Assembly: GCA_033765235.1 (NCBI GenBank)
Contig: JANRIG010000036.1
Span: forward strand, 139,558-203,557
Direction: 5' to 3'
Length of the DNA stretch: 64,000 nucleotides
Origin: Cytophagales bacterium
GTDB taxonomy: Bacteria; Bacteroidota; Bacteroidia; Cytophagales; UBA9547
Part shown: positions 1 to 64,000 of the stretch, piece after piece
Position numbering within the stretch: the first letter of the stretch is position 1
Layout: every line of letters starts with the position of its first letter
Program-made: the position numbers and the translations under genes
Notes under the pieces: generated by a model
The model's database searches: none
What the model saw: the letters and a program-made list of their open reading frames with translations, nothing else
Told to the model about the DNA's origin: nothing

Positions 1-2
1 GT

Positions 3-494
3 CAAAACAATATACCATTTTTTGGAATATGCCTGGGCATGCAATGTGCAGTGGTAGAGTTTGCACGCAATGTGTTAAACTACCCCGATGCCAACTCTAC
101 AGAAATGGATGCCAATACCTCATACCCTGTGATAGACATGATGGAAGGCCAAAAAAAGATTACCCAAAAAGGTGGTACCATGAGGTTGGGAGCATTCCCG
201 TGTAAAATATCAAAAAATACAATAGCGCATAAACTATATGGAAATGAACACATAAGCGAGAGGCACAGGCACAGGTATGAGTTTAACAACACCTATTTGC
301 AAGAATATGAAAAAGCAGGAATGATAGCTTCCGGCATAAACCCGGACTCAGGCTTGGTAGAAATAGTAGAGCTATCGTCGCACCCGTTTTTTGTAGGCAC
401 ACAATTTCACCCTGAGCTCAAAAGCACTGTGTTAAACCCACACCCGCTTTTTGTAGGCTTTGTGAAAGCCTCTTTAGAGTATTCTAAGGAGTAG
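3..494 (+). CDS. pyrG: CTP synthase, C-terminal glutamine amidotransferase part (5'-truncated by the window edge)
   Basis: Frame is open from position 3 and reads [15 protein letters not shown] (nucleophile Cys motif), [10 protein letters not shown] and GTQFHPE (catalytic His-x-Glu). Confidence 0.96.
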
Positions 495-791
495 ATGTTT
501 TGAGAAAATGAGGTTGTAATAGTCATGCTCAATTTTCCATTTCTATTATTTTCTTAATATTTATTTTATCCGTAATTATTTTATATTTATTTCATTAATA
601 ATACATTGATTGATTATAAGTTAGCATATATATTGCTTGGAGTGTTAAGGCGTAATATTTTCGCAATAATTTGCTAATTATCAGTAAATTAAAAATATTA
701 TTTTGTTCACTTTCTTTGAATAACAAATCAAATAAATAAAATTTACTGCAAAATTTTTAATTATTATTTATAAAAACTTTAATATCTAACA

Positions 792-2315
792 ATGAATGTA
801 AATAAACTTATACTCTTGAGCATTGCCTTGATGATATCTTGCAACAACGAGAAAAAAATTGTAAACCTTAATACATTTACGCTATCAAAATCTGATATAC
901 TTGATAAAATAAAAGGTGGATGGGCCGGACAAACTATTGGGGTATGTTTTGGTCAACCAACCGAATTTAGCTATTATGGTTTGATGCAAGATCATGTTAA
1001 ATTAAAGTTTGATTCCGCATCTGCTGTAGATTATTTTAACAATGACGATATATATGTGGATGTAATTTATGCTGATGTAATAGAAAGGCTCGGACTTGAA
1101 GCACCTGCCGATTCTTTTGCAACTGCACTAGCTTATTCGAAAGTAGGTTTGGCACACGCCAATCAAGCATGCCGATATAACGTGAAAAGAGGAATAATGC
1201 CTCCTCAATCCGGACATTGGAAAAATAATCCACATGCAGATGATCTTGATTTTCAAATTAATGCCGATTTTATTGGATTAATGTCGCCAGGTATTCCAAA
1301 TAGTGCACTTAAAATTGCTGATAAGGTTGGACATATTGTGAATTATGGAGATGGTTGGTATGGCGGAGTGTTTATAGCGGCATGCTACTCATTAGCTTTT
1401 GTATATGACGATGTTGAAACAGTATTAAAAGAAGCATTAAAAGCCATACCAGTTGAAAGTGAGTTTTATAAATGCATAAATGCAGTAATTGATTTACACA
1501 AAAAAAATCCTACGGATTGGAAATATACTTGGTTTGAGATAGAAAAGAAATTTAATGAAGATATAGCCTGCTCGGAAGGTACCCTTCGAGGATTTAATAT
1601 TGATGCCAAAATTAATTCTGCTTATGTAGTAATTGGTTTATTATATGGCGAAGGGGATTTCACAAAAACTATAGAAATTGCCACAAGATGTGGACAGGAC
1701 TCGGATTGCAATCCTGCATCCGCAGGTGGTATTTTGGGCGCTATTAAAGGCTACAAAAATATACCTGATAATTATCTGACAGCATTAAAAGTGATAGAAA
1801 ATAGAAAGTTGAATAATACAAGATACTCACTTAGCGAAGCATACCAGCTCAGTTTAAAGCATAGCCTAATAAACTTGGAAAAGGCAAATCAAAAAATCAC
1901 AGATTCGATTGTAACCATCACTTACGCTGATATTGTGCCAGTGCCGTTTGAAAAAAGTTTTGAAAACTTAATTCCAACGCATAACATAGGCAATTGGTTT
2001 GGTAATGTAATAACACCAGATAAAAATAATTTGGAGTTTGATTTTGAAGGAGCAGGTATATTGATAAGAGGCACATCACTGGTTATTGAAAGCAAGTTAA
2101 AGGAATACACCCACTTAATTGAAATTAACATTGATAATCAAATTATTGATACTATGGCAGTCCCTTCTTTTTATTTGGATAAAATTAATGAAGTATATTG
2201 GAACTTTGAATTAGAGCAAAAGAATCATCATCTGAAAATGAGGATAGTAAATCCTGCCGATGGTGCTTGGGTGAAAGTAACAGAAAGTACAGTATTTAAC
2301 AAACGAAATAAATGA
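792..2315 (+). CDS. ADP-ribosylglycohydrolase (ARH/DraG-fold) family lipoprotein
   Basis: Lipobox LMISC; family motifs KIKGGWAGQTIG, NNDDIYVD, DDLDFQINAD, GQDSDCNPASAGGILG; extra C-terminal beta-rich domain. Confidence 0.8.
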   Translation: MNVNKLILLSIALMISCNNEKKIVNLNTFTLSKSDILDKIKGGWAGQTIGVCFGQPTEFSYYGLMQDHVKLKFDSASAVDYFNNDDIYVDVIYADVIERLGLEAPADSFATALAYSKVGLAHANQACRYNVKRGIMPPQSGHWKNNPHADDLDFQINADFIGLMSPGIPNSALKIADKVGHIVNYGDGWYGGVFIAACYSLAFVYDDVETVLKEALKAIPVESEFYKCINAVIDLHKKNPTDWKYTWFEIEKKFNEDIACSEGTLRGFNIDAKINSAYVVIGLLYGEGDFTKTIEIATRCGQDSDCNPASAGGILGAIKGYKNIPDNYLTALKVIENRKLNNTRYSLSEAYQLSLKHSLINLEKANQKITDSIVTITYADIVPVPFEKSFENLIPTHNIGNWFGNVITPDKNNLEFDFEGAGILIRGTSLVIESKLKEYTHLIEINIDNQIIDTMAVPSFYLDKINEVYWNFELEQKNHHLKMRIVNPADGAWVKVTESTVFNKRNK

Positions 2316-5101
2316 AAATTAGATTATTAATTGTTTTTTTATATCTATTTAGATTGTCCAATGCACAAGAAATCATAAAATTTGACGCTGTCAAAATTAC
2401 CAGCAGATACAAAGATACTCCTTTCAAAATGGGAAATCAGGGTCCAGGAGGCAAAGAAATCAAGCTAAACAGTTTATATATGTCTGTAGGTGGCAAGCCT
2501 GTAGTACCTGTGATGGCCGAAATGCAATATTCAAGGGTGCCCCTATCACAATGGGAAGATTATATCCTCAAAATGAAAGCTTGCGGTGTAAATATAGTTG
2601 CCACCTATGTGTTTTGGAACCATCATGAATATATAGAAGGGCAATTTGACTGGCAAGGCAATAAAAACCTACGAGATTTTGTGAAACTATGCGGTAAACA
2701 CGGCTTATCAGTGTATCCTCGCATAGGACCTTGGTGCCATGGCGAAGCCCGAAACGGTGGCAGTCCCGATTGGATATTGCAAAAAAAGAATATATCAGAC
2801 AGGTGGCAACATCCTGTGTATGAATATTATGTAGACAGACTGTATGCACAAATCGCTGCTCAATTCAGAGGCTTGCTATACAAAGATGGAGGACCTATAA
2901 TAGGTATTCAGCTGGAAAACGAATACTCCAGAGGTAAAGATGGCGAATATCATACACTTTGGCTCAAAAACACAGCCATAAAATATGGCATAGATGTACC
3001 TATATATAATGTGACAGGGTGGGGCAATGGCTCAGTGCCACCCTATGAGGTCATTCCGTTTTTTGGTGCATACCCCGATGCACCTTGGGCAGATAACATA
3101 GAGCGCAGTACAGATTGCAGTGATTTTACATACAATAGTTTTGTAGATTATGAAAAAATAGGAAACAATTTGCAAAAAAAATCAGGATATATGACTTATG
3201 AAGACTATCCTTTTTTCACCTGTGAAATGGGGGTAGGTATTCAAAACACCTATCACCGCAGATTAGTGGTATCGCCCATAGATGGGTTGATATTGGTAAA
3301 TTATAAACTTGGTGCAGGCAGCAATTTGATAGGTTACTATGTATTTGCCGGAGGGTCTCATCCACACGACCCCTATGTGTCCAATGAAGAAAATCGAGAG
3401 TTAACAGGCTATTGGAATAATAATCCGCAAATTTCGTATGATTTTCAGGCAGCTGTCAAAGAGTCGGGCAAGTTGGCACCCAGCTACTTTCAGGTAAAAA
3501 AACTCCATTATTTCTTGAATGAATTTGGAGATAGACTTGCCGTGACAGAGCCGGTATGGGTAAAAAATCAATACCGAAACAAATTTATATTGCGTGTCAA
3601 AGGAAACTCAGGTTTCATATTTGGTGCCAATTATTGCAGAAATAATATATCTGCAAATATCAAAGACTTAAAATTTGAAGTAAATTTTGGCCAAGAAAAA
3701 ATTATTATACCATCCAACCCAGTATCAGTACATGATAGTGCCGTATTCATTTGGCCGGTGAATATGAAATTAAACGATATAATATTAAAACATGCTTCTG
3801 CACAGCCAATATGTAGCTTAGAATATCAAGGCAAACCTTTATGGGTGTTTTTTCAAAACCTATATCATGACCCCGAATTTTGTTTCGATGCTAAAAATAT
3901 TAGTACAATAAATGCAAATAAAGGTATTGTCAAAAACGAAAATGGTAAATTCTATGTCAATAACCTAAAATCAGACAAAGATTGCCTCATAGAAATATTA
4001 CATCAAGATAATAATAAATCATATATTTTGGTGCTCACCCAAGAGCAGGCAAATAGAAGTTGGCTTTTGAATGACAATGGAAATAAACACTTTTATATCT
4101 CATCGTCAGGTATGTATATAAAAAATAAAAAATTAAGTATATATGGAGAAAATAGTCAATTAGCGTTTAGTGCATTGCGTGGTGACACCATTTTGGTATC
4201 TGACAATATCAAAGTAGCTTGTACTACTAGTGGAATATTTACCAACTATACAGCAACCCTCAAAAAATGTACCTCCCAAGCAGAAGTGGTCAAAAAAGGT
4301 ATATTAGGAAATGCAAAGTGGCTGCAATCATCAGTAAATGAAGTAAAAAGTAATACTAACCAGCAGCACAAGTTTTTTGTGAAAGAACTTAATATAGGCA
4401 ATACAGCAGCACTTAAAAATGCACAACTGTATTTGGCTACTCAATACAGGTGTAGGCTGTTTGTAAATTTTGTAGAAGTAAATAAAGAAATAACACCCAA
4501 TGTATTGAATAAAATAGATGTGACAGCCTACCTCAAAAAGGGGGACAATGTATTATGCCTTGCTTTCCCGTTGCACGATGGTAATAAAGGATTTGCAGCA
4601 CATATCATAGGAGAATATTTCAACACAGACAGGTTTGATATTTATACCGATATTTCATGGCAAACCCATGAAGACATACGGTTTCCCACATGGTATCAAA
4701 GCCTAAAATATCTCAAATCTCCTACTATACTTAATTATAGCCCCGATATAAACCTTAATAACCCGGATTTCTCTGAGTACGGCATAAGTATCAAAGGCGT
4801 GTGTAACGAAAATATAAATAACAACTACCTGAATATTCTATACAAAGGTAATATAGCAAAAATTTGGTCAGCACATCTCATGGTCGGTGATGACTATAAT
4901 AGCCAAGTATTATGGAATTTGGGATTGTCAAGATTAGGCAATGTGACCGAAACTACCGAGCTTAACCTTACAATATTTCCATTAAAAGAATATGAAAGAA
5001 TATATTTTGATATACCTATATCCAAAGATAGTTATGACAAGGCAGAAATAGACAAGATAGAACTTATGCCAGAATACATAGCAGAATTTAAGCTGAAATA
5101 A
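2312..5101 (+). CDS. Glycoside hydrolase family 35 (beta-galactosidase-like), secreted
   Basis: EMQYSRVP, ATYVFWNHHE, RIGPWCHGEARNGG, IQLENEY (acid/base Glu), FTCEMGVG (nucleophile Glu); signal peptide ending SNA-Q; ATGA overlap with the upstream gene. Confidence 0.87.
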   Translation: MKIRLLIVFLYLFRLSNAQEIIKFDAVKITSRYKDTPFKMGNQGPGGKEIKLNSLYMSVGGKPVVPVMAEMQYSRVPLSQWEDYILKMKACGVNIVATYVFWNHHEYIEGQFDWQGNKNLRDFVKLCGKHGLSVYPRIGPWCHGEARNGGSPDWILQKKNISDRWQHPVYEYYVDRLYAQIAAQFRGLLYKDGGPIIGIQLENEYSRGKDGEYHTLWLKNTAIKYGIDVPIYNVTGWGNGSVPPYEVIPFFGAYPDAPWADNIERSTDCSDFTYNSFVDYEKIGNNLQKKSGYMTYEDYPFFTCEMGVGIQNTYHRRLVVSPIDGLILVNYKLGAGSNLIGYYVFAGGSHPHDPYVSNEENRELTGYWNNNPQISYDFQAAVKESGKLAPSYFQVKKLHYFLNEFGDRLAVTEPVWVKNQYRNKFILRVKGNSGFIFGANYCRNNISANIKDLKFEVNFGQEKIIIPSNPVSVHDSAVFIWPVNMKLNDIILKHASAQPICSLEYQGKPLWVFFQNLYHDPEFCFDAKNISTINANKGIVKNENGKFYVNNLKSDKDCLIEILHQDNNKSYILVLTQEQANRSWLLNDNGNKHFYISSSGMYIKNKKLSIYGENSQLAFSALRGDTILVSDNIKVACTTSGIFTNYTATLKKCTSQAEVVKKGILGNAKWLQSSVNEVKSNTNQQHKFFVKELNIGNTAALKNAQLYLATQYRCRLFVNFVEVNKEITPNVLNKIDVTAYLKKGDNVLCLAFPLHDGNKGFAAHIIGEYFNTDRFDIYTDISWQTHEDIRFPTWYQSLKYLKSPTILNYSPDINLNNPDFSEYGISIKGVCNENINNNYLNILYKGNIAKIWSAHLMVGDDYNSQVLWNLGLSRLGNVTETTELNLTIFPLKEYERIYFDIPISKDSYDKAEIDKIELMPEYIAEFKLK

Positions 5102-5346
5102 AATATGATTATTTTGATTTTTTTAACCTAATTTTTTTGTTGTCTAAGTCAATGTATTACCATTATTATAGGCATATAAATCCATTAAAAAATAGTTATT
5201 TTATCCATTATTTTGACATAAAATTATTTTTTCTACATTCTCAATACTACTCAGCGATGGTTGCTCCTCGCAAAAATATGCGGTTTTTCACCATGTATCA
5301 TTCTCTTTTTTTAACAATATACTTGACTTTATCAAGGCATTGTGGT

Positions 5347-5745
5347 TCAATATTTTCTATTGAATATTGTAGAATAAAGCATTGCTTTTTTGGCAGATTT
5401 GCGGTCAAAGTTTAGTTTTGTCTTTGTTCTGTCAATGGATTTTGTCTGTGGCTCATATTTGGGCGCTATTATTGCAGTAGAGCCTTCACCGTAGTATAGT
5501 TCTTCAAGGCTTTTGTACACTACTTTTTCTTCATTCACTACCATTTCAGATGCTGCAAATGGCTTGTAGTCATTGTTATATATATCGCGTTCTATCTCTT
5601 TTTGCGGAGGGTTATAGGTCGTTTTTGCTTTTGGAGGAGTAGGAGGTAGCGGTGCAGCAGTGTTTTTTTTTTGTTGTTTCATAAAACGGTTCACAAAATA
5701 CAAAAACATAAAAATCACATAGGCAATCCAGATGAACTCTTTCAT
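5347..5745 (-). CDS. Hypothetical membrane-anchored protein (N-terminal TM helix, Pro-rich linker, C-terminal AMLYSTIFNRKY motif)
   Basis: 132-aa ORF directly downstream of the DUF1599 gene; the C-terminus resembles the IIYSEILNRKY ending of Bacteroidota YqfB-like proteins (recognition from memory). Confidence 0.6.
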   Translation of the reverse strand: MKEFIWIAYVIFMFLYFVNRFMKQQKKNTAAPLPPTPPKAKTTYNPPQKEIERDIYNNDYKPFAASEMVVNEEKVVYKSLEELYYGEGSTAIIAPKYEPQTKSIDRTKTKLNFDRKSAKKAMLYSTIFNRKY

Positions 5746-5753
5746 GATATTAT

Positions 5754-6314
5754 TTATTTATTATTAATATTTTCATCTAACTTAATCATACAAAACACGG
5801 CATAGTTTATTATATCTCTATAGTTGGCATCTATTCCTTCGGATATGATGGTGTAGCCATCGTTGCCTTCTATCTGTTTTATACGGTATATCTTCATAAG
5901 TATCAAGTCTGTCATGGATGATACTCTCATATCGCGCCAAGCCTCATTATAGTCATGATTTTTGTTTTGTTGCAAGTGCAATGTACTTTCCACTTGGGCA
6001 TCGTAACGGGCTGCCACATCCTCAGGGTTTAGCTCCATAGGGTCATTTGGGGTGAGCTGCATCTGCATGAGCGCGATAATGCAATAGTTGATAATCCCTA
6101 TAAATTCTGCCTCTACTGTATCGTTCACTTTTTGTGTGCCGGTATCTTGTATAGTGCGTATGCGCTGTGCTTTTATAAAAATTTGGTCGGTGACAGAAGG
6201 TAGCCTTAGTATACGCCAAGCAGTGCCGTAGTCTTTGGTTTTGTTTACAAAAATATTTTTGCAACTTTGTATCACCTTTTGGTATTGCACTAAGGTATTG
6301 TTTGCCACATTCAT
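5754..6314 (-). CDS. DUF1599 (nucleotide-modification-associated domain) protein, two tandem domains
   Basis: Internal duplication: KTKDYGTAWR...TDQIFIKAQRI...IINY and KNHDYNEAWR...TDLILMKIYRI...DIINY. Confidence 0.85.
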   Translation of the reverse strand: MNVANNTLVQYQKVIQSCKNIFVNKTKDYGTAWRILRLPSVTDQIFIKAQRIRTIQDTGTQKVNDTVEAEFIGIINYCIIALMQMQLTPNDPMELNPEDVAARYDAQVESTLHLQQNKNHDYNEAWRDMRVSSMTDLILMKIYRIKQIEGNDGYTIISEGIDANYRDIINYAVFCMIKLDENINNK

Positions 6315-6369
6315 GTATTCTTAAATAAAACTTTTTTTCAAATTTTACAAAAATATATTCATTTTCAAT

Positions 6370-7218
6370 ATGTATCCTGCAAAAAATATTTATACGCTCA
6401 ACCTTGGCGGAGATATCTTATTGATAGATAAACCATTGGTAATGGGTATATTAAATATTACCCCCGACTCATTCTATGATGGAGGGCTGCATGACACTCA
6501 TACTAAAATATTAACCCATACCGAAAAAATGCTCTCAGATGGGGCAGCCATCATAGATGTAGGGGCATACTCCTCCAGACCCGGCAGCTCAGAAGTGACT
6601 GTAGAAAATGAAATGAGTAGGCTCAAACCTGTATTACAACTACTCAAAAAAAAATTCCCTTCTATCAAAATATCTGTAGACACATTCCGTTCACAAGTGG
6701 CTAATATGGCTGTAAACGAAGGTGCATGTATGATTAATGATATATCAGGAGGTGCTATGGACAGCGACATGCTGCCTACCATGGCACGTATCAAAGTGCC
6801 CTATGTGCTCATGCACATGAGAGGTACTCCTCACAATATGACCGGTATGACCGATTATCAAAACATTGTGGCTGAAATAATGCAATACTTTGCACAAAAA
6901 ACAGATGCACTCAAAAAGCATGGCATTTACGATATCATCATAGACCCGGGTATAGGTTTTGCAAAAAATATTGAACAAAATTTTCATATCTTGAAAAATT
7001 TGAGTTATTTTAACGAACTTGGCTTACCATTGATGGTAGGCATATCAAGAAAATCATTTATTTACAAAACGTTAGATACTGACTCATTGCATGCACTTAA
7101 TGGTACCACATCTATGCATACTTCTGCACTTATGCAAGGAGCACAGATACTTAGGGTACATGATGTGAAAGAGGCTGTGGAAACGGTAAAATTGGTGCAA
7201 AAGTTAAATATTAATTAG
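6370..7218 (+). CDS. folP: Dihydropteroate synthase
   Basis: MGILNITPDSFYDGG, SVDTFRS, INDISGG, IDPGIGFAK, GISRKS, LRVHDV. Confidence 0.97.
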   Translation: MYPAKNIYTLNLGGDILLIDKPLVMGILNITPDSFYDGGLHDTHTKILTHTEKMLSDGAAIIDVGAYSSRPGSSEVTVENEMSRLKPVLQLLKKKFPSIKISVDTFRSQVANMAVNEGACMINDISGGAMDSDMLPTMARIKVPYVLMHMRGTPHNMTGMTDYQNIVAEIMQYFAQKTDALKKHGIYDIIIDPGIGFAKNIEQNFHILKNLSYFNELGLPLMVGISRKSFIYKTLDTDSLHALNGTTSMHTSALMQGAQILRVHDVKEAVETVKLVQKLNIN

Positions 7219-7230
7219 AAACATAGTAGC

Positions 7231-8097
7231 TTGGGCAAACTGTTTGAAATAGGTTTTTTAGAAGTGCAATGGATAGATGCACTGGATATACTACTGGTAT
7301 CATTTTTGTTTTACCAGCTTTATAAGGTATTGCGTGGCAGCATAGCACTCAAGATTTTTATCGGGTTGCTGGGTTTATATATATTTTACTTGCTCATCAA
7401 GGCTGCTCAAATGGACTTATTGGCTACCATATTGGGCAACTTTATGGGGGTAGGCATCATAGGGGTCATTATATTATTTCAGCAAGAAATAAGAAAATTT
7501 CTCCTCATAGCCAGCAAAAATGCCTCCAAAGACAAAGGATTTCTCAAAAGTATATTTTTCCGTACCAAAGAGCGCTCACTCACTACTGACATTGCCTCCA
7601 TAGTAGATGCTGCCAAGTCACTGAGCGGCACCTCTACAGGAGCACTCATAGTGATAGCCAAAGGCTCAGAGCTCAGGCTATATGCAGAGACAGGCGATGA
7701 AATGGATGCTACCATTTCAAAAAGACTGATAGTATCTGTGTTCAACAAATACAGCCCACTGCATGATGGTGCACTCATAGTGGTGAATAACCGTATTATG
7801 GCAGCCAGATGTATATTGCCTGTGTCAGAAGATGCTACATTGCCTGCTTTTCTCGGCCTCAGACACAGAGCAGCCATTGGCATATCAGAACTTACAGATT
7901 GTGTGGTTATCACAGTGTCGGAGGAGACCGGAGCTATTTCATTAGCCCGCAATGGCAAGCTGTATCACAACCTTTCGGCTTCTGAGCTGCGCAGCAAGCT
8001 CAATATATTTCTCTACGGCAGTGATGAAGAAATAGAAAGAGAAGATGTAAAAAGCCATGATGTATTTGCTGCCCAAAAAGAAGAGCTTGCTCAATAA
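7231..8097 (+). CDS. cdaA: Diadenylate cyclase CdaA/DacA
   Basis: Three N-terminal TM helices, FQQEIRKFL, SPLHDGA and GLRHRAA catalytic motifs; TTG start. Confidence 0.93.
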   Translation: MGKLFEIGFLEVQWIDALDILLVSFLFYQLYKVLRGSIALKIFIGLLGLYIFYLLIKAAQMDLLATILGNFMGVGIIGVIILFQQEIRKFLLIASKNASKDKGFLKSIFFRTKERSLTTDIASIVDAAKSLSGTSTGALIVIAKGSELRLYAETGDEMDATISKRLIVSVFNKYSPLHDGALIVVNNRIMAARCILPVSEDATLPAFLGLRHRAAIGISELTDCVVITVSEETGAISLARNGKLYHNLSASELRSKLNIFLYGSDEEIEREDVKSHDVFAAQKEELAQ

Positions 8098-8582
8098 GGC
8101 ACTCTTACTCCATGATATTCAACATTGGCTACATAGTCTTTGCGCAGTGGGTGCCCTACCCAGTCTGCAGGATTGAGTATGCGCCTCAGGTCAGGGTGGT
8201 GGGTAAATACAATGCCGTACATATCATAAGCTTCACGCTCGTGCCACAGTGCAGATTTCCATATATGGCTTATGGTATCTATGCAGGGCAATCGCTCATC
8301 AGTAGGGCGGTCAAGTACTACTTTCACACACAGGCTTTGATGGTGTATTATTGAGTATAAGTTATATGCTATTTCAAACTTGGCTGCCTCAACACCCAAG
8401 TCCAAGGCGGTAATACATGACAGGTAGTCAAAATAAAAGCGGGGGTCGCTGAATAATGTTTCACACACAGCAGTGAGCTGCTCTTTGGGTAATATGATGT
8501 AGGGCATGAGCACATTGCTTTCTACTATTTCAAAAGTATATCCTCGCGAGGACAAATGTGAGGTTATTTCTGTAAAATTCAT
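8091..8582 (-). CDS. nuoC: NADH-quinone oxidoreductase subunit C
   Basis: FDYLSCITALD, WHEREAYDMYGIVFTHHPDLRRIL, GHPLRKDY. Confidence 0.94.
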   Translation of the reverse strand: MNFTEITSHLSSRGYTFEIVESNVLMPYIILPKEQLTAVCETLFSDPRFYFDYLSCITALDLGVEAAKFEIAYNLYSIIHHQSLCVKVVLDRPTDERLPCIDTISHIWKSALWHEREAYDMYGIVFTHHPDLRRILNPADWVGHPLRKDYVANVEYHGVRVPY

Positions 8583-9025
8583 ATTATAGTATGGCTATAC
8601 ATTATTCAAACCGCAAGTTAATAATTAACAGATATAGTGAAATAATGTTTCATCATGCTGTAAACTAATATAATTTTTTTTATCGAGTTGCAAATCTTAA
8701 AGTCATTATTATATTTTTTATTCCTGATAATTGTGCCTTTATTATATACTACATATGTACTTGTTGAAAATAACTTGGTTTCACATTAACCATGTTGGGC
8801 AGTATGTCAGCATTTGCATTTTGAGCTTTATTTATTAATTATACCCATGCGGATGTGCAGGTATTTGTAATAAATTTTCTTCATTCAATTTAGTTACTAA
8901 TGTATTTTAATATTACATCCATTTTGTATTAATAATCAAAGATTTAGTAATATAAATATGCATGGTGGTATATTTTAGCATAATTCATAAATTTATTAAT
9001 AATTTTATAATGAATAATTAGAATT

Positions 9026-10816
9026 ATGCATGTATTTTCAAGATGTATTATACTATTAGCCTGCCTTTTTTTGTATTCAGGCAATATATTTAGTCAGGAT
9101 ACTTATACTGTTGATGGGGCATCCTTCCATAAATACAGACTACTGAATACTAAAGATATACCTGATAGCATTATTATTTCTACTCCTGACTCTATACTCA
9201 AATATGAACCCATATCTATTAATTATGTTGCACCTAACGAACAATACTGGATATATGTCAAAGGGAACAATTCAGAAAAAAAAAATGTATGCTTGGTCAC
9301 TCTAAATGACTTTCCTGTGTATGACATATATCAAGTGGACAAATCAGGTAAAATCCTCAAAGTGGAGAAATTTGGGTATCAGAATAGTTCTAAGGATAAA
9401 AGGTTACAATTTATCTCACATGTATTCGCTATTGACAATACTACTGATGAATATAGAATATTCATCAAGCTCAAAGGCTTAAGATTTGCAACTGGTTTCC
9501 CTTTAGAGTTTACCCATTTGCACAATGCCGTAAATGAAGAGATAAATATGCGCGATATGCTATTCTTTAAGGTGGGTATTGTGCTGTTTACCATAGCCTT
9601 TAGTATGTTGCTTTGGATTAGATTTTGGAGTTGGCAATATTTGTATTTTACGTTGTTTTGCGTTTCATTTTTAGGATATATACAGATATACTCCAAAAAT
9701 ATACATAATTATTTTTCAATGAAAAATTATATTGTTGGCTACGATTATTTCTCATACCCTTATGTGAGTATGATTATATTCATAGTACTTTTTGCTGCTT
9801 CATATATTGAGTTGAGCAGGTATAAATTTTTCTACTATACTTTATTAATAAGTATCACTATCCGTTTGCTGATATACTTATACTCGCTTTATAATCAAGA
9901 AATTATATTTTTTCATCCTGCTATTGACAATATATCTCTGTTCATAGTTTTAATAGCATACATCAAATATATGCATAAAGTAAAAACATCTTGGATTGTA
10001 TTCATCGCACTTTTGATTATGGCCATTACATTTTTATTTCATACATCATCATATTTTGGTTCAGGGTATTACCAATCTTATTTAGTCACTTTTTTTAATA
10101 TTCAAACAGTAGGATTTGTAGTATTTGTACTTTTCAGTATAAGTGTGGTGGCCAAATTTTGGCTCACACAACAGGAAAAAACAACAGCTCTAAACAATAT
10201 TGTAGAAGTGCAAGCAAAAAACAATCGAGAGCTCGAAAGGTTGGTAGAGATTCGTACCAAAACCATAATGGAGCAAGCCCAAGAAATAGCAGACCAGGCT
10301 GACAAAATACAAAAAATGAATGAATTACTCAAGATAGATAATACTAACCTAAAAGTAAATATAGAAGAAGTAAAACATGCCCAAATGATGCATAAAAATG
10401 TCAGTTTTGATGATTTTTTGGTTACCTACCCCGACAATGAGGCATGCCAGGCATACTTACATGAGCTCAAGATTGAGAAAAATATACAATTTGTTTGCAA
10501 CAAATGCGGGAACAGTGCAGGTACATTTATAGCCATCAATTATGGTACACGTTGTACTAAATGCGGTTATTTAGAGCCTGTTACATATAATACAGTCTAT
10601 TATAATGTAAAATTTCCACTTAATAAGGCATTTTACCTTACCTATTTGATAAGCACCAATCAGGTTTATACCCTCGAAAATATCTCAAAAATCATAAATC
10701 TGAGAAAACAAACTTGTTTTACATTTATTAATAAACTTAAAAATATAAAGATAAAAAAACATAAAATGAAACCCGGCGAAGAAGGGTGGATAAACTACAT
10801 ATTTACAGATGATTAA
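9026..10816 (+). CDS. 7TM-DISM membrane sensor with coiled coil and C-terminal IS1595-transposase-like Zn-ribbon/HTH domain
   Basis: Signal peptide, beta-rich extracellular domain, about 7 hydrophobic helices, S-helix-like ELERLVEIRT, then YPDNEACQAYLHELK...CNKC...CTKC...TVYYNVKFPLNKAFYLTYL. Confidence 0.8.
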   Translation: MHVFSRCIILLACLFLYSGNIFSQDTYTVDGASFHKYRLLNTKDIPDSIIISTPDSILKYEPISINYVAPNEQYWIYVKGNNSEKKNVCLVTLNDFPVYDIYQVDKSGKILKVEKFGYQNSSKDKRLQFISHVFAIDNTTDEYRIFIKLKGLRFATGFPLEFTHLHNAVNEEINMRDMLFFKVGIVLFTIAFSMLLWIRFWSWQYLYFTLFCVSFLGYIQIYSKNIHNYFSMKNYIVGYDYFSYPYVSMIIFIVLFAASYIELSRYKFFYYTLLISITIRLLIYLYSLYNQEIIFFHPAIDNISLFIVLIAYIKYMHKVKTSWIVFIALLIMAITFLFHTSSYFGSGYYQSYLVTFFNIQTVGFVVFVLFSISVVAKFWLTQQEKTTALNNIVEVQAKNNRELERLVEIRTKTIMEQAQEIADQADKIQKMNELLKIDNTNLKVNIEEVKHAQMMHKNVSFDDFLVTYPDNEACQAYLHELKIEKNIQFVCNKCGNSAGTFIAINYGTRCTKCGYLEPVTYNTVYYNVKFPLNKAFYLTYLISTNQVYTLENISKIINLRKQTCFTFINKLKNIKIKKHKMKPGEEGWINYIFTDD

Positions 10817-10845
10817 TAACAAATTTATTTTTTAATTTGTTATTA
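10814..10845. terminator. Perfect 12-bp AT-rich inverted repeat between convergent 7TM gene and tRNA-Glu (possible bidirectional terminator)
   Basis: TAATAACAAATT (10814-10825) and AATTTGTTATTA (10834-10845) with an 8-nt loop. Confidence 0.45.
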
Positions 10846-10846
10846 G

Positions 10847-10918
10847 TAGTCCGTAGGGGAATCGAACCCCTGTTTCCTCCGTGAAAGGGAGATGTCCTAA
10901 CCCCTAGACGAACGGACC
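10847..10918 (-). tRNA. tRNA-Glu (anticodon TTC), CCA not encoded
   Basis: Minus strand GGTCCGTTCGTCTAGGGGTTAGGACATCTCCC-TTTCA-CGGAGGAAACAGGGGTTCGATTCCCCTACGGACTA; acceptor stem, anticodon arm and T-loop GTTCGATTC are intact. Confidence 0.97.
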
Positions 10919-10939
10919 GTTTTTTGAAAATTAGGACTG

Positions 10940-10947
10940 CAAAGGTA
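10940..10947 (-). promoter_or_regulatory. Bacteroidota sigma-A -7 element (TACCTTTG) for tRNA-Glu
   Basis: Exact TAnnTTTG match 21 nt upstream of the tRNA 5' end. Confidence 0.7.
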
Positions 10948-11068
10948 GGGAATAATTTAAAATTTAAGATTTAAAATTTGAAATTATTTTTTATAAATAC
11001 ACAACTTATTGTAAAACAGCATAATAGCATAGTAGATAATAAAGATATTCAATCTTTAATTTTATAAT

Positions 11069-13003
11069 TTACAATATTTTACATTCTATCCTGCGGTTTT
11101 GTTTTCGGTTGGCATCTGTATCATTGGGTGCTACAGGCATTTTATCACCATAGCCTTTGAATTTTACACGACTTTGGTCTATGCCGTTTTCGACCAGGTA
11201 GTCAAATACAGATTCTGCGCGCTTGGTGCTGAGGTTCATATTATTGACAGCCAAGCCTACATTATCAGTGTGCCCGCTTATTTCTACTTTGAGGTCTGCA
11301 TTTTGGTTAAGAAAGTTGATGAGTTTGTCGAGTTCAGCGGTTGATTTTTTTTCTAATTTATACTTGCCTGTTTCAAAAAATATATTGTTGAGCGTAATGG
11401 ATAGGCCTTGCTTGATAGGGTCAAGGTACACATCTAAGTTGAGCGGGTCAAATTTTTGTTCGTTTTCAAAATTAAAAGCATGGCTTTTGTACAGGTATCC
11501 AAGCTTTTGTACATACAATCCGTATTGGGTATTTTCATTGAGCACTATAAGATAAGAGCCATTTACAGGGTCTGATTTTAAGAAACTTTCAGATTTGTTG
11601 GTTTTCAGATTTATGAGTTCTATCACTGCAGATATGGGCTGCTTGGTATCATTGTCATACACAGTGCCTTTGGCGTAGGTACATTTGTCTTTGCAGGACA
11701 CCTCTTGAGGTAGGGCAAACTCATATATGTAATATTTTTCATTGTTGTTTTGAGTTTTAGCTTCAGCAGATATATAAGCCTTTTGGCAATCTGCGGTGAT
11801 GAAAATAGATGATTCTTCTAAGTGTGTGTTGATAGGGTAGCCAAGATTTTGGGGTATAGACCAGTTGCTGAGTGAGTCTTTGTAGCAATAAAATATATCA
11901 AAACTGCCGTATCCCAAATGATAGTCAGATGCAAAGAAAAATGTAGACATAGTAGGGTGAATGAATGGGGCTACCTCTCTGCCGGGTGTGTTTATTAGGT
12001 CGCCAAGATTGAGCGGCGGGCTCCATCTGCCTTCGTGGTCGGCTTGAGCCATCCATATGTCTTCTTCTCCGTATCCGCCAGGGCGCTTGGAACTGAAGTA
12101 TATCGTTTTGCCATCGGGCGATAGAGAGGGCTGAGAGTCCCAAAAGGGAGAGTTTATTTTAGTACCCATATTCACGGGCTTGCTCCATATATTGCCCTCG
12201 TTGTATGATATATATAAGTCGCAGTCGGAGTCGTTGCGAGTAGCACCGCCGCATTTGGTAAATACCAGTACTTTGCCATCGGCAGATATGGTACAGGTAC
12301 CTTCGTTGAGGTTGGCACTGTTTATGTTTTCAGAAATAGGCTGAGCCTCCATCCATTTCCCGTCTTTGTTTTCGGATATGTACATGTCTTCATATTCCAT
12401 ACTTCCTATTTTTTCGCGTACGGTAAATACCATTTTGCTTTGGTCGGCAGTGGTCACCGGGAAATATTGTTTGTTGAATTTATTGATTTCCGGAGGAAGT
12501 CTTTGGGGTTGAATATTTACAGGGTGCTGTATATTTTGCAAAGCAAAGTCGCAAATGAGTATATATCGTTGTGCTTTTTCTAAAAATGGTTTTGGGTCTT
12601 TGTATCCAAACTTTATGTATCGAGTGTAGGCAGCTTTGGCATTGGCATAGGCACCGTCGTGCAGGTATATGTCTGCCAATATTCTGTACACCAATGAGTT
12701 GGTATAGTTTTTGTTAATTTTTAATATTTTTTCGAAATGATATTGCAACAATGGAATGTTGCGCTCAAAGTTTTTATACAACATCCCTAATTGAAAATGA
12801 GCATCTGTAAAATTGGAATCGCGCTCTACAGCTTCTTTAAATTTTTTTATGGAAATATCCCATTTACGGTCTTGCAGGTTTTTGATGCCCTCGTTAAATG
12901 CATTTATAGCTTTTTTGTTTTTAGAGGTCAGGTAGTTGTCTTGTGCCAATCCAATGCAGCACACTGACAACGAAAAATATAGTATATGTATTCTGCGTAA
13001 CAA
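11069..13003 (-). CDS. PorE-like OmpA-family protein (TPR + PD40 beta-propeller + carboxypeptidase-regulatory-like + OmpA C-terminal domain), T9SS/envelope associated
   Basis: TPR helices, repeated WDSQPSLSPDG/EVAPFIHP PD40 motifs, C-terminal NNIFFETGK...ISGHTDN...LSTKRAESV...NRRIE; a TAATTTTG -7 element lies at 13028-13035. Confidence 0.85.
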   Translation of the reverse strand: MLRRIHILYFSLSVCCIGLAQDNYLTSKNKKAINAFNEGIKNLQDRKWDISIKKFKEAVERDSNFTDAHFQLGMLYKNFERNIPLLQYHFEKILKINKNYTNSLVYRILADIYLHDGAYANAKAAYTRYIKFGYKDPKPFLEKAQRYILICDFALQNIQHPVNIQPQRLPPEINKFNKQYFPVTTADQSKMVFTVREKIGSMEYEDMYISENKDGKWMEAQPISENINSANLNEGTCTISADGKVLVFTKCGGATRNDSDCDLYISYNEGNIWSKPVNMGTKINSPFWDSQPSLSPDGKTIYFSSKRPGGYGEEDIWMAQADHEGRWSPPLNLGDLINTPGREVAPFIHPTMSTFFFASDYHLGYGSFDIFYCYKDSLSNWSIPQNLGYPINTHLEESSIFITADCQKAYISAEAKTQNNNEKYYIYEFALPQEVSCKDKCTYAKGTVYDNDTKQPISAVIELINLKTNKSESFLKSDPVNGSYLIVLNENTQYGLYVQKLGYLYKSHAFNFENEQKFDPLNLDVYLDPIKQGLSITLNNIFFETGKYKLEKKSTAELDKLINFLNQNADLKVEISGHTDNVGLAVNNMNLSTKRAESVFDYLVENGIDQSRVKFKGYGDKMPVAPNDTDANRKQNRRIECKIL

Positions 13004-13180
13004 ATTGAATTATTATCAATATTTTCCCAAAATTAATTTATTATTTGACAAATAATAAATCAAACAACTCTTGAGGCTATTTTTATTCATCATATATCTA
13101 CAATATGCAATAAATATGAGGCTATGTAAAATGTATTTCGTTTTTTTGCAAGTTGATTTTTAGCTTATTATTACTATTTT

Positions 13181-14566
13181 ATGAAAATATTAAAATTCTC
13201 TGAATCATCATTCAAAGATGCACAGTGTATAGACAAAGTATTAACTATAATAAGAGGTAATGCAGCCAACCATACTCATGTGGTGGTGGTATGCCCTACC
13301 ATAGCCAATACAGGTCATAGACTGGCCGAGATGAGCAGCCTCACCAAAGAGTCTAAAGAAGGATACAAAGACTTGCTCAAATCTATTGAAGATGAGCATT
13401 TTGGTATTGCCAAGCATTTCATAGACGTGAAAAGGCAAGCCAAAGTCATAGCCAACCTCAAAATGATGCTCAATGAGCTTGAAGAAATACTATATGGCGT
13501 GTATCTGCTTTGGGAGCTTTCGCCTCGTACCCTTGACCATATTCATGGATTTGGCACCCAACTTACTTCTTACCTGCTCAGTGAATGTATCAAAGAAACC
13601 GGCACAGACTCTGTGTTGCTCGACAGCAAAACATTTATTAAGACCAATGACAGGTATGGTCATGCTCAAATATTAGAAGACGAAAGCGATAAAATCATAT
13701 ACTCAATTTTCAAAGATACCAAGCCCGTCACGGTGGTTTCTGGTGGAGTAGGCAGCACCCTCAAGGGTGAGTCTACAGTTTTGGGCAAGTCCGGAGTAAG
13801 CTACACAGCTTCTTATTTGGCTGCTACACTCAAGTGTGAAATGCTGGAAGTATATACCACCCGAGACGGTATTTATAACTCAGACAAACGATGGGTGCAC
13901 ACTGCATACAGCCTCCCTCATCTTACTTATAACGAAGCTATGGAAATGGCCAACTTTGATATGGACGTAATATATCCACCGGCTTTTGAGCCTGCATTCA
14001 GCGAAAAAATTCCTGTGCTCATTCTCAATCTTTTCAACCCTGATTTCAAAGGCACACTTATCAATGACAAACCTGCCCATGACAAAAACCCAATAAAATG
14101 TACCTCAGCTATTGCACGTGTGAGCTTGCTCACCATACAAGGGGCAGGTATGATAGGGGTAGCTGGAGTAGCAGCACGTTTTTTTGCTACTTTGGCCAAT
14201 ATGAATGTCAGCATAGTGTTCATCACCCAATCATCATCTGAGCAGTCTATCACAGTAGCCATTGCATCTGAGCAGGCTATGGCAGCAAAGCAAATGTTGG
14301 ATAATGAATTTGAAATTGAAATAAAAAATTATAAGTTGCAAAACATAACTATTAAGCCTGATATGGCTATTGTGGCCATCATAGGTGAAAACATGAAAAA
14401 CTCACCCGGCATAGCCGGAAAAATATTCACTGCCATTGGCCATCAAAATATCAACATTGCTGCCATAGCACAAGGTTCATCCGAACTCAATATATCTATA
14501 GTAGTAGAAAGTGGTCATTTGCAAAAAGTATTAAATACAATACAAACCCATTTCTTTGCATCATAG
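13181..14566 (+). CDS. Aspartokinase-like protein (ThrA-type kinase domain + 2 ACT domains, no homoserine dehydrogenase) with degenerate catalytic motifs
   Basis: Collinear with the ThrA N-terminal half (ELSPRTLD, EAMEMA, GMIGVAG, ITQSSSEQSI, IAQGSSELNIS), but KFGG is KFSE and GRGGSD is GKSGVS. Confidence 0.85.
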   Translation: MKILKFSESSFKDAQCIDKVLTIIRGNAANHTHVVVVCPTIANTGHRLAEMSSLTKESKEGYKDLLKSIEDEHFGIAKHFIDVKRQAKVIANLKMMLNELEEILYGVYLLWELSPRTLDHIHGFGTQLTSYLLSECIKETGTDSVLLDSKTFIKTNDRYGHAQILEDESDKIIYSIFKDTKPVTVVSGGVGSTLKGESTVLGKSGVSYTASYLAATLKCEMLEVYTTRDGIYNSDKRWVHTAYSLPHLTYNEAMEMANFDMDVIYPPAFEPAFSEKIPVLILNLFNPDFKGTLINDKPAHDKNPIKCTSAIARVSLLTIQGAGMIGVAGVAARFFATLANMNVSIVFITQSSSEQSITVAIASEQAMAAKQMLDNEFEIEIKNYKLQNITIKPDMAIVAIIGENMKNSPGIAGKIFTAIGHQNINIAAIAQGSSELNISIVVESGHLQKVLNTIQTHFFAS

Positions 14567-14632
14567 CCTTATTTTTGAACCCTGAATCATTTTTTTATGT
14601 TTTTATTTAGAATAATTATAATTTAGTAATCA

Positions 14633-15865
14633 ATGCCCCAAATTAACGCTTACGATATAACCAAAATAAGAAATGACTTCCCGGTACTCAACCAAAAAGT
14701 GCATGACAAGCCATTAATATATCTCGACAATGCAGCTACTACCCAAAAGCCACAGAGTGTGATAAATGCCATAACACAATATTATGAAACTATCAATGCC
14801 AACATACACAGAGGCTTACACACACTGGCAGATAAGGCTACATGGCAATTTGAAAACTCACGAAGTGCGCTCGCAAAGTTTATCAATGCTCAAGCACCCG
14901 AGCAAGTAATATTTACCAGAGGCGTCACAGAAGCCATCAATTTGGTGGCACGCTCCTATGGAGCCAAATTTTTAAAAGCTGGAGACGAAGTATTGATTTC
15001 TACCCTTGAGCACCACTCCAATATAGTACCTTGGCAATTGATATGTGATGAAAAAGGTGCAATACTCAAAATTATCCCTATCAGTGATGATGGTGAAATA
15101 ATATATGAAGAATATATAAAATTACTTTCAGAAAAAGTAAAAATAGTATCTATAGTACATGTATCCAATGCTTTGGGAATAGTAAACCCTGTAAATCAAA
15201 TGATACAAGATGCCCATAAGTATGGTGCAGTGGTGTTAGTAGATGGTGCCCAAGCAGCATCACATTTACCTATAGATGTGCAAACCTTAGATGCAGACTT
15301 TTATGCACTTTCGGCGCATAAATTTTACGGACCTACAGGCATAGGAGCACTCTATGGCAAGCATGACATACTAGACAGCATGAACCCATACATGGGAGGT
15401 GGCGAAATGATAAAAGAAGTGACATTTGCCGGCACCACCTACAACGAACTGCCTTACAAATTTGAAGCAGGCACTCCAAATATTGCCGATACCATAGCTA
15501 TGAGTCATGCATTAGACTATATAACCAAAATAGGTAAAGGCAACATAGCCTCCCACGAAGATGCCTTATTGCACTACGCTACCGGCAAACTCTTAGAAAT
15601 ACCTAATCTACAAATATTTGGAAATGTAAATGATAAAGTAAGTGTAATTTCGTTTTTGGTAAAAGGCATTCACCCTCAAGACATGGGTATCATACTCGAT
15701 AGTGAGGGAGTAGCTGTGCGCACAGGGCACCACTGTACCCAGCCACTCATGGCACGCTTAGGCATATCAGGTACTGTAAGAGCATCATTTGCCATGTACA
15801 ATACTTTTGAGGAAATAGATACATTAGTCTTTGGTATTCACAAAGCTGTAAAGATGCTGCAATGA
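14633..15865 (+). CDS. sufS: SufS-type cysteine desulfurase
   Basis: YLDNAATTQKP, FTRGVTEAIN, LEHHSNIVPWQ, SAHKFYGPTG (PLP Lys), RTGHHC (catalytic Cys). Confidence 0.95.
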   Translation: MPQINAYDITKIRNDFPVLNQKVHDKPLIYLDNAATTQKPQSVINAITQYYETINANIHRGLHTLADKATWQFENSRSALAKFINAQAPEQVIFTRGVTEAINLVARSYGAKFLKAGDEVLISTLEHHSNIVPWQLICDEKGAILKIIPISDDGEIIYEEYIKLLSEKVKIVSIVHVSNALGIVNPVNQMIQDAHKYGAVVLVDGAQAASHLPIDVQTLDADFYALSAHKFYGPTGIGALYGKHDILDSMNPYMGGGEMIKEVTFAGTTYNELPYKFEAGTPNIADTIAMSHALDYITKIGKGNIASHEDALLHYATGKLLEIPNLQIFGNVNDKVSVISFLVKGIHPQDMGIILDSEGVAVRTGHHCTQPLMARLGISGTVRASFAMYNTFEEIDTLVFGIHKAVKMLQ

Positions 15866-16012
15866 TAGATATTGCATTTATTTATCCATATTTTTTTTGT
15901 ATAGTTGTCTCAAAGAATTTGTTTGTATCGTACCACTTATATATTTTTGTAAAACACATATTTGCATTGAGGTATAGATTAAGAATTCCATAGTAAAAAA
16001 TATTCTTACAAT

Positions 16013-16966
16013 ATGAACATAAAAATCCCGCTTTATATTATTTTGTTATTAATCATAAATATACAAGTATTTGCCCAAAACCCCAATCGTACACAACTTA
16101 GATTTAAGCAAGACCATGACCGCGCCGCCAAAAAATCTACTATAAAACGAGACTTTACGCCCATAGACAAGGACACAGACAAAGACGGAGTGTTAGATAT
16201 AAATGACAAATGTCCGGGTTTGGGAATAAAAGGTCAAGTAACTCCATTTGGTTGTCCAAACGATAGCGACTTTGATGGAATATATGACTCAGAAGATGCC
16301 TGTGTAAATGACCCCGGCCCGCGCGAAAACCACGGATGCCCTTGGGCAGATACAGACGGCGACGGGGTGCTGGACAAAGATGATGAGTGTATTACCGTGA
16401 AAGGACTTCCTGATTTTCACGGATGCCCCGATACAGATAGCGATGGCATACCCGACTTGCTCGACAACTGTCCCAAACAAGCCGGTACTTGGGAGCTCAA
16501 AGGTTGTCCCCCGCTGGATAGCGACAATGATGGAGTGCCTGACTCAGAAGATATATGCCCCAAAACAGCAGGCATACCGGAGCTTAGAGGATGCCCACCT
16601 CTAAAACCTGAAGAAAAAGAAGCTCTCAAACGCGCCTTTGACAATTTGCTCTTTGAAACAGGGAGCGATGTCATTGTAGAATCTTCTTTCCCATCTCTCA
16701 ACGATTTAGCCAAAATATTGATAAATAACCCGATTACAAAACTTCGCCTCGAAGGCCACACCGATGATGTGGGCGATGATGACAGCAACATGATACTGTC
16801 TCGCAAACGTGCAGCTGCAGTAGAGAGATACTTAGAAGATAAAAGTGTGCAAAATACCCGTATCACCTCCGAAGGATTTGGTGAAACTCGTCCTAAATTG
16901 CCAAACGATACAGATGGCAACCGAAAAGTAAACCGTAGAGTAGAAATGATACTCACCTACGAATAA
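16013..16966 (+). CDS. OmpA-family protein with thrombospondin type-3 (Ca-binding) repeats
   Basis: Six DxDxDG(V/I)xDxxDxCP-type repeats followed by LLFETGS...EGHTDD...LSRKRAAAV...NRRVE. Confidence 0.9.
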   Translation: MNIKIPLYIILLLIINIQVFAQNPNRTQLRFKQDHDRAAKKSTIKRDFTPIDKDTDKDGVLDINDKCPGLGIKGQVTPFGCPNDSDFDGIYDSEDACVNDPGPRENHGCPWADTDGDGVLDKDDECITVKGLPDFHGCPDTDSDGIPDLLDNCPKQAGTWELKGCPPLDSDNDGVPDSEDICPKTAGIPELRGCPPLKPEEKEALKRAFDNLLFETGSDVIVESSFPSLNDLAKILINNPITKLRLEGHTDDVGDDDSNMILSRKRAAAVERYLEDKSVQNTRITSEGFGETRPKLPNDTDGNRKVNRRVEMILTYE

Positions 16967-16991
16967 TATTCACGATAATAAAAAAAAGATT

Positions 16992-18056
16992 GTGAACCTA
17001 CTTCGCGAACCGACAAGCGACGAAAAAAAGAGGCTTCAAATAAAAGCTGGAATCATCATATTCATTGGGGTATTTTTTGCGGTATTCAGTTTCTACATTT
17101 ATCAAATTTTTTTTTCTGACAACTTGCAAATTAACAAACCTGACAAACCACTGTATATAAGGACAGGTGCTACCTTTGAAGAAGTAGCTGACTCACTTAT
17201 GCAGGGAGGATATGTACATGACAGGTTATCATTTATGTTTCTCTCAAAACTCACAGGATATAGAGAGCATGTGCAGCCCGGCAGATACCTCATAACCACT
17301 AACATGAACAACTATGCATTGTTCAAAAAATTGAACAATGGCAGGCAAGACCCACTCAAACTCACCATAGTGAATGTGAGAACCATGACAGACCTTGCAC
17401 TCAAAATATCTAATAAGCTCGAAATAAGCTACCAATCTGTGCTTGACACCCTTATAAGGCCCGATGTAGCCCAAAGGTACGGCTTTAACGATACCACATT
17501 TATTGCCATGTTTTTGCCCGACACCTATGAGATATATTGGACATGGCAAATGCCTCAAATATTATCCATGTTTCAAAAGCAATATTTAAATTTTTGGAAC
17601 CAAGAGCGTAGAGAAAAGGCTCAAGCCATAAAGCTTACTCCTAAAGAAGTCATCATTATGGCATCTATAGTGCAGGCTGAGACCAACATAGATGACGAAA
17701 AACCACGTATAGCAGGGGTATATATGAATAGGTACAATGGAAAAAAACGGTTGCAAGCAGACCCCACACTTATATTTGCCACCCAAGACTTTAGTGCCAA
17801 GCGCGTCACAGAGTATCACAGGTATTTCAAGTCGCCCTTTAATACTTATCGAAAAATAGGACTGCCACCCGGACCTATTAATATTCCTTCCATATCATCC
17901 ATAGAAGCTGTGCTCAACTACGAAAAACACGAATACTATTTTTTTTGTGCAGCACCCGACCTGAGCGGAAAGCACCTTTTCAGCAAAACTTTTGACGACC
18001 ATCTGCAAGTAGCACAAACCTATTGGAAATCACTCGATAAGGCTAATATACATTGA
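16992..18056 (+). CDS. mltG: Endolytic transglycosylase MltG
   Basis: N-terminal TM, MASIVQAET (catalytic Glu), LQADPT, SPFNTYRKIGLPPGPI. Confidence 0.95.
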   Translation: MNLLREPTSDEKKRLQIKAGIIIFIGVFFAVFSFYIYQIFFSDNLQINKPDKPLYIRTGATFEEVADSLMQGGYVHDRLSFMFLSKLTGYREHVQPGRYLITTNMNNYALFKKLNNGRQDPLKLTIVNVRTMTDLALKISNKLEISYQSVLDTLIRPDVAQRYGFNDTTFIAMFLPDTYEIYWTWQMPQILSMFQKQYLNFWNQERREKAQAIKLTPKEVIIMASIVQAETNIDDEKPRIAGVYMNRYNGKKRLQADPTLIFATQDFSAKRVTEYHRYFKSPFNTYRKIGLPPGPINIPSISSIEAVLNYEKHEYYFFCAAPDLSGKHLFSKTFDDHLQVAQTYWKSLDKANIH

Positions 18057-18107
18057 TTATTTCGGGAAAAAAGTAATTGGAGTATTAACACCCATTCTAT
18101 TTACTTA

Positions 18108-19367
18108 CTAAATAATCATTCCTGCACCCATGGTTTCGTTGGTGTACTCATCTATAAGTATGATGCTGCCTGTAGTACGGTTTTGTCTGTAAATATCGGG
18201 GAATATAGGCGTAGCACATTTTATTTTTACTTGACCTATGTCATTCATGTTGAGATAATTATCATCAGCTATATGTTCCATTGTACTGATGTTGAGTTTA
18301 TAATCTATATTTTTGACCATACATTTGGTTTGTCGTGAGGTATGGCGCAGCAGATATTTGGCATTGGGAGTAAGTTTTTTTTCATTGAGCCAGCACATCA
18401 TTACGGTAATCTCTTGGGTGGCAGCAGGGGAGTGTGCAGATTTGCATATCATATCGCCGCGGCTTATGTCTATCTCATCTTGCAGGGTAATGCTTACAGA
18501 CATGCCGGCGGTGGCTTCTTTCAACGCTACTTGACCATAGTTTATGGTCTTTACTTTGGAGGTAAGCCCGGTATGCATAGCTACCACGGAGTCATTTACC
18601 TTTACTGTGCCTGATTCTATGCGGCCTGCATAGCCTCTATAGTCATGATACTCTGTAGAGTGCGGTCTTATGATATATTGAATGGGAAATCTTAAATCTT
18701 CGGAATCAGATGCTTGTGCTATTTGTACAGTTTCCAAAGTTTCAAGCAAAGTGTGCTCGCTATACCATGGCATATTAGCCGTATGGTCTACCACATTATC
18801 GCCCAACAGTGCACTTATAGGTATGAAAATGAGATTGTTTATTTGCAGTTTTTTTGAAAATTCGAGGTATTGAAGTTTGATGTTTTCAAACACATCTTGG
18901 CTGTATTGTACTAAGTCCATTTTATTCACACACACCACCACATGTTGTATATTGAGCAAAGAGGCTATGATGCTGTGCCTGTAGGTCTGTTCTATCACAC
19001 CTTTGCGTGCATCTATGAGTATGATGGCAAGGTGAGCTGTGGAAGCACCTGTGACCATATTGCGGGTATATTGTATGTGTCCGGGAGTATCTGCAATGAT
19101 AAATTTGCGCTTTGGGGTAGCAAAATACCTGTATGCCACATCTATGGTGATGCCTTGTGCGCGCTCGTCGCGCAGACCGTCTGTAAGCAATGAAAGATCT
19201 ACATATTCTTTGCCTCTGTGCCTACTGCTCTCTTCTATGGCTTGAAGTTGGTCTTCAAATATTGATTTAGTATCGTATAGCAACCTACCTATGAGTGTGC
19301 TTTTGCCATCGTCCACGCTACCTGCAGTAGTGAAGCGCAAAAGATCCATATTGAAATAATTATCCAT
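18108..19367 (-). CDS. cysN: Sulfate adenylyltransferase subunit 1 (GTPase), no fused CysC domain
   Basis: LRFTTAGSVDDGKSTLIGRLL, LTDGLRDERAQGITIDVAYRYF, DTPGHIQYTRNMVTGAST, NKMD. Confidence 0.94.
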   Translation of the reverse strand: MDNYFNMDLLRFTTAGSVDDGKSTLIGRLLYDTKSIFEDQLQAIEESSRHRGKEYVDLSLLTDGLRDERAQGITIDVAYRYFATPKRKFIIADTPGHIQYTRNMVTGASTAHLAIILIDARKGVIEQTYRHSIIASLLNIQHVVVCVNKMDLVQYSQDVFENIKLQYLEFSKKLQINNLIFIPISALLGDNVVDHTANMPWYSEHTLLETLETVQIAQASDSEDLRFPIQYIIRPHSTEYHDYRGYAGRIESGTVKVNDSVVAMHTGLTSKVKTINYGQVALKEATAGMSVSITLQDEIDISRGDMICKSAHSPAATQEITVMMCWLNEKKLTPNAKYLLRHTSRQTKCMVKNIDYKLNISTMEHIADDNYLNMNDIGQVKIKCATPIFPDIYRQNRTTGSIILIDEYTNETMGAGMII

Positions 19368-19387
19368 AACTTATGTAAACGGGGATG

Positions 19388-19476
19388 CAAATATACGAGT
19401 CAATCCTATTATTTCAACCATATTATTTTATCAGGCATAAATATATGGCATGGTAATACAGTAACATGTATATTTG
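19388..19476. promoter_or_regulatory. Divergent sigma-A -7 elements for cysN (minus, 19388-19395) and gldF (plus, 19469-19476)
   Basis: Two TATATTTG matches to TAnnTTTG; the plus-strand one overlaps the ORF-track TTG start and supports the true gldF ATG at 19498. Confidence 0.6.
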
Positions 19477-19497
19477 TGCACTTTATGCATTGCCTTT

Positions 19498-20226
19498 ATG
19501 ATTGCTTTGTACCTCAAAGAGGTTAATTCTTTTTTGGACTCACTCACAGCTTATATAGTGATAGGGGTGTTTTTGCTATTCACAGGGCTATATACGTGGG
19601 TATTCCCGGACCAAAATGTGCTGGACTATGGATTTGCAACCATGGATGTATTGTTCAACTCAGGTCCTTACATATTACTATTCATCATACCTGCCATCAC
19701 CATGAAAAGTTTTGCGGAAGAGCGAAAAACAGGTACTTATGAAATACTTTTTACTAAACCACTCTCAGATATGCAAATTATTTTAGCCAAATATTTGGCT
19801 ACCTACACCCTCAGTGCATTGGCTATACTGCCCACATTAGTATATGCATACAGTATATACGAGTTGGGCAGCCCCAAAGGCAATTTAGATATAGCATCTG
19901 TGGCTGGTTCGTATGTAGGGCTATTATTATTGGCAGCACTTTTCACGGCATTGGGTATCATGGCATCTGCTATTACTGATAATCAAATAGTAGCGTACAT
20001 CATTGCAGTATTTTTATGCTATATGTTTTATACAGGTTTTGATACTATTTCTACATTAGATGTATTTTTCAGCCAATCTTTATTGATAAAAAAATTAGGC
20101 ATTATGGTACATTATGATACCCTCAGCCGTGGGCTCATAGATATGGGAGATGTACTATATTTTGTTAGTGCCATTATTATTACTTTACATAGTGTAGCCT
20201 TGTATTTGAGCCATAGAGCCCAATGA
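19498..20226 (+). CDS. gldF: Gliding motility-associated ABC transporter permease GldF
   Basis: MIALYLKEVNSF, IPAITMKSFAEERKTGTYEILFTKP, NQIVAY, HYDTLSRGLID. Confidence 0.9.
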   Translation: MIALYLKEVNSFLDSLTAYIVIGVFLLFTGLYTWVFPDQNVLDYGFATMDVLFNSGPYILLFIIPAITMKSFAEERKTGTYEILFTKPLSDMQIILAKYLATYTLSALAILPTLVYAYSIYELGSPKGNLDIASVAGSYVGLLLLAALFTALGIMASAITDNQIVAYIIAVFLCYMFYTGFDTISTLDVFFSQSLLIKKLGIMVHYDTLSRGLIDMGDVLYFVSAIIITLHSVALYLSHRAQ

Positions 20227-20232
20227 TTTTAT

Positions 20233-21915
20233 ATGTATTCAAATATTAAATACAGATATATCAATTTTTTCCTGATCATTTGCAACATATTGCTGCTCAA
20301 TTATATATTTGGATATTACCCTGTAAGGATAGACCTCACAGCCGACCAAAGATATACCCTGCACGAAACTACCAAAACTGTATTGCAAAATACAGAAGGA
20401 CATGTGATAGTAGATGTGTACCTCAGTGGCGATCTTCCGGCTGGCTTTAGAAGGTTGCAAAACAGCATAAGAGAAACTCTCACCGAATTTAGAACTCATA
20501 CTTCTGCCAATATTGAATATAGATTCAATGATCCTGCTGCCATAGCAGATGAAAAAGAAAGAAACGCCACTATGATGCAGCTTGCCCAAAAAGGACTGCA
20601 ACCCACCAATATATACCATACCAAAGATGGAAAGCAGACAGAAAAGCTAATATTTCCGGGAGCACTCATCACTTGCAGAGGCAAGCAAACTCCCATACAC
20701 TTTCTCAAAGGCAGCGAAGGTGCCTCGCCTCAAGAGATACTCAACCAATCAGTAGAAGGAGTAGAATATGAACTGATAAATGCTATAAAAATAGTAACCA
20801 CTCGCTACAAACTTCGCATAGCCATTGCCGCCGATCATGGCGAACCTAAAAATGCTGAACTCAACGACCTATATATGACCTTGAAAGACAGGTATATGAT
20901 AGAAAGGATAAATATATCTGAGACAGCCAATATCAAAGCCTATGATTTATTAATTATTATAAGACCTACACTATCCTACCAAGACGCTGATAAGCTCAAG
21001 CTAGACCAATATATCATGAACGGTGGAAAAATCATATTTTTCTTAGACCAAGCAATATTGCATAATAAAAATCTGAGCAATGAAGGCACCATGATTACTC
21101 CCGCACAGCACAATCTTGAAGACCTGCTCTTCAAATTAGGGGTACGTGCAAACCAAGATTTGATACAAGATATACAATGCGGTGCTATTCCTTTGGTGGT
21201 AGGCAGCATGGGCAATAGCGCACAGACTCGCCTCATGCCCTGGCCCTATCATGTGATACACAATAATTATGGCAAACATGCCACTGTACGCAACATGGGA
21301 GCTGTCTTGTGCAAATATGCCTCCACATTAGACACCGTGAAGGCCACAAACGTTACAAAGACTCCCCTCATATATACCTCATCATATGCACAAAAAATAC
21401 AACTACCCTACAAAGTGTCATTGGAAGATGCAAAAAAAAATTTGGAAACAGATATGAAAGGAGGCAAAAATTATATAACCGCATACTTGCTTGAGGGTAG
21501 GTTCAAGTCATTGTACAACAATAGGCTTTCGCAATATGTGATGGACTCCATAAAATATTTGAACGAATCCAAACACACCCGTATCATGGTATTTTCAGAT
21601 GCTGATTATGTGATAAACGAGGTGAGCACAGATGAGCAACAGGCTTTCCCACTCGGCTACGACAGGTATATAAGAAAAAAATTTGCCAATATAGACCTTA
21701 TACAAAACATAGTAAACTATATGCTTGATGATAAAAATATGCTAACGGTGAGAAACAAACAAATAGTGCTGCGCACACTTGACAAGAAAAAAATAACTGC
21801 AGAGCGGGCAAAGTGGCAAATAATCAACACTGTAGTACCACTCTTGTTATTATTTGCTTTTGGAATAATAAAATATTACCTACGTGTCCATAAATATGCG
21901 CAATATACCCCTTAG
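20233..21915 (+). CDS. gldG: Gliding motility-associated ABC transporter substrate-binding protein GldG
   Basis: RIDLTADQRYTL, YLSGDLPAGFRRLQ, QSVEGVEYEL, LDQYIMNGG, C-terminal TM; follows gldF. Confidence 0.92.
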   Translation: MYSNIKYRYINFFLIICNILLLNYIFGYYPVRIDLTADQRYTLHETTKTVLQNTEGHVIVDVYLSGDLPAGFRRLQNSIRETLTEFRTHTSANIEYRFNDPAAIADEKERNATMMQLAQKGLQPTNIYHTKDGKQTEKLIFPGALITCRGKQTPIHFLKGSEGASPQEILNQSVEGVEYELINAIKIVTTRYKLRIAIAADHGEPKNAELNDLYMTLKDRYMIERINISETANIKAYDLLIIIRPTLSYQDADKLKLDQYIMNGGKIIFFLDQAILHNKNLSNEGTMITPAQHNLEDLLFKLGVRANQDLIQDIQCGAIPLVVGSMGNSAQTRLMPWPYHVIHNNYGKHATVRNMGAVLCKYASTLDTVKATNVTKTPLIYTSSYAQKIQLPYKVSLEDAKKNLETDMKGGKNYITAYLLEGRFKSLYNNRLSQYVMDSIKYLNESKHTRIMVFSDADYVINEVSTDEQQAFPLGYDRYIRKKFANIDLIQNIVNYMLDDKNMLTVRNKQIVLRTLDKKKITAERAKWQIINTVVPLLLLFAFGIIKYYLRVHKYAQYTP

Positions 21916-22843
21916 TACCAAAATATTAGGTGCAGCTTTCATATCTATGTCACTTACAGCACTTTGGCTCACTACTACTGATGCCGGATATAATACACTT
22001 GCAGCACAAAAAAAAATGTTTGTAGTGGCAGATAGCGGTATAGTGAGCAAAGTGTGCATAGAAAAAGGTAAATCTAAAATCAATTTATTCATTCATAAGT
22101 ATGAATATAAGCTCAATGACTCACTATTGGCAGACTATGAACTGGCAAGCAACCTGATGATGTGGGTATATCAAGCCCAAATAAACGATGTAGGGCAAGA
22201 TGATATAAAACATTGGTTTGAAAAAAATAAGAATAATGTAGCAAAAATATCATATTACGTGGGCAATGAGCCTTATATACAATTTATTGCGTTGCCCGAC
22301 ACTGCAAATAATCAATGTATTTGGGCCAAAAGTGATGATGACAGCCAAATATATAAGCTGTCGTTAGCGGGCAGCGACCGAGATATATTGCCATTCACTG
22401 TGTCAGATATGAATGATTGGCGTAGCAAAATACTCTTTTCATCTATCCCCAAAACCATAAAAAATATTCAAGTACTGTTTAAAGCATCGCCCAAAGATAA
22501 TTTTGAAATATATCGCGAAAATGGCAAGTACTTTGTAAAAAATATGCCACAGGCAGATAGTGTTAAAATATTGAGCTATTTATACCTGTACAAAAAGGTG
22601 ACTATTCATCAATTCATTCAAAACAAACCCTTAAAAGACAGCCTTGTACAATTACAGCCACAATATGAAATAGCACTTAAAGACATCAATGATACTTACA
22701 GCAACCGTATAGGCATATATTACAACCCCCAAAGCCCCAAAATTATCTATGGATTGATCAATGATAATACAGATTTAGTGGTCATAAAACCTGCTATTTA
22801 TGAGTATCTCTTACAAAAAAGGAGCTTTTTTGAGGGAAAGTGA
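21884..22843 (+). CDS. DUF4340-like protein (gldFG operon partner)
   Basis: N-terminal TM anchor, NDWRSKILF motif, conserved position after gldG. Confidence 0.65.
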   Translation: MSINMRNIPLSTKILGAAFISMSLTALWLTTTDAGYNTLAAQKKMFVVADSGIVSKVCIEKGKSKINLFIHKYEYKLNDSLLADYELASNLMMWVYQAQINDVGQDDIKHWFEKNKNNVAKISYYVGNEPYIQFIALPDTANNQCIWAKSDDDSQIYKLSLAGSDRDILPFTVSDMNDWRSKILFSSIPKTIKNIQVLFKASPKDNFEIYRENGKYFVKNMPQADSVKILSYLYLYKKVTIHQFIQNKPLKDSLVQLQPQYEIALKDINDTYSNRIGIYYNPQSPKIIYGLINDNTDLVVIKPAIYEYLLQKRSFFEGK

Positions 22844-22845
22844 TG

Positions 22846-23664
22846 TTATTGTTTAGTTACATTAAGCATCAATGTATCAGAGTTAAAACCTGTAAATATC
22901 CCTAATCCGTTTTCTATATTTGTCTGAGGGTTATTAAGATTAAGCGAACTGTTGCTGCTACTTTGATAAAGTGCCGCATATTCTGGGTTTAGTACAAATA
23001 AGATAATAATGTGTTTGCCATAGTAAGAAAATGTTTGTGCATTTATTTGATGTTGACTGAGGGTGGTAGGCTCGTTTCTGAAAGTGGGTGAAGGTCTGTC
23101 AGTATTTTCATTTATTTTAGAAGGGTTACTCTCAATATTTTGTACTACTACCAAATAATACTTTCCTTCTGAGTTGTTCCATGTAAGTTTTACTGGTTCA
23201 GGAAATGTAGGCAGAGAGCCTCCGCCTGAGGGGGGTGTACCAGAACCAAAATTTATAGTTGGCATACTAATCTCTGTCACACTTTGTGCAAAATTTTTAG
23301 GTTTTTCAGGTACAGAAGTATACGTGGATACAAGCGTTTCATTATACTTAAAGCTGAGTGTGTATGTGGTATTGGGCATAATTATAGTATTATCATATAC
23401 AGTATATGTGCCGTTGCTTGTATTTGACAACGTAATAGTTGTGCCATTATAATTGATATTGACCGTTAAACCGTTAAGGTCGTTAAATGTTTCTGCACTA
23501 TTTTCACCAAAAGCACTTTCAATTTTTATTTTTACCATTGGTGCATATTTGGGATGTAAATATGCCTCTACAACAGGTTTTTGTGTATTTAGAGTAGCAT
23601 CATCTGATTGGCTGCAAGCCCAAAGCGATATTATGAAAATATATATTATCTTATTTTTTATCAT
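22846..23664 (-). CDS. DUF4249-family lipoprotein (TonB-dependent receptor partner)
   Basis: Lipobox LWAC, PVVEAYL, C-terminal TNIENGLGIFTG; overlaps the receptor stop codon. Confidence 0.75.
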   Translation of the reverse strand: MIKNKIIYIFIISLWACSQSDDATLNTQKPVVEAYLHPKYAPMVKIKIESAFGENSAETFNDLNGLTVNINYNGTTITLSNTSNGTYTVYDNTIIMPNTTYTLSFKYNETLVSTYTSVPEKPKNFAQSVTEISMPTINFGSGTPPSGGGSLPTFPEPVKLTWNNSEGKYYLVVVQNIESNPSKINENTDRPSPTFRNEPTTLSQHQINAQTFSYYGKHIIILFVLNPEYAALYQSSSNSSLNLNNPQTNIENGLGIFTGFNSDTLMLNVTKQ

Positions 23665-26450
23665 CTTAAATGTAATGAAAGTGTAATATTGGGAGTGATT
23701 CCTAAATAATTTACATTAGTCTCAATCACTTCATTATCTACCAAATCATATTTTTTGTACCATACATTGGTACGGTCATAGAGATTGAATACTGATACTC
23801 CAATGTATCCTATGCTTTTACCTTCGCCATTTTGTATATCATAGTTAGCAGCCAAATCTAGTCTGTGATAATCAGGCAATCTACGACTGTTTTTATCACT
23901 CACTGATATGTAGTCTCTATCAGTGCCGTCTAATAATTGTACACTGTATCCTCCCGATGGTGCAGTGTATGGTCTGCCTGTGGCATATATCCATGTGGCA
24001 GAGAATGTCCATCTCTTTAGTCTATACACCCCCACAATTTTATACTCATTAGTAATGTCTTGATTAGAAGGGAAATAGTCTTTGCCATATACATCAAATT
24101 TATTTTGTGCATTGAGTAATGTGTACCCTATCCATCCGTTTAGGTTTCCATACTTTTTTTGTAATAGCAGTTCCAGCCCTTTTACATTTCCGATACCGTT
24201 ATAAAAATTTTCTGTGTATGAAATACGATTGGGATTCACATTATACCTCAGAGTATATTCTGTAAGACCTTGATAATTTTTATAAAACACTTCTGCACTT
24301 ATTACATATTTGGAAGATTCGTAGGTGCTGCCTAAAATATAATGTTGTGAACTGCTCACAGGTATTTTGTCACTTTCAGACAAGAGCCAAAAATCTCTGC
24401 TCCCGGCCAATATATCTTCGCGTGTGATGCGGTTGGCAAATTGGTAGTATAATCCTGAGGCTGCTTTAAGTTTAAGTTTATCAGTCAGGTTATAGTTGGC
24501 TGCAAAGCGTGGTTCAATGTAGGGTTTACTTGTAACATCATAATAAGTGAGTCTGACACCGGGTGTGATTGATAGTCTGTTATCAATATTAATTTTATCT
24601 TGCAAATAAGCAGTAGCCGTGTGACCAATATTTTTCTTATCAAGTATTTTTAATGTATCACTTTGTGCATATGAGTAAGCAATATCGTATCTGGAAATGT
24701 GTGTGCCAAAGCCTACAGCATGGTTTCGTTTAATATCCCATGTGTAATCTCCTTTATAGGTATAATCAGTAAGCATATTATCTTCAAAAGTGCCATTTTT
24801 TATCGTTCTGTTTTCAGTGCTTGTAGATATATTAATATTTGCACTGCGGTCTCTGTTGCTATAGTAGTTTGAGAAACTGATTATTTGAGAACCAAAAAAT
24901 TTTTGATTCCATTTACGGCCCCATTTCAGGCTTGAGCCTATGTTGCCATATTGTGTTTTGTCGGTGGTCTCAATGTTTAAATTTATACCCCTGTTTGCAA
25001 AAAAACTTGGAGGTTCTATATTCTGTGAATTGTCGAGATCGTCAGTGCCGTTATATATACTGAGCGAAATAATGTCTTTTTCAGTTGGTCGATAGCATAT
25101 TTTACCATTAATATCGTAAAAGTAGGAGGTAGCTTTCACGTTTTCAAAACCTGCAAATCCTTGTCTGTTTCCACCTTGGGCAGGGTCACTATTTTGCTGC
25201 GTACTGTTAAATTTATCAAATAATTTATTGTATAGTGGTCCTTCATACGACCTGCGTACAGCCAGTAGTACATTTATTTTTTCACTCAAAGGCAGCTCAG
25301 CATATGCATTGGCACTCAGCAGGCTCACTTCACCACATACATTAAATGCTCTTTGATTGCCTTCTTTGCCTGTAATTTCTGTCACGCTCGATAGTCTGCC
25401 ACCATATTTGGCATCAAATCCTCCTTTGTATAGTTTTACATCTTTTATGGCGTTAGCGTTGAATGCACTAAAAAACCCATACAAATGGTCTACATGATAC
25501 ACTGTAAAACCATCATATAGTACCAAATTTTGGTCAGGGGTGCCTCCTCGTACATACAATCCCGATGACGACTCATTGCTTGCAGACACTCCGGGCATGA
25601 GCTGGAATGAACGCATCACATCTTTTTCACCTACATTGGGCAGTTGAGCAAGTTGCTTTGGACTTATTTGTACTACACTGGCTTCTTGTGGCACTTTGAG
25701 CAATGCCTCAGCATCACCCGATACAACTACCTCATTGAGCAATTTTTCATCTTCTGATAAGTCTATTCGGATATTATTCATATTCATTCCCTGATATAGC
25801 TTGATATATTCTTTTTTGTACCCTAAGTATGACACTATAATAGTGTTGGTATCAGTAGGAATGTTTTGTAGAGTAAAATAGCCGTCACTATTGGTCTCTG
25901 CCGTTGAGTTTCCATTTTTTACATAAAGTGTAGCGTATGGTATTGACTCACCTGTTTTGTTGTCTTTAATACTACCCGAAAGGTTAAAATTGAATAGTGT
26001 AGGTGCTGATGCCATAGCTTTGGCATTCTTGGGTGTAAATGTATTAATAGGCTTGGTTTTCGGCTCATTCTTACCTATAAGCACTATTTTATTATTTTCA
26101 ATGTAATATTTAAGCTTATTTTCTTTACAAATAGTTTCTATGACTTCTTTTAGAGAATTATTAAATGCGCGAAATACAAATTCAGTATTTTTATATTTTT
26201 CAGTATCATATTCAAAGCTTACCTTATGTTTAGTTTCCAATTTGCTCAATGTTGTTGATAATGACCCTGTAAATAATTCATCTACCATCGTATTTTTTAG
26301 ATAAGTTGTGCTTAGGCTGTCTTGGCCATATATTACTTTCACATTTATGGTCAATATTATGCTTAACCAAGCCAAGTTTTTTAGTAGGATGAAATATTTT
26401 ATTCTTTTAGCAGGCATATATAGCAAAATGTAGTTATAAATAATAGCCAT
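23661..26450 (-). CDS. TonB-dependent receptor (N-terminal STN-like and carboxypeptidase-regulatory-like domains)
   Basis: GESIPYATL, plug motif GLYVRGGTPDQNLVLYDG, KGGFDAKYGGRLSSV, barrel end LPDYHRLDL...FNLYDRTN. Confidence 0.92.
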   Translation of the reverse strand: MAIIYNYILLYMPAKRIKYFILLKNLAWLSIILTINVKVIYGQDSLSTTYLKNTMVDELFTGSLSTTLSKLETKHKVSFEYDTEKYKNTEFVFRAFNNSLKEVIETICKENKLKYYIENNKIVLIGKNEPKTKPINTFTPKNAKAMASAPTLFNFNLSGSIKDNKTGESIPYATLYVKNGNSTAETNSDGYFTLQNIPTDTNTIIVSYLGYKKEYIKLYQGMNMNNIRIDLSEDEKLLNEVVVSGDAEALLKVPQEASVVQISPKQLAQLPNVGEKDVMRSFQLMPGVSASNESSSGLYVRGGTPDQNLVLYDGFTVYHVDHLYGFFSAFNANAIKDVKLYKGGFDAKYGGRLSSVTEITGKEGNQRAFNVCGEVSLLSANAYAELPLSEKINVLLAVRRSYEGPLYNKLFDKFNSTQQNSDPAQGGNRQGFAGFENVKATSYFYDINGKICYRPTEKDIISLSIYNGTDDLDNSQNIEPPSFFANRGINLNIETTDKTQYGNIGSSLKWGRKWNQKFFGSQIISFSNYYSNRDRSANINISTSTENRTIKNGTFEDNMLTDYTYKGDYTWDIKRNHAVGFGTHISRYDIAYSYAQSDTLKILDKKNIGHTATAYLQDKINIDNRLSITPGVRLTYYDVTSKPYIEPRFAANYNLTDKLKLKAASGLYYQFANRITREDILAGSRDFWLLSESDKIPVSSSQHYILGSTYESSKYVISAEVFYKNYQGLTEYTLRYNVNPNRISYTENFYNGIGNVKGLELLLQKKYGNLNGWIGYTLLNAQNKFDVYGKDYFPSNQDITNEYKIVGVYRLKRWTFSATWIYATGRPYTAPSGGYSVQLLDGTDRDYISVSDKNSRRLPDYHRLDLAANYDIQNGEGKSIGYIGVSVFNLYDRTNVWYKKYDLVDNEVIETNVNYLGITPNITLSLHLR

Positions 26451-26474
26451 AATTCTATTATGGCTTGTGAGAGG

Positions 26475-26864
26475 TTATTTTTCAAAACGTGGTATATTTT
26501 CTTCCATTCTAGCTTTCAATTTTTGAAATTTAGCCCACTGCTCAGCACTTAGCAGAGATTTCAACTCATTTTCCATTTGTTGTTTTTGCTCTTCTATCAT
26601 ACTATGTACTTTTTGCAAGGTTTCTTCATAAGGTTTCATTTTTTGCTCCATTTCTTTGGCAAATTTTAAGTTGAGTTCAGATAGCTTTTTTTTCTGGTCA
26701 GTGTTCAATGCCAAATCTTTGCTCATCATATCAGTTTGCATTTGTGCCATTTTTTGAGGGTCAGGTTTAGTCCCGGGTACAAAATTTGGTTGTCCATGTA
26801 CGTTATTTATCCATGTCATTACAGCTATGGATGTAGTAATAAAGATGCTTTTTATAGTTTTCAT
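26475..26864 (-). CDS. Small secreted helical protein (Spy/CpxP- or DUF4890-like)
   Basis: Start reassigned to MKTIKSIF (ATG at 26864); signal peptide VHG-Q, M/Q/K/E-rich helices, LALNTDQKKKL and LLSAEQWAKF repeats. Confidence 0.6.
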   Translation of the reverse strand: MKTIKSIFITTSIAVMTWINNVHGQPNFVPGTKPDPQKMAQMQTDMMSKDLALNTDQKKKLSELNLKFAKEMEQKMKPYEETLQKVHSMIEEQKQQMENELKSLLSAEQWAKFQKLKARMEENIPRFEK

Positions 26865-26915
26865 AATTTTTCTTATTTTATTCAAATAGAAATAATTATT
26901 GCCTACATGTACATT

Positions 26916-26950
26916 ATGTATCGCCAAACGATGTATTTGTGTCGAAAAAA
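26916..26950 (-). promoter_or_regulatory. Putative LytTR operator 1 (direct repeat, 21-bp period)
   Basis: Minus strand TTTTTTCGA-N17-GCGATACAT, 52 nt upstream of the 26864 ATG; matches the site at 28707-28741. Confidence 0.5.
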
Positions 26951-26958
26951 TAGTTAAA

Positions 26959-27645
26959 TTATAGAGATATGATATTTGATAAGTCTTTGTATGATGCACC
27001 TACAGTGAGTTGTATGCCATCTTCTAAAATGATATTTTTTGCTCTTACTTCATTTATTTTTGAAATAGCCACTATATATGATCTATGTATTCTTGCAAAC
27101 ATTTTACTAGGTAGCTTGCTCACAATTTGTTTCATAGTCATCAATGTAAGTACTACTTTTTTACCGATTAGGTGTATCTTTACATAGTCGCCGTAGCTTT
27201 CTATATATACTATTTCCAATAAATTTATTTTGATAAGTGAATATTCAGAATACACAAATAGGCAGTCGGGTTGTCTGTGCGAACGTATATAGGTTTGGTA
27301 TTCATTGGCTTTATGTATCGCTTGTTCAAATCTGCTCTTATCAAATGGCTTAAGCAAATAATCTATAGCCTGCATGTTGAACCCCTCTGCCGCATATTGG
27401 CTATGTGCTGTAGTGAATATTATCATCATATCTTTAGGCAAATATTTGGCAAAGTTTGTGCCTAATACATCAGGCATCTGAATATCTAAAAATATAAGGT
27501 CACACTTTTGATGTTGAATATACGCAATAGCTTTAGAAGGTTGTGTAAATGTAGCACTCAATACTAATGAGGGTATGTCTTGTACATAATCTTTCAAAAT
27601 ACACAAGGCAAGTGGTTCATCATCTAAGGCTACAGCATTTATCAT
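26959..27645 (-). CDS. LytTR-family response regulator
   Basis: LDDEPLA, FLDIQMPD (phospho-Asp), FTTAH, DYLLKP; LytTR domain ESYGDYVKIH...RIHRSYIV. Confidence 0.95.
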   Translation of the reverse strand: MINAVALDDEPLALCILKDYVQDIPSLVLSATFTQPSKAIAYIQHQKCDLIFLDIQMPDVLGTNFAKYLPKDMMIIFTTAHSQYAAEGFNMQAIDYLLKPFDKSRFEQAIHKANEYQTYIRSHRQPDCLFVYSEYSLIKINLLEIVYIESYGDYVKIHLIGKKVVLTLMTMKQIVSKLPSKMFARIHRSYIVAISKINEVRAKNIILEDGIQLTVGASYKDLSNIISL

Positions 27646-28670
27646 TTCAATGTTATTTCCAAGTCCATTATATATATCCCATTGCGCTCATATTGTGAAT
27701 AGGTGTGTTTGTTTTCATAGCTTAAAGATAATCTTTTCAGCGCAGTTTGCAAGCCTATACCTGTTGAGTGAGGGGTAATATTTTTATATATTATATTTGA
27801 TGTATGCAATAGTAATTTTCCATCCTGTATTAATATTTTTATATGTATATTACATTCATTCTCGTTACTCACGCCGTGCTTAAATGTATTCTCAATAAAT
27901 GCTATCAATACAAGTGGAGTAATCAAATAATGGTTGCAATCACCCAAAAGAGAGTAATTTATCTTAACGTTATCTGGTATCCGCATACGTTCAAGAGATA
28001 TATAATCTTCTATGTACTGTATTTCCTGTTTCAATAGCACATACTCTTGATGAGACTCTGATATGACATAGCGCATCAGTGATGATAATTTAAGTATGGC
28101 ATCCGATGTCATTATGTTTTTTTTTATACTCAATGCATAAAGTGTATTGAGCGTATTAAACAAAAAGTGCGGATTTATTTGAAATTTTATTGCTTTAATC
28201 TCAGCTTTAAGCCTTTCATTTTCAGCAGCTTTTCTTTTTTCTTCTGATACATTCCACTCATGTATCAAGCGCGAACTGGTAGAAGCAAACAATATGGCAA
28301 GATACATGAATAAGTTTTGCATCAATCGCACCATTATCATGTTTTTTTCGGGTATAGGAATATATTCTGTATCTGGTTTTGGTACCAACATCAATGGTAC
28401 AAAAAATATAACAATTGCAGCCAATATACAAAATACTATATATATAAAATACTTTCTTTTGAGTACAAATTTAGGTACCAACACATAATAATTGATATAA
28501 TAATATGAAATAAGCAGCAGGTTGCATATAAATAATAATGTAAAACCTATCATATCAGCTACTGCAGTGTCTTCAGGCTTGATGAGTGGTTTGGGAATAA
28601 TAAAAATTGGTAACACCAAAAATCCTATCCAAGCAGGTATATGTAGCCAAAGATTAATTTTTTTTTGCAT
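27642..28670 (-). CDS. LytS/YehU-type sensor histidine kinase
   Basis: Four TM helices, KFQINPHFLFNTLN (H-box), ENTFKHG, TGIGL. Confidence 0.93.
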   Translation of the reverse strand: MQKKINLWLHIPAWIGFLVLPIFIIPKPLIKPEDTAVADMIGFTLLFICNLLLISYYYINYYVLVPKFVLKRKYFIYIVFCILAAIVIFFVPLMLVPKPDTEYIPIPEKNMIMVRLMQNLFMYLAILFASTSSRLIHEWNVSEEKRKAAENERLKAEIKAIKFQINPHFLFNTLNTLYALSIKKNIMTSDAILKLSSLMRYVISESHQEYVLLKQEIQYIEDYISLERMRIPDNVKINYSLLGDCNHYLITPLVLIAFIENTFKHGVSNENECNIHIKILIQDGKLLLHTSNIIYKNITPHSTGIGLQTALKRLSLSYENKHTYSQYERNGIYIMDLEITLK

Positions 28671-28706
28671 TAGCCAAAATAAAAACTTAAATAAATGTAT
28701 AATATT

Positions 28707-28741
28707 ATATATCGACTAATAAGTATATTCAATCGATAAAA
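28707..28741 (-). promoter_or_regulatory. Putative LytTR operator 2 (direct repeat, 21-bp period)
   Basis: Minus strand TTTTATCGA-N17-TCGATATAT, 37 nt upstream of the kinase ATG. Confidence 0.5.
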
Positions 28742-28799
28742 GTACTTTAGCCAACAAAAATTATACAGAATATATATTCAACTTTTTTGCATTCAATTA

Positions 28800-29219
28800 T
28801 TACTTGAGCTTAGTCACAGCCATGGTAGGGTGCTCAGGGTTCACCATAAGTTCTTGCTTGAGAGGCAGCCATATCACATCCATGTCTTCCATGGGTATGG
28901 CACCTAACAAAATTTCATTATCACCGGGTAGCACCATAGCACGACAAGTGGTAGATCTGTTTTTGAATTTTACCTCCACAGGTCCTACCACATCACATTT
29001 AATGCGTACTCCATTTGCCAATTCGGCAAATTTTTGCTCTATCACTGGCAGTTGCAAATATTCCTGCACCCCTTCATTTATTGCCAGCATATAGCTGCCC
29101 GAGTCTACTAAGGCATTGACCCTTATACTTCTGATATCTTCCGGTGAAATAAAATTTCTTCTCGCCAAGCCAATGTCCTCAGAGTTTACAAGTTCTATTT
29201 CTGCATATGTAAGTCCCAT
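28800..29219 (-). CDS. Clan AA (retropepsin-like) aspartic protease, single domain
   Basis: MGLTYAEIEL start, ALVDSGS catalytic motif, ILLGAIPMEDMD; own TACTTTTG -7 element at 29236-29243. Confidence 0.85.
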   Translation of the reverse strand: MGLTYAEIELVNSEDIGLARRNFISPEDIRSIRVNALVDSGSYMLAINEGVQEYLQLPVIEQKFAELANGVRIKCDVVGPVEVKFKNRSTTCRAMVLPGDNEILLGAIPMEDMDVIWLPLKQELMVNPEHPTMAVTKLK

Positions 29220-29297
29220 GTTTGTATTTTTTTTACAAAAGTAATAATAAACGAAACCAATGCTCTACATATTACTGTACTAAGATAGATATGATTA

Positions 29298-32200
29298 TTA
29301 CTCCTTCACAAACCTTAGCACGGTGGCGCCTGCTTTCAATATATATATGCCTGACGGCAAATGATTGATATCAATTTCATTCTTGCCTGTCACTATGTTT
29401 TGTGATATTACCCTCATGCCATACACATTTACGATACTTACCTCACCTGCAAAGACGGGGCTGTATACATTCAATATCTTACCGGCAGGGTTAGGGTATA
29501 TACTCAAAGGCATTGTACTGCTGTAGTTTATACCGGTCACAGAGCCACTCACCGTCACTATTTCAAATACTATGCTCACATCAGGAGCAGCATTGTAGTT
29601 GGCATCTCCTGCCTGCATGGCAGTCACCGTTACCACACCTGCACTCAATAGTGTAAGTATATTGCCATTGACAGACACAGGACCCAATATACTGTAAGAC
29701 ACCAACAATCCTGATGTAGCCATGCCTGTAAGGGTGTATGTATTCGTGGCTCCTGTAAGGATAATAGTAGGTATTGGGTTCATACCTGTAATGGTTTGGT
29801 CTTGCTTAACCACGGCTAATACCGATACCACTACAGACGCAGTATTAGCACACAAATTTACATCTGTACCTGTCACTGTATAGGTTGTATTTACTGTAGG
29901 CGATACACTAATTACTGAGGTAATATCACCTGTACTCCAAGAGTAAGTGTTTGCACCTGATGCAGTAAGAGAAGCAGACGTGCCTGATGTAATAGTGGTA
30001 TTGCTCATTGCCATCACCATAGGCAGGCTGTTTACTGTAACAGTTACCATGTCTGTATCAGTGCAACCATTCATGTCAGTGCCTGTTACTGTATAGATAG
30101 AATTTGCAGGAGGAGTAATATTGATACCTGCCTGTGTAGCACCAGTGCTCCACATATACATATTTGCACCCGTAGCCGTCATTGAAGTAGAGGAGCCTTG
30201 GCATATTATTAAGTTAGGTGAATTAATAATTACAGTTGGCAACCCATTCACGGTAACCATACTCATAGCCATGCCCACACAGCCTTGTGCTGAAGTGCCT
30301 AATATGGTGTAGGTGGTATTGTTAGTAGGGGATACCGTAAAGCTGCCTCCGCTAATGCTGTAAGTAATTGCCCCTGAGGTAGTAATGGTAGTGCTTTTAC
30401 CACTGCAAATAGTATTATTTGAAGCCGTAATAGTTGGTAACCCATTGACAGTGACAATACTCATAGCCATGCTCACGCAGCCTTGTGCAGAAGTGCCTGA
30501 TATAGTATAGGTAGTATTGGCTGCAGGTGATACCGTAAAGCTGCCGCCGCTTATGCTGTAAGTGCTTGCCCCTGACGTAGTAATGGTAGCACTTTGACCA
30601 CTGCAAATAACATAATTTGAGGTATTGATAACAGGAAGTGAATTTACTGTAAGGGTCCGCCATGCCATACTCGTACACCCGTTCATGTCAGTGCCTGATA
30701 CAGAATATGTAGTAGTGATTGATGGGCTTACCATTACATTGCTACCCATGAGCGTGGTCGGATGCCATGTGTATAATGTGGCACCTGTAGCGGATAATAC
30801 AGCCATATTGCCAATACATATTTGTGAATTACCCCCAATATTTATCGTAGGTAAACTTAATACCGTGACATTTATTATCCCCAGTCCATTACACCCTTGG
30901 TCGGTAAGCCCTGTAACGGTGTAGCTGGTATTTACCAATGGGTTTACATTAGTGCCTGCAGTGGTAGCACCGGTATTCCATAAATAAGAAACGGCCCCTG
31001 TAGCTGTGAGGTTTGTGCCTGACAACGAGCATATTGCATCATTACCCCAAATATCTATGGGCACTATGCTATTCATAGTCACTGTTACTAACTCAGTAGC
31101 GGTACAACCATATATATCAGTACCTGTCACAGTGTATATGCCTGCCAAAGTGGAGGGAATATTTATTCCTGCGGTAGTAGCACCAGTGCTCCACATGTAC
31201 ATATTGGCACCTATGGCAGTAAGGCGTGCTTCTGTGCCTGCACATATTACACTATTGCCCGTTATATCTAAAGTAGATCCTCCTACGGTCACGCCCACCC
31301 AGCGTGGCATAAAGTTACAACCTTGTGCATCAGTGCCTGTAAGGGTATAAACAGTATTTATCATAGGCATGATGTTTACATTATTACCTGCCAATGAGCC
31401 CGGCATCCAAATGTAAGTGTTGCCTCCCATTCCTGTGAGTGTAGCAGATTGACCCGCGCATATAGGATTTGGTGTAGCCATGGCCGTGATGGTTGTATTT
31501 GAAAAAGGCACTTTGATAACCTGCGGCAATGTACTCATTTGCAAACCGCAAGAATAGCCTAACCTGCCTTGCACCCAATCAGTGGCTGGTGTCATGTTGA
31601 TTAGGTTATGAGGGATGCCAGTTACACCGTTTCTTACAAAACTTCCTAATCCTTCATTGAGAGGGAAATATCCTGCTAAGTTAGGCTCGTTGCCATTATA
31701 AGTTCTATTCATATTTTTAATAATGTCTGTTGTAGAGCGAGCTACATTCCAGTATCTTACCTCATCTATTTGACCGCCAAAAAAGAAGTTTCCAGTCGCA
31801 TCTTCAGTAACTCCGGCACCTATTCTAAAAGGTCTTGAAGAATTGGGCGCAAAACCTACAGTAGATACGCCTACAACACTGCCGTTTATCATAAATGTCA
31901 CGTTGCCTGCGCCATCCCTGGTGGCAGCTAAGTGAGTCCAAGAGTTTGCAATGGCCTGTGAACCATTAATTACTGTCCAATTGCCACCAGTATCGCCATA
32001 CCAAAATTGCAATTCACCACTTGGAGTTACATAAAAAATATAACCTTGCAGCGGCGAGCCGTTGCGGCTCGTTAGGGGTGATTGGAATGAACCAGAAGCA
32101 GGATTATTTACTTTCATCCAAAGCTCTACCGTAAATTGTGAGGTGTTGAGAGCCGAGGAATAGGGTACATCTATTTTGTCATTGCTGCCATCAAAGTCAA

Positions 32201-35200
32201 GGGCTTTGTCAGTTTTATCTGCCAATACATTATAAGTCATGGTTGAGGTGATAGAGTATAGATTTATTTCTGCCGGGCCGGCTGCCATTAGTGTAGGACC
32301 AAATATGGTGGAGTTATCCATGTGGTTGCGCACAGTGTAGCGCGCATTGAACTCTGTGCCTACTAATGTAATAGATGCTGATGTGCCGCAAATGCTTGAT
32401 ACAGGAGGTATAATGGCTTGATTAGCTATGGTAACTACATCTATTGGTATTCTTCGGTGTGCTACGCACCCATTCGTGTTGAAACCTGCCAAAGTATATT
32501 CTGTAAACATTGTTGGTGATACTGTAAGCGTATTGCCACTGATACTGCCCGGATACCACAAATAGGTGGTTGCTCCCATACCTGACAGTGTAGCAGACTC
32601 ACCGCTACATACTACCCATTTATTGGTCATACCTGAGAGTGTTACATTGCTTACAATCAAGTTAGTACCTGTAGATGTGACAGATGATGAGGCGTTGTAA
32701 ACAATGGCATACCATGTGCCTGCATTGGTAACATCTGCCATGAGTGGAAAACTAAGTCCCGTGGTTGTGGTATATAAGGTGCCGTTTCTATACCATCTCG
32801 CCCATGTGGATGTACCTGCCACCGTAACAGAGAGAGTAACAGGTGCTCCTGAGCATACTGTAACAGAAGGGGATATGCCTATGAAAGTCAGCGGAGCAAA
32901 GTTGAGGCCACCTGAAATGGTAACAGGTGATGATACAAAATTAGAAGTGCTCCCGTTGAGTGCAAATCCTGAGAAAGTGCCTGATTTAGCATTGCCTGAG
33001 CGGTCTATCACTATAGATTGTGAAGCATTATTGCCACCTGCAATACCTTGGTCAAAGTCATAGTACAATCTCATACCTAAGAGGCTTGTGATGGGTTTGC
33101 GGTTGATATTGGCTTGTATATCAGTGCCTGAAAGTGCAGTGCTCCAAACTTGCAACTCATCTACTAATCCATTCATAAACAACTCTCCAGCATTGCCCGA
33201 TGTTTCATATCTGGCACCTATGCGCATATTGAGAGAGTTGGTATGGTTTATGACCGATGTAGTATTGTATGAGTCCACTTGTACGCCATTGATATACATT
33301 TTGTGCATTGTGCCTTGGCGCGTGACAGCTATATGATGCCAAGTGCCGGCAGATATTGGCATTTTGAGCTCATAATCAGTGGTATAAAGGCTTACTCCAC
33401 TACTGTTGTCTTGCATGAGGAAAATGAGGTTGCCGTTTTCAACAGCAAACCTAAATTGATTTGAACTCACCCCTGACCTCTCTTGTGATACAATCAAGTA
33501 GCTTCCGGTGCCTGTATAATTTACCCAAGCTTGTATGGTAAAGTCTTGTGTACCCCAGTTCATTGGGGTTGTTTCCACAAAATCATTATTGCCATCAAAA
33601 GCCAGTGCATTTTGGCAACCTGTATTTATACTGATACCTGCAGAAGTAACAGGATTAAGACCTGCCAATGCAAGCCTGTAAACGCCTGCCATGGATGATA
33701 CTCCCATTATATTTAACCCTAATAAAGTGGCACCCTGCACAGCTACGCCGTCTTTGTACCATTGCACACCCAAATATGAACCTGTCACAGTAGGCATAAT
33801 CAAGTGTGACGTGAGTGTGCATATATTGAGAACAGTAGGTAATCCGCTGATGGTAGGTATAGTGAATATGGCATCACCGCTTATGCTTATTCCTGAGGGT
33901 ACATAGTTGGAGTTGGTGCCTGTAAGTGCAAAGCCCAATAATGTGGCATTATTGCCATTGGGAGAGTAGTCGTATGCAATATTAAGTCCTGTGTTAGTGC
34001 CGTTTGGTGTACCTTCGTTAAATTTAATATATTGTACCAAGCCGGGAGTAGTGGTTGGAATATTTCTATACCTGTTTGTGTTAATATCATTTTGAGTAAG
34101 TGCCATATCCCATATTCTGAATTCATCAATGATAATGTTTGAAGACTGAGCATCTGATGCCCAGTTGCTACGACCAATAAAGTTGCTGGTACGGTTAAGG
34201 CCAAGTACGACTACGGGAGTAGTGGCCGTGCCTGTGAGCGAGCCGTTTATATACAAATACATTTGGTTGCCATTGAGTACTCCTGCCACATGCGACCAAG
34301 TATTGAGCGGTAGTGCAGAAGATGATACCAATTCAGTAGCATTAGAATTATCTCTAACACTGAATACAGGTAGTCCTGATGTGGCTTGTGTGTTTGCCAA
34401 CAAAATATTATTATTTGACTCCCCTAATGCATAGTCCATGATGCGCCCCCAGCTGGAATGTGCGCGTGGATATACCCAAGCCTCTACGGTGAAAGTATTA
34501 TCTTTGAAATAGATACCGTTTGGTGACCTTAGGTAGTCATTGGTGCCATCGAGTGCCAATCCTTGATTGCAAAATATTGATACATTGATCCCCGACGAAG
34601 TGACACTGCCACTGCTATTGCTTGCTATTAATTGGTAAATACCTGAGGTAGCAGTAGTAAGTGTAAATGAGTAACCCAAAGTAGTAGCCCCTGCAATACT
34701 AGTGCCATTTTTGAGCCATTGGAGTGTACCAGGGGTACCCAAAATGGTGCATGTGAGTGATACAGGACTTGACTCACACAATTGTTGGGCAGGAGTAGTG
34801 CCTGTTATTGTTAATGGTGCGAATGAATAAGTGCCTGTAATTGATAAGGTTGAATGAACATAATTAGAAGCAGATCCGGTGAGTGAAAATCCTGTTAGAG
34901 TGCCTGTTCTGTTATTGATGGATTTATCAATCAAAATATTGAGAGAAGCATTATTGCCACCTGCAATACCTTGGTCAAAATCATAATATGCAATTAGACC
35001 TATCTCATTGCCTATTAGTTTTTTATATCTGTTATTTGCAATATCTAATCCATATATTGCCCTATCCCAAATTTTTACTTCATCAATTCTGCCGTCAAAA
35101 TATTCTGAAAAATTAGTTAAACCTATAAATGCATTTTCAAGCGTGCCATTACGCGGTGAAGGGTTGTCAAAACCTGCCAAAGTACCATTTACAAATATTC

Positions 35201-37895
35201 TTCTTGTATTGCCATCGTAGGTAGCAGCTACATGAGCCCAGCTGCCTGCCAAAGATGGAGTACTTACATTCAGATCAGCACCCCACCAGTAATTAATAAT
35301 GCCGTTAGGAGAATTAGTTAACCTCAAGGCATTTACCTGGTTAGTTACTCCAAAGTTGCCATATCCTATAATACCTCGGGTAGCCATTGCATCTGTGTTA
35401 ATCCAAGCTTCAAGCGTGTAAGGTTTGTTGCCATCAGGCAGACCTGTAGCATTGAGCCACACAGCATCATTATTCCCGTCAAAGTCTAATGCATTGTTGC
35501 AAGGCACATATACTGCAATGCCCGTTGAGGTTACACGCGCACAACCATTGTCTACGGTACATCTATAGTTACCTCCGGACAAGGAGTTTAATAAATCTAC
35601 ATTAAAGCCTGACAAGGTAGCTCCCATAATGATGTTGCCGTCCTTGTACCACTGATAAGCAAATGGCATAGTACCGGTAGCTGTGACAGTAATGACTACT
35701 CCTGCAAGGGTAGTACAAGCAGATACATTCGCAGAAACTCCTGTGACAGAGGGAGGAATAATGCGAGCACCTGATATGCTCAAAGGTGAGGTAGAGAAAT
35801 TGGACCCTACGGCACTCATGGCAAAGTTATTAATAGTGCTGTGAAGCGCATTGGTACTGCGGTCAAGTATCTGAGTGATAGAAGTATTGTTGCCTGCAGC
35901 TATGCCTTGGTCAAAGTCATAGTAGGCTAATAAACCTGTTTCATTTCCTATAAGTTTGGTATAAAGGTTACATGCAACTTCGTTTTGAGAAAGTGGGCGT
36001 GTCCAGAAGCGTACTTCGTCAATATCGCCATTGAAAAATTCGCCTGAATGGCTGGAACCAATGTGCCATGAAGAGGATGCCGTGATGGGATTTGGGGTGG
36101 TACTTGTATTGAGAGGCGTAGTATTACCATTGAGATATGCGCGCCATTGGCCACTTGTACGTGTGAGTGCTATATGGTGCCATACTCCTGAGGTTACGGT
36201 AGTAATGGGTGCTACAATAATACCACCTAATATTAAATTTATTTGTAAAGTGCCTGAAGGAATAAATAAAGAGTAGCCTTGTGAGCCGCTGTTACCATTA
36301 TTCAAAATAAACTGGTTGTTGCCTGAAGTGTTATTTACCTTAAACCATGCTTCCATGGTGATATTATCAAGCTGTGTGGTGAGTGCAGCAGTTCTTGATA
36401 CAAAGTCATTAATACCGTCAAATTTAAGGGAATGATTGCACCCTACTGCCACATTGGCCACTCCTGACACAGACATGCCGCAAGTACCCATTACTGTGAC
36501 CATATATGCCCCTGCAGTAGAGCTATTGATGCCAGCTGTGGTAGCACCATTGCTCCACATATACATGAGACCTGTGCCAGTGGCAGATACGCTAAGCATA
36601 GCCATGCTACCACCACATACAGTTTGACTCATTGGCTGAGATACAATTACGGGGAAGTTGCAAGCAGGCACTGAAAGGTTTTGAAATACCCATGCTGCTC
36701 CCATGAAACTATTATCTACATTTCCTCCCAATATTATCCTTCTGCCATCGGGTGATATGGCGGTGGAAAAACCTGCTTGAACCAAGCCCGCTACGTAGTC
36801 TGAAGGCACTATTTTATTGGTGGCAACTTGTGCAAAACTGCTGCCCGTATTAGTAAATATGAATCCTGCACCTACGCGAGCATTGTCAAACCAGCCTCCG
36901 GCTACGAGCGTGCTGCCATCATTAGAGAGTTTGAGTGAGCGACCTAATCTTGAACCTGAGGCTCCTGATACTGTAGTGATAATTTGAGTTTGTACATAAG
37001 TATTGCCTGCCAAATTAAAAAACCATAACGCACCTTCGTTGCCGTTGTCTCTATGGCCACCGAGTATGATGGTTTGGCCGTTGTCAGAAATGTCAAGACC
37101 TTGACCTACTTGCGGAGTGCCTGTGAAACCTGACACAGTGAGCTTGGGGCCCATTTGTCCATATGTAGAGCCATTGAAAGTAAATACCCATGCTGCACCT
37201 ATGCCGGCATTGTCTTGATATCCTCCTGTGAGTATGCGCTCTCCATTATTGGCAATAGCTATGTGTGTACCCATGCGTGAGCCGCCTCCATTGTCAGCGG
37301 GTACGAGTTTTTGTACAAATTGCGGATTGGTACCTATCATGGTAAATACATAAAGAGCACCTACGGCACCATTATCGCCCGGGGAGCCAAATACTATGCA
37401 TTTGCCATTGCCTGATATGGCTACACTCTCACCCAATGAACCTGGACCAATAAAACCTGCTATTGAAGTCATTTTGGTGCCTAATTGTACAAAATTGACT
37501 CCATTGAATGTAAAAATCCACGCTGCACCGTTGCCGGCATTTTCCTGAGGGCCGCCAATTACAGCAGTTTTAGCATCGTCAGATATGCTTACAGATGTGC
37601 CGAATTGTGCATTGGCACTGGCATCGTTGGAGGTTAATTTATTTCCATATTGAATATAGTTGGTACCATTAAAACTATATACCCATACAGAGCCTAAAGT
37701 AGTGGTGATATTATCTGTAGCACCACCTACCAAAAGTACATTTTGGTTTGCTGATAATGCCACAGACCAGCCCTGACGCGGGTCAGTGCTACCTGAGCCT
37801 GTGCCGACAAGTTTTGTGCCACTTTGTGTCCATTGGGCAAGTGATAAAGTGATTGATAATATGAATGTTAGGGTTGAAGTATAAATTTTTTTCAT
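29298..37895 (-). CDS. 2865-aa T9SS type A-secreted surface protein: FG-GAP-like beta-propeller, five LamG-like domains, multiple Ig-like repeats, CTD
   Basis: Signal SLA-Q; repeated (F/Q)GxSV(A/S)(L/I)SxxG blades; five (A/S)LxFDGxND...W.HVA...G.IDE(V/F)R.W modules; TYTVTGTDxxGC repeats; C-terminal SIYPNPA...IDINHLPSGIYIL...RFVKE. Confidence 0.92.
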   Translation of the reverse strand: MKKIYTSTLTFILSITLSLAQWTQSGTKLVGTGSGSTDPRQGWSVALSANQNVLLVGGATDNITTTLGSVWVYSFNGTNYIQYGNKLTSNDASANAQFGTSVSISDDAKTAVIGGPQENAGNGAAWIFTFNGVNFVQLGTKMTSIAGFIGPGSLGESVAISGNGKCIVFGSPGDNGAVGALYVFTMIGTNPQFVQKLVPADNGGGSRMGTHIAIANNGERILTGGYQDNAGIGAAWVFTFNGSTYGQMGPKLTVSGFTGTPQVGQGLDISDNGQTIILGGHRDNGNEGALWFFNLAGNTYVQTQIITTVSGASGSRLGRSLKLSNDGSTLVAGGWFDNARVGAGFIFTNTGSSFAQVATNKIVPSDYVAGLVQAGFSTAISPDGRRIILGGNVDNSFMGAAWVFQNLSVPACNFPVIVSQPMSQTVCGGSMAMLSVSATGTGLMYMWSNGATTAGINSSTAGAYMVTVMGTCGMSVSGVANVAVGCNHSLKFDGINDFVSRTAALTTQLDNITMEAWFKVNNTSGNNQFILNNGNSGSQGYSLFIPSGTLQINLILGGIIVAPITTVTSGVWHHIALTRTSGQWRAYLNGNTTPLNTSTTPNPITASSSWHIGSSHSGEFFNGDIDEVRFWTRPLSQNEVACNLYTKLIGNETGLLAYYDFDQGIAAGNNTSITQILDRSTNALHSTINNFAMSAVGSNFSTSPLSISGARIIPPSVTGVSANVSACTTLAGVVITVTATGTMPFAYQWYKDGNIIMGATLSGFNVDLLNSLSGGNYRCTVDNGCARVTSTGIAVYVPCNNALDFDGNNDAVWLNATGLPDGNKPYTLEAWINTDAMATRGIIGYGNFGVTNQVNALRLTNSPNGIINYWWGADLNVSTPSLAGSWAHVAATYDGNTRRIFVNGTLAGFDNPSPRNGTLENAFIGLTNFSEYFDGRIDEVKIWDRAIYGLDIANNRYKKLIGNEIGLIAYYDFDQGIAGGNNASLNILIDKSINNRTGTLTGFSLTGSASNYVHSTLSITGTYSFAPLTITGTTPAQQLCESSPVSLTCTILGTPGTLQWLKNGTSIAGATTLGYSFTLTTATSGIYQLIASNSSGSVTSSGINVSIFCNQGLALDGTNDYLRSPNGIYFKDNTFTVEAWVYPRAHSSWGRIMDYALGESNNNILLANTQATSGLPVFSVRDNSNATELVSSSALPLNTWSHVAGVLNGNQMYLYINGSLTGTATTPVVVLGLNRTSNFIGRSNWASDAQSSNIIIDEFRIWDMALTQNDINTNRYRNIPTTTPGLVQYIKFNEGTPNGTNTGLNIAYDYSPNGNNATLLGFALTGTNSNYVPSGISISGDAIFTIPTISGLPTVLNICTLTSHLIMPTVTGSYLGVQWYKDGVAVQGATLLGLNIMGVSSMAGVYRLALAGLNPVTSAGISINTGCQNALAFDGNNDFVETTPMNWGTQDFTIQAWVNYTGTGSYLIVSQERSGVSSNQFRFAVENGNLIFLMQDNSSGVSLYTTDYELKMPISAGTWHHIAVTRQGTMHKMYINGVQVDSYNTTSVINHTNSLNMRIGARYETSGNAGELFMNGLVDELQVWSTALSGTDIQANINRKPITSLLGMRLYYDFDQGIAGGNNASQSIVIDRSGNAKSGTFSGFALNGSTSNFVSSPVTISGGLNFAPLTFIGISPSVTVCSGAPVTLSVTVAGTSTWARWYRNGTLYTTTTGLSFPLMADVTNAGTWYAIVYNASSSVTSTGTNLIVSNVTLSGMTNKWVVCSGESATLSGMGATTYLWYPGSISGNTLTVSPTMFTEYTLAGFNTNGCVAHRRIPIDVVTIANQAIIPPVSSICGTSASITLVGTEFNARYTVRNHMDNSTIFGPTLMAAGPAEINLYSITSTMTYNVLADKTDKALDFDGSNDKIDVPYSSALNTSQFTVELWMKVNNPASGSFQSPLTSRNGSPLQGYIFYVTPSGELQFWYGDTGGNWTVINGSQAIANSWTHLAATRDGAGNVTFMINGSVVGVSTVGFAPNSSRPFRIGAGVTEDATGNFFFGGQIDEVRYWNVARSTTDIIKNMNRTYNGNEPNLAGYFPLNEGLGSFVRNGVTGIPHNLINMTPATDWVQGRLGYSCGLQMSTLPQVIKVPFSNTTITAMATPNPICAGQSATLTGMGGNTYIWMPGSLAGNNVNIMPMINTVYTLTGTDAQGCNFMPRWVGVTVGGSTLDITGNSVICAGTEARLTAIGANMYMWSTGATTAGINIPSTLAGIYTVTGTDIYGCTATELVTVTMNSIVPIDIWGNDAICSLSGTNLTATGAVSYLWNTGATTAGTNVNPLVNTSYTVTGLTDQGCNGLGIINVTVLSLPTINIGGNSQICIGNMAVLSATGATLYTWHPTTLMGSNVMVSPSITTTYSVSGTDMNGCTSMAWRTLTVNSLPVINTSNYVICSGQSATITTSGASTYSISGGSFTVSPAANTTYTISGTSAQGCVSMAMSIVTVNGLPTITASNNTICSGKSTTITTSGAITYSISGGSFTVSPTNNTTYTILGTSAQGCVGMAMSMVTVNGLPTVIINSPNLIICQGSSTSMTATGANMYMWSTGATQAGINITPPANSIYTVTGTDMNGCTDTDMVTVTVNSLPMVMAMSNTTITSGTSASLTASGANTYSWSTGDITSVISVSPTVNTTYTVTGTDVNLCANTASVVVSVLAVVKQDQTITGMNPIPTIILTGATNTYTLTGMATSGLLVSYSILGPVSVNGNILTLLSAGVVTVTAMQAGDANYNAAPDVSIVFEIVTVSGSVTGINYSSTMPLSIYPNPAGKILNVYSPVFAGEVSIVNVYGMRVISQNIVTGKNEIDINHLPSGIYILKAGATVLRFVKE
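30243..30638 (-). repeat. Two tandem 198-bp (66-aa) intragenic repeats
   Basis: Units start at 30243 and 30441 with long shared blocks (atactcatagccatgc, cagccttgtgc, gataccgtaaagctgcc, gtagtaatggtag, ccactgcaaata). Confidence 0.88.
33022..33056. repeat. 35-bp exact repeat shared by two LamG modules (second copy 34945-34979)
   Basis: gaagcattattgccacctgcaataccttggtcaaa occurs at both sites and encodes FDQGIAGGNNAS. Confidence 0.9.
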
Positions 37896-38167
37896 AATTT
37901 GAGGATTTATATAAAAAAGAATAATTATTAATAGTTAATAATAATTGGGGTATTTCAATTACAATTTTAAGCATAAATACATTAAAGTATGTTATGTTAT
38001 TGTTAAATTATTTGAAATAATTATTCTACTACTAAGTGTAGTTGTTATTAATAATAACAGCCAATTATATATTTTATAGTCTTAATTTTGGGAAAATGTA
38101 TTATTATTAATCAGTTAATGTGGTCACTATATAATATTATTTTATCCAAATACCTACATACCCATAC

Positions 38168-38194
38168 TTGACATTTAAAAAAAATATATATTTG
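38168..38194 (+). promoter_or_regulatory. Sigma-A promoter for fbaB (TTG ... TATATTTG)
   Basis: TTG at 38168-38170 and TAnnTTTG at 38187-38194, 34 nt before the ATG. Confidence 0.62.
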
Positions 38195-38228
38195 TCCCGT
38201 TGTACATTATTCATCTAATAACTATCCT

Positions 38229-39290
38229 ATGTCCGAAATTGACAAAATTGCCTCCCTTCTTGGTAAAGAAGCAGATTCACTACTGAACCATGTGTGCAAA
38301 ACCATACCCAAAGAAACTATCAGAAAACCTACTCCAAACTATGTAGAGGAGAGTTTTTTTAAATCAAATCGTAACAATCAGACATTGCGCAGCTTGCAAA
38401 CATTTTTTAGCAATGGCCGTCTCAAAGGCACACCTTATACTTCTATACTGCCTGTAGATCAAGGTATAGAGCATACGGCAGGTGCATCATTTGCCCCAAA
38501 TCCTATGTATTTCAACCCTGAAAATATCATAAAACTTGGTATAGAAGGTGGTTGCAGCGTAGTATGTTCTACCTTTGGTGTATTGGCTTTGCATTCGCGC
38601 AAGTATGCGCACAAAGTGCCATTTATGGTAAAGATTAATCACAATGAGTTGATGACATATCCTAATAAAACTGACCAAATCATGTATGGTACAGTGAGAG
38701 AAGCATGGAACTTGGGAGCAGTAGCCATAGGAGCTACCGTATATTTTGGGGCAGCAGAAAGCAACAGACAGCTTATGGAGGTGGCAGAAGCATTTGAGCA
38801 GGCACACGAGTTGGGGATGGCCACAGTGCTATGGTGCTATACCCGCAACAACGGTTTTAAAAAAGATGGTGTAGATTATCATAACTCTACTGACATAAGC
38901 AGCCAAGCTACACATTTGGGGGTGACCATACAAGCAGACCTTATCAAGCAAAAAATGCCCGAGCTCAATGGGGGTATGAAAGCTATAGGATTTGCCAAAT
39001 ATCATGAAAAAATGTACACAGAGCTCTCATCTGACCACCCAATTGACCTTTGCAGGTATATGGTGCTCAACTGCTATGCAGGGCAAATAGGACTGATAAA
39101 TTCAGGAGGAGAATCAAAAGGTGCTGCTGACTTGGCAGATGCTGTGCGCACTGCAGTGATAAATAAAAGAGCCGGAGGTCTTGGGCTCATACTTGGTCGC
39201 AAAGCATTTCAAAAACCTTTCAAAGAAGGTGTGGACCTACTAAAGGCTATTCAAGACGTATATCTTGACAAAAAAATAACATTGGCATAG
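38229..39290 (+). CDS. fbaB: Class I fructose-bisphosphate aldolase (DhnA/FbaB type)
   Basis: [38 protein letters not shown] (Schiff-base Lys), [12 protein letters not shown]. Confidence 0.95.
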
Positions 39291-39313
39291 TGCTTGTTTA
39301 TTAATTCATAGTC

Positions 39314-39348
39314 AAATCCCGACTTGTAATAGTTGGGATTTTTATTTT
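39314..39348 (+). terminator. Hairpin terminator / REP-like palindrome after fbaB
   Basis: AAATCCCGACT-tgtaat-AGTTGGGATTT (one G-U pair) followed by a T-rich tract. Confidence 0.6.
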
Positions 39349-39361
39349 AACACTATATAAT

Positions 39362-40207
39362 ATGTCGACCTGGTTTAAAAGACAAGACAAAGGCATCTCC
39401 ACCCCTACTGAGCTCAAAAAGGAAGCACCTGACGGGCTTTGGTATGCATGCCCACAATGCAAAAAAATAATGCATGTGCGTGAGCATAAGACCAATAACT
39501 ACACATGCATAGATTGTAATTATCATGAGAGAATAGATGCTGCCACCTATTTTGAAATATTTTTTGATAATAATGAATTCAAAGAGCTGGATGCCAATAT
39601 GACCTCTACCGACCCGCTCGACTTTACAGATACCAAATCATACAAAGAGCGTATAAATGCCACCATCAAAAAAAGTGGACTCAAAGATGCTGTAAGATCT
39701 GCTTATGGTCTGGTAAACAGTGAGTTGATGGTGATAGCCTGCATGGATTTTGGTTTCATAGGAGGCTCTATGGGCAGTGTGGTTGGCGAAAAAATATCGA
39801 GAGCCATATCCAAAGCACTGGAGCTCAAAGTACCCTTTATGATGATATCAAAATCGGGTGGTGCGCGTATGATGGAGGCAGGATTTTCGCTCATGCAAAT
39901 GGCCAAAACATCGGCCAAACTTATGCTGCTGGACAAGGCAGGACTTCCTTACATATCATTGCTTACAGACCCTACTACGGGAGGTGTCACTGCATCATAT
40001 GCCATGCTGGGCGATTATAATATATCGGAGCCGGGTGCGCTCATAGGCTTTGCGGGACCAAGGGTAATCAAAGAAACCATAGGCAAAGATTTACCACCCG
40101 GGTTTCAAACAGCAGAATTTTTGCTTCAACATGGCTTTTTGGACTTTATAGTCGACCGCAAAGAGGTGAAAGAAAAAATAAGTCTTCTCATAAAGATGAC
40201 TAGGTAA
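39362..40207 (+). CDS. accD: Acetyl-CoA carboxylase carboxyltransferase beta subunit
   Basis: Zn finger CPQC...[44 protein letters not shown]. Confidence 0.97.
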
Positions 40208-40238
40208 ATGAATATAGAGCCTTAAATTGTATTGATAT

Positions 40239-41678
40239 ATGCCCTCATGGCTCATATTGACAGTGTTAGCACTATATTTTGCAGCACTTATAGTCATTTC
40301 ATACATTACCTCCAAAAATGCTGATACAGATGCATTTTTTATGGCCAATCGCAACTCTCCATGGTATTTGGTGGCTTTTGGTATGATTGGGTCATCGCTA
40401 TCTGGAGTCACATTTATATCTGTACCGGGTGCTGTACTAAACCAAGGTTTTTCATATTTTCAGATGGTAATAGGCTACTTGGCAGGCTATGCTTTTATAG
40501 CATGGGTACTTATGCCATTGTATTACAAACTCAATTTAATATCTATCTATACCTATTTTGAAACCCGATTTGGATTTTGGTCATATAAAACAGGAGCATT
40601 TTTTTTCTTGCTGTCACGTACTATTGGTTCCTCATTTAGGCTGTATTTGGCAGCACAGGTATTGCATATAGGTATATTTCAGGCATGGGGAGTACCCTTT
40701 ATAGTGACCGGTGCAGTCACTATATTTCTCATATGGGTATATACTTTTAAAGGAGGTATAAAAACAATAATATGGACAGATTCATTTCAAACAATTTTTT
40801 TGATAACTGCGCTGATAGTAAGTGTGTTGCTCATAAAAGACAGTTTGAACTATTCATTTGACGATTTATTTGCAAGTATAAATAACCACAGTACCTCTCA
40901 AATATTTTTTTGGAATTGGAAAGACGATAAATTTTTTGTAAAACAATTTATATCAGGGGCATTCATAGCCATAGTAATGACCGGTATGGATCAAGACCTC
41001 ATGCAGAAAAATCTTACTTGCAAAAATATTAAAGAAGCACAAATTAATATGTGTACTTTTTGCATCATATTGGTAGTGGTTAATTTTATATTTCTGTGTC
41101 TTGGCTCACTCCTATATATATATGCTGAAAGCAAACAAATATCACTTCCTGCACGTACAGATGAGGTATTTCCGTATTTGGCTCTGAATCACTTTGGTAT
41201 ATTGACAGGAATATTTTTTTTATTAGGCATTACAGCATCGAGTTATGCAAGTGCAGACTCTGCATTGGCATCGCTCACTACCTCATTTTGTATAGATTTT
41301 CTTGATTTTAAAAACAAAGTCGAAAAACTAAAAAATATCTTAAAATTTTGGGTGCATTTAGGATTTTCTCTATTGATTTTGTTAATTATAGTAGTATTTC
41401 AGGCTATTAATGACCAAGCAGTAATCACGGCGGTATTCAAAGTGGCAGGTTATACCTATGGACCATTGCTGGGTTTGTTTTTTTTCGGACTATTTACAAA
41501 ATATCAAGTTCAAGATAAGTATGTGCCCATGGTATGTGTGATAAGCCCAGTATTAACATATCTGATAAATGCGTACTCATTGCAACTATTTGGAGGCTAT
41601 AAATTTGGGTTTGAACTATTGCTTATCAATGGTGCATTTACATTTGCAGGGTTGTGGATTTTGAGAAGGGGTAAGTAA
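40239..41678 (+). CDS. Sodium:solute symporter family protein
   Basis: FGMIGSSLSGVTFISVPG, GGIKTIIWTD, GMDQDLMQKNL, about 13 TM helices. Confidence 0.9.
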   Translation: MPSWLILTVLALYFAALIVISYITSKNADTDAFFMANRNSPWYLVAFGMIGSSLSGVTFISVPGAVLNQGFSYFQMVIGYLAGYAFIAWVLMPLYYKLNLISIYTYFETRFGFWSYKTGAFFFLLSRTIGSSFRLYLAAQVLHIGIFQAWGVPFIVTGAVTIFLIWVYTFKGGIKTIIWTDSFQTIFLITALIVSVLLIKDSLNYSFDDLFASINNHSTSQIFFWNWKDDKFFVKQFISGAFIAIVMTGMDQDLMQKNLTCKNIKEAQINMCTFCIILVVVNFIFLCLGSLLYIYAESKQISLPARTDEVFPYLALNHFGILTGIFFLLGITASSYASADSALASLTTSFCIDFLDFKNKVEKLKNILKFWVHLGFSLLILLIIVVFQAINDQAVITAVFKVAGYTYGPLLGLFFFGLFTKYQVQDKYVPMVCVISPVLTYLINAYSLQLFGGYKFGFELLLINGAFTFAGLWILRRGK

Positions 41679-41757
41679 GATAGTTATTGCAACTAATACA
41701 CCAATGTTTATTCGTGTATCTGTGGCAATATTTTCAAAAAATATCTATCTTTGATAG

Positions 41758-41949
41758 ATGAAAAGCCCGATAAAAATATATAATGACCCCTCAGACCCAC
41801 GCAAACAAATGTTGATAGAAGGGGCATCTATGAGTGTGGATGAATTATATAAATCATTTTTTATGATGCAAAAAAGATTGCGAGCCATGTCAGGAAATGA
41901 CAAACCTACAGATAGGGCTATAAAAATAAAGTTGTACGGTGGACAGTGA
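41758..41949 (+). CDS. Small hypothetical protein (63 aa), first gene of a two-gene cassette
   Basis: ATG only 4 nt after a TATCTTTG -7 element (41746-41753); overlaps the downstream nucleotidyltransferase start. Confidence 0.6.
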   Translation: MKSPIKIYNDPSDPRKQMLIEGASMSVDELYKSFFMMQKRLRAMSGNDKPTDRAIKIKLYGGQ

Positions 41950-42410
41950 GGATAAGGATTTTTTAGATTTTGCTGATGCTGCTCAAGTGCATGGCTTGCA
42001 ATATATCATCATTGGTGGATTTGCCTTGTATCTCAACGGTATCAAGCGCAACACAGAGGACGTGTATATTTGGCTAAAACCTACCAATGAGAATAAAATC
42101 ATTCTGCTCAATGTTTTCACAGAGTTAGGTTATACGCTTGAAGATTTGAATGACATTAATAAACACAATTTTAGCCATCCTCTGGTGTTTTCGGCATTCG
42201 GGCACATGGATTTTTTGACGGTACTGCATGATAAATTAGACTTTGACACGTGTTTTCAAAATAGTAGAACCCATGTATTGACCCATTGCACTATATGTAA
42301 CTATCTGCATATCAATGATTTAAAAAAAGTAAAAAATACTGTCAAGCCAAGAGTTAGACTATCGTGATGTGGCATTGATAGATGAATTTATAAAATACAA
42401 TAATTTATAG
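41939..42410 (+). pseudogene. Minimal nucleotidyltransferase (Pol-beta fold), probably decayed or frameshifted
   Basis: IIIGGFAL...RNTEDVYIW (expected DxD reads D-V-Y); the reading frame ends at 42367, while a plausible C-terminus (...DYRDVALIDEF...) continues in another frame after the A6 run at 42331-42336 up to TAG 42410. Confidence 0.55.
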
Positions 42411-42412
42411 CC

Positions 42413-43387
42413 TCAGGGTACATAGGTTTCTAAAAGTGTATAACTTGGCGAAGGGATTATTTGTATGGTACTTACAGATGCCGGAATGAGCACAGTTTCC
42501 CCTAAATTTAAAGTTGTATCATACCCGTCTGCTACTATGTGTGCACTACCTTCCACGCATATATATATGGTAAATGAGTCACGGTTTTGCAATTCTGTAG
42601 TATATATAGCATTGTATTTCAACAAATTTGTAATGAAATATGGAGAGGTTACCAAACTTGTGGGAGCATTATTTGTGATTTTATAATTTGTTTTATATTC
42701 GGGATAATGATGATAGTCTATAGCATCGAGGGCTTGGTCTGTGTGCAGCTCTCGCTTGCTACCTTTATCATCTACCCTGTCAAAATCATAAATACGGTAT
42801 GTGACATCAGAACTCTGCTGTATCTCTGCAAGCAGTATACCTTTGCCAATATAGTGTACTCTGCCTGCAGGCATGTAATATACATCACCGCTTTGTACTT
42901 CTTCGATATTGAGTATTTTGTCTAATGTGCGGTTGTTCAAATGGTTTAAATAGCTTTCACGGGTTACCGGAACGCTAAATCCTGCATTGAGCTTTGCCCC
43001 TGTGTCTGCCTGCATGATATACCACATCTCACTTTTGCCAAAGCTGTTGTGCCTTGCCAAGGCAAGTGCGTCATTAGGGTGTACTTGTATAGACAAGTCG
43101 TCGTTTGCATCAATGAATTTTACCAAAAGCGGAAAATTAGTGCCATATTTTTCATATACCTTAGCACCTACCAATTTGTCTTTGTGCTCATACAATAGCT
43201 CTTGCAACGACTTGCCCTGCCATATTCCGTTTTTTACTATAGAAATATTACTTTTCACCCCTGATATTTCCCAAGTTTCACCGCAGTTGGGCAGGGGCGC
43301 ATAATCTTTGCCGAGTATAGACTTTATTTTATTACCACCCCAAATTTTATCTTTAAATTGGGTGACGAATGTAAGCGGGTATGACAT
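42413..43387 (-). CDS. manA: Mannose-6-phosphate isomerase, type I
   Basis: KIWGG, GETWEISG, FPLLVKFIDANDDLSIQVHP, GKSEMW, AEIQQSSDVTYRIYDFDR. Confidence 0.93.
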   Translation of the reverse strand: MSYPLTFVTQFKDKIWGGNKIKSILGKDYAPLPNCGETWEISGVKSNISIVKNGIWQGKSLQELLYEHKDKLVGAKVYEKYGTNFPLLVKFIDANDDLSIQVHPNDALALARHNSFGKSEMWYIMQADTGAKLNAGFSVPVTRESYLNHLNNRTLDKILNIEEVQSGDVYYMPAGRVHYIGKGILLAEIQQSSDVTYRIYDFDRVDDKGSKRELHTDQALDAIDYHHYPEYKTNYKITNNAPTSLVTSPYFITNLLKYNAIYTTELQNRDSFTIYICVEGSAHIVADGYDTTLNLGETVLIPASVSTIQIIPSPSYTLLETYVP

Positions 43388-43396
43388 GTGTAATAC

Positions 43397-46057
43397 TTAT
43401 TTTTTGACCTTTTTTTTGGATGCGCCGGCCGAAGCGGGTTTAATGTCTGTTTTGATAAATCTTTCAAGACCTGTACCCGTGAAATTTACCTTTGCACTAT
43501 CGCTTTTTTGGGTGGTGTAGTAGTTCACAGAGTACACCTTGCCGGGTAGCACATCAAAATAATTATCATCAAAAAAACCATCACTGTATTTATTGTCTAA
43601 TTGAATATTTTTTACCAAAGTATTGGATTTTATTTTGAGCTGGTAGCCAAATTTTGTGTCAGATACTATTTGGTCCACCACAGGCTTGCTGAGTTGCAGA
43701 TTTTTGGGTAGGTCAAAGTAAAGAATATTGTCGCACAGCAACTCGTCTTTGTGTGCAAATGTGGTATAAAGATATATTTTGTTGCGATTATTGATATTGT
43801 CTAAATAATCTTTTAAAGGCATAGAAATAATAGTTTTGGATGCATTTTTTTCTAATCTTTGGTGCGAAGCATTGTTTTTCAAAATATTTCCGTCAAAATC
43901 ATACAGGGTAAAATGCAAGGTGCCTGAAATATCATCAGGCAAATCTGATATCACGTGTATTTTGAGCGAGTCATGTATTATATGAGGGTATACAAGTAGA
44001 TTTTCATAGGCTTTTTTTACGAAGTAATGGGGTGCTTTCCATCTATAGTCATAGTCAACAGTAGACCACGACACAGTAGGCCAGCAGTCGTCTATTTGCC
44101 AATATAAGCTGCCCCAGCAGTATGGTTTATGGCTGCGGTGTCCTTCTATGGCATCTTTGAGGAAATAGGCATGGCTAAGTTGGCTCAGATATACCATATC
44201 TGCAAATGCAGGAGTAGGGGAGTAGCTCATTTTTATGTACTCCTGTATCATATCGTTGCCATTCATAGTGTTGCCTTTGGCATCGAGCCCGAGCCATGGC
44301 ATGAGGCTACGCTGCTTATAATCAAATAGTTTGCTGTCATAAAACAAGTCTTCGGGCAGGGATATTTTTTGTATGGTTTTTATATCAGGGAATGATTGCA
44401 AGCCATATTCGCTGATAAATCTTTGCCTGCGCGATATAAGGTCATGTGCGGTGGCTTTGCCAAACCATCCCCACCAGTCATGCACATCGCCGGAGCGCAC
44501 ATTTTGTTTGTCTTCTATATCAGTGCCTCCTCCCGGAGAGGTAGGCCAGTAGGCGGTAGTGGGATTGTATTTTGTGATAATATCAGGTATGGTTTGGTGA
44601 AATAGTTTTTCATAAGTATTCATCATATCCGAGGAGTCTTCGGGCGATAGGTTGAATTTTTTGCCCAAGCTCCATCCTTGCATGACCATGTTTTCATTGT
44701 TGCCACACCAGAGCGCAAGACATGGGTGGTGCCTGAGTCTGAGTACATTATATTCTACTTCTTTTTTTATATTTTCAAGATGCTCTTTGTGGCGTGGTAC
44801 CATGGCACATGCAAACATGAAATCTTGCCAAATGAGTATTCCATTTTTGTCGCACAGGTCATAGAAGTAGTCATCTTCATAGATGGCACCGCCCCACACG
44901 CGGAGCATATTCATATTGGCATCTTTGGCAGCTTTTATTACCCCATCGTATCTTGCTTTGGATACGCGTGTATTAAAATTGTCTGGGGGTATGTAGTTGG
45001 CACCTTTCATAAATACATCTTTGCCGTTTACCCTGAATTTGAAGAGGTTGCCGTCACCTTCAGGCTCGGTTATGAGTGCTACGTTGCGTATGCCCATAGT
45101 TTTCACGTCAGTATCTATCTTGCGCGCGTAGTGTATGAGCGAGGACTCAAACTTATATATAGGTTGCTCGCCCAGTCCGTTTGGCCACCATAGCTTAGGT
45201 TTTCTTACGGAGAAATAGGTTTTGATTTCGTTTTCGCCTTTTTTGAGATGAAATTCTATTTCGCGCACAGGCTTGTCATTTACCAATATTTCAAAATTTG
45301 CTTTGGTGTTTTTGCCCGAATATATGAGTATTTCTGCCCTGTAGCGCGCCACATTGCTGTCTACTTCGTCTAATATATAGTGCACATCGTTGATTTTGGC
45401 TATGTTCCAGCCTTGCAATACCACAGGGCGCCAAATGCCTGAAGTGACTAATCTTGGTCCCCAATCCCAGCCATAGTGGTAGGGTGCTTTGCGGGTATGT
45501 ACACTGGTTTTTAGGCTATCGGGTGCATACTCATTGATGGCGGGGACTAAATACGGATGGTTTTTGAGTTTTTGTTTACCTATGTTCACGGGCGACTTAA
45601 ATATGATTTTGAGCTCGTTGCCCTTTGGCTTTATATATTTTTTGCAGTCTACCACATATTCTACAAACATATTGTCGGTTTCTTTGATTTTGGTGCCATT
45701 GAGCAATATTTCAGCATAAGTATCTAAGCCTTTGAATACCAACTCTATGTGTTTTTTGATAAGCAAGTCTTCGTTATTGATGTCAAAAGTAGTTTTGTAC
45801 ACCCAGTTTTTGGTTTCAATCCACTTAATACTGTCTTCGTTGAACCTATAAAACGGGTCAGGTATTTTGCCATTGCTTAGTAAGTCTGTGTGTACACATC
45901 CAGGTACTGTGGCCGGAAGCCATACATTTTCTGATTCTTCACTAAACTGCCAACCGCTTCCAATATCTATAGTGAGTAGTGGGTGTTTCTCTTGTATATC
46001 ACAAGATATGAATGAGAGGAGTATCAGTATAACCCCAAATATTTTATGGATATTCAT
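43397..46057 (-). CDS. GH2 beta-mannosidase (lipoprotein)
   Basis: Lipobox FISC; ATVPGCVHTDL, RKAPYHYGWDWGP, NMLRVWGG, LWCGNNE (acid/base), FISEYG (nucleophile), GSLYWQIDDCWP. Confidence 0.92.
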   Translation of the reverse strand: MNIHKIFGVILILLSFISCDIQEKHPLLTIDIGSGWQFSEESENVWLPATVPGCVHTDLLSNGKIPDPFYRFNEDSIKWIETKNWVYKTTFDINNEDLLIKKHIELVFKGLDTYAEILLNGTKIKETDNMFVEYVVDCKKYIKPKGNELKIIFKSPVNIGKQKLKNHPYLVPAINEYAPDSLKTSVHTRKAPYHYGWDWGPRLVTSGIWRPVVLQGWNIAKINDVHYILDEVDSNVARYRAEILIYSGKNTKANFEILVNDKPVREIEFHLKKGENEIKTYFSVRKPKLWWPNGLGEQPIYKFESSLIHYARKIDTDVKTMGIRNVALITEPEGDGNLFKFRVNGKDVFMKGANYIPPDNFNTRVSKARYDGVIKAAKDANMNMLRVWGGAIYEDDYFYDLCDKNGILIWQDFMFACAMVPRHKEHLENIKKEVEYNVLRLRHHPCLALWCGNNENMVMQGWSLGKKFNLSPEDSSDMMNTYEKLFHQTIPDIITKYNPTTAYWPTSPGGGTDIEDKQNVRSGDVHDWWGWFGKATAHDLISRRQRFISEYGLQSFPDIKTIQKISLPEDLFYDSKLFDYKQRSLMPWLGLDAKGNTMNGNDMIQEYIKMSYSPTPAFADMVYLSQLSHAYFLKDAIEGHRSHKPYCWGSLYWQIDDCWPTVSWSTVDYDYRWKAPHYFVKKAYENLLVYPHIIHDSLKIHVISDLPDDISGTLHFTLYDFDGNILKNNASHQRLEKNASKTIISMPLKDYLDNINNRNKIYLYTTFAHKDELLCDNILYFDLPKNLQLSKPVVDQIVSDTKFGYQLKIKSNTLVKNIQLDNKYSDGFFDDNYFDVLPGKVYSVNYYTTQKSDSAKVNFTGTGLERFIKTDIKPASAGASKKKVKK

Positions 46058-46316
46058 ATAACTATATCTTGACAGGCAAATTAGTAAAATTAAGACTACA
46101 CAAAAATATATCTTGATAAATTATTTGTTTTGCGATGATTTATTCAATAAGGTATTTATTTTATGAATATAGAATATTTGCACATTCATTGCATATTTTT
46201 TTATATACTTTTTCTTATAATATTGTTAATAATTATCCCTACTATTTTGCTTATATTGTTTAATATTTTTATGAAATTGTTAAACAAAATTAATTTATTA
46301 ATGGTTGAATGACATA

Positions 46317-47807
46317 ATGAAAACTATAGTAATAGGCTCGGGTTTTTCTTCATTATCGGCTGCTACGCATCTGGCACATGCAGGATATGATGTGACAGTA
46401 TTAGAAAAAAATAGCATGCCGGGAGGCAGAGCGCGTACATTTTCCGAGCAAGGTTTCACATACGATATGGGTCCCAGTTGGTACTGGATGCCTGAAATAT
46501 TCGAAAAGTATTTTAATAAATTTGGGTTCAAGATATCTGACTATTACCAATTAGTCAGGTTAAACCCTTCATATAGAGTATATTTTGACAAATATGACAG
46601 CATAGATGTGCCGGCATCATATACAGAGCTTCAGCAATTGTTTGAAAGTATAGAAAAAGGTAGTGCATCTAAGTTGGATCAGTACATGGCAGAAGCCCAA
46701 TACAAATACGAGGCAGGCATGCGGCAATTTGTATATAAGCCGGGACTTAGCTTTGCAGAGTATCTCACACCACAAGTGCTGTCATCTTCACTAAGGTTAG
46801 ACCTGTTTCAATCTATACATAGCCATGTGCGCAAGTATTTTACAAATCCACGTCTTATCAAACTCATGGAGTTTCCTGTGTTGTTTTTGGGCGGACACCC
46901 ACAAAATACACCTGCACTATACAGCCTTATGAACTATGCAGATATTAAGCTCGGTACATGGTACCCCATGGGTGGTATGGGCAAAATTGTAGATGCCATG
47001 TACAATCTGGCTCAGCACAAAGGGGTAAAATTTTGTTTTGGAGAAGAGGTAAAATCTATACAAGTGCTTGATAATCATGTGGTAAGTGTGAGCACACAAA
47101 CCTTTCAATACCCTTGTGATGTGATAGTGTCCGGTGCAGACTATCACCACACAGATACCCAATTGCTTCATGAAAAAGCCAACTACAAATTAAGCTATTG
47201 GGAGCACAAAGTCATGGCACCTTCGTGTCTTATTTTTTATATAGGGTTGAATAAAAAACTAAAAAATGCAGTACATCATACCTTGTTTTTTGACAAAGAT
47301 ATGTACAAACATGCGCAACAGATATATAACATGCCAGATTGGCCATCGGAGCCGTTGTTTTATGTATGTACTCCATCCATCACTGACAGCTCAGTGGCTC
47401 CCATAGGATATGAAAATATGTTTTTTTTGATGCCTATTTCTGCGGGACTGCATGATAATGAAGCACTTAGACATAAATATTTTGATATATTGGTACATAG
47501 ATATGAGTATATAACAGGTGAAAATATTAAAGAGCATATCATATACCAAAAAAGTTATTGCATCAATGATTTTATGGCAGATTACCATGCATACAAAGGC
47601 AATGCCTATGGCTTAGCCAATACTCTGATGCAAACAGGAATAATGAAACCAAGCCTTAAATCTAAAAAACTTACCAATATGTATTATACAGGACAGCTTA
47701 CAGTACCCGGGCCGGGTGTGCCACCCGCCCTCATATCAGGGGAGATAGCAGCCCATGAAATTGTAAAAAATCATAAAATATCTACATACCATGTTGACAT
47801 TATATAA
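46317..47807 (+). CDS. crtI: Phytoene desaturase
   Basis: VIGSGFSSLSAA FAD motif, YDMGPSWYWMP, WYPMGGM, GNAYGLANTL, TVPGPGVPPALISG; ATG at 46317 preferred. Confidence 0.95.
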   Translation: MKTIVIGSGFSSLSAATHLAHAGYDVTVLEKNSMPGGRARTFSEQGFTYDMGPSWYWMPEIFEKYFNKFGFKISDYYQLVRLNPSYRVYFDKYDSIDVPASYTELQQLFESIEKGSASKLDQYMAEAQYKYEAGMRQFVYKPGLSFAEYLTPQVLSSSLRLDLFQSIHSHVRKYFTNPRLIKLMEFPVLFLGGHPQNTPALYSLMNYADIKLGTWYPMGGMGKIVDAMYNLAQHKGVKFCFGEEVKSIQVLDNHVVSVSTQTFQYPCDVIVSGADYHHTDTQLLHEKANYKLSYWEHKVMAPSCLIFYIGLNKKLKNAVHHTLFFDKDMYKHAQQIYNMPDWPSEPLFYVCTPSITDSSVAPIGYENMFFLMPISAGLHDNEALRHKYFDILVHRYEYITGENIKEHIIYQKSYCINDFMADYHAYKGNAYGLANTLMQTGIMKPSLKSKKLTNMYYTGQLTVPGPGVPPALISGEIAAHEIVKNHKISTYHVDII

Positions 47808-48633
47808 ACGTACCAACTTCAAAATAAGCAAAATAGTCACCCACAGCTACAGCACTTCTTTTAGCTTGGGAATATGTATGTTTGACCACAAATTTCACCT
47901 TCCAATCTACAGCATTTATGGGTTTGTGCGGTATGCAGATGAGATAGTAGATACTTTTGACAGTGAGCACAAAGCTGCATTATTGGCTGAGTTTAAAGAA
48001 GATACCCATAAAGCTATAATACGCGGTATAAGTACAAACCCCATATTAGATTCATTTCAGGAAGTAGTGCGCACCTATCATATTGACACAGAGCTCATAG
48101 ATGCTTTTTTGTTGAGTATGGAAATGGACTTGTACAGAAGCAGCTACAATCGTACACTCTACGAAAAATATGTATATGGTTCGGCAGAGGTAGTAGGGCT
48201 CATGTGCCTTAAAGTATTTTGCGAGAATGATATAAATAAGTACCATGAGTTTTCGCCATATGCACGCAGTTTGGGAGCTGCATTTCAAAAAGTAAATTTC
48301 CTCCGCGACATCAAAGATGATTTTTACAACAGAGGCAGGTTGTATTTTCCTGAGCTTGCACATGCACAACACATAAACGAAAACACCAAATCTGTCATTA
48401 TCAAAGATATACAAAGAGATTTTGATCATGCTATCATAGGCATCAAAATGTTGCCTGCGGGTGCTCGCAGAGGGGTATATGTAGCCTACATATTCTATTT
48501 GGCATTATTCAAAAAACTTATCAATACACCCGGCAAAGAAATAATGGCCAAAAGAATAAGAATTAATAACTTTGAAAAAATAATATTGTTAATACAAGCA
48601 TTGTTGAAACAAAGATTTGTAACGGTAGCATGA
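47791..48633 (+). CDS. crtB: Phytoene synthase
   Basis: YSTSFSLG, YGFVRYADEIVDT, YVYGSAEVVGLMCL, FQKVNFLRDIKDD. Confidence 0.96.
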   Translation: MLTLYKRTNFKISKIVTHSYSTSFSLGICMFDHKFHLPIYSIYGFVRYADEIVDTFDSEHKAALLAEFKEDTHKAIIRGISTNPILDSFQEVVRTYHIDTELIDAFLLSMEMDLYRSSYNRTLYEKYVYGSAEVVGLMCLKVFCENDINKYHEFSPYARSLGAAFQKVNFLRDIKDDFYNRGRLYFPELAHAQHINENTKSVIIKDIQRDFDHAIIGIKMLPAGARRGVYVAYIFYLALFKKLINTPGKEIMAKRIRINNFEKIILLIQALLKQRFVTVA

Positions 48634-49172
48634 GGTATATTTTTTTTACAGGGTTGGTTGTATGTTTTCACTTAACACAAAGTTGTGACGTGACAGATAT
48701 TAACTGCCTCAGAATCAGTTATTACAAAGCTGTACAAAGTGAGGCACATACTGATACACTTATCAGCATAATTACCAAATTACAACACAAAAACTATATT
48801 CAGTCTGCATATTTGGCAGGTTTATATGCCTTGAAGGCAAAACATCACTCAAATCCGTACCAAAAAATAAAGTATTTGCAAAAAGCCAACGAAGATATAA
48901 AACCCATAGTAATACTGCACCCCGATGATATGGAGGTGAGATTTATCAGGCTTTCGTACCAGTACTATGTTCCTCGTTTTTTAGGTTTTAGCGCACATTT
49001 GCAAGATGACACCCAAGCCATAGCGCGAGCCATCATACTCTGTAAATTTAACTACACTGATTTCGGCTTGGTCACCAATATTATTGATTTCTTAAAAAAA
49101 TCTAAATTGATAAATACCAATGAACTTGCAAAAATAGAAAAAGCTATGGCCAAATATTGGACAAAAATATAA
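48630..49172 (+). CDS. Conserved secreted helical (TPR-like) hypothetical protein of Bacteroidota crt clusters
   Basis: Signal-like N-terminus; AKH..NPYQKIKY...EVRFIRLS..YYVPRFLG motif; coupled to crtB by overlap. Confidence 0.65.
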   Translation: MRYIFFTGLVVCFHLTQSCDVTDINCLRISYYKAVQSEAHTDTLISIITKLQHKNYIQSAYLAGLYALKAKHHSNPYQKIKYLQKANEDIKPIVILHPDDMEVRFIRLSYQYYVPRFLGFSAHLQDDTQAIARAIILCKFNYTDFGLVTNIIDFLKKSKLINTNELAKIEKAMAKYWTKI

Positions 49173-49177
49173 TATTT

Positions 49178-49846
49178 ATGTACGCTACAGTATTAGGTAT
49201 TGCAGTTGTTTTCCCTATTATTTTTTCATTTGAAAAGTCTATTTTTTATTTCAAAAAATGGAAATATTTATCACTAGGTTTCGCCACAATTTCTGTTTTT
49301 TTTATACTATGGGATATTATATTTACTACTAATAATATATGGAGTTTTAATCAAAATTATATTACTAATATTAAGATCTTTAATGTACCAATTGAAGAAA
49401 TATTATTCTTCTTCGTAGTGCCTTTTTGTTGTGTTTTTATCTATGAAAATGTAAAATTTTTTATTAAATTAAAATATATAATTGTTAATATCTATTACAG
49501 TATTATCCCTTTTTTTATATTAATATTAGTAGCATTTTTTTATAAAAATTTATATTATACTTATGCAGTTTTTGTACTAGCAGGCATTACATATTTTTTA
49601 CTCTCGCGTACAATATTTTGGGGTTATGTACTTATCACTTATATTGTACATCTTATACCATTTATGATAATGAACGGGGTGCTCACTTCACTGCCAATTG
49701 TTATTTATGATAATGATTATAATCTTAATATCAGAGTTTTGACTATTCCCATCGAAGATTTTTTATATTCATTTGTATTGATGGGGTTGCATATCATTTG
49801 CTATGAATATAGCCAAATTAAAAATAAAATATGGCAAAAAAGATAG
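49178..49846 (+). CDS. crtY: Membrane-type lycopene beta-cyclase (two fused CrtYc/d-type domains)
   Basis: Very hydrophobic; duplicated NVPIEEILFF and TIPIEDFLYSF motifs; WDIIFT...WSFN. Confidence 0.85.
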   Translation: MYATVLGIAVVFPIIFSFEKSIFYFKKWKYLSLGFATISVFFILWDIIFTTNNIWSFNQNYITNIKIFNVPIEEILFFFVVPFCCVFIYENVKFFIKLKYIIVNIYYSIIPFFILILVAFFYKNLYYTYAVFVLAGITYFLLSRTIFWGYVLITYIVHLIPFMIMNGVLTSLPIVIYDNDYNLNIRVLTIPIEDFLYSFVLMGLHIICYEYSQIKNKIWQKR

Positions 49847-51297
49847 CAGTAATAGGAAGTGGAGTTGGGGGTATGGCAGCAGCCATACGTTTGCAATGCA
49901 GAGGTTATGATGTGACATTATATGAAAAAAATGATACACTCGGAGGCAAAATTTCTGAAATACAATTGGGCAAATTCAGGTTTGATACCGGACCTTCATT
50001 GTTCACTCTTCCGCATCTGGTGGATGAGCTTATTTTACTTAATGAAAAGTTTAATATTATAGATTTTTCATACCAAAAATTAGATAAAGTTACCAAATAT
50101 TTTTATGAAAATGATACATTTATATCAAATGATAATCCGCACAATTGGGATTTATTTTCGCCTAATAATAAAAATAGGATAGTTAATTATTTACAAAAAA
50201 ATAAACTTAGATATGAATTAGCAGCTCCAATATTTTTACAAAATTCATTACATTCAATCCATACATATTTTTCAAAATACGCATGGAATGCACTTCTAAA
50301 ATTGCATAGCCTTGGTATATTTCAAACCATGCACGAAGAAAACATGAGTAATTTTGATGATATGAGAATAGTACAACTATTTGACCGCTATGCCACATAC
50401 AATGGTTCGGACCCTTACCGCACACCTGCTACCTTAAATATTATCAGCCATTTGGAGCACAATTTGGGAGCATATTATCCTACACAAGGTATGATTGCTA
50501 TACGCAATGCGATGTCAGAAATGATAAAGATATGTGGTGTTGTATGTAGTACCGGGGCAGAGGTTTCACAAATATTAGTCAATAATAATAAAGTCAAAGG
50601 ATTGATAGTAAACAACATACATTATGAATATGACTATGTGGTGTCTAATGCAGACATCTGTCATACCTATCGCAAACTGTTGCCAACCATAAAAGCACCT
50701 GAAAGAATACTTGCACAACCCAAATCATCATCGGCTATGATATTTCATTGGGGTGTGCAGGGCACACATCCTGACCTGGAGTTGCACAATATACTTTTTA
50801 CAGATAACTATAAATCTGAATTTGAGCATATTAGGCAAGGTAATATTTATTCAAAACCCACTATTTACATTTACATAAGCTCCAAAGTCAAAAAAGATGA
50901 TGCCCCTGCAGGCTGCGAAAACTGGTTTGTGATGATAAATGTACCTCATGACCAAGGGCAGGACTGGCATATGCTGGCACAAAATGCAAAAGAGAATGTT
51001 GTAAAAATAATCAATAAACGTCTGAATATCAATATAGAAGACCGTATTATTGCCGAGCAAATTCGCACACCTTTGCACATAGCTCAGGAAACAGGAGCAT
51101 ATCTTGGAGCGTTATATGGCAATAGCTCCAATAATATGTTTAGTGCATTTTTGCGACATGCAAATTATAGTACTGATATCAAAGGGTTGTATTTTTGTGG
51201 GGGCAGTGTGCACCCTGGAGGTGGTATTCCTCTCTGCTTGTACTCTGCACAAATAGTAGATAAACTGATATGGTCATATGATAAAAGCAAGTCATAA
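49831..51297 (+). CDS. crtD: 1-hydroxycarotenoid 3,4-desaturase
   Basis: VIGSGVGGMAAA, FDTGPSLFTLP, RYATYNGSDPY, SSSAMIFHWGV, GALYGNSSN, GGSVHPGGGIPLCL. Confidence 0.88.
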   Translation: MAKKIAVIGSGVGGMAAAIRLQCRGYDVTLYEKNDTLGGKISEIQLGKFRFDTGPSLFTLPHLVDELILLNEKFNIIDFSYQKLDKVTKYFYENDTFISNDNPHNWDLFSPNNKNRIVNYLQKNKLRYELAAPIFLQNSLHSIHTYFSKYAWNALLKLHSLGIFQTMHEENMSNFDDMRIVQLFDRYATYNGSDPYRTPATLNIISHLEHNLGAYYPTQGMIAIRNAMSEMIKICGVVCSTGAEVSQILVNNNKVKGLIVNNIHYEYDYVVSNADICHTYRKLLPTIKAPERILAQPKSSSAMIFHWGVQGTHPDLELHNILFTDNYKSEFEHIRQGNIYSKPTIYIYISSKVKKDDAPAGCENWFVMINVPHDQGQDWHMLAQNAKENVVKIINKRLNINIEDRIIAEQIRTPLHIAQETGAYLGALYGNSSNNMFSAFLRHANYSTDIKGLYFCGGSVHPGGGIPLCLYSAQIVDKLIWSYDKSKS

Positions 51298-51901
51298 TAA
51301 GTGGGTACATGCCACCGCAGGACTATTTTTTAGGTATTTGGTAAAGCTGAGTTTTCACGATATAGTTGTGCAATGCCCTGATTATGAAACTAATAAGCCC
51401 ATCTTGTATATTGGCAATCACATATCGTGGTGGGATGGTTTTATACCTTATTATATTAATGCAAAATATTATGGCAAAAAGTTTTATATCATGATGTTGG
51501 AAAATGAGCTGCGTACCAAGCAGATATTTAAGTATTTGGGGGCTTATTCTATCAACAAAAATTCAAAAAACATGCTAAAAAGCCTACAATACACTTTAGA
51601 TTTGTTAAGCCACCATGAAAATTTTGTGGTAATATTCCCGCAGGGTAAAATATATAGCCAACATAGCAGGCATATCATATTTGAGCCGGGTATCCCAAAA
51701 CTTATACATAGCAGCAAAACTGATTTTCAGGTTATTATGCATGTCACACTCATGGATTATTTTGCAAATGCTAAACCCACTTTGTATGTGTATATGCAAA
51801 TGGTGGATAAAAATAATATTGCAACACATGGCAGCCTGCAAGATTTGTACAATGCTTTTTACAATGATATTTTGGCAAAACACACCATGAATACCGCATA
51901 A
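51278..51901 (+). CDS. PlsC-like acyltransferase (carotenoid glycoside acyltransferase candidate)
   Basis: GNHISWWDGF (HxxxxD), LGAYSI, IFPQG; lies inside the crt operon. Confidence 0.8.
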   Translation: MIKASHNKWVHATAGLFFRYLVKLSFHDIVVQCPDYETNKPILYIGNHISWWDGFIPYYINAKYYGKKFYIMMLENELRTKQIFKYLGAYSINKNSKNMLKSLQYTLDLLSHHENFVVIFPQGKIYSQHSRHIIFEPGIPKLIHSSKTDFQVIMHVTLMDYFANAKPTLYVYMQMVDKNNIATHGSLQDLYNAFYNDILAKHTMNTA

Positions 51902-51902
51902 T

Positions 51903-53000
51903 ATGGATATATATATCATAGTGATTTTATTTTTTTTGCCTGTATATCAGCTTTTTGTATGTATGATAAATGTAATATTTCCTCAATACATACCGCATGG
52001 TGCCTCTCTCACTGATACTCCCAAAATATCCGTTCTCATACCCATGCGCAACGAGGAACATAATATAAATAATATATTGACAGACCTTGTTTTGCAAACC
52101 TACAAAAATCTGGAAATCATAGTGTTAGACGATAACTCTACTGATGACACTTACACTCTGGCAAGCCGATGGACAAATGAATACCCAAATATAAAAGTAA
52201 TAAAAGGCGATGATTTGCCGGTGGGCTGGCTCGGAAAAAATTGGGCATGCCATCAACTGTCTGTACAAGCCAATGGTGAGTATATGCTCTATATAGATGC
52301 AGATGTGAGACTTTCACCTGTAGCTATACAAAGTGCAGTATATGAATTGATTAAATATAAGTTAGATTTATTATCCGTATTTCCACACCAGCATATGCAT
52401 ACATGGGGCGAGAGAGTTGTGATACCCCTTATGCACTATATACTCACTACCATGCTGCCACTCATATTTGTAAAAAAAGTACAAAATAATATGCTTTCGG
52501 CAGCCAACGGACAGTTTATGCTGTTTAGTACAAATACCTATAAAAAATACCACTTCCATGAAAAAGTAAGACATGAAATAGCTGAAGATATACATATTGC
52601 AAGGTACATGAAACTATCTCATTGTAATGTTGGGGTATATATAGGTGACAATAATATTACATGTAGGATGTATGATTCTTATAAAAGTGCAATAAATGGT
52701 TTTGCAAAAAATATCCATGAAATGCTCTCAGGGAGCTATGTAGTGGCTATTGCATTTGTACTACTGCATTTCATAGTCCCTGTCATATTTATAGCCTGCA
52801 ATGAATATGTATTATTTGCAATATATATACTTATGATGTTGTACATAAGGGTATTGAGTTCAATACATACGTATCAAAATGTTATTATAAATGTGATATT
52901 ATACATACCACATATATTTATTTTATTCTATTTGGTAGTATTAAATATTAATAATAGACTGCAGCACAAAACAGTATGGAAAGGAAGAGTAATAAGTTAA
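51903..53000 (+). CDS. GT2 glycosyltransferase (carotenoid glycosyltransferase CruC/CrtQ-like)
   Basis: SVLIPMRNEE, LDDNSTD, GWLGKNWACHQL, YIDADV, ANGQFMLF, AEDI, CRMY. Confidence 0.85.
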   Translation: MDIYIIVILFFLPVYQLFVCMINVIFPQYIPHGASLTDTPKISVLIPMRNEEHNINNILTDLVLQTYKNLEIIVLDDNSTDDTYTLASRWTNEYPNIKVIKGDDLPVGWLGKNWACHQLSVQANGEYMLYIDADVRLSPVAIQSAVYELIKYKLDLLSVFPHQHMHTWGERVVIPLMHYILTTMLPLIFVKKVQNNMLSAANGQFMLFSTNTYKKYHFHEKVRHEIAEDIHIARYMKLSHCNVGVYIGDNNITCRMYDSYKSAINGFAKNIHEMLSGSYVVAIAFVLLHFIVPVIFIACNEYVLFAIYILMMLYIRVLSSIHTYQNVIINVILYIPHIFILFYLVVLNINNRLQHKTVWKGRVIS

Positions 53001-53623
53001 TAATCAGCATAGTGGTACTCATTTTTTTTGATGCAGTAGGGTTAGTGGGCTATACTTTTGTTCCACTTGGTACATTGTTTATGCTGCTCACTCCATATTA
53101 TATTTTGCTATCTGCAGCATTTGTATTTTTTCATGAAATGAAATTTACATTGTATAATGTTTTGTATTTATCAGCTATTTTTTTTGCGGGACTTGCAGTA
53201 GAGTATTTGGGGGTATCTACAGGGGTATTATTTGGCCAATATTACTATGGTAATACGCTGGGAATTAAATTGTTAGATGTGCCTGTGGTAATGGGTATAA
53301 ATTGGGTACTTCTCATATATTGTACCCATATATGCATACAAAATACATTTATTAAACACAGTATCATAAAAGCGTGCGTAGGGGCATCTATTTTGACATT
53401 ATTAGATTTTTTTATAGAACCTAATGCCATATTATATGATTATTGGCATTGGAGTGGCAATAATGTGCCATTTTACAACTACTTTTGTTGGTTTGCAGTA
53501 TCATTTGTTTTTCTTTTTTGTGCATTAAAACTTAAGATAAGCTTTCAAAACAATATAGCAATACCATTTTTAGCGATGCGATTTGTATTTTTTATACTGT
53601 TATATATTTGGCAACAAATGTGA
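52976..53623 (+). CDS. cruF: Carotenoid 1,2-hydratase CruF family membrane protein
   Basis: EYLGVSTGVLFGQYYYGNTLG...VPVVMGINW, DFFIEP, W.W...VPFYNYFCW. Confidence 0.82.
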   Translation: MERKSNKLIISIVVLIFFDAVGLVGYTFVPLGTLFMLLTPYYILLSAAFVFFHEMKFTLYNVLYLSAIFFAGLAVEYLGVSTGVLFGQYYYGNTLGIKLLDVPVVMGINWVLLIYCTHICIQNTFIKHSIIKACVGASILTLLDFFIEPNAILYDYWHWSGNNVPFYNYFCWFAVSFVFLFCALKLKISFQNNIAIPFLAMRFVFFILLYIWQQM

Positions 53624-53848
53624 TAATGCTGTGATATACTAATATCCTGTATGCAGTTTCATCCTATATATTATAATATGAATACTTGTTTGTTTCAAAA
53701 AAAAAAAACGACACAATTCAGCTTTAGTAAAACAAGCCGCCAATAAAACATATCGTCCGAAAAGACGAGATTTAGGCATAGTTTTACGGTGCACGGCATA
53801 AGATTGATATTTAGATATTTATACATAGATAGTGCAAAAGCCTTATTG

Positions 53849-53894
53849 TGTCTTGACTTTTTTGGTTCGTTTTTGTGTCAAGACAAAAATGAAC
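53849..53894. repeat. Overlapping double inverted repeat (REP/MITE-like or structured RNA element)
   Basis: TGTCTTGAC (53849-53857) pairs with GTCAAGACA (53877-53885); alternatively GTTCGTTTTTGT (53865-53876) pairs with ACAAAAATGAAC (53883-53894). Confidence 0.55.
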
Positions 53895-54027
53895 GTAAAA
53901 AAAACATAAATTCATGATAATTTAGGTGGTTTACAGATTATTAATCAATTACAAAGTATATGAGTCGTAAACTAACGATTACTCATTTTAATAATATGTC
54001 AGGTTCCACCTACTATACCCTTAATAG

Positions 54028-55191
54028 CTACAAATATTTTTGCACCGCATGCCATACCTTATCTACACTCACTGCACTTATGCAAGGTACAGGGGTAGAT
54101 TTTGATATTTGATAAATACAGTTCCAATTGCAACCATAGCAGGGCATGTGCTCATATACAGGTGTGGGTATTGATATTGTATTGCCTTGCAAATCTGTAG
54201 GATAGGGTACAAATCTATTAAAATGCCCACCTCCCAATATACATACAGAGGGTGTGCCTGCACAAGCAGCTATGTGCACCCCGGAGGTTTCATTGCCTAC
54301 TAATAATTTGGCACTTTTTATTACAGACATCAACTCGGGCACGTCTGTCTTTCCACACATATTTATTATTTTGGCCTTTGATTGTGAAATGATGGCATCG
54401 GATATGTCTTTTTCAGATGTACTGCCGCATATCACACCTACTAGTTGAGTATGCTCATATATGTATTCGCTTAGTTTGGCATAGTTTGCAGCTGCCCAAG
54501 CTCTTATACCTACTCTGGCACCCGGAAATATAACATAATATTTATCCGGCATATCCATTTTACTATCACCTACCTCATTAATATTTAACATTGGCAATGA
54601 TGGTATAATCTCAATATTTGCTATCTGTGACACCAATGCAGCATTTTTGTACAATTCGTGCATCACATCAGAGCCTTTGATACTATGTAGTCGGGTAAAC
54701 CATTTTTGTGAAATATTTACCCAAATTTTATGATCAATGGCATAGTCAGAGTAAGCACCAATTTTTTCATAAGCTTTTACTTTGGCAATGATAAGAGCAC
54801 CTGTAGCAAACTCATGTGAAAATGCAGTATAAATTACAGTATCATAGGATTGGGACAAAAGTAGTTTCCATGATTTATACCTATATACAGGATTGAGCAT
54901 AAATTTTTTGCGGTCAAACGTCAATATTTCATTGAAATAGCCTGTGTCTGCTGCCAATTTTGCACATATGGGGTGGCAAAGAAGTGTGAGGTGATAATCT
55001 TTGTAAATAGTGCGGTAATGTCTTGCTGCGTCACAAAAAAGTACAAAATCGCCCAATGCGTCAAAACGCATGAGCAGTAAAGATTTTTTGTGAAAATGAT
55101 AAGGTTTGAAATGAATAAAAAGGTCAAAAATATAACAATACACATTTACTGCAGACCGTTGTAAAAAATATACTAATTTTGATGCATTCAT
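54028..55191 (-). CDS. GT9 family glycosyltransferase (heptosyltransferase-like)
   Basis: RFDALGDFVL, IFPGA...RAW, LVGNETSGVHIAACAGTP, PCISAVSVDKV; start reassigned to MNASK (55191). Confidence 0.85.
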   Translation of the reverse strand: MNASKLVYFLQRSAVNVYCYIFDLFIHFKPYHFHKKSLLLMRFDALGDFVLFCDAARHYRTIYKDYHLTLLCHPICAKLAADTGYFNEILTFDRKKFMLNPVYRYKSWKLLLSQSYDTVIYTAFSHEFATGALIIAKVKAYEKIGAYSDYAIDHKIWVNISQKWFTRLHSIKGSDVMHELYKNAALVSQIANIEIIPSLPMLNINEVGDSKMDMPDKYYVIFPGARVGIRAWAAANYAKLSEYIYEHTQLVGVICGSTSEKDISDAIISQSKAKIINMCGKTDVPELMSVIKSAKLLVGNETSGVHIAACAGTPSVCILGGGHFNRFVPYPTDLQGNTISIPTPVYEHMPCYGCNWNCIYQISKSTPVPCISAVSVDKVWHAVQKYL

Positions 55192-55205
55192 CGTGTAAAA
55201 ATATA

Positions 55206-55997
55206 ATGAGTTTCGCATTTCATCATAATAAACCAATTTATTTTCAACATCAATATCTTAATACCAAGGAAAACATCATCCCATATTTGGAGCAATATAC
55301 TTCAATCACAGAAGGTATGCAAGTGATGGAGATAGGATGTGCAGAAGGTGGAGTACTCAAAGCTTTTGTAGAAAAAGGCTGCAAGTGCACAGGCATAGAG
55401 CTGAGTCAAAGTAAGATAGACAATGCTAATAAATTTATGAGTGATGAGGTAGCGCAAGGTTATATTGCGCTCATTTGCAGCGATATATATGACATAGATT
55501 TTGAAACCAAATATTCACACACCTTTGACCTGATAGTGCTCAAAGACACCATAGAGCATATACACAACCAAGATAGGCTCATGGCACAACTGCAAAAGTT
55601 GCTTAAAGTAAATGGTCGTATATTTTTAGGATTTCCACCATGGGCATCGGCTTGGGGAGGGCATCAGCAAATATGCAAAAGCAAAGTATTGATGTATATG
55701 CCATGGTTTCATTTGCTACCTGTGAAATGGTATAAAAAACTGTTGCTGCTCATGGGTGAAACAGAAAGTAAAATAAATGAACTTATGGAAATAAAAGAAA
55801 CGGGCATATCTACCGTAAGGTTTGAAAAAATATTAAAAAAATACAATTATAGTATCTTAAATAGACAATATTACTTTATTAATCCAATATATAAGTACAA
55901 ATTTGGCATTAAGGGCATAAAACTTAACCCATTATTTCAAAAAATACCTTTACTCAATGATATAATGAGTACAACAGTGTATTACATAGTGAATTAG
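55206..55997 (+). CDS. Class I SAM-dependent methyltransferase
   Basis: VMEIGCAEGG motif I, FDLIVLKDTIEH, FPPWASAWGGHQ; start reassigned to MSFAF (55206). Confidence 0.85.
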   Translation: MSFAFHHNKPIYFQHQYLNTKENIIPYLEQYTSITEGMQVMEIGCAEGGVLKAFVEKGCKCTGIELSQSKIDNANKFMSDEVAQGYIALICSDIYDIDFETKYSHTFDLIVLKDTIEHIHNQDRLMAQLQKLLKVNGRIFLGFPPWASAWGGHQQICKSKVLMYMPWFHLLPVKWYKKLLLLMGETESKINELMEIKETGISTVRFEKILKKYNYSILNRQYYFINPIYKYKFGIKGIKLNPLFQKIPLLNDIMSTTVYYIVN

Positions 55998-56545
55998 TAC
56001 TTTTTCAAATCTTTGTCGTCAATTTTGGCTAATTCACCTACTTGCCTGAGTACTGCAATACCTTCATCGCGAGCCATTTGTGCTATATCATCTGCAATGC
56101 TCATACCTCCAATGCCGAGGTAATATTCATAGTCGGCATATTGCGAAAAGTATTCTTTAATGTTTTTTAGTTTTTTAGTTTTTAGCACCTCTATGTCAAT
56201 AGGGTGTACTTTGTGTTTTATTTCTATCAATGCTACGGTGTGTCCGTTGTACATCACTATATCAAACTCATGCTCCATACCATTCATTTTGCCTACTTGG
56301 TTGAGTATTATTTTATCAAACTTAATATTGCCAAACTTCATTTTTACTTTTAAAGAATTATAAAAAAAATCTTTGGCAGAGAAACCTATATTCAAACCGT
56401 ATTTATCCATTATTCTATATAATTCCAGAAAAATTGTATCAATTTCAGTATTTTGCGACTTACCCTCAGCCAACTCTGCAAATGTTTTTTCTTGACTGAT
56501 TTTGAGCTCAATCATGGCTGCTTCCAATAGGTGCATATTTTCCAT
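55994..56545 (-). CDS. Hypothetical protein with short coiled coil and PD-(D/E)XK-like nuclease fold
   Basis: EFDIVMYNG..VALIEIK motif; own TATCTTTG -7 element at 56556-56563. Confidence 0.55.
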   Translation of the reverse strand: MENMHLLEAAMIELKISQEKTFAELAEGKSQNTEIDTIFLELYRIMDKYGLNIGFSAKDFFYNSLKVKMKFGNIKFDKIILNQVGKMNGMEHEFDIVMYNGHTVALIEIKHKVHPIDIEVLKTKKLKNIKEYFSQYADYEYYLGIGGMSIADDIAQMARDEGIAVLRQVGELAKIDDKDLKKY

Positions 56546-56726
56546 TTATATATTACAAAGATACAAAATTTCTATGTTCTACAAAAGCTGAATAGGTTAT
56601 ATACGTCATCTCAATATTTACACTTATGAGATATATTATCAGGGTGCAATTACTAAAAACATGCTCTCTGCAAACATTGAAGTCATTAATATTTTTATTT
56701 TTTAATTAATATGTGAATATTTGGAC

Positions 56727-57182
56727 ATGAAAAAGACTGCGCTCTTTCCGGGCTCGTTTGACCCATTTACAAACGGACACAAAGATATAGTAATAAGAGG
56801 GTTATCTATATTTGACCATATTGTAATAGGCATAGGTTACAATACTGCCAAAAAAAGATACTTTGACATAGATATGATGGTGAACAAGGTAAAATTAGCA
56901 TTTGAGCATGAGCCCAATGTATCTGTAGAGGCATTTGATACACTTACCTCAGACTTTGCCAAACTCAAAAATGCCAAATACCTGCTCCGTGGCTTGCGCA
57001 ATACCTCAGACCTGGAGTATGAAAACACCATAGCACAAGCCAATAAATACATAAACAAAGACTTGGAAACATTTTTCCTCATTACCTCACCCGAGTACGC
57101 AGCGCTAAGCTCTACAGTGGTACGCGAAATGCATAAATATGGGGTGAATATTGACAAATTTTTACCCTATAATTTATCATAA
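56727..57182 (+). CDS. coaD: Phosphopantetheine adenylyltransferase
   Basis: FPGSFDPFTNGH, LRGLRNTSDLEYE, LSSTVVRE. Confidence 0.96.
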   Translation: MKKTALFPGSFDPFTNGHKDIVIRGLSIFDHIVIGIGYNTAKKRYFDIDMMVNKVKLAFEHEPNVSVEAFDTLTSDFAKLKNAKYLLRGLRNTSDLEYENTIAQANKYINKDLETFFLITSPEYAALSSTVVREMHKYGVNIDKFLPYNLS

Positions 57183-57185
57183 AAT

Positions 57186-58169
57186 ATGCATAGCTTAGCA
57201 TTTGCCATACTCATATCATTAATATTTTTTACTTGTACCAAGAAAAAAAAATATGCTGATGAGCAGCCGGCAATAGTAACTCAGGCAAAAGCACCCGCCT
57301 TCAATGCAGACAGTGCCTACAGCTATATATATACTCAAGTCACATTCACACCAAGAGTACCCAACACTCCTGCTCACCAAAAATGTGGCGACTACCTCAT
57401 AGCCATGCTTGATAAATATGGCTGCAAAGTATATGTACAATCCTATACAATTCAAGCATATGATGGCAAAATACTAAAACTCAGAAATATAATAGGTGCT
57501 ATAAATACAGATGTGCCTAAGCGTATCATACTAGCTTCGCACTGGGACAGTCGCCCATTTGCAGACCAAGAGCCCGAAAACAAAAACATACCTATAGATG
57601 GGGCAAATGATGGTGCCAGTGGTGTAGGAGTGTTGTTGGAGATAGCCCGCAGTATACAAGCGAGTGATATAAAACCTACCGTTGGTATTGACATTATACT
57701 ATTTGACGGCGAAGACTATGGGCAACCTGATTTTTCGCCGCACATTAGAAAAGAAGATACATGGTGCCTTGGTTCACAATATTGGGCACAAAACAGGCAT
57801 ATACCCGGTTACACTGCATATTGCGGCATATTGCTGGATATGGTAGGAGCACAAAATTCGCATTTCTATATGGAGGGTACCTCTATGACCTATGCCCCTG
57901 ACCTGGTACGCAAAGTGTGGAACACCGCCATAAGTATAGGCTATGCACAGTACTTTGTGCTACAAATCTCAGATGGTATCATAGATGACCACTACTATAT
58001 CAATAAAATGGCTAAAATACCCATGATAGATATCATAGACCATGACCAAACGGGAGGGCAATACTTTGGTTCATATTGGCATACCCTGCGCGACAATATG
58101 CAAATAATTGACCGCAACACCCTCAAGGCTGTTGGGCAAACACTATTACAAACTGTATATCAGGAATGA
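57186..58169 (+). CDS. M28-family lipoprotein, glutaminyl cyclase-like
   Basis: Lipobox FFTC; ASHWDSRP, GANDGASGVGVLLE, FDGEDYG, LLDMVG, IDDH, YWHT. Confidence 0.87.
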   Translation: MHSLAFAILISLIFFTCTKKKKYADEQPAIVTQAKAPAFNADSAYSYIYTQVTFTPRVPNTPAHQKCGDYLIAMLDKYGCKVYVQSYTIQAYDGKILKLRNIIGAINTDVPKRIILASHWDSRPFADQEPENKNIPIDGANDGASGVGVLLEIARSIQASDIKPTVGIDIILFDGEDYGQPDFSPHIRKEDTWCLGSQYWAQNRHIPGYTAYCGILLDMVGAQNSHFYMEGTSMTYAPDLVRKVWNTAISIGYAQYFVLQISDGIIDDHYYINKMAKIPMIDIIDHDQTGGQYFGSYWHTLRDNMQIIDRNTLKAVGQTLLQTVYQE

Positions 58170-59773
58170 TAAAAAGATTTTTTGCAAGACATATATTATG
58201 GGTAGCAGCAATAGCAATATGGGTATTATTCGAGATAATACTTAACCCTACCGGCTACTTCCCGCTCAACGACGATTGGTCATACACCTTACCTATATAT
58301 TACATGAGTATGGGCAAGCCGTTTATATTGGTAGATTGGGGTGCTATGACATTGATAGCACAGATAGCATGGGGATGGATTATCACTACCATTTTTGGTT
58401 TTTCATTTGTATATTTAAGGCTTTCGGTAGCATTTGTTGGCATAGTTGGGTGTGTGTATCTGTATAAAATACTTATGATTTACACACACAATAAGAGGTG
58501 GAGTACACTTGGAGCAGCGATATTACTATTCAACCCGTTTTATTTTTCGCTATCCAATACATTTATGACTGAGGTGCCATTTACAGTATGCTTCATCATT
58601 TCATTATATTATTTTTTACGATACGTGTACACCAATCAATATCTGTATTTGGTGGTATGTACTATTTTTTGTGTAATGGCAGTAATGATACGCCAAATAG
58701 GTATATATTTTACCTTGCCTTACACCCTATATTTATTGATACACTATAAAAAATATAAATTATGGTCAATAGCACCATTTACAATATCTTTTTTGGCAAT
58801 TAAGATTTTTGAATATTGGCTGAGCACTTCGGGCTTGCACCTTACCTACTACCAACCCCTGTCCAAAGCAGGTATGAGTCCGGATTGGGTTATCAACAAT
58901 TATTTTTCATTTATAGTACGTATAGGTGTCACATTTTATTGGATTGGCTTATTCTGCCTACCCATAAATATACCCTTGGCAATATCAAATATTAAGACTT
59001 TTGATAAATCTAAAATTATCTATTTTCTTATATCATTCATACCATTGGCGCTCACCTGTACACGCAACTTTGACGAAATACCTACATGGGGTATATTTTA
59101 CAATTACGGGATTGGGTCTCTCACCCTGCCTGATCTTATTTCATTAGGAGTTAGTTGTAATGCAAGAGGAGGTTTTGGTTATTTATTTGCTACCAAATGT
59201 GTATGCTTGGCAGGGTCATTGATTTTGGTATTTAATATCAGTATGTATATAGCCAAACACCTGCGTAATATGCTGCCCGTAGAAATAGTATGTATGAGCT
59301 CATTTATCTTATATTCTGCATTGTTCATAGTATTTGATATGTTTTTTGATAGATATATAGTGCCAATAATCCCATTATTTATCATACTTATTATACTTAA
59401 TATTTACAAAAATGAAGTAAAAATTCCATCATACAGTATAGCAATATTAATGGTAATAGCCATATGGGGGCTGGCTGCATGTATAGACTATCATAAGTGG
59501 AACAGGCTAAGATGGCAAGCCATAGATTATCTTGAAAATGTACTGCAAATACCTGTATCAGATATACATGGAGGTTTTGAATATGTAGGTTGGAAATATT
59601 ATGACCCGGCAAGACAAAATGATTGGGAGCGCTACTTTTGGCATCCTACACAAACATACTTGATAACCACACAAGATATAGAAGGCTATAATACTATCAA
59701 AAAATACCCTTATACCCGATTGCTAACCATGCAAAATGATAGTATTTGTATAATAAAAAAGACGAAGCAATAA
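58166..59773 (+). CDS. GT-C fold (GT39/ArnT-like) membrane glycosyltransferase
   Basis: FPLNDDWSY acidic loop, SNTFMTEVPF, RQIG, DRYIVP, about 13 TM helices. Confidence 0.75.
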   Translation: MIKRFFARHILWVAAIAIWVLFEIILNPTGYFPLNDDWSYTLPIYYMSMGKPFILVDWGAMTLIAQIAWGWIITTIFGFSFVYLRLSVAFVGIVGCVYLYKILMIYTHNKRWSTLGAAILLFNPFYFSLSNTFMTEVPFTVCFIISLYYFLRYVYTNQYLYLVVCTIFCVMAVMIRQIGIYFTLPYTLYLLIHYKKYKLWSIAPFTISFLAIKIFEYWLSTSGLHLTYYQPLSKAGMSPDWVINNYFSFIVRIGVTFYWIGLFCLPINIPLAISNIKTFDKSKIIYFLISFIPLALTCTRNFDEIPTWGIFYNYGIGSLTLPDLISLGVSCNARGGFGYLFATKCVCLAGSLILVFNISMYIAKHLRNMLPVEIVCMSSFILYSALFIVFDMFFDRYIVPIIPLFIILIILNIYKNEVKIPSYSIAILMVIAIWGLAACIDYHKWNRLRWQAIDYLENVLQIPVSDIHGGFEYVGWKYYDPARQNDWERYFWHPTQTYLITTQDIEGYNTIKKYPYTRLLTMQNDSICIIKKTKQ

Positions 59774-59819
59774 GAATATTACATCAGATATGCAAAATAT
59801 TGAAGATGTAGTCGGGTAA

Positions 59820-61139
59820 ATGAAATTAATGTCTAATTTTACACATAGTATGGCAGATAGAGTACTTGTTGTCGAAGATTTATGGAAACAATACAGGTTG
59901 GGAGCAATAGGCACAAGCACCATGAAAGATGATTTTGCTAAAATGTGGGCAAAATTAACTGGCAAAAAAGGCATTGACACACCATTAGCCGGCACCAATG
60001 ACAGGACATTGCAAAACAGCGATTATATATGGGCTTTGCAAGATATAAATTTTGAAGTGAAACAGGGCGAGGTGGTAGGCATTATAGGCAAAAATGGTGC
60101 AGGCAAAAGTACACTACTCAAGATACTATCCAAAGTCACAAACCCTACCAAAGGCATAATAAAGACCAAGGGGCGCATAGCCTCACTTTTAGAGGTTGGC
60201 ACCGGCTTTCACCCTGAGCTGTCGGGTAGAGATAATATATATTTGAACGGAGCAATATTGGGTATGAAAAAGCCATATATCAAATCTAAGTTTGATGAGA
60301 TAGTAGAATTTTCAGGTATTGGCAACTACATAGATACACCAGTAAAGCGTTATAGCTCAGGCATGTATGTAAGGTTGGCATTTGCGGTAGCCGCCCATTT
60401 GGAGCCTGAGATACTCATTATAGACGAAGTATTGGCAGTAGGTGATGCAGAATTTCAAAAAAAATGCCTTGGCAAAATGAAGGATGTAAGTGGCAAAGAA
60501 GGCAGAACAGTACTCTTTGTGAGCCATAATATGGGTGCTGTAAAAAATATTTGTAGTAGAGGAATAGTACTCTCAAACGGTACAATAAAAACAGACACTA
60601 ATGCCACAGAAGCAGTATCTGCTTATATGTCTGTCAATTATACCATACAAACGTCTGTCAATTATGTATTTGAAAATATTACTCCATTAGAAAACATTGT
60701 TTTTAGTGAAACAGTATTAAAAGATGAAAATGGCGAGATTAGGAGTCAATACCATAACTATGAGGTCATAAAATTTGAACTTTATTGTGAAGTATTGAAT
60801 AATTTTTCGGGTATGCGGGTGAATCTATCGGTCATCAATAATGAAGATATAGAGATATTTTGTAGCACAAATCAAAAAAAAATGCCTGAAACCCTCACTA
60901 AAGGCAAATACATATTCTCCGCACAAATTCCAGGAAATATATTTAATGAAGGTTTGTATCATGTGAAATTGAGTGCAGGCATTCCCGGCAAAACGACACT
61001 GTTAAAAGAATGTGTAGTACTCACATTTACTATCACAGGCAATAATTATGGCAGCAGCTACTATGGCGAAACCTGGAGCGGGCTCATATCGCCATTGATA
61101 ATTTGGGAGCATAATCAATCAACCAATGAACTTGTATAA
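59820..61139 (+). CDS. wzt: Polysaccharide ABC exporter ATP-binding subunit Wzt with C-terminal domain
   Basis: GKNGAGKST, LLEVGTGFHPELSGRDN, YSSGMYVRLAF, IDEVLAVGDAEFQKK, FVSH. Confidence 0.92.
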   Translation: MKLMSNFTHSMADRVLVVEDLWKQYRLGAIGTSTMKDDFAKMWAKLTGKKGIDTPLAGTNDRTLQNSDYIWALQDINFEVKQGEVVGIIGKNGAGKSTLLKILSKVTNPTKGIIKTKGRIASLLEVGTGFHPELSGRDNIYLNGAILGMKKPYIKSKFDEIVEFSGIGNYIDTPVKRYSSGMYVRLAFAVAAHLEPEILIIDEVLAVGDAEFQKKCLGKMKDVSGKEGRTVLFVSHNMGAVKNICSRGIVLSNGTIKTDTNATEAVSAYMSVNYTIQTSVNYVFENITPLENIVFSETVLKDENGEIRSQYHNYEVIKFELYCEVLNNFSGMRVNLSVINNEDIEIFCSTNQKKMPETLTKGKYIFSAQIPGNIFNEGLYHVKLSAGIPGKTTLLKECVVLTFTITGNNYGSSYYGETWSGLISPLIIWEHNQSTNELV

Positions 61140-61959
61140 ATACCTGAAATTTATCGCAAACCCCAAAAAGTACTATCATGCAAGTATTCACGAAAAGGTG
61201 AATAATGCCATAAAAAATGAGCTTAGGATGCAATCGGTAGATACAATCCTTGAAACAGACGTAGTAGTAGCCGGATATCCCAAATCAGGCAATACATGGT
61301 TTCAAAACATAATAACAGGTCTGTACTTTGGTATAGATCTTGATTATTGCAACTACAATCTTATATCCTCACTCTCTGTAGATATACATATAGACAAATA
61401 TTATAAAAGGTATGGCGATGTGGTATTTTTTAAAAGCCACTTGCAGCCTCAGCCCAATTACAAAAAGGCAATATTACTTATCAGAGACGGCAGAGATGTA
61501 ATGGTGTCATACTATCACCACCTCAAAAAATATGAAAATCCTAATATCACTTATGAAGATTTATTATCATCAAAAACTACATTTCTACCTTATGGTGCAT
61601 GGGATATACATGTAAATTCATGGCTTGATAATCCGTATAAAGCTGATATTTTGGTAATAAAGTATGAAGATATGCTGCTAAATACAATGACACAAGTAGA
61701 TAAAGTATGTACTTTTTTAAATATTGACAGACCACAATCTTTAAAAACAAAAGTAATACAGCAATCATCATTTGGTGAAATGAAAAACAGAGAGATAACA
61801 AAGGGATGGGGTAGCTATGAATCAAATCCTGATAAAACAAATACATTTGTAAGAAAGGGTATTAGCGGAAGCTATAAACAGGAATTTCCTGCACATTTAT
61901 TAAGTGATTATACCAATAAAATTTATCCTACATTGACAAAATTAGGTTATGAAGTATAG
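61126..61959 (+). CDS. PAPS-dependent sulfotransferase
   Basis: 5'-PSB YPKSGNTW, KSH, 3'-PB RDGRDVMVSYY, C-terminal RKG..G.YK. Confidence 0.88.
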   Translation: MNLYKYLKFIANPKKYYHASIHEKVNNAIKNELRMQSVDTILETDVVVAGYPKSGNTWFQNIITGLYFGIDLDYCNYNLISSLSVDIHIDKYYKRYGDVVFFKSHLQPQPNYKKAILLIRDGRDVMVSYYHHLKKYENPNITYEDLLSSKTTFLPYGAWDIHVNSWLDNPYKADILVIKYEDMLLNTMTQVDKVCTFLNIDRPQSLKTKVIQQSSFGEMKNREITKGWGSYESNPDKTNTFVRKGISGSYKQEFPAHLLSDYTNKIYPTLTKLGYEV

Positions 61960-62797
61960 AGAATATATAAAGAGATGGATGCCTCCCATCATAATTGACA
62001 CATACAGAAATATCAAGTATAAAAAAAATGAGCAAAATCATAAAAAATTGTGGAGTGGGAATTATGAAACATGGGACCAAGCTAAAGCACAATCTACAGG
62101 ATATGATGCTCAAATAATATTAGAAAAAGTAAAAAATAGCATGCTCCTAGTAAAAGCCGGTAAAGCTGTTTACGAGCGAGATAGTGTATTGTTTGATAAA
62201 ATACAATATTCATGGCCCACATTGGCTGCATTACTCAAGGTAGCAGGCGAATACGATGGAAATTTAAATGTATTAGACTTTGGAGGGTCATTGGGTAGCA
62301 CTTATTTTCAAAATAGAGATTTCTTTGCACATATAAAATCTTTGAACTGGTGTATAGTAGAGCAAAAAAATTTTGTTGAAGAAGGGAAAAAATATCTTGC
62401 AGACAATCAACTTAAATTTTACTATAATATAGAAGAATCAATTTCAGCACACAAGCCACACCTGTTATTACTATCCGGAGTTTTGCAATGTATTGATTTG
62501 CCATATGATTGGATATCAGGTTTTATGCAACATTCCATACCCTACATTGTAGTAGACCGTACAGCCTTTATATCAGCTGATAATGAAAGACTTACAGTTC
62601 AGAATGTACCAGAGCATATTTACAAAGCCTCATACCCCGCGTGGTTTTTTAATGAAAATAAATTTATACAAAGCTTTACTGCACAATATTCTTTGGTAGC
62701 AGATTTTGAAAGTGCATTTACACCACCTTATACTTTAGAAGATGGGGCAAATGTATATTGGAAAGGTTTTATTTTTAAATTAATAAATCATGCCTAA
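61949..62797 (+). CDS. Methyltransferase, TIGR04325-like
   Basis: VYERDSVLFD, VLDFGGSLGSTYFQ, IVEQ, Q.VP..IYKASYPAW. Confidence 0.83.
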   Translation: MKYREYIKRWMPPIIIDTYRNIKYKKNEQNHKKLWSGNYETWDQAKAQSTGYDAQIILEKVKNSMLLVKAGKAVYERDSVLFDKIQYSWPTLAALLKVAGEYDGNLNVLDFGGSLGSTYFQNRDFFAHIKSLNWCIVEQKNFVEEGKKYLADNQLKFYYNIEESISAHKPHLLLLSGVLQCIDLPYDWISGFMQHSIPYIVVDRTAFISADNERLTVQNVPEHIYKASYPAWFFNENKFIQSFTAQYSLVADFESAFTPPYTLEDGANVYWKGFIFKLINHA

Positions 62798-63650
62798 ACT
62801 ACCTTATCTCAATCTTGGATGTGGCTATAGGTTTCATAATGAGTGGACTAACATTGATTTTACTTCTACCGGTGAGGGAGTAATTGCCCACAACCTTCTA
62901 CAACCTTTTCCATTTGAAAATGATAGTTTTGAAGTAGTATATCATTCGCATGTACTTGAGCACATACCCTCAAATAAGGCAAAAGCATTCATAAATGAAT
63001 GCTTTAGAGTACTAAAACCGAATGGTATAATACGAATAGCTGTGCCAGATTTGGAACAAATAGCTAAAAATTATACATCGAGCCTTAACCAAGTATTACT
63101 CGACCCAACAGATATTTATAAACAAAGCAGGTATGATTGGAATATGCTCGAAATGTATGACCAAGCTGTAAGAAATACATCAGGTGGTGAGATGATGAGA
63201 TACTTGTGCAGAAATGAAATAGATAAAGAATACATTATACAAAGATGTGGTCAAGAAGTAATTGATATTTTGAATAAATTACAAAAACATCCTATCTCAT
63301 ATGATATTGATATGCCCAAGATTGAAAAAATAAATTATATCAAAGAAATATATAGACTTATAAAATACCCTCAAAAAAGAGAAAGGTTAATAAAAATATT
63401 ACTTGGTCACGAATACGAAGCACTCAAAATAGGTAGGTTCAGACTTGGAGGAGAAATACACCAATGGATGTATGACAGGTATTCAATTTCCAACTTATTA
63501 ACCAACTGTGGGTTTAGCAATTTCACTGTAAAAACAGCTTATGAAAGCAACATACCTGAATGGAATAAATATAAACTTGAAGTTACTAACGACAATAAAG
63601 TGAATAAACCTGACTCGCTTTTTGTTGAAGCCTTCAAAAAAATTATATGA
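62790..63650 (+). CDS. Class I SAM-dependent methyltransferase (type 11-like)
   Basis: LNLGCG, VYHSHVLEH, RVLKPNGIIRIAVPDLE, GEIHQWMYD, KPDSLFVEA. Confidence 0.85.
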   Translation: MPKLPYLNLGCGYRFHNEWTNIDFTSTGEGVIAHNLLQPFPFENDSFEVVYHSHVLEHIPSNKAKAFINECFRVLKPNGIIRIAVPDLEQIAKNYTSSLNQVLLDPTDIYKQSRYDWNMLEMYDQAVRNTSGGEMMRYLCRNEIDKEYIIQRCGQEVIDILNKLQKHPISYDIDMPKIEKINYIKEIYRLIKYPQKRERLIKILLGHEYEALKIGRFRLGGEIHQWMYDRYSISNLLTNCGFSNFTVKTAYESNIPEWNKYKLEVTNDNKVNKPDSLFVEAFKKII

Positions 63651-64000
63651 AGCATTACCATTTTGCTACACTGTTTGATATTAACTATCTGTCCAGAGGA
63701 CTGGTGCTTTATGAATCATTGTCAAGTGTGCTATCTCAATTTACTTTGTATGTACTGTGCCTTGATGAGCATACATTTGATGCGTTAGCTCAAAAGTATA
63801 CTAATGTAAAGTGTATAACTTTGACTGCCATAGAAGCATTTGAGCCTAAACTCTTAGATGTAAAGCCCTCTCGCAACCGTGCCGAATATATATTTACGCT
63901 GAGCCCAATATTGCCTTTGTATTTATTAGAAGAGTATAAAAATATTGATATAATAACTACCCTCGATGCTGATATATATTTTTATTGCTCACCGGTACCA
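63647..64000 (+). CDS. Glycosyltransferase, N-terminal part (3'-truncated by the window edge); absent from the ORF track
   Basis: ATGA overlap; frame reads MKHYHFATLFDINYLSRGLVLYESL...EYIFTLSP...ITTLDADIYFY (DxD). Confidence 0.72.
   Translation, partial: MKHYHFATLFDINYLSRGLVLYESLSSVLSQFTLYVLCLDEHTFDALAQKYTNVKCITLTAIEAFEPKLLDVKPSRNRAEYIFTLSPILPLYLLEEYKNIDIITTLDADIYFYCSPVP

Follow-up and report, generated by a model that had tools for sequence, protein, structure and literature searches.

The open reading frame at 9026-10816 of the window, which is the whole 64,000-nucleotide stretch of Cytophagales DNA that we analysed, encodes a membrane receptor whose C-terminal module is shown, by homology, to descend from the N-terminal DNA-binding region (Zn ribbon and helix-turn-helix, HTH) of an IS1595-family transposase. 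We consider its product likely to act as a membrane-tethered one-component transcription regulator, with the following mechanism. The extracytoplasmic DISMED2 (carbohydrate-binding-module-like) beta-sandwich would sense a ligand, probably a glycan or oligosaccharide, and the signal would travel through the seven-helix bundle and then through a long dimeric signalling helix. The cytoplasmic Zn-ribbon and HTH module would then bind DNA and control transcription without a phosphorelay. The module would have been captured once from an IS1595 transposase, losing the DDE catalytic domain and gaining a conserved Trp-containing tail, and would afterwards have been shuffled between 7TMR-DISM and Reg_prop/Y_Y_Y sensors. 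The regulated genes are probably those of glycan utilisation, switched on or off directly from the membrane. In this scheme we infer that the module binds DNA and that dimers form, and likewise what kind of ligand is sensed, whether transcription is raised or lowered and which genes this copy controls.

Architecture of the receptor

The protein is a 7TMR-DISM receptor, a type reportedly defined in the 2003 paper of Anantharaman and Aravind. The frame of 596 aa and its C-terminal sequence are exactly as quoted in the sequence-only reading, and the signal peptide, extracellular beta domain, about seven transmembrane (TM) helices and coiled coil described there were borne out by Pfam and an AF2 model. 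The features of the locus are as follows.

9026..10816 (stop codon 10814-10816), + strand: whole gene, 596-aa 7TMR-DISM receptor with IS1595-derived output module (ORF list, Pfam; full-length AF2 model, pLDDT 85.6)
9026..9097, + strand: signal peptide, residues 1-24 (hydrophobic N-terminal helix 2-18 in the AF2 model, then SQ/D; visible in the sequence)
9098..9517, + strand: extracytoplasmic DISMED2-type beta-sandwich, putative ligand (carbohydrate) sensor, residues 25-164 (strands 32-164 in AF2; fold matches)
9518..10180, + strand: seven transmembrane helices, 7TMR-DISM_7TM, residues 165-385 (PF07695 match and AF2 helices)
10181..10393, + strand: long cytoplasmic signalling helix/coiled coil, continuous with TM7, residues 386-456 (single helix 359-456 in AF2)
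10394..10585, + strand: IS1595-type helical pair and Zn ribbon, residues 457-520 (PF12760 at 469-515; ribbon strands in the AF2 module model)
10586..10765, + strand: three-helix HTH homologous to the transposase HTH, residues 521-580 (AF2 module helices 78-89, 96-103, 107-118; hmmsearch, BLASTP, hhalign)
10766..10813, + strand: family-specific C-terminal tail with a near-invariant Trp (KPGEEGWINYIFTDD), residues 581-596 (W588 invariant in 60 homologues)
10846..10918, - strand: tRNA-Glu(UUC), 30 nt past the stop codon (ARAGORN)
11069..13003, - strand: OmpA/PD40/TPR outer-membrane protein gene (Pfam), the sole neighbour conserved with the orthologous locus

The top PDB fold match of the ectodomain beta-sandwich was the periplasmic (DISMED2) domain of RetS (3JYB; E 4e-5, TM 0.67), followed by CBM61, CBM6 and PA14. 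A Pfam search of the ORF gave no 7TMR-DISMED2 match (PF07696) in the target itself, unlike its paralogues, which match this profile. The 7TMR-DISM_7TM profile (PF07695) matched residues 180-374 with 36.1 bits against a cut-off of 29, and the AF2 model places the TM helices at 165-200, 203-222, 240-260, 267-290, 299-318, 322-343 and from 359 onward. With the N-terminus outside and seven TM helices, the C-terminus would therefore be cytoplasmic. The signalling helix bears the family motif N..LE..V..RT, and N400, L403, E404, V407, R410 and T411 show little or no variation in 60 homologues. No HisKA, HATPase or Response_reg domain was found in the target by Pfam at E<=1; lacking HisKA, HATPase, receiver and AraC domains, it would therefore signal independently of ATP.

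The output module lies at residues 461-591 in the full-length model, and modelled in isolation (pLDDT 88.8) it forms a ribbon and a three-helix HTH. The CNKC and CTKC pairs noticed earlier are present, spaced by 15 residues rather than the 14 first given. They supply the Cys ligands C491 (nt 10496-10498), C494 (10505-10507), C510 (10553-10555) and C513 (10562-10564), which together with a fifth Cys, C474 (10445-10447), are invariant in sets of 65 and 60 homologues. The putative recognition helix is LRKQTCFTFINKL; R560 and T563 in its region are common to the family, and the aligned transposase helices are similar. The final motif, FINKL, is followed by 25 residues before the stop, as had been estimated, and the net charge of the module is +6 in the target and +8 in the family median.

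A low-confidence hinge (residues 441-454 of the AF2 model) separates the signalling helix from the module, and would suit a pro-form in which a signal leads to cleavage of the module from its membrane anchor, releasing a soluble regulator. Metagenomic proteins of about 140-150 aa that consist of the module only (P0015, P0056, P0109) also exist, and may simply be gene fragments. Against such a release, a continuous, conserved signalling helix of this kind typically goes with direct conformational coupling, BguR, SusR, CadC and ToxR-type regulators work from the membrane, and no protease gene was consistently adjacent to family members among the neighbours examined. We give release of the module only a slim chance compared with direct signalling by the tethered regulator.

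The output module and IS1595 transposases

By itself the target scores 14.3 bits against Zn_ribbon_IS1595 (PF12760), below the threshold of 25.4, yet the match covers profile positions 1-45 of 46, and this threshold is exceeded by three of four paralogues from the target's genome (35.8, 27.0 and 33.9 bits). The target lacks the KW.NGF motif kept by its paralogues and sits on a long branch in the tree. With hmmsearch, a profile built from 153 family modules matched true DDE_Tnp_IS1595 transposases at their N-termini, with 33-132 bits and over Zn ribbon and HTH alike. Alignment of the module with the IS1595 transposase N-terminal region by hhalign gave 99.7% (E 8e-27, 119 columns), and BLASTP against one transposase gave 31% identity over 120 aa (E 2e-17), running from residue 1 to residue 1. 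At the level of homology, the sub-threshold match of the target is made solid through its relatives.

The likeness is closest to the L017-like Bacteroidota subgroup of IS1595 transposases (P0152-P0271), whose N-terminal ~125 residues are homologous to the module over its full length. Both contain a helical pair with a conserved Cys, the CxxC..CxxC ribbon and a three-helix HTH. The differences are that the module is the C-terminus of a membrane receptor here and the N-terminus in the transposases, that their KWF reads KAFY in the module, and that a C-terminal Trp tail has been added. Transposase alignments stop before this tail (module position ~122-126), where the DDE domain follows in the transposases. 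The tree groups the 62 sensor modules, without exception, in a single clade (SH-aLRT 99) that is sister (98) to the L017-like transposase clade, and this placement points to a single domestication. The earlier proposal that a transposase Zn-ribbon/HTH had been exapted as the output of a 7TMR-DISM receptor is upheld.

Unlike the transposases, the target is without a DDE_Tnp_IS1595 domain, terminal inverted repeats or mobility. Its reading frame stops 16 residues past the HTH, with no catalytic DDE domain, and in all 155 family members checked the module lies at most 39 residues from the C-terminus. Searching the whole 3.36 Mb genome at E<=1, this gene included, gave 0 matches to DDE_Tnp_IS1595 (PF12762), and only short AT-rich chance repeats, no IS-like terminal inverted repeats, flank the region. 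Because the tRNA-Glu gene lies just beyond the stop codon there is no room for a DDE remnant. The intact frame and the missing DDE domain and repeats reported from the letters are therefore confirmed. Identity between the target and its paralogues is just 26-31%, so the paralogues are not multiple identical mobile copies.

The family, its neighbours and a candidate operator

The fusion is not unique. The same genome carries five intact paralogues, three of them at C9:6262-8034, C12:4256-6058 and C36:21273-23069, and one decayed copy (C34:3100-3324). As had been expected for other Cytophagales, similar proteins are widespread: 18 of the 19 genomes sampled from the taxonomic family of the target have between 1 and 8 copies each. 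Among 50% identity clusters, 1259 representatives match at E<=1e-3 and 521 at E<=1e-10, and the family is a large one of Bacteroidota. The module also ends Reg_prop/Y_Y_Y (HTCS-type) sensors that have no HisKA, HATPase or receiver domains. Databases name family members 'transposase', 'hypothetical' or only '7TM ... domain-containing'.

Conservation was compared between the target and an orthologue in another genome, which is 67% identical within the module. Identity rises along the protein from 31% in the ectodomain through 39% (7TM region), 51% (helix) and 62% (ribbon) to 72% in the HTH, which is among the best-conserved segments. For the dN/dS test suggested for the C-terminal domain, synonymous sites proved saturated between these two orthologues, and we give dN by domain, which is 0.81 for the ectodomain, 0.56 for the 7TM region, 0.47 for the helix and 0.26 for the module, the lowest of the four. 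No part of the protein evolves more slowly than the module, and the data support a fusion that is old, intact, strongly constrained and widespread in Cytophagales. The decayed copy, and the name 'transposase' in some entries, might suggest a fusion that arose recently by accidental insertion, or a pseudogene in decay that does nothing by itself. This is refuted by the conservation data: the frame is intact, the orthologue retains the module, hundreds of diverged members share one origin, the most conserved part of the protein is the module itself, and DDE remnant and terminal repeat are both missing. We attach practically no probability to it.

The target itself is flanked by nuoC, the tRNA-Glu gene and the OmpA/PD40/TPR gene, with no CAZyme or SusC/SusD neighbour. 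An orthologue of the OmpA/PD40/TPR protein (61% identical) is encoded directly upstream of the orthologous sensor in L027. Downstream of that sensor lies a LamG/PKD gene whose best homologues sit on another contig. Across 64 family loci, the genes right next to the sensor include those for LamG/PKD secreted proteins (16 loci) and for GH3 (9 loci), GH9, GH18, GH5+CBM4_9, GH2, CE2/CE4, CBM6, NPCBM and SusC/SusD, and one Reg_prop member directly follows SusC/SusD near GH32. Culturable carriers are among the hosts: Cytophaga aurantiaca DSM 3654 encodes a member beside a GH3, and in Mucilaginibacter straminoryzae RS28 a member precedes SusC/SusD. A PDB search with the unannotated N-terminal domain of neighbour proteins returned nothing. 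The family, not this copy, is thus associated with CAZyme, SusC/SusD and secreted-protein genes. A carbohydrate-related role, suggested earlier as possible carbohydrate sensing, fits both these neighbours of family members and the DISMED2/CBM-like ectodomain.

A weakly, partly palindromic candidate element, TTGAwwwTCAA..AGTT, recurs beside some family members. It reaches at least 11 bits at all three held-out loci of the target genome against 5.7% of control intergenic regions, and, in relatives outside the training set, in 8 of the 51 gaps beside a sensor as opposed to 1 of the 69 others (Fisher p 0.0045). In the target's own flanks its best scores, 9.6 and 9.3 bits, are not significant, and the information content of the motif is only slightly above that of shuffled controls. 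The element could be part of a promoter rather than an operator. An 'AAGCG/AACCG' word spotted by eye in the intergenic regions of the paralogues was not enriched by k-mer analysis (45 sensor flanks against 412 controls), and generic k-mer enrichment between sensor flanks and controls gave borderline AT-rich words only.

It had been proposed that the module might bind operators derived from IS ends or repress IS1595 elements. A related reading is that the module keeps a transposon-related role, binding IS1595 ends and repressing or directing transposition upon an external signal. The part of the transposase to which the module is homologous is indeed the one expected to recognise IS ends, and related Bacteroidota harbour active L017-like IS1595 elements. 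The ends of the sister IS, derived from 8 insertions, are IRL TAGGATTAAGTATAACGAGCG... and IRR ...ACTTAATCCTA, the latter overlapping the tnp stop, and the element carries a subterminal palindrome, ACTAATTAAATTAGT. Neither the ends nor the palindrome of this closest IS match the recurrent element significantly (best 8.4 bits), which speaks against IS ends as the source of the operator. Five intact paralogues reside in a genome where no IS1595 DDE transposase was found at E<=1, and beside family members lie CAZyme and transport genes rather than IS elements. We therefore hold a role in transposition to be very improbable.

A stronger competitor, to which we grant a modest minority share, is that the module passes on the signal without binding DNA, so that the receptor would regulate by sequestration through contact with, for example, RNA polymerase, a sigma or anti-sigma factor, RNA or another protein. 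A PDB sequence search with the module profile returned only generic Zn ribbons of the TFIIB, RpoP and ribosomal S27e type (E>=0.008), which bind protein or RNA and to which the fold matches of the ribbon also belong, and the conserved, family-specific Trp tail would also suit such a role. These ribbon matches are, however, generic and not significant. Foldseek of the module model gave no whole-domain match at E<=0.001; the HTH part weakly resembles Lrp, MarR and DeoR HTHs, none at E<=0.001. Neither of these PDB searches brought up a structure of an IS1595 N-terminus. The transposase HTH is retained entire, its recognition-helix region keeps conserved residues and the net charge is positive, the module holds the slot of GerE or AraC HTHs in analogous sensors, and the partly palindromic element adjoins some members. 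We thus favour a module that would bind DNA.

Known membrane regulators and the place of the family

To our knowledge, the control of glycan-utilisation genes is poorly understood in Cytophagia and Sphingobacteriia, among which are cellulose degraders without many of the classical PUL regulators. In the HTCS of Bacteroides PULs the genomic niche is the same as that of our family, a regulator beside SusC/SusD and CAZyme genes, and the Reg_prop/Y_Y_Y branch shares their sensor type. The HisKA, HATPase_c, receiver and AraC HTH domains of HTCS were detected neither in the target nor in Reg_prop members.

A close parallel is BguR of Formosa agariphila, a genetically shown activator of a laminarin PUL, in which, as in SusR, an alpha-helical linker joins a periplasmic glycan sensor to an HTH at the C-terminus (bioRxiv 10.64898/2026.01.10.698779). 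Like these, our family comprises single-polypeptide, membrane-spanning, phosphorelay-free Bacteroidota regulators beside glycan-utilisation genes, the last being true of family members and not of the target. The target has the make-up of a TTR of the SusR/BguR type, with sensor, TM segments and predicted HTH in one polypeptide and no phosphorelay domains. Its sensor is DISMED2 with seven TM helices, whereas that of BguR is made of beta-propellers with one TM helix, the architecture of our Reg_prop/Y_Y_Y members. The output of BguR is a GerE/LuxR HTH, where the present family has a Zn ribbon and HTH of transposase origin. By analogy with the GerE HTH of BguR, whose position it occupies at the end of Reg_prop+Y_Y_Y sensors, the module behaves as an output domain.

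The target also has the layout of 7TMR-DISM proteins such as RetS and LadS (PF07695/PF07696), where a DISMED2 ectodomain and a 7TM bundle lead through a cytoplasmic helix to an output domain: it contains a signal peptide and DISMED2 fold, the seven-helix domain and a 140-aa output after TM7. Known outputs of this class are histidine kinases (with or without a receiver plus AraC or GerE), GGDEF and PP2C, from which that of the target differs. A 2023 census of transmembrane regulators lists 294 with 7TMR-DISM_7TM, some 7TMR-DISM regulators having AraC or GerE outputs. Zn_Tnp_IS1595 was not counted there as a DNA-binding domain and was recorded once only, as an accessory domain; the census missed the present family because PF12760 is absent from its list of DNA-binding domains (MiST database). 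ToxR, CadC and ChiS, the last of which senses a polysaccharide (chitin), bind DNA while anchored in the inner membrane, as we infer here. They differ in phylum, topology and in their unrelated DNA-binding folds, and in ToxR and CadC the DNA-binding domain is N-terminal with one TM helix. Because SusR, BguR and 7TMR-DISM proteins ending in an HTH have been described before, the 'new one-component regulator class' first proposed for this gene is too strong a term. What is new is the putative DNA-binding output and its origin.

A broader hypothesis, for which we would lay even odds, is that one ancient IS1595 domestication gave rise to a family of ATP-independent, membrane-anchored, glycan-responsive transcription factors that spread by sensor swapping (7TMR-DISM, HTCS-type propellers), and that in Cytophagaceae these are a principal type of regulator for secreted cellulolytic and T9SS cargo genes through a TTGAwwwTCAA-type operator. 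The family offers directly testable sensor-gene pairs with a candidate operator, and is a concrete candidate regulator type for glycan utilisation in Cytophagia and Sphingobacteriia. It also provides a clear bacterial case in which the DNA-binding domain of a transposase appears to have been recruited as the output of a transcription factor and in which the donor lineage can be identified. If a transcription-factor family did arise from a single domestication, it would be a bacterial counterpart of the eukaryotic transposase-derived transcription factors.

Architecture and constraint of the receptor

The reading frame and C-terminal sequence on which the sequence-only reading was built were both reproduced, and the CNKC and CTKC pairs that it described are present, with a spacing of 15 residues and not 14. 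The full-length protein was modelled with AlphaFold2 on 60 homologues (pLDDT 85.6).

Features of the receptor (AF2, AlphaFold2 model)
9026..10816, + strand: open reading frame checked on the window, 596 aa
Residues 2-18: signal helix (AF2)
Residues 32-164: beta-sandwich (AF2)
Between residues 165 and ~385: seven TM helices (AF2)
Residues 180-374: 7TMR-DISM_7TM, above the Pfam cut-off
Up to residue 456: long helix, an unbroken extension of TM7 (AF2)
Residues 461-591: compact module (AF2)
Residues 469-515: Zn_ribbon_IS1595, whole profile covered at a sub-threshold 14.3 bits (Pfam cut-off 25.4)

An NCBIfam search of the protein returned nothing beyond the Pfam domains. The sandwich has as its top PDB match the RetS periplasmic DISMED2 domain 3JYB (E 4e-5, TM 0.67), with CBM61, CBM6 and PA14 lectin domains ranking next. 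As the N-terminus is placed outside and seven TM helices follow, we infer that the module is cytoplasmic. Modelled alone (pLDDT 88.8, pTM 0.82) it folds into a helical pair with an invariant Cys, a ribbon of four Cys and a three-helix HTH. PDB sequence and fold searches found no solved structure matching the whole module; taken separately, the ribbon weakly resembles TFIIB and the HTH weakly resembles Lrp, MarR and DeoR.

Identity to the orthologue (locus L027, genome G089) climbs from the N- to the C-terminus.

Identity of the receptor to its orthologue by region
Ectodomain: 31%
7TM region: 39%
Signalling helix: 51%
Zn ribbon: 62%
HTH: 72%
Tail: 73%

For the same pair dN is 0.81 in the ectodomain, 0.56 in the 7TM region, 0.47 in the helix and 0.26 in the module, values that yield no true dN/dS because synonymous sites are saturated. 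Five Cys, T523, K534, A535, Y537, T563 and W588 are invariant over 60-65 homologues, and the net charge of the module is +6 (family median +8).

Transposase origin and spread of the module

Four further genes of the same genome share this architecture. Three of them exceed the Pfam PF12760 cut-off (35.8, 27.0 and 33.9 bits) and retain a 'KW.NGF.C.KC' motif that the receptor under study has lost. Genuine transposases for comparison were collected from Bacteroidota genomes by a search with the DDE_Tnp_IS1595 catalytic domain. A profile of 153 sensor modules matches the first ~125 residues of such DDE-bearing proteins at 33-132 bits, spanning both Zn ribbon and HTH, and BLASTP aligns our module with the transposase of locus L017 from the first residue of each (31% identity over 120 aa, E 2e-17). 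Profile-profile comparison with 11 transposase N-termini that leave out the close L017 group gave 99.7% probability (E 8e-27, 119 columns). By homology, then, the module is an IS1595 transposase N-terminus over its full length, as had been proposed. A G-W-x-x-L-I tail motif is specific to the sensors; at the equivalent point in transposases the DDE domain begins.

When 62 sensor modules were placed with 24 transposase N-termini in one maximum-likelihood tree, the sensor modules formed a single clade (SH-aLRT 99), sister (98) to the L017-like transposases (96), both nested among other IS1595 transposases. This monophyly and sister relationship point to one domestication event behind all sensor modules. 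Our receptor falls with its three nearest relatives (P0002-P0004) in a long-branch subclade, which accounts for its weak Pfam ribbon score. The L017-like elements are abundant, active insertion sequences of ~1 kb (785 homologues), with ends defined from eight insertion sites. The sister element (L017; metagenome contigs L047-L054), ~1.0 kb long, has the left end TAGGATTAAGTATAACGAGCG and a right end ...ACTTAATCCTA that overlaps the stop codon of the transposase; immediately 5' of a Bacteroidetes-type -7 box (TAttTTTG) lies a conserved subterminal palindrome, ACTAATTAAATTAGT.

The receptor gene is neither a transposase gene nor a chance fusion. The reading frame ends 16 residues past the HTH, and the claim that a DDE domain and terminal inverted repeats are absent was borne out: PF12762 has no match at E<=1 anywhere in the genome (3.36 Mb, estimated 100% complete) and no IS-like inverted repeats were found flanking the region. 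The module lies at most 39 residues from the C-terminus in 155 of 155 family members. Searched against 1.84 billion cluster representatives, the module profile matched 1259 at E<=1e-3 and 521 at E<=1e-10; nearly all of the best 150 of the 1259 matches are ~580-650 or ~980-1100 aa long with the module at the extreme end. The longer class consists of Reg_prop beta-propellers, Y_Y_Y and the IS1595-type module, and no kinase or receiver domains were found in it. Since it occurs in both the 7TMR-DISM and the Reg_prop/Y_Y_Y class, the module, judged by domain composition, terminates two periplasmic sensor types that are unrelated to each other, a behaviour typical of signalling output domains. The tree interleaves the two classes, which suggests later sensor swapping, of which the well-supported branches demand no more than one switch. 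Five metagenomic proteins of about 140-150 aa (P0015, P0056, P0091, P0109, P0118) comprise the module only and could be stand-alone versions or gene calls truncated at contig ends.

Copies are present in 18 of 19 sampled genomes of the same taxonomic family (1-8 each), extending the architecture to other Cytophagales as anticipated; the sampled genomes of other families of the order mostly have none, and a phylum-wide even sample has sensor-type copies in only 3 of 151. Named organisms that carry a copy belong to Cytophagaceae (Cytophaga aurantiaca, Sporocytophaga), Mucilaginibacter and Chitinophagaceae. NCBI names are inconsistent ('transposase', 'hypothetical protein', '7TM diverse intracellular signaling domain-containing protein'; members P0016 and P0002 looked up), and one 617-aa receptor is publicly annotated as 'transposase [Cytophagales bacterium]'. 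Full-text literature searches found no paper linking 7TMR-DISM with IS1595 or treating PF12760 functionally. A 2023 census of transmembrane transcription regulators took its DNA-binding domains from the MiST list and recorded Zn_Tnp_IS1595 once only, as an accessory domain, so that the sensor family went uncounted.

Gene neighbourhoods and a candidate operator

In the same genome large secreted proteins adjoin three of the four other paralogues. These neighbours are paralogues of each other, with PKD/Ig (CHU_C-type) repeats after an unannotated N-terminal domain.

Secreted-protein genes and sensor remnant (C8 to C36, contigs of the genome)
C9:8204-11179, +: secreted protein
C12:1-4044, -: secreted protein
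C36:23277-27176, +: secreted protein
C34:1-2859, -: secreted protein
C8:122971-127959, -: secreted protein
C34:3100-3324, -: decayed sensor-module fragment (L006), several stop codons, closest to the C9 paralogue

Three of the five genes stand beside intact sensors, one beside the decayed fragment and one alone. The fragment is upstream of an intact LamG/PKD-type gene, and the intergenic region still clearly resembles its counterpart at the C9 locus. Identity among the three secreted proteins compared is about 30-34%. In all five the N-terminal domain (~650 aa) carries a clan-A-glycosidase-like 'EIGNE[VL]WN' motif and further on 'YE(T/G)G', has no sequence match in Pfam or the PDB, and may represent an undescribed glycoside hydrolase family. 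The fourth paralogue adjoins a GT2, a GH42/14-like protein and a histidine kinase.

C12:292293-294431, +: 7TMR-DISM histidine kinase (DISMED2 + 7TM + HisKA + HATPase), two genes from the paralogue

Directly after TM7 the kinase has the same 'N.ELxxKVxxRT' helix motif as the sensors with an IS1595-type output, suggesting that the signalling helix works in a similar way in both.

Genes immediately adjacent to the sensor at 64 loci, from this genome and related ones, include the LamG/PKD secreted family (16) and GH3 (9), as well as GH9, GH18, GH5+CBM4_9, GH2, CE2/CE4 with a T9SS tail, a CBM6 protein, an NPCBM protein and two SusC/SusD pairs. One Reg_prop member directly follows SusC/SusD near GH32, the genomic position of HTCS, SusR or BguR regulators. 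The closest characterised analogue of the family is BguR, in which Reg_prop and Y_Y_Y are combined with a single TM helix and a GerE HTH; it was shown to activate a laminarin PUL independently of any phosphorelay (2026 preprint, bioRxiv 10.64898/2026.01.10.698779).

Features around the receptor gene
nuoC: divergent from it across a 443-bp AT-rich gap
10846-10918, -: tRNA-Glu(UUC), beginning 30 nt past the stop codon
10804-10825 / 10834-10855: 22-nt imperfect hairpin that takes in the stop codon and the 3' end of the tRNA
11069-13003, -: OmpA/PD40/TPR gene, convergent

At the orthologous locus the OmpA/PD40/TPR gene (L027:2612-4531, 61% identical) immediately precedes the sensor in the same orientation, 33 nt off the sensor frame (stop to stop), and a 1949-aa LamG/PKD protein is encoded downstream. 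The opposite relative orientation implies a local inversion. The best homologues of that LamG/PKD protein in our genome lie on another contig; the sensor/OmpA adjacency is thus conserved, and the probable cargo gene has become separated from the receptor here. Related OmpA/PD40 proteins also adjoin two non-orthologous sensors (L117, L123).

De novo motif search of the intergenic gaps that separate sensors from LamG/PKD genes yielded an element, approximately AACTAnnTTGAwwwTCAAA with the palindromic core TTGAwwwTCAA, of an information content just slightly above shuffled controls. Cross-validation is more persuasive. With a matrix trained on 12 sites, all from other genomes, the three held-out loci of our genome scored 11.3, 11.6 and 12.6 bits, with 10.3 for the C34 remnant locus, against 5.7% of 563 control intergenic regions reaching 11 bits. 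Among relatives outside the training set at least 11 bits was reached in 8 of 51 sensor-adjacent gaps versus 1 of 69 other gaps at the same loci (Fisher p 0.0045), the top-scoring gaps lying between sensors and GH5/CBM4_9, CBM6 and NPCBM genes. The element is absent at Cytophaga GH3 loci, and the flanks of our receptor gene score a non-significant 9.6 and 9.3 bits. It could be a promoter feature; tentatively, we regard it as a candidate operator. Derivation from the sister-IS ends was considered and the two bear no resemblance, leaving the suggestion that the receptor binds IS ends or represses IS1595 elements unsupported.

A transposase head as sensor output

The fusion itself is confirmed by the reading frame, the Pfam and AlphaFold2 domains and the lack of a DDE domain. 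Full-length homology, a single clade and two sensor types make it well supported that the putative DNA-binding head of a transposase was exapted as a membrane-sensor output. An extracytoplasmic glycan signal would thereby be converted into direct transcriptional control from the membrane by the putative DNA-binding module, with no phosphorelay, and we consider this the most likely mechanism, with reasonable though not full confidence. The system belongs with two kinds already known, the one-component glycan regulators that span the membrane and the 7TMR-DISM receptors; what is new is a previously unrecognised output domain with a traceable evolutionary source.

Follow-up and report, generated by a model that had tools for sequence, protein, structure and literature searches.

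The gene described here, part of a window of 64,000 nucleotides (the whole stretch of DNA analysed) from a Cytophagales bacterium, most likely encodes an amino-acid-binding regulator rather than the 'aspartate kinase' of its database label. With moderate confidence, we take its product, here called the pseudo-aspartokinase, to be a non-catalytic, probably threonine-binding regulatory pseudoenzyme that descended in situ from the bifunctional ThrA (aspartokinase I-homoserine dehydrogenase I). The three features that together mark a pseudoenzyme, lost catalytic residues, long-term purifying selection and an intact fold, were all found. Strong purifying selection has maintained the ThrA remnant as a folded aspartokinase (AK)-ACT protein. 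The catalytic inactivity of the window protein, which the initial annotation had proposed, is strongly indicated by alignment, as residues that mutagenesis and structures have tied to catalysis and to aspartate binding are gone.

Table 1. Features of the pseudo-aspartokinase locus (window coordinates)
Feature	Position	Strand	Description or basis
Pseudo-aspartokinase gene	13181..14566	+	461 aa; ThrA-derived AK-ACT protein without homoserine dehydrogenase domain
Degenerate amino-acid-kinase domain (aa 1-295)	13181..14065	+	Exact mapping and residue tables
Clade-specific hyper-conserved helical stretch, aa 61-120 (DVKRQAKVIANLKMMLNELEEILYGVYLLWELSPRTLDH)	13361..13540	+	Column conservation, secondary structure
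ACT1, about aa 305-380, GAGMIGVAG and ITQSSSEQSI (Q350)	14093..14320	+	Pfam ACT_9, secondary structure
ACT2, about aa 386-461, IIGENMKNSPGIAGKIF and IAQGSSELNIS (Q431)	14336..14563	+	Pfam ACT_9 (residues 398-458), secondary structure
AT-rich intergenic region upstream of the pseudo-aspartokinase gene, presumed promoter	13004..13180	.	Sequence
Divergent TPR-PD40-OmpA (PorE-like) gene, synteny anchor common to the ThrA loci of sister genera	11069..13003	-	

The reading frame is uninterrupted over exactly the span given in Table 1, with zero stops in its 461 codons, and its placement is as first described, with sufS 66 bp downstream and the PorE-like gene divergent upstream. The HSDH (homoserine dehydrogenase) domain of ThrA is absent. 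The polypeptide stops at the AK-ACT/HSDH junction, the point where the alignment of canonical ThrA runs on into the HSDH NAD-binding motif, as had been noted. Pfam assigned an AA_kinase domain at 97.8 bits and a pair of ACT_9 domains at 123 bits, and an AF2 model of the protein had a pLDDT of 89.2 and a pTM of 0.85. Foldseek matched this model to MjAK 3c1m/3c1n with TM scores of 0.81-0.89, the value of 0.89 being for the threonine-bound form. The architecture of an aspartate kinase (EC 2.7.2.4), an AK fold plus two ACT domains, is therefore present by Pfam, AF2 and Foldseek, and the fold is intact in the model. The best NCBIfam match was to the N-terminal half of ThrA (PRK09436; 417 bits over positions 1-461). 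All aspartokinase equivalog cut-offs were missed (417 against 726 for PRK09436, 374 against 528 for PRK06291 and 278 against 402 for TIGR00656), and the sole aspartokinase cut-off passed was that of the broad subfamily_domain model TIGR00657 (283 against 209).

Residues were mapped by profile alignment to 2j0w and are given in E. coli LysC numbering, followed by the residue in the window protein. K8 is kept (K5), and the losses are G10>S7, G11>E8, S39>P39, A40>T40, T45>G45, E119>T126, F184>G189, R198>K203, S201>V206, D202>S207, D222>T227 and K257>D262. [quoted passage not shown] K8 and D202 act in catalysis, according to a passage of PMC4142519 that cites Marco-Marin 2003. The phosphate and nucleotide motifs read KFSESS, VCP, YTTRDG and FDMDV, against KFGG(T/S)S, VSA, (W)TDVDG and FGAKV in the canonical enzymes. 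The window protein thus lacks D202, the E119/R198 pair with its contacts and the nucleotide motifs of an aspartate kinase; each motif substitution listed in the initial annotation was also seen in a HMMER alignment to M. jannaschii AK 3c1m. Position 202 is D in 23/23 canonical sequences, S207 in the window protein and S, T, V or A in the other 19 members of the clade described below. E119 and D202 are absent from all 20 clade members analysed, so that the question raised earlier, whether relatives share the substitutions, is answered positively for these two residues. The losses of G10, S39 and D222 are private to the window's copy, which on these columns is more degenerate than the rest of the clade. 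Because these residues are also gone, the function of this copy would not depend on ATP chemistry.

The ACT half has been treated differently from the kinase half. Among columns invariant in canonical enzymes, the window protein keeps 32/37 in the ACT region versus 46/78 in the kinase region (Fisher P=0.003), which bears out the near-consensus ACT motifs first reported; for the clade, the figures are 33/37 versus 39/78 (P=3e-5). Q350 (ITQSSSE) and Q431 (IAQGSSE) are invariant in clade and canonical sequences. These motifs presumably match the Gln443 and Gln524 sites of At AK-HSDH. That enzyme has two Gln-centred threonine sites, at Gln443 and Gln524 (bioRxiv 10.1101/2021.02.09.430557). By analogy with ThrA and MjAK, the ACT domains of the pseudo-aspartokinase would have kept an amino-acid effector as their ligand, with threonine the most probable one.

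Proteins of this kind, about 460 aa long and without HSDH, form a monophyletic clade (100/100 support) that takes in seven genomes from four genera, all within a single Cytophagales family of 22 genomes, and about 15 metagenomic clusters. None of the 22 family genomes has both ThrA and the truncated form, the two being mutually exclusive, and the sister genera have full-length ThrA at the syntenic locus, sharing the PorE-like neighbour. It follows from these two observations that the gene is an in-situ descendant of ThrA through a single event. The term 'paralogue' used in the initial annotation has to be given up, since this is the orthologue of ThrA in a lineage without ThrA and not a duplicate beside an active one. 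PorE-like family F1 is adjacent to or near ThrA in genomes G003 and G001, is likewise adjacent to or near the truncated gene in G000 (the genome carrying the window's copy), G008 and G014, and is also present in loci L006 and L008. In a thrC+hom+asd tree, the genomes with the truncated form make up one side of a 100/100 branch. The gene tree did not resolve a sister relation of the clade to the family's ThrA, to which the 461-aa protein is 40-44% identical, and a search of the genome contigs for related loci returned canonical ThrA loci only, with at most 44% identity.

The clade evolves under purifying selection. Omega values were 0.06-0.2 across pairs (among close pairs, 0.058 for G008-G016 and 0.108 for G004-G018) and 0.06-0.12 for the kinase half. 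Values near 1, expected of a young pseudogene, were not seen, in agreement with the earlier argument against simple decay. All of the about 22 clade sequences are intact at 455-467 aa, whilst in neutral simulations only 0.3% of runs were stop-free at 80% amino acid identity and none at 70%. In every genome pair, dN exceeded the value for the real AK by a constant factor of 2.5-2.8. Since this ratio is the same when G000 is included, and the G000 branch is long in housekeeping markers too, a relaxation of selection peculiar to the window's copy was rejected.

Within the kinase half, constraint is strongest on a stretch other than the active site. Column conservation across aa 61-120 is 0.78-0.90 in the clade versus 0.47-0.67 in canonical enzymes, making this the most conserved part of the clade protein while the aspartate pocket drifts. 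Clade-invariant residues include W111, H120, F80, K78, D82 and K84, and the window protein matches the clade consensus at 65-95% across the stretch. Three predicted helices (H62-80, H83-110 and H115-139) span it, and we regard it as a candidate new interaction surface.

The pathway's enzymes are encoded elsewhere in G000. The expectation of an intact aspartokinase in another part of the genome was borne out by a PRK09181-type enzyme (C31:30548-31927; 652 bits, above 536); asd, hom, thrB and thrC are also encoded, and the sole HSDH is a standalone 415-aa Hom (C32:743-1990). With these enzymes in the genome, a catalytic role for the pseudo-aspartokinase is not needed. Loss of the threonine pathway as an explanation was rejected, as hom, thrC and asd are kept in all genomes tested and thrB is present in G000. 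The lineage with the truncated form lacks a LysC-type enzyme and has the PRK09181-type AK. In one member, G008 (97% complete, 220 contigs), a canonical aspartokinase was not detected; if that absence is real, the clade protein would have to be its only AK, which would count against a non-catalytic role.

The course of events that we favour would begin in the common ancestor of the four genera, where ThrA would have lost its whole HSDH domain together with the residues for aspartate binding and phosphoryl transfer, the pathway being carried by the PRK09181-type aspartokinase and the standalone Hom, Asd, ThrB and ThrC. The two ACT domains of the remnant would bind an amino acid, most probably threonine, and the signal would be passed on to a partner through protein-protein contact, made by the three-helix surface at aa 61-120, by ACT-mediated oligomerization or by both. 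This partner may be the PRK09181-type aspartokinase, but the standalone homoserine dehydrogenase and other enzymes are candidates too.

A specific form of this explanation, in which the pseudo-kinase would heterodimerize through its ACT domains with the PRK09181-type AK, in the manner of the class II beta subunit, and confer threonine feedback on it, seems to us possible though doubtful. Class I AKs dimerize via their ACT domains, and in class II there is a separate ACT subunit (PMC4142519); the high conservation of the ACT half would fit such a role. Within the family, 6/7 genomes with the truncated form have the PRK09181-type AK versus 0/7 tested ThrA genomes (Fisher P=0.005), a value that overstates the support because phylogenetically the co-occurrence is a single ancestral event. 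However, in other families of the order this AK occurs with full ThrA (G034) or without any ThrA-like gene (G027), so it does not need a pseudo-kinase partner. Families f6, f7, f14 and f19 have this AK but no pseudo-kinase, which likewise weakens the case for it as an obligate partner. The two proteins are also only ~25% identical and their genes unlinked, and such a pairing leaves the conserved dead kinase domain, notably the helices at aa 61-120, unexplained.

It is unlikely, in our estimate, that the clade is instead a re-specified kinase that phosphorylates a substrate other than aspartate, such as a carboxylate without an alpha-amino group (malate), and has kept its ACT feedback. With the substitutions E119G/A/S/C, E. 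coli LysC becomes a malate kinase and loses its activity on aspartate (PMC5481828). Clade members consistently have an aliphatic residue (V/L/I) at position 119, a basic one (K/R) at 198 and S/T (also V or A) at 202, a pattern that could mark a re-tuned pocket. The other 19 members show no variation, or almost none, at K8, G10, S39, T221 and D222 (G11 is not kept), and nine phosphate/nucleotide-side columns have a mean conservation of 0.84 in these members, which may therefore still bind nucleotide or catalyse something. The low omega of the kinase half and the lack of another detectable aspartokinase in G008 would also fit. Against this, the catalytic Asp202 is missing in 20/20 members and K257 is variable. 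The substrate-contact positions A40, T45, F184 and T195 have not been re-fixed, each showing 3 to 6 different residues in the clade, and conservation is 0.52 in the pocket columns, against 0.80 in the remaining kinase columns that canonical enzymes hold invariant (P=0.0003). That the strongest constraint is on the helices at aa 61-120 and not on the active site also argues against it, as does the further loss of G10, G11, S39, D222 and K257 in the window's copy, which evolves at the same relative rate as the others, and no gene-linked companion enzymes for a new phospho-product were found. The engineered malate kinase LysC E119S/V115A (PMC5481828) shares the absence of the Glu119 carboxylate. 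However, D202, R198, the Gly loop and the ATP site are all still present in that enzyme, which is active; D202 is lost throughout the clade, and the ATP-site residues are lost as well in the window's copy.

An improbable variant would pair the dead kinase with a GNAT protein as a two-polypeptide analogue of N-acetylglutamate synthase, the helices at aa 61-120 forming the docking surface. A short GNAT acyltransferase (ArgA-like, ~200 aa) lies directly downstream in three lineages (G008/G016, G009 and the genome of P0003). In such an arrangement the pseudo-kinase would gate the GNAT, acting in trans as the allosteric module of an enzyme that does not belong to the threonine branch, and the two genes would since have been separated in G000, where the GNAT gene is at C38:3645-4190. 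As a clade-specific partner identified by co-occurrence, this GNAT (family F13) was rejected, as it is present in 20/22 family genomes including those of the ThrA type, the two without it being fragmented assemblies. In G005 and G010 it is near an argC-like match.

The last reading, a slowly decaying, non-functional leftover of ThrA that is as yet undisrupted, could draw on the raised non-synonymous rate, the window's copy being the longest branch in the clade (0.95) with its private losses, and a gene sequence found in no public expression run, but is very improbable and strongly disfavoured, given the low omega, the intactness of the whole clade at a divergence where simulated frames are essentially never stop-free, the invariant clade-specific motifs retained by the window's copy and the genome-wide length of the G000 branch.

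The regulatory pseudoenzyme that we favour resembles several known systems in part. With the family's ThrA (PRK09436) it shares the AK + 2xACT layout, the syntenic locus and both ACT QxSSE motifs, but it lacks HSDH, E119, R198, D202, the G10-G11 loop, D222 and K257 and has the new helical surface. Among solved structures, MjAK of Methanocaldococcus jannaschii (PDB 2hmf, 3c1m, 3c1n) comes nearest in both sequence (E 3e-77) and fold (TM 0.89). It is a monofunctional, threonine-sensitive class I enzyme of equal length and the same architecture, and is active; it has every catalytic and substrate-binding residue, a set that the pseudo-aspartokinase lacks. Non-catalytic relatives of enzymes that bind an amino acid and control another unit are found in HisZ, a dead HisRS paralogue that regulates HisG, and in N-acetylglutamate synthase ArgA, which carries a non-catalytic amino-acid-kinase domain and thus has the same fold. 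The pseudo-aspartokinase differs from both in its ThrA ancestry and in having a partner that is neither fused nor more than a candidate. Its ACT regions also match the beta subunit of class II alpha2beta2 enzymes (C. glutamicum 3aaw/3ab2 and M. tuberculosis 3s1t/4go5; E 1e-5 to 1e-7). That subunit is non-catalytic, and its two Thr/Lys-binding ACT domains regulate a catalytic partner (PMC4142519). It is, however, an ACT-only polypeptide whose translation begins inside the gene for the catalytic subunit, whereas the pseudo-aspartokinase is a separate gene that retains a complete, dead kinase domain under selection, its partner again only a candidate.

Literature searches found no published pseudo-aspartokinase. 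Databases label every clade member 'aspartate kinase' or 'aspartokinase/homoserine dehydrogenase 1', so that a metabolic reconstruction of these Cytophagales would be wrong to count it among the enzymes. The clade offers a natural case of a pseudoenzyme arising from a central biosynthetic enzyme with feedback regulation, in an event that can be dated to one branch and coincides with a kinase swap, from ThrA plus a LysC-type enzyme to the PRK09181-type. After the event, active-site constraint was lost, the effector-binding ACT domains were retained and a new conserved surface was gained. If found, the ligand and the partner would show allosteric sensing detached from catalysis and re-used, and would add a member with the amino-acid-kinase fold to the few bacterial metabolic pseudoenzyme regulators, such as HisZ.

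A scan of the whole window at the Rfam gathering thresholds returned one tRNA only, and hence no riboswitch or leader upstream of the gene. Across 10 genome regions and the surroundings of P0003, P0018 and P0007, no tightly conserved operon partner emerged. The sufS adjacency was found at the window locus only and is not conserved in the neighbourhoods of relatives; CcmF-like and PorE-like neighbours recur loosely around clade genes.

Sequence comparisons indicate that the gene is a real, selected pseudo-aspartokinase that descends from ThrA (the bifunctional aspartokinase I-homoserine dehydrogenase I), has lost the homoserine dehydrogenase (HSDH) domain together with catalytic and substrate residues, and has kept the signature columns of its ACT domains. 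As first described, its 461 codons are uninterrupted. Pfam assigns them an amino-acid-kinase domain (97.8 bits) and a pair of ACT domains. The top NCBIfam match is the N-terminal half of ThrA (PRK09436, 417 bits, model positions 1-461 of 819); for this and every other aspartokinase equivalog the score falls far under the curated cut-off, and the only aspartokinase cut-off passed is that of the broad TIGR00657 subfamily model. The nearest solved structure is the threonine-sensitive aspartokinase of M. jannaschii (E 3e-77), and a residue-by-residue alignment to it shows every motif change that the initial annotation had listed. The predicted fold is intact: modelled with AlphaFold2 from the alignment of its clade (mean pLDDT 89.2, pTM 0.85), the protein matches the M. 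jannaschii aspartokinase with TM 0.81-0.89, best for the threonine-bound form 3c1n.

A protein database search returned ∼22 clusters of truncated relatives (455-467 aa, 46-54% identical to the window protein), all without the HSDH domain; next below came canonical ThrA and aspartokinase proteins, at 44% identity or less. In a maximum-likelihood tree the truncated proteins formed one clade (support 100/100) on a long stem (0.57), with the window protein as its longest terminal branch (0.95); the gene tree did not resolve the sister group of the clade. Among 22 representative genomes of the GTDB family that includes the window's genome (G000), the ∼460-aa form was present in seven, spread over four genera. 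A ThrA-type match was found in 13 of the remaining 15, with open frames of 818-847 aa where the assembly permits (contig ends cut off the frames in G002, G007, G012, G017 and G019), and neither form was strongly matched in the fragmented assemblies G006 and G015. Most ThrA-type genomes also had a ∼445-aa LysC-type aspartokinase. No family genome had both ThrA and the truncated form, and in a concatenated thrC, hom and asd tree a 100/100 branch separated the seven truncated-form genomes from the rest, consistent with this form having arisen once. A TPR-PD40-OmpA (PorE-like) gene adjoins or lies near ThrA in two genomes (G003 and G001) and the truncated gene in three (G000, G008 and G014). Given the lack of co-occurrence, the single branch and this synteny, the gene is best read as an in situ descendant of ThrA, an orthologue in place rather than the additional inactive paralogue that had been proposed.

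Standalone homoserine dehydrogenase (∼400-430 aa), thrC and asd were present in 14/14 family genomes tested; G000 also has thrB and, answering whether an intact aspartokinase exists elsewhere in the genome, an enzyme of PRK09181 type (652 bits against a cut-off of 536). The threonine pathway has no need of the pseudo-kinase, which is redundant with this real pathway kinase. Six of the seven genomes with the truncated form carry orthologues of the latter (76-80% identical), compared with 0/7 ThrA-form genomes tested, a distribution which argues that in the truncated-form lineage ThrA and the LysC-type enzyme gave way to a PRK09181-type kinase and a ThrA remnant; since the co-occurrence represents one evolutionary event, its nominal P of 0.005 overstates the weight. 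Elsewhere in the order, PRK09181-type kinases are found beside a full ThrA (G034) or without any ThrA-like gene (G027). No canonical aspartokinase of any type was detected in the truncated-form genome G008 (97% complete, 220 contigs). In its congener G016 the PRK09181-type gene sits on a contig of 3 kb; G008 has either an assembly gap or, as its only aspartokinase-like protein, the 'dead' one. The PRK09181-type gene of G014 is apparently split by a stop into a 392-aa frame and a 72-aa piece, possibly through frameshift, pseudogene formation or assembly error. G000 has two strong aspartate-semialdehyde dehydrogenase C-domain matches (162-163 bits), one at a contig edge, representing either asd duplication or an assembly duplicate.

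Residue numbers follow E. coli LysC (2j0w), onto which the protein was mapped through a profile alignment. Catalytic roles are assigned to K8 and D202 in the part of PMC4142519 that cites Marco-Marin et al. 2003; E119 and R198 form salt bridges with the substrate, which A40, T45, F184 and S201 also contact (PMC5481828). The window protein retains K8 (as K5) and carries the changes G10>S7, G11>E8, S39>P39, A40>T40, T45>G45, E119>T126, F184>G189, R198>K203, S201>V206, D202>S207, D222>T227 and K257>D262. Most of the dead motifs are shared by its relatives, which align with KFGQST, with xYG(V/L)K for SFGER, LGKSGS(S/T) for LGRGGSD, YTDRDG for WTDVDG and a variable FGxxx for FGAKV. The contrast first noted between near-consensus ACT motifs and lost kinase motifs extends to the clade: of the columns at least 90% conserved in 23 canonical sequences, it retains 33/37 in the ACT region and 39/78 in the kinase domain, where nine are switched and 30 variable (Fisher P=3e-5).

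That the clade might phosphorylate a substrate other than aspartate, such as malate, is improbable, and is retained because substitutions at LysC E119 can re-target that enzyme to malate (PMC5481828). In the other 19 members, position 119 is always aliphatic (V/L/I), 198 is basic and 202 is S/T, and the phosphate/nucleotide side (K8, G10, S39, T221, D222, G225) is invariant or nearly so. However, the eight aspartate-pocket and catalytic-Asp columns average 0.52 conservation in the clade, against 0.80 at other canonical-invariant kinase columns (permutation P=0.0003), and T45, F184 and T195 each show five or six different residues; such drift favours lost substrate binding over a newly fixed pocket. 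In the window's copy, moreover, G10, S39 and D222 are gone and the charge is reversed at G11 (E) and K257 (D), changes that leave little room for ATP chemistry of any kind in that particular protein.

The substitution data show long-term purifying selection on both halves of the pseudo-kinase. Rather than a dN/dS near 1, as for a young pseudogene, the closest pairs gave 0.058 (G008-G016) and 0.108 (G004-G018), with 0.06-0.12 for the degenerate kinase half and 0.05-0.09 for the ACT half. The ratio of pseudo-kinase dN to real aspartokinase dN is constant (2.5-2.8) over genome pairs, those with G000 included, and housekeeping markers likewise give G000 the longest terminal branch (0.47); the window's copy is thus not specially relaxed. 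When neutral substitution was simulated with the sequence and composition of the gene itself as the starting point, only 0.3% of runs were stop-free at 80% amino-acid identity and none at 70%, whereas the window protein is intact at ∼50% identity to its nearest relatives, bearing out the earlier argument against simple decay.

Conservation within the clade peaks at aa 61-120, a stretch that lies in three long predicted helices (H62-80, H83-110, H115-139) and scores 0.78-0.90 where canonical enzymes score 0.47-0.67. W111, H120 and F80 are clade-invariant and differ from the canonical residues, and the window's copy retains the stretch; these helices may form a new surface for interaction. With both QxSSE motifs retained, the ACT domains would still bind threonine; the motifs presumably correspond to the Gln-centred threonine sites of AK-HSDH. 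Such sites have been described (bioRxiv 10.1101/2021.02.09.430557). The pseudo-kinase may serve a partner as a ligand-responsive regulator or scaffold, with the PRK09181-type kinase, standalone Hom or something else as candidates; with the first it could form a hetero-oligomer through ACT domains, on the model of class II alpha2beta2 enzymes.

The pseudo-kinase works like the active aspartokinase and ThrA families, yet is not a member, since their defining catalytic features were tested and are absent. Its closest parallels in principle are the ACT-only beta subunits of class II aspartokinases and such pseudoenzyme regulators as HisZ or the dead kinase domain of ArgA; unlike these, it retains a complete dead kinase domain, encoded by a separate gene with ThrA ancestry. 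Full-text literature searches found no published pseudo-aspartokinase. It is a ThrA-derived addition to the regulatory pseudoenzymes, with a small clade and a putative function.

Coordinates of the pseudo-kinase genes, their neighbours and related features
Feature	Location	Strand	Remarks
596-aa protein	window 9026-10816	+	signal peptide, multi-pass membrane region, coiled coil, C-terminal CNKC...CTKC zinc-ribbon-like module
tRNA gene	window 10847-10918	-	Rfam RF00005, 59.9 bits; between 596-aa membrane protein gene and PorE-like gene
Pseudo-kinase	window 13181-14566	+	
SufS-type cysteine desulfurase	window 14633-15865	+	66 bp downstream of pseudo-kinase
OmpA-family protein	window 16013-16966	+	multiple thrombospondin-type-3-like Asp-rich calcium-binding repeats (DxDxDGxxDxxD)
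Pseudo-kinase	G008 C1:38556-39920		
thrB	G000 C18:14571-15506		
asd C-domain matches	G000 C8:5-502; C25:83014-83541		
Split PRK09181-type gene	G014 C73:7776-9124		
GNAT, ∼200 aa	L113 (G008) 11074-11676		
GNAT, ∼200 aa	L111 (G009) 8571-9053		
GNAT, ∼200 aa	L006 7486-8130		
GNAT, ∼200 aa	G000 C38:3645-4190		

The adjacency to sufS noted in the initial annotation holds in the window and was not seen in other clade genomes; sufS is followed by OmpA-family, MltG-like and opposite-strand CysN-like GTPase frames, with no other suf genes. Directly downstream of the pseudo-kinase in G008, G016, G009 and the genome of database member P0003 lies a gene for a weakly matched GNAT protein (PRK07757-like, E 0.004), well conserved and with a C-terminal Cys cluster (CxxC...CxC). 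Its presence across the family and, in G005 and G010, its position ∼2 kb from an argC-like match make it a probable short acyltransferase of ArgA-like type, belonging to arginine synthesis.
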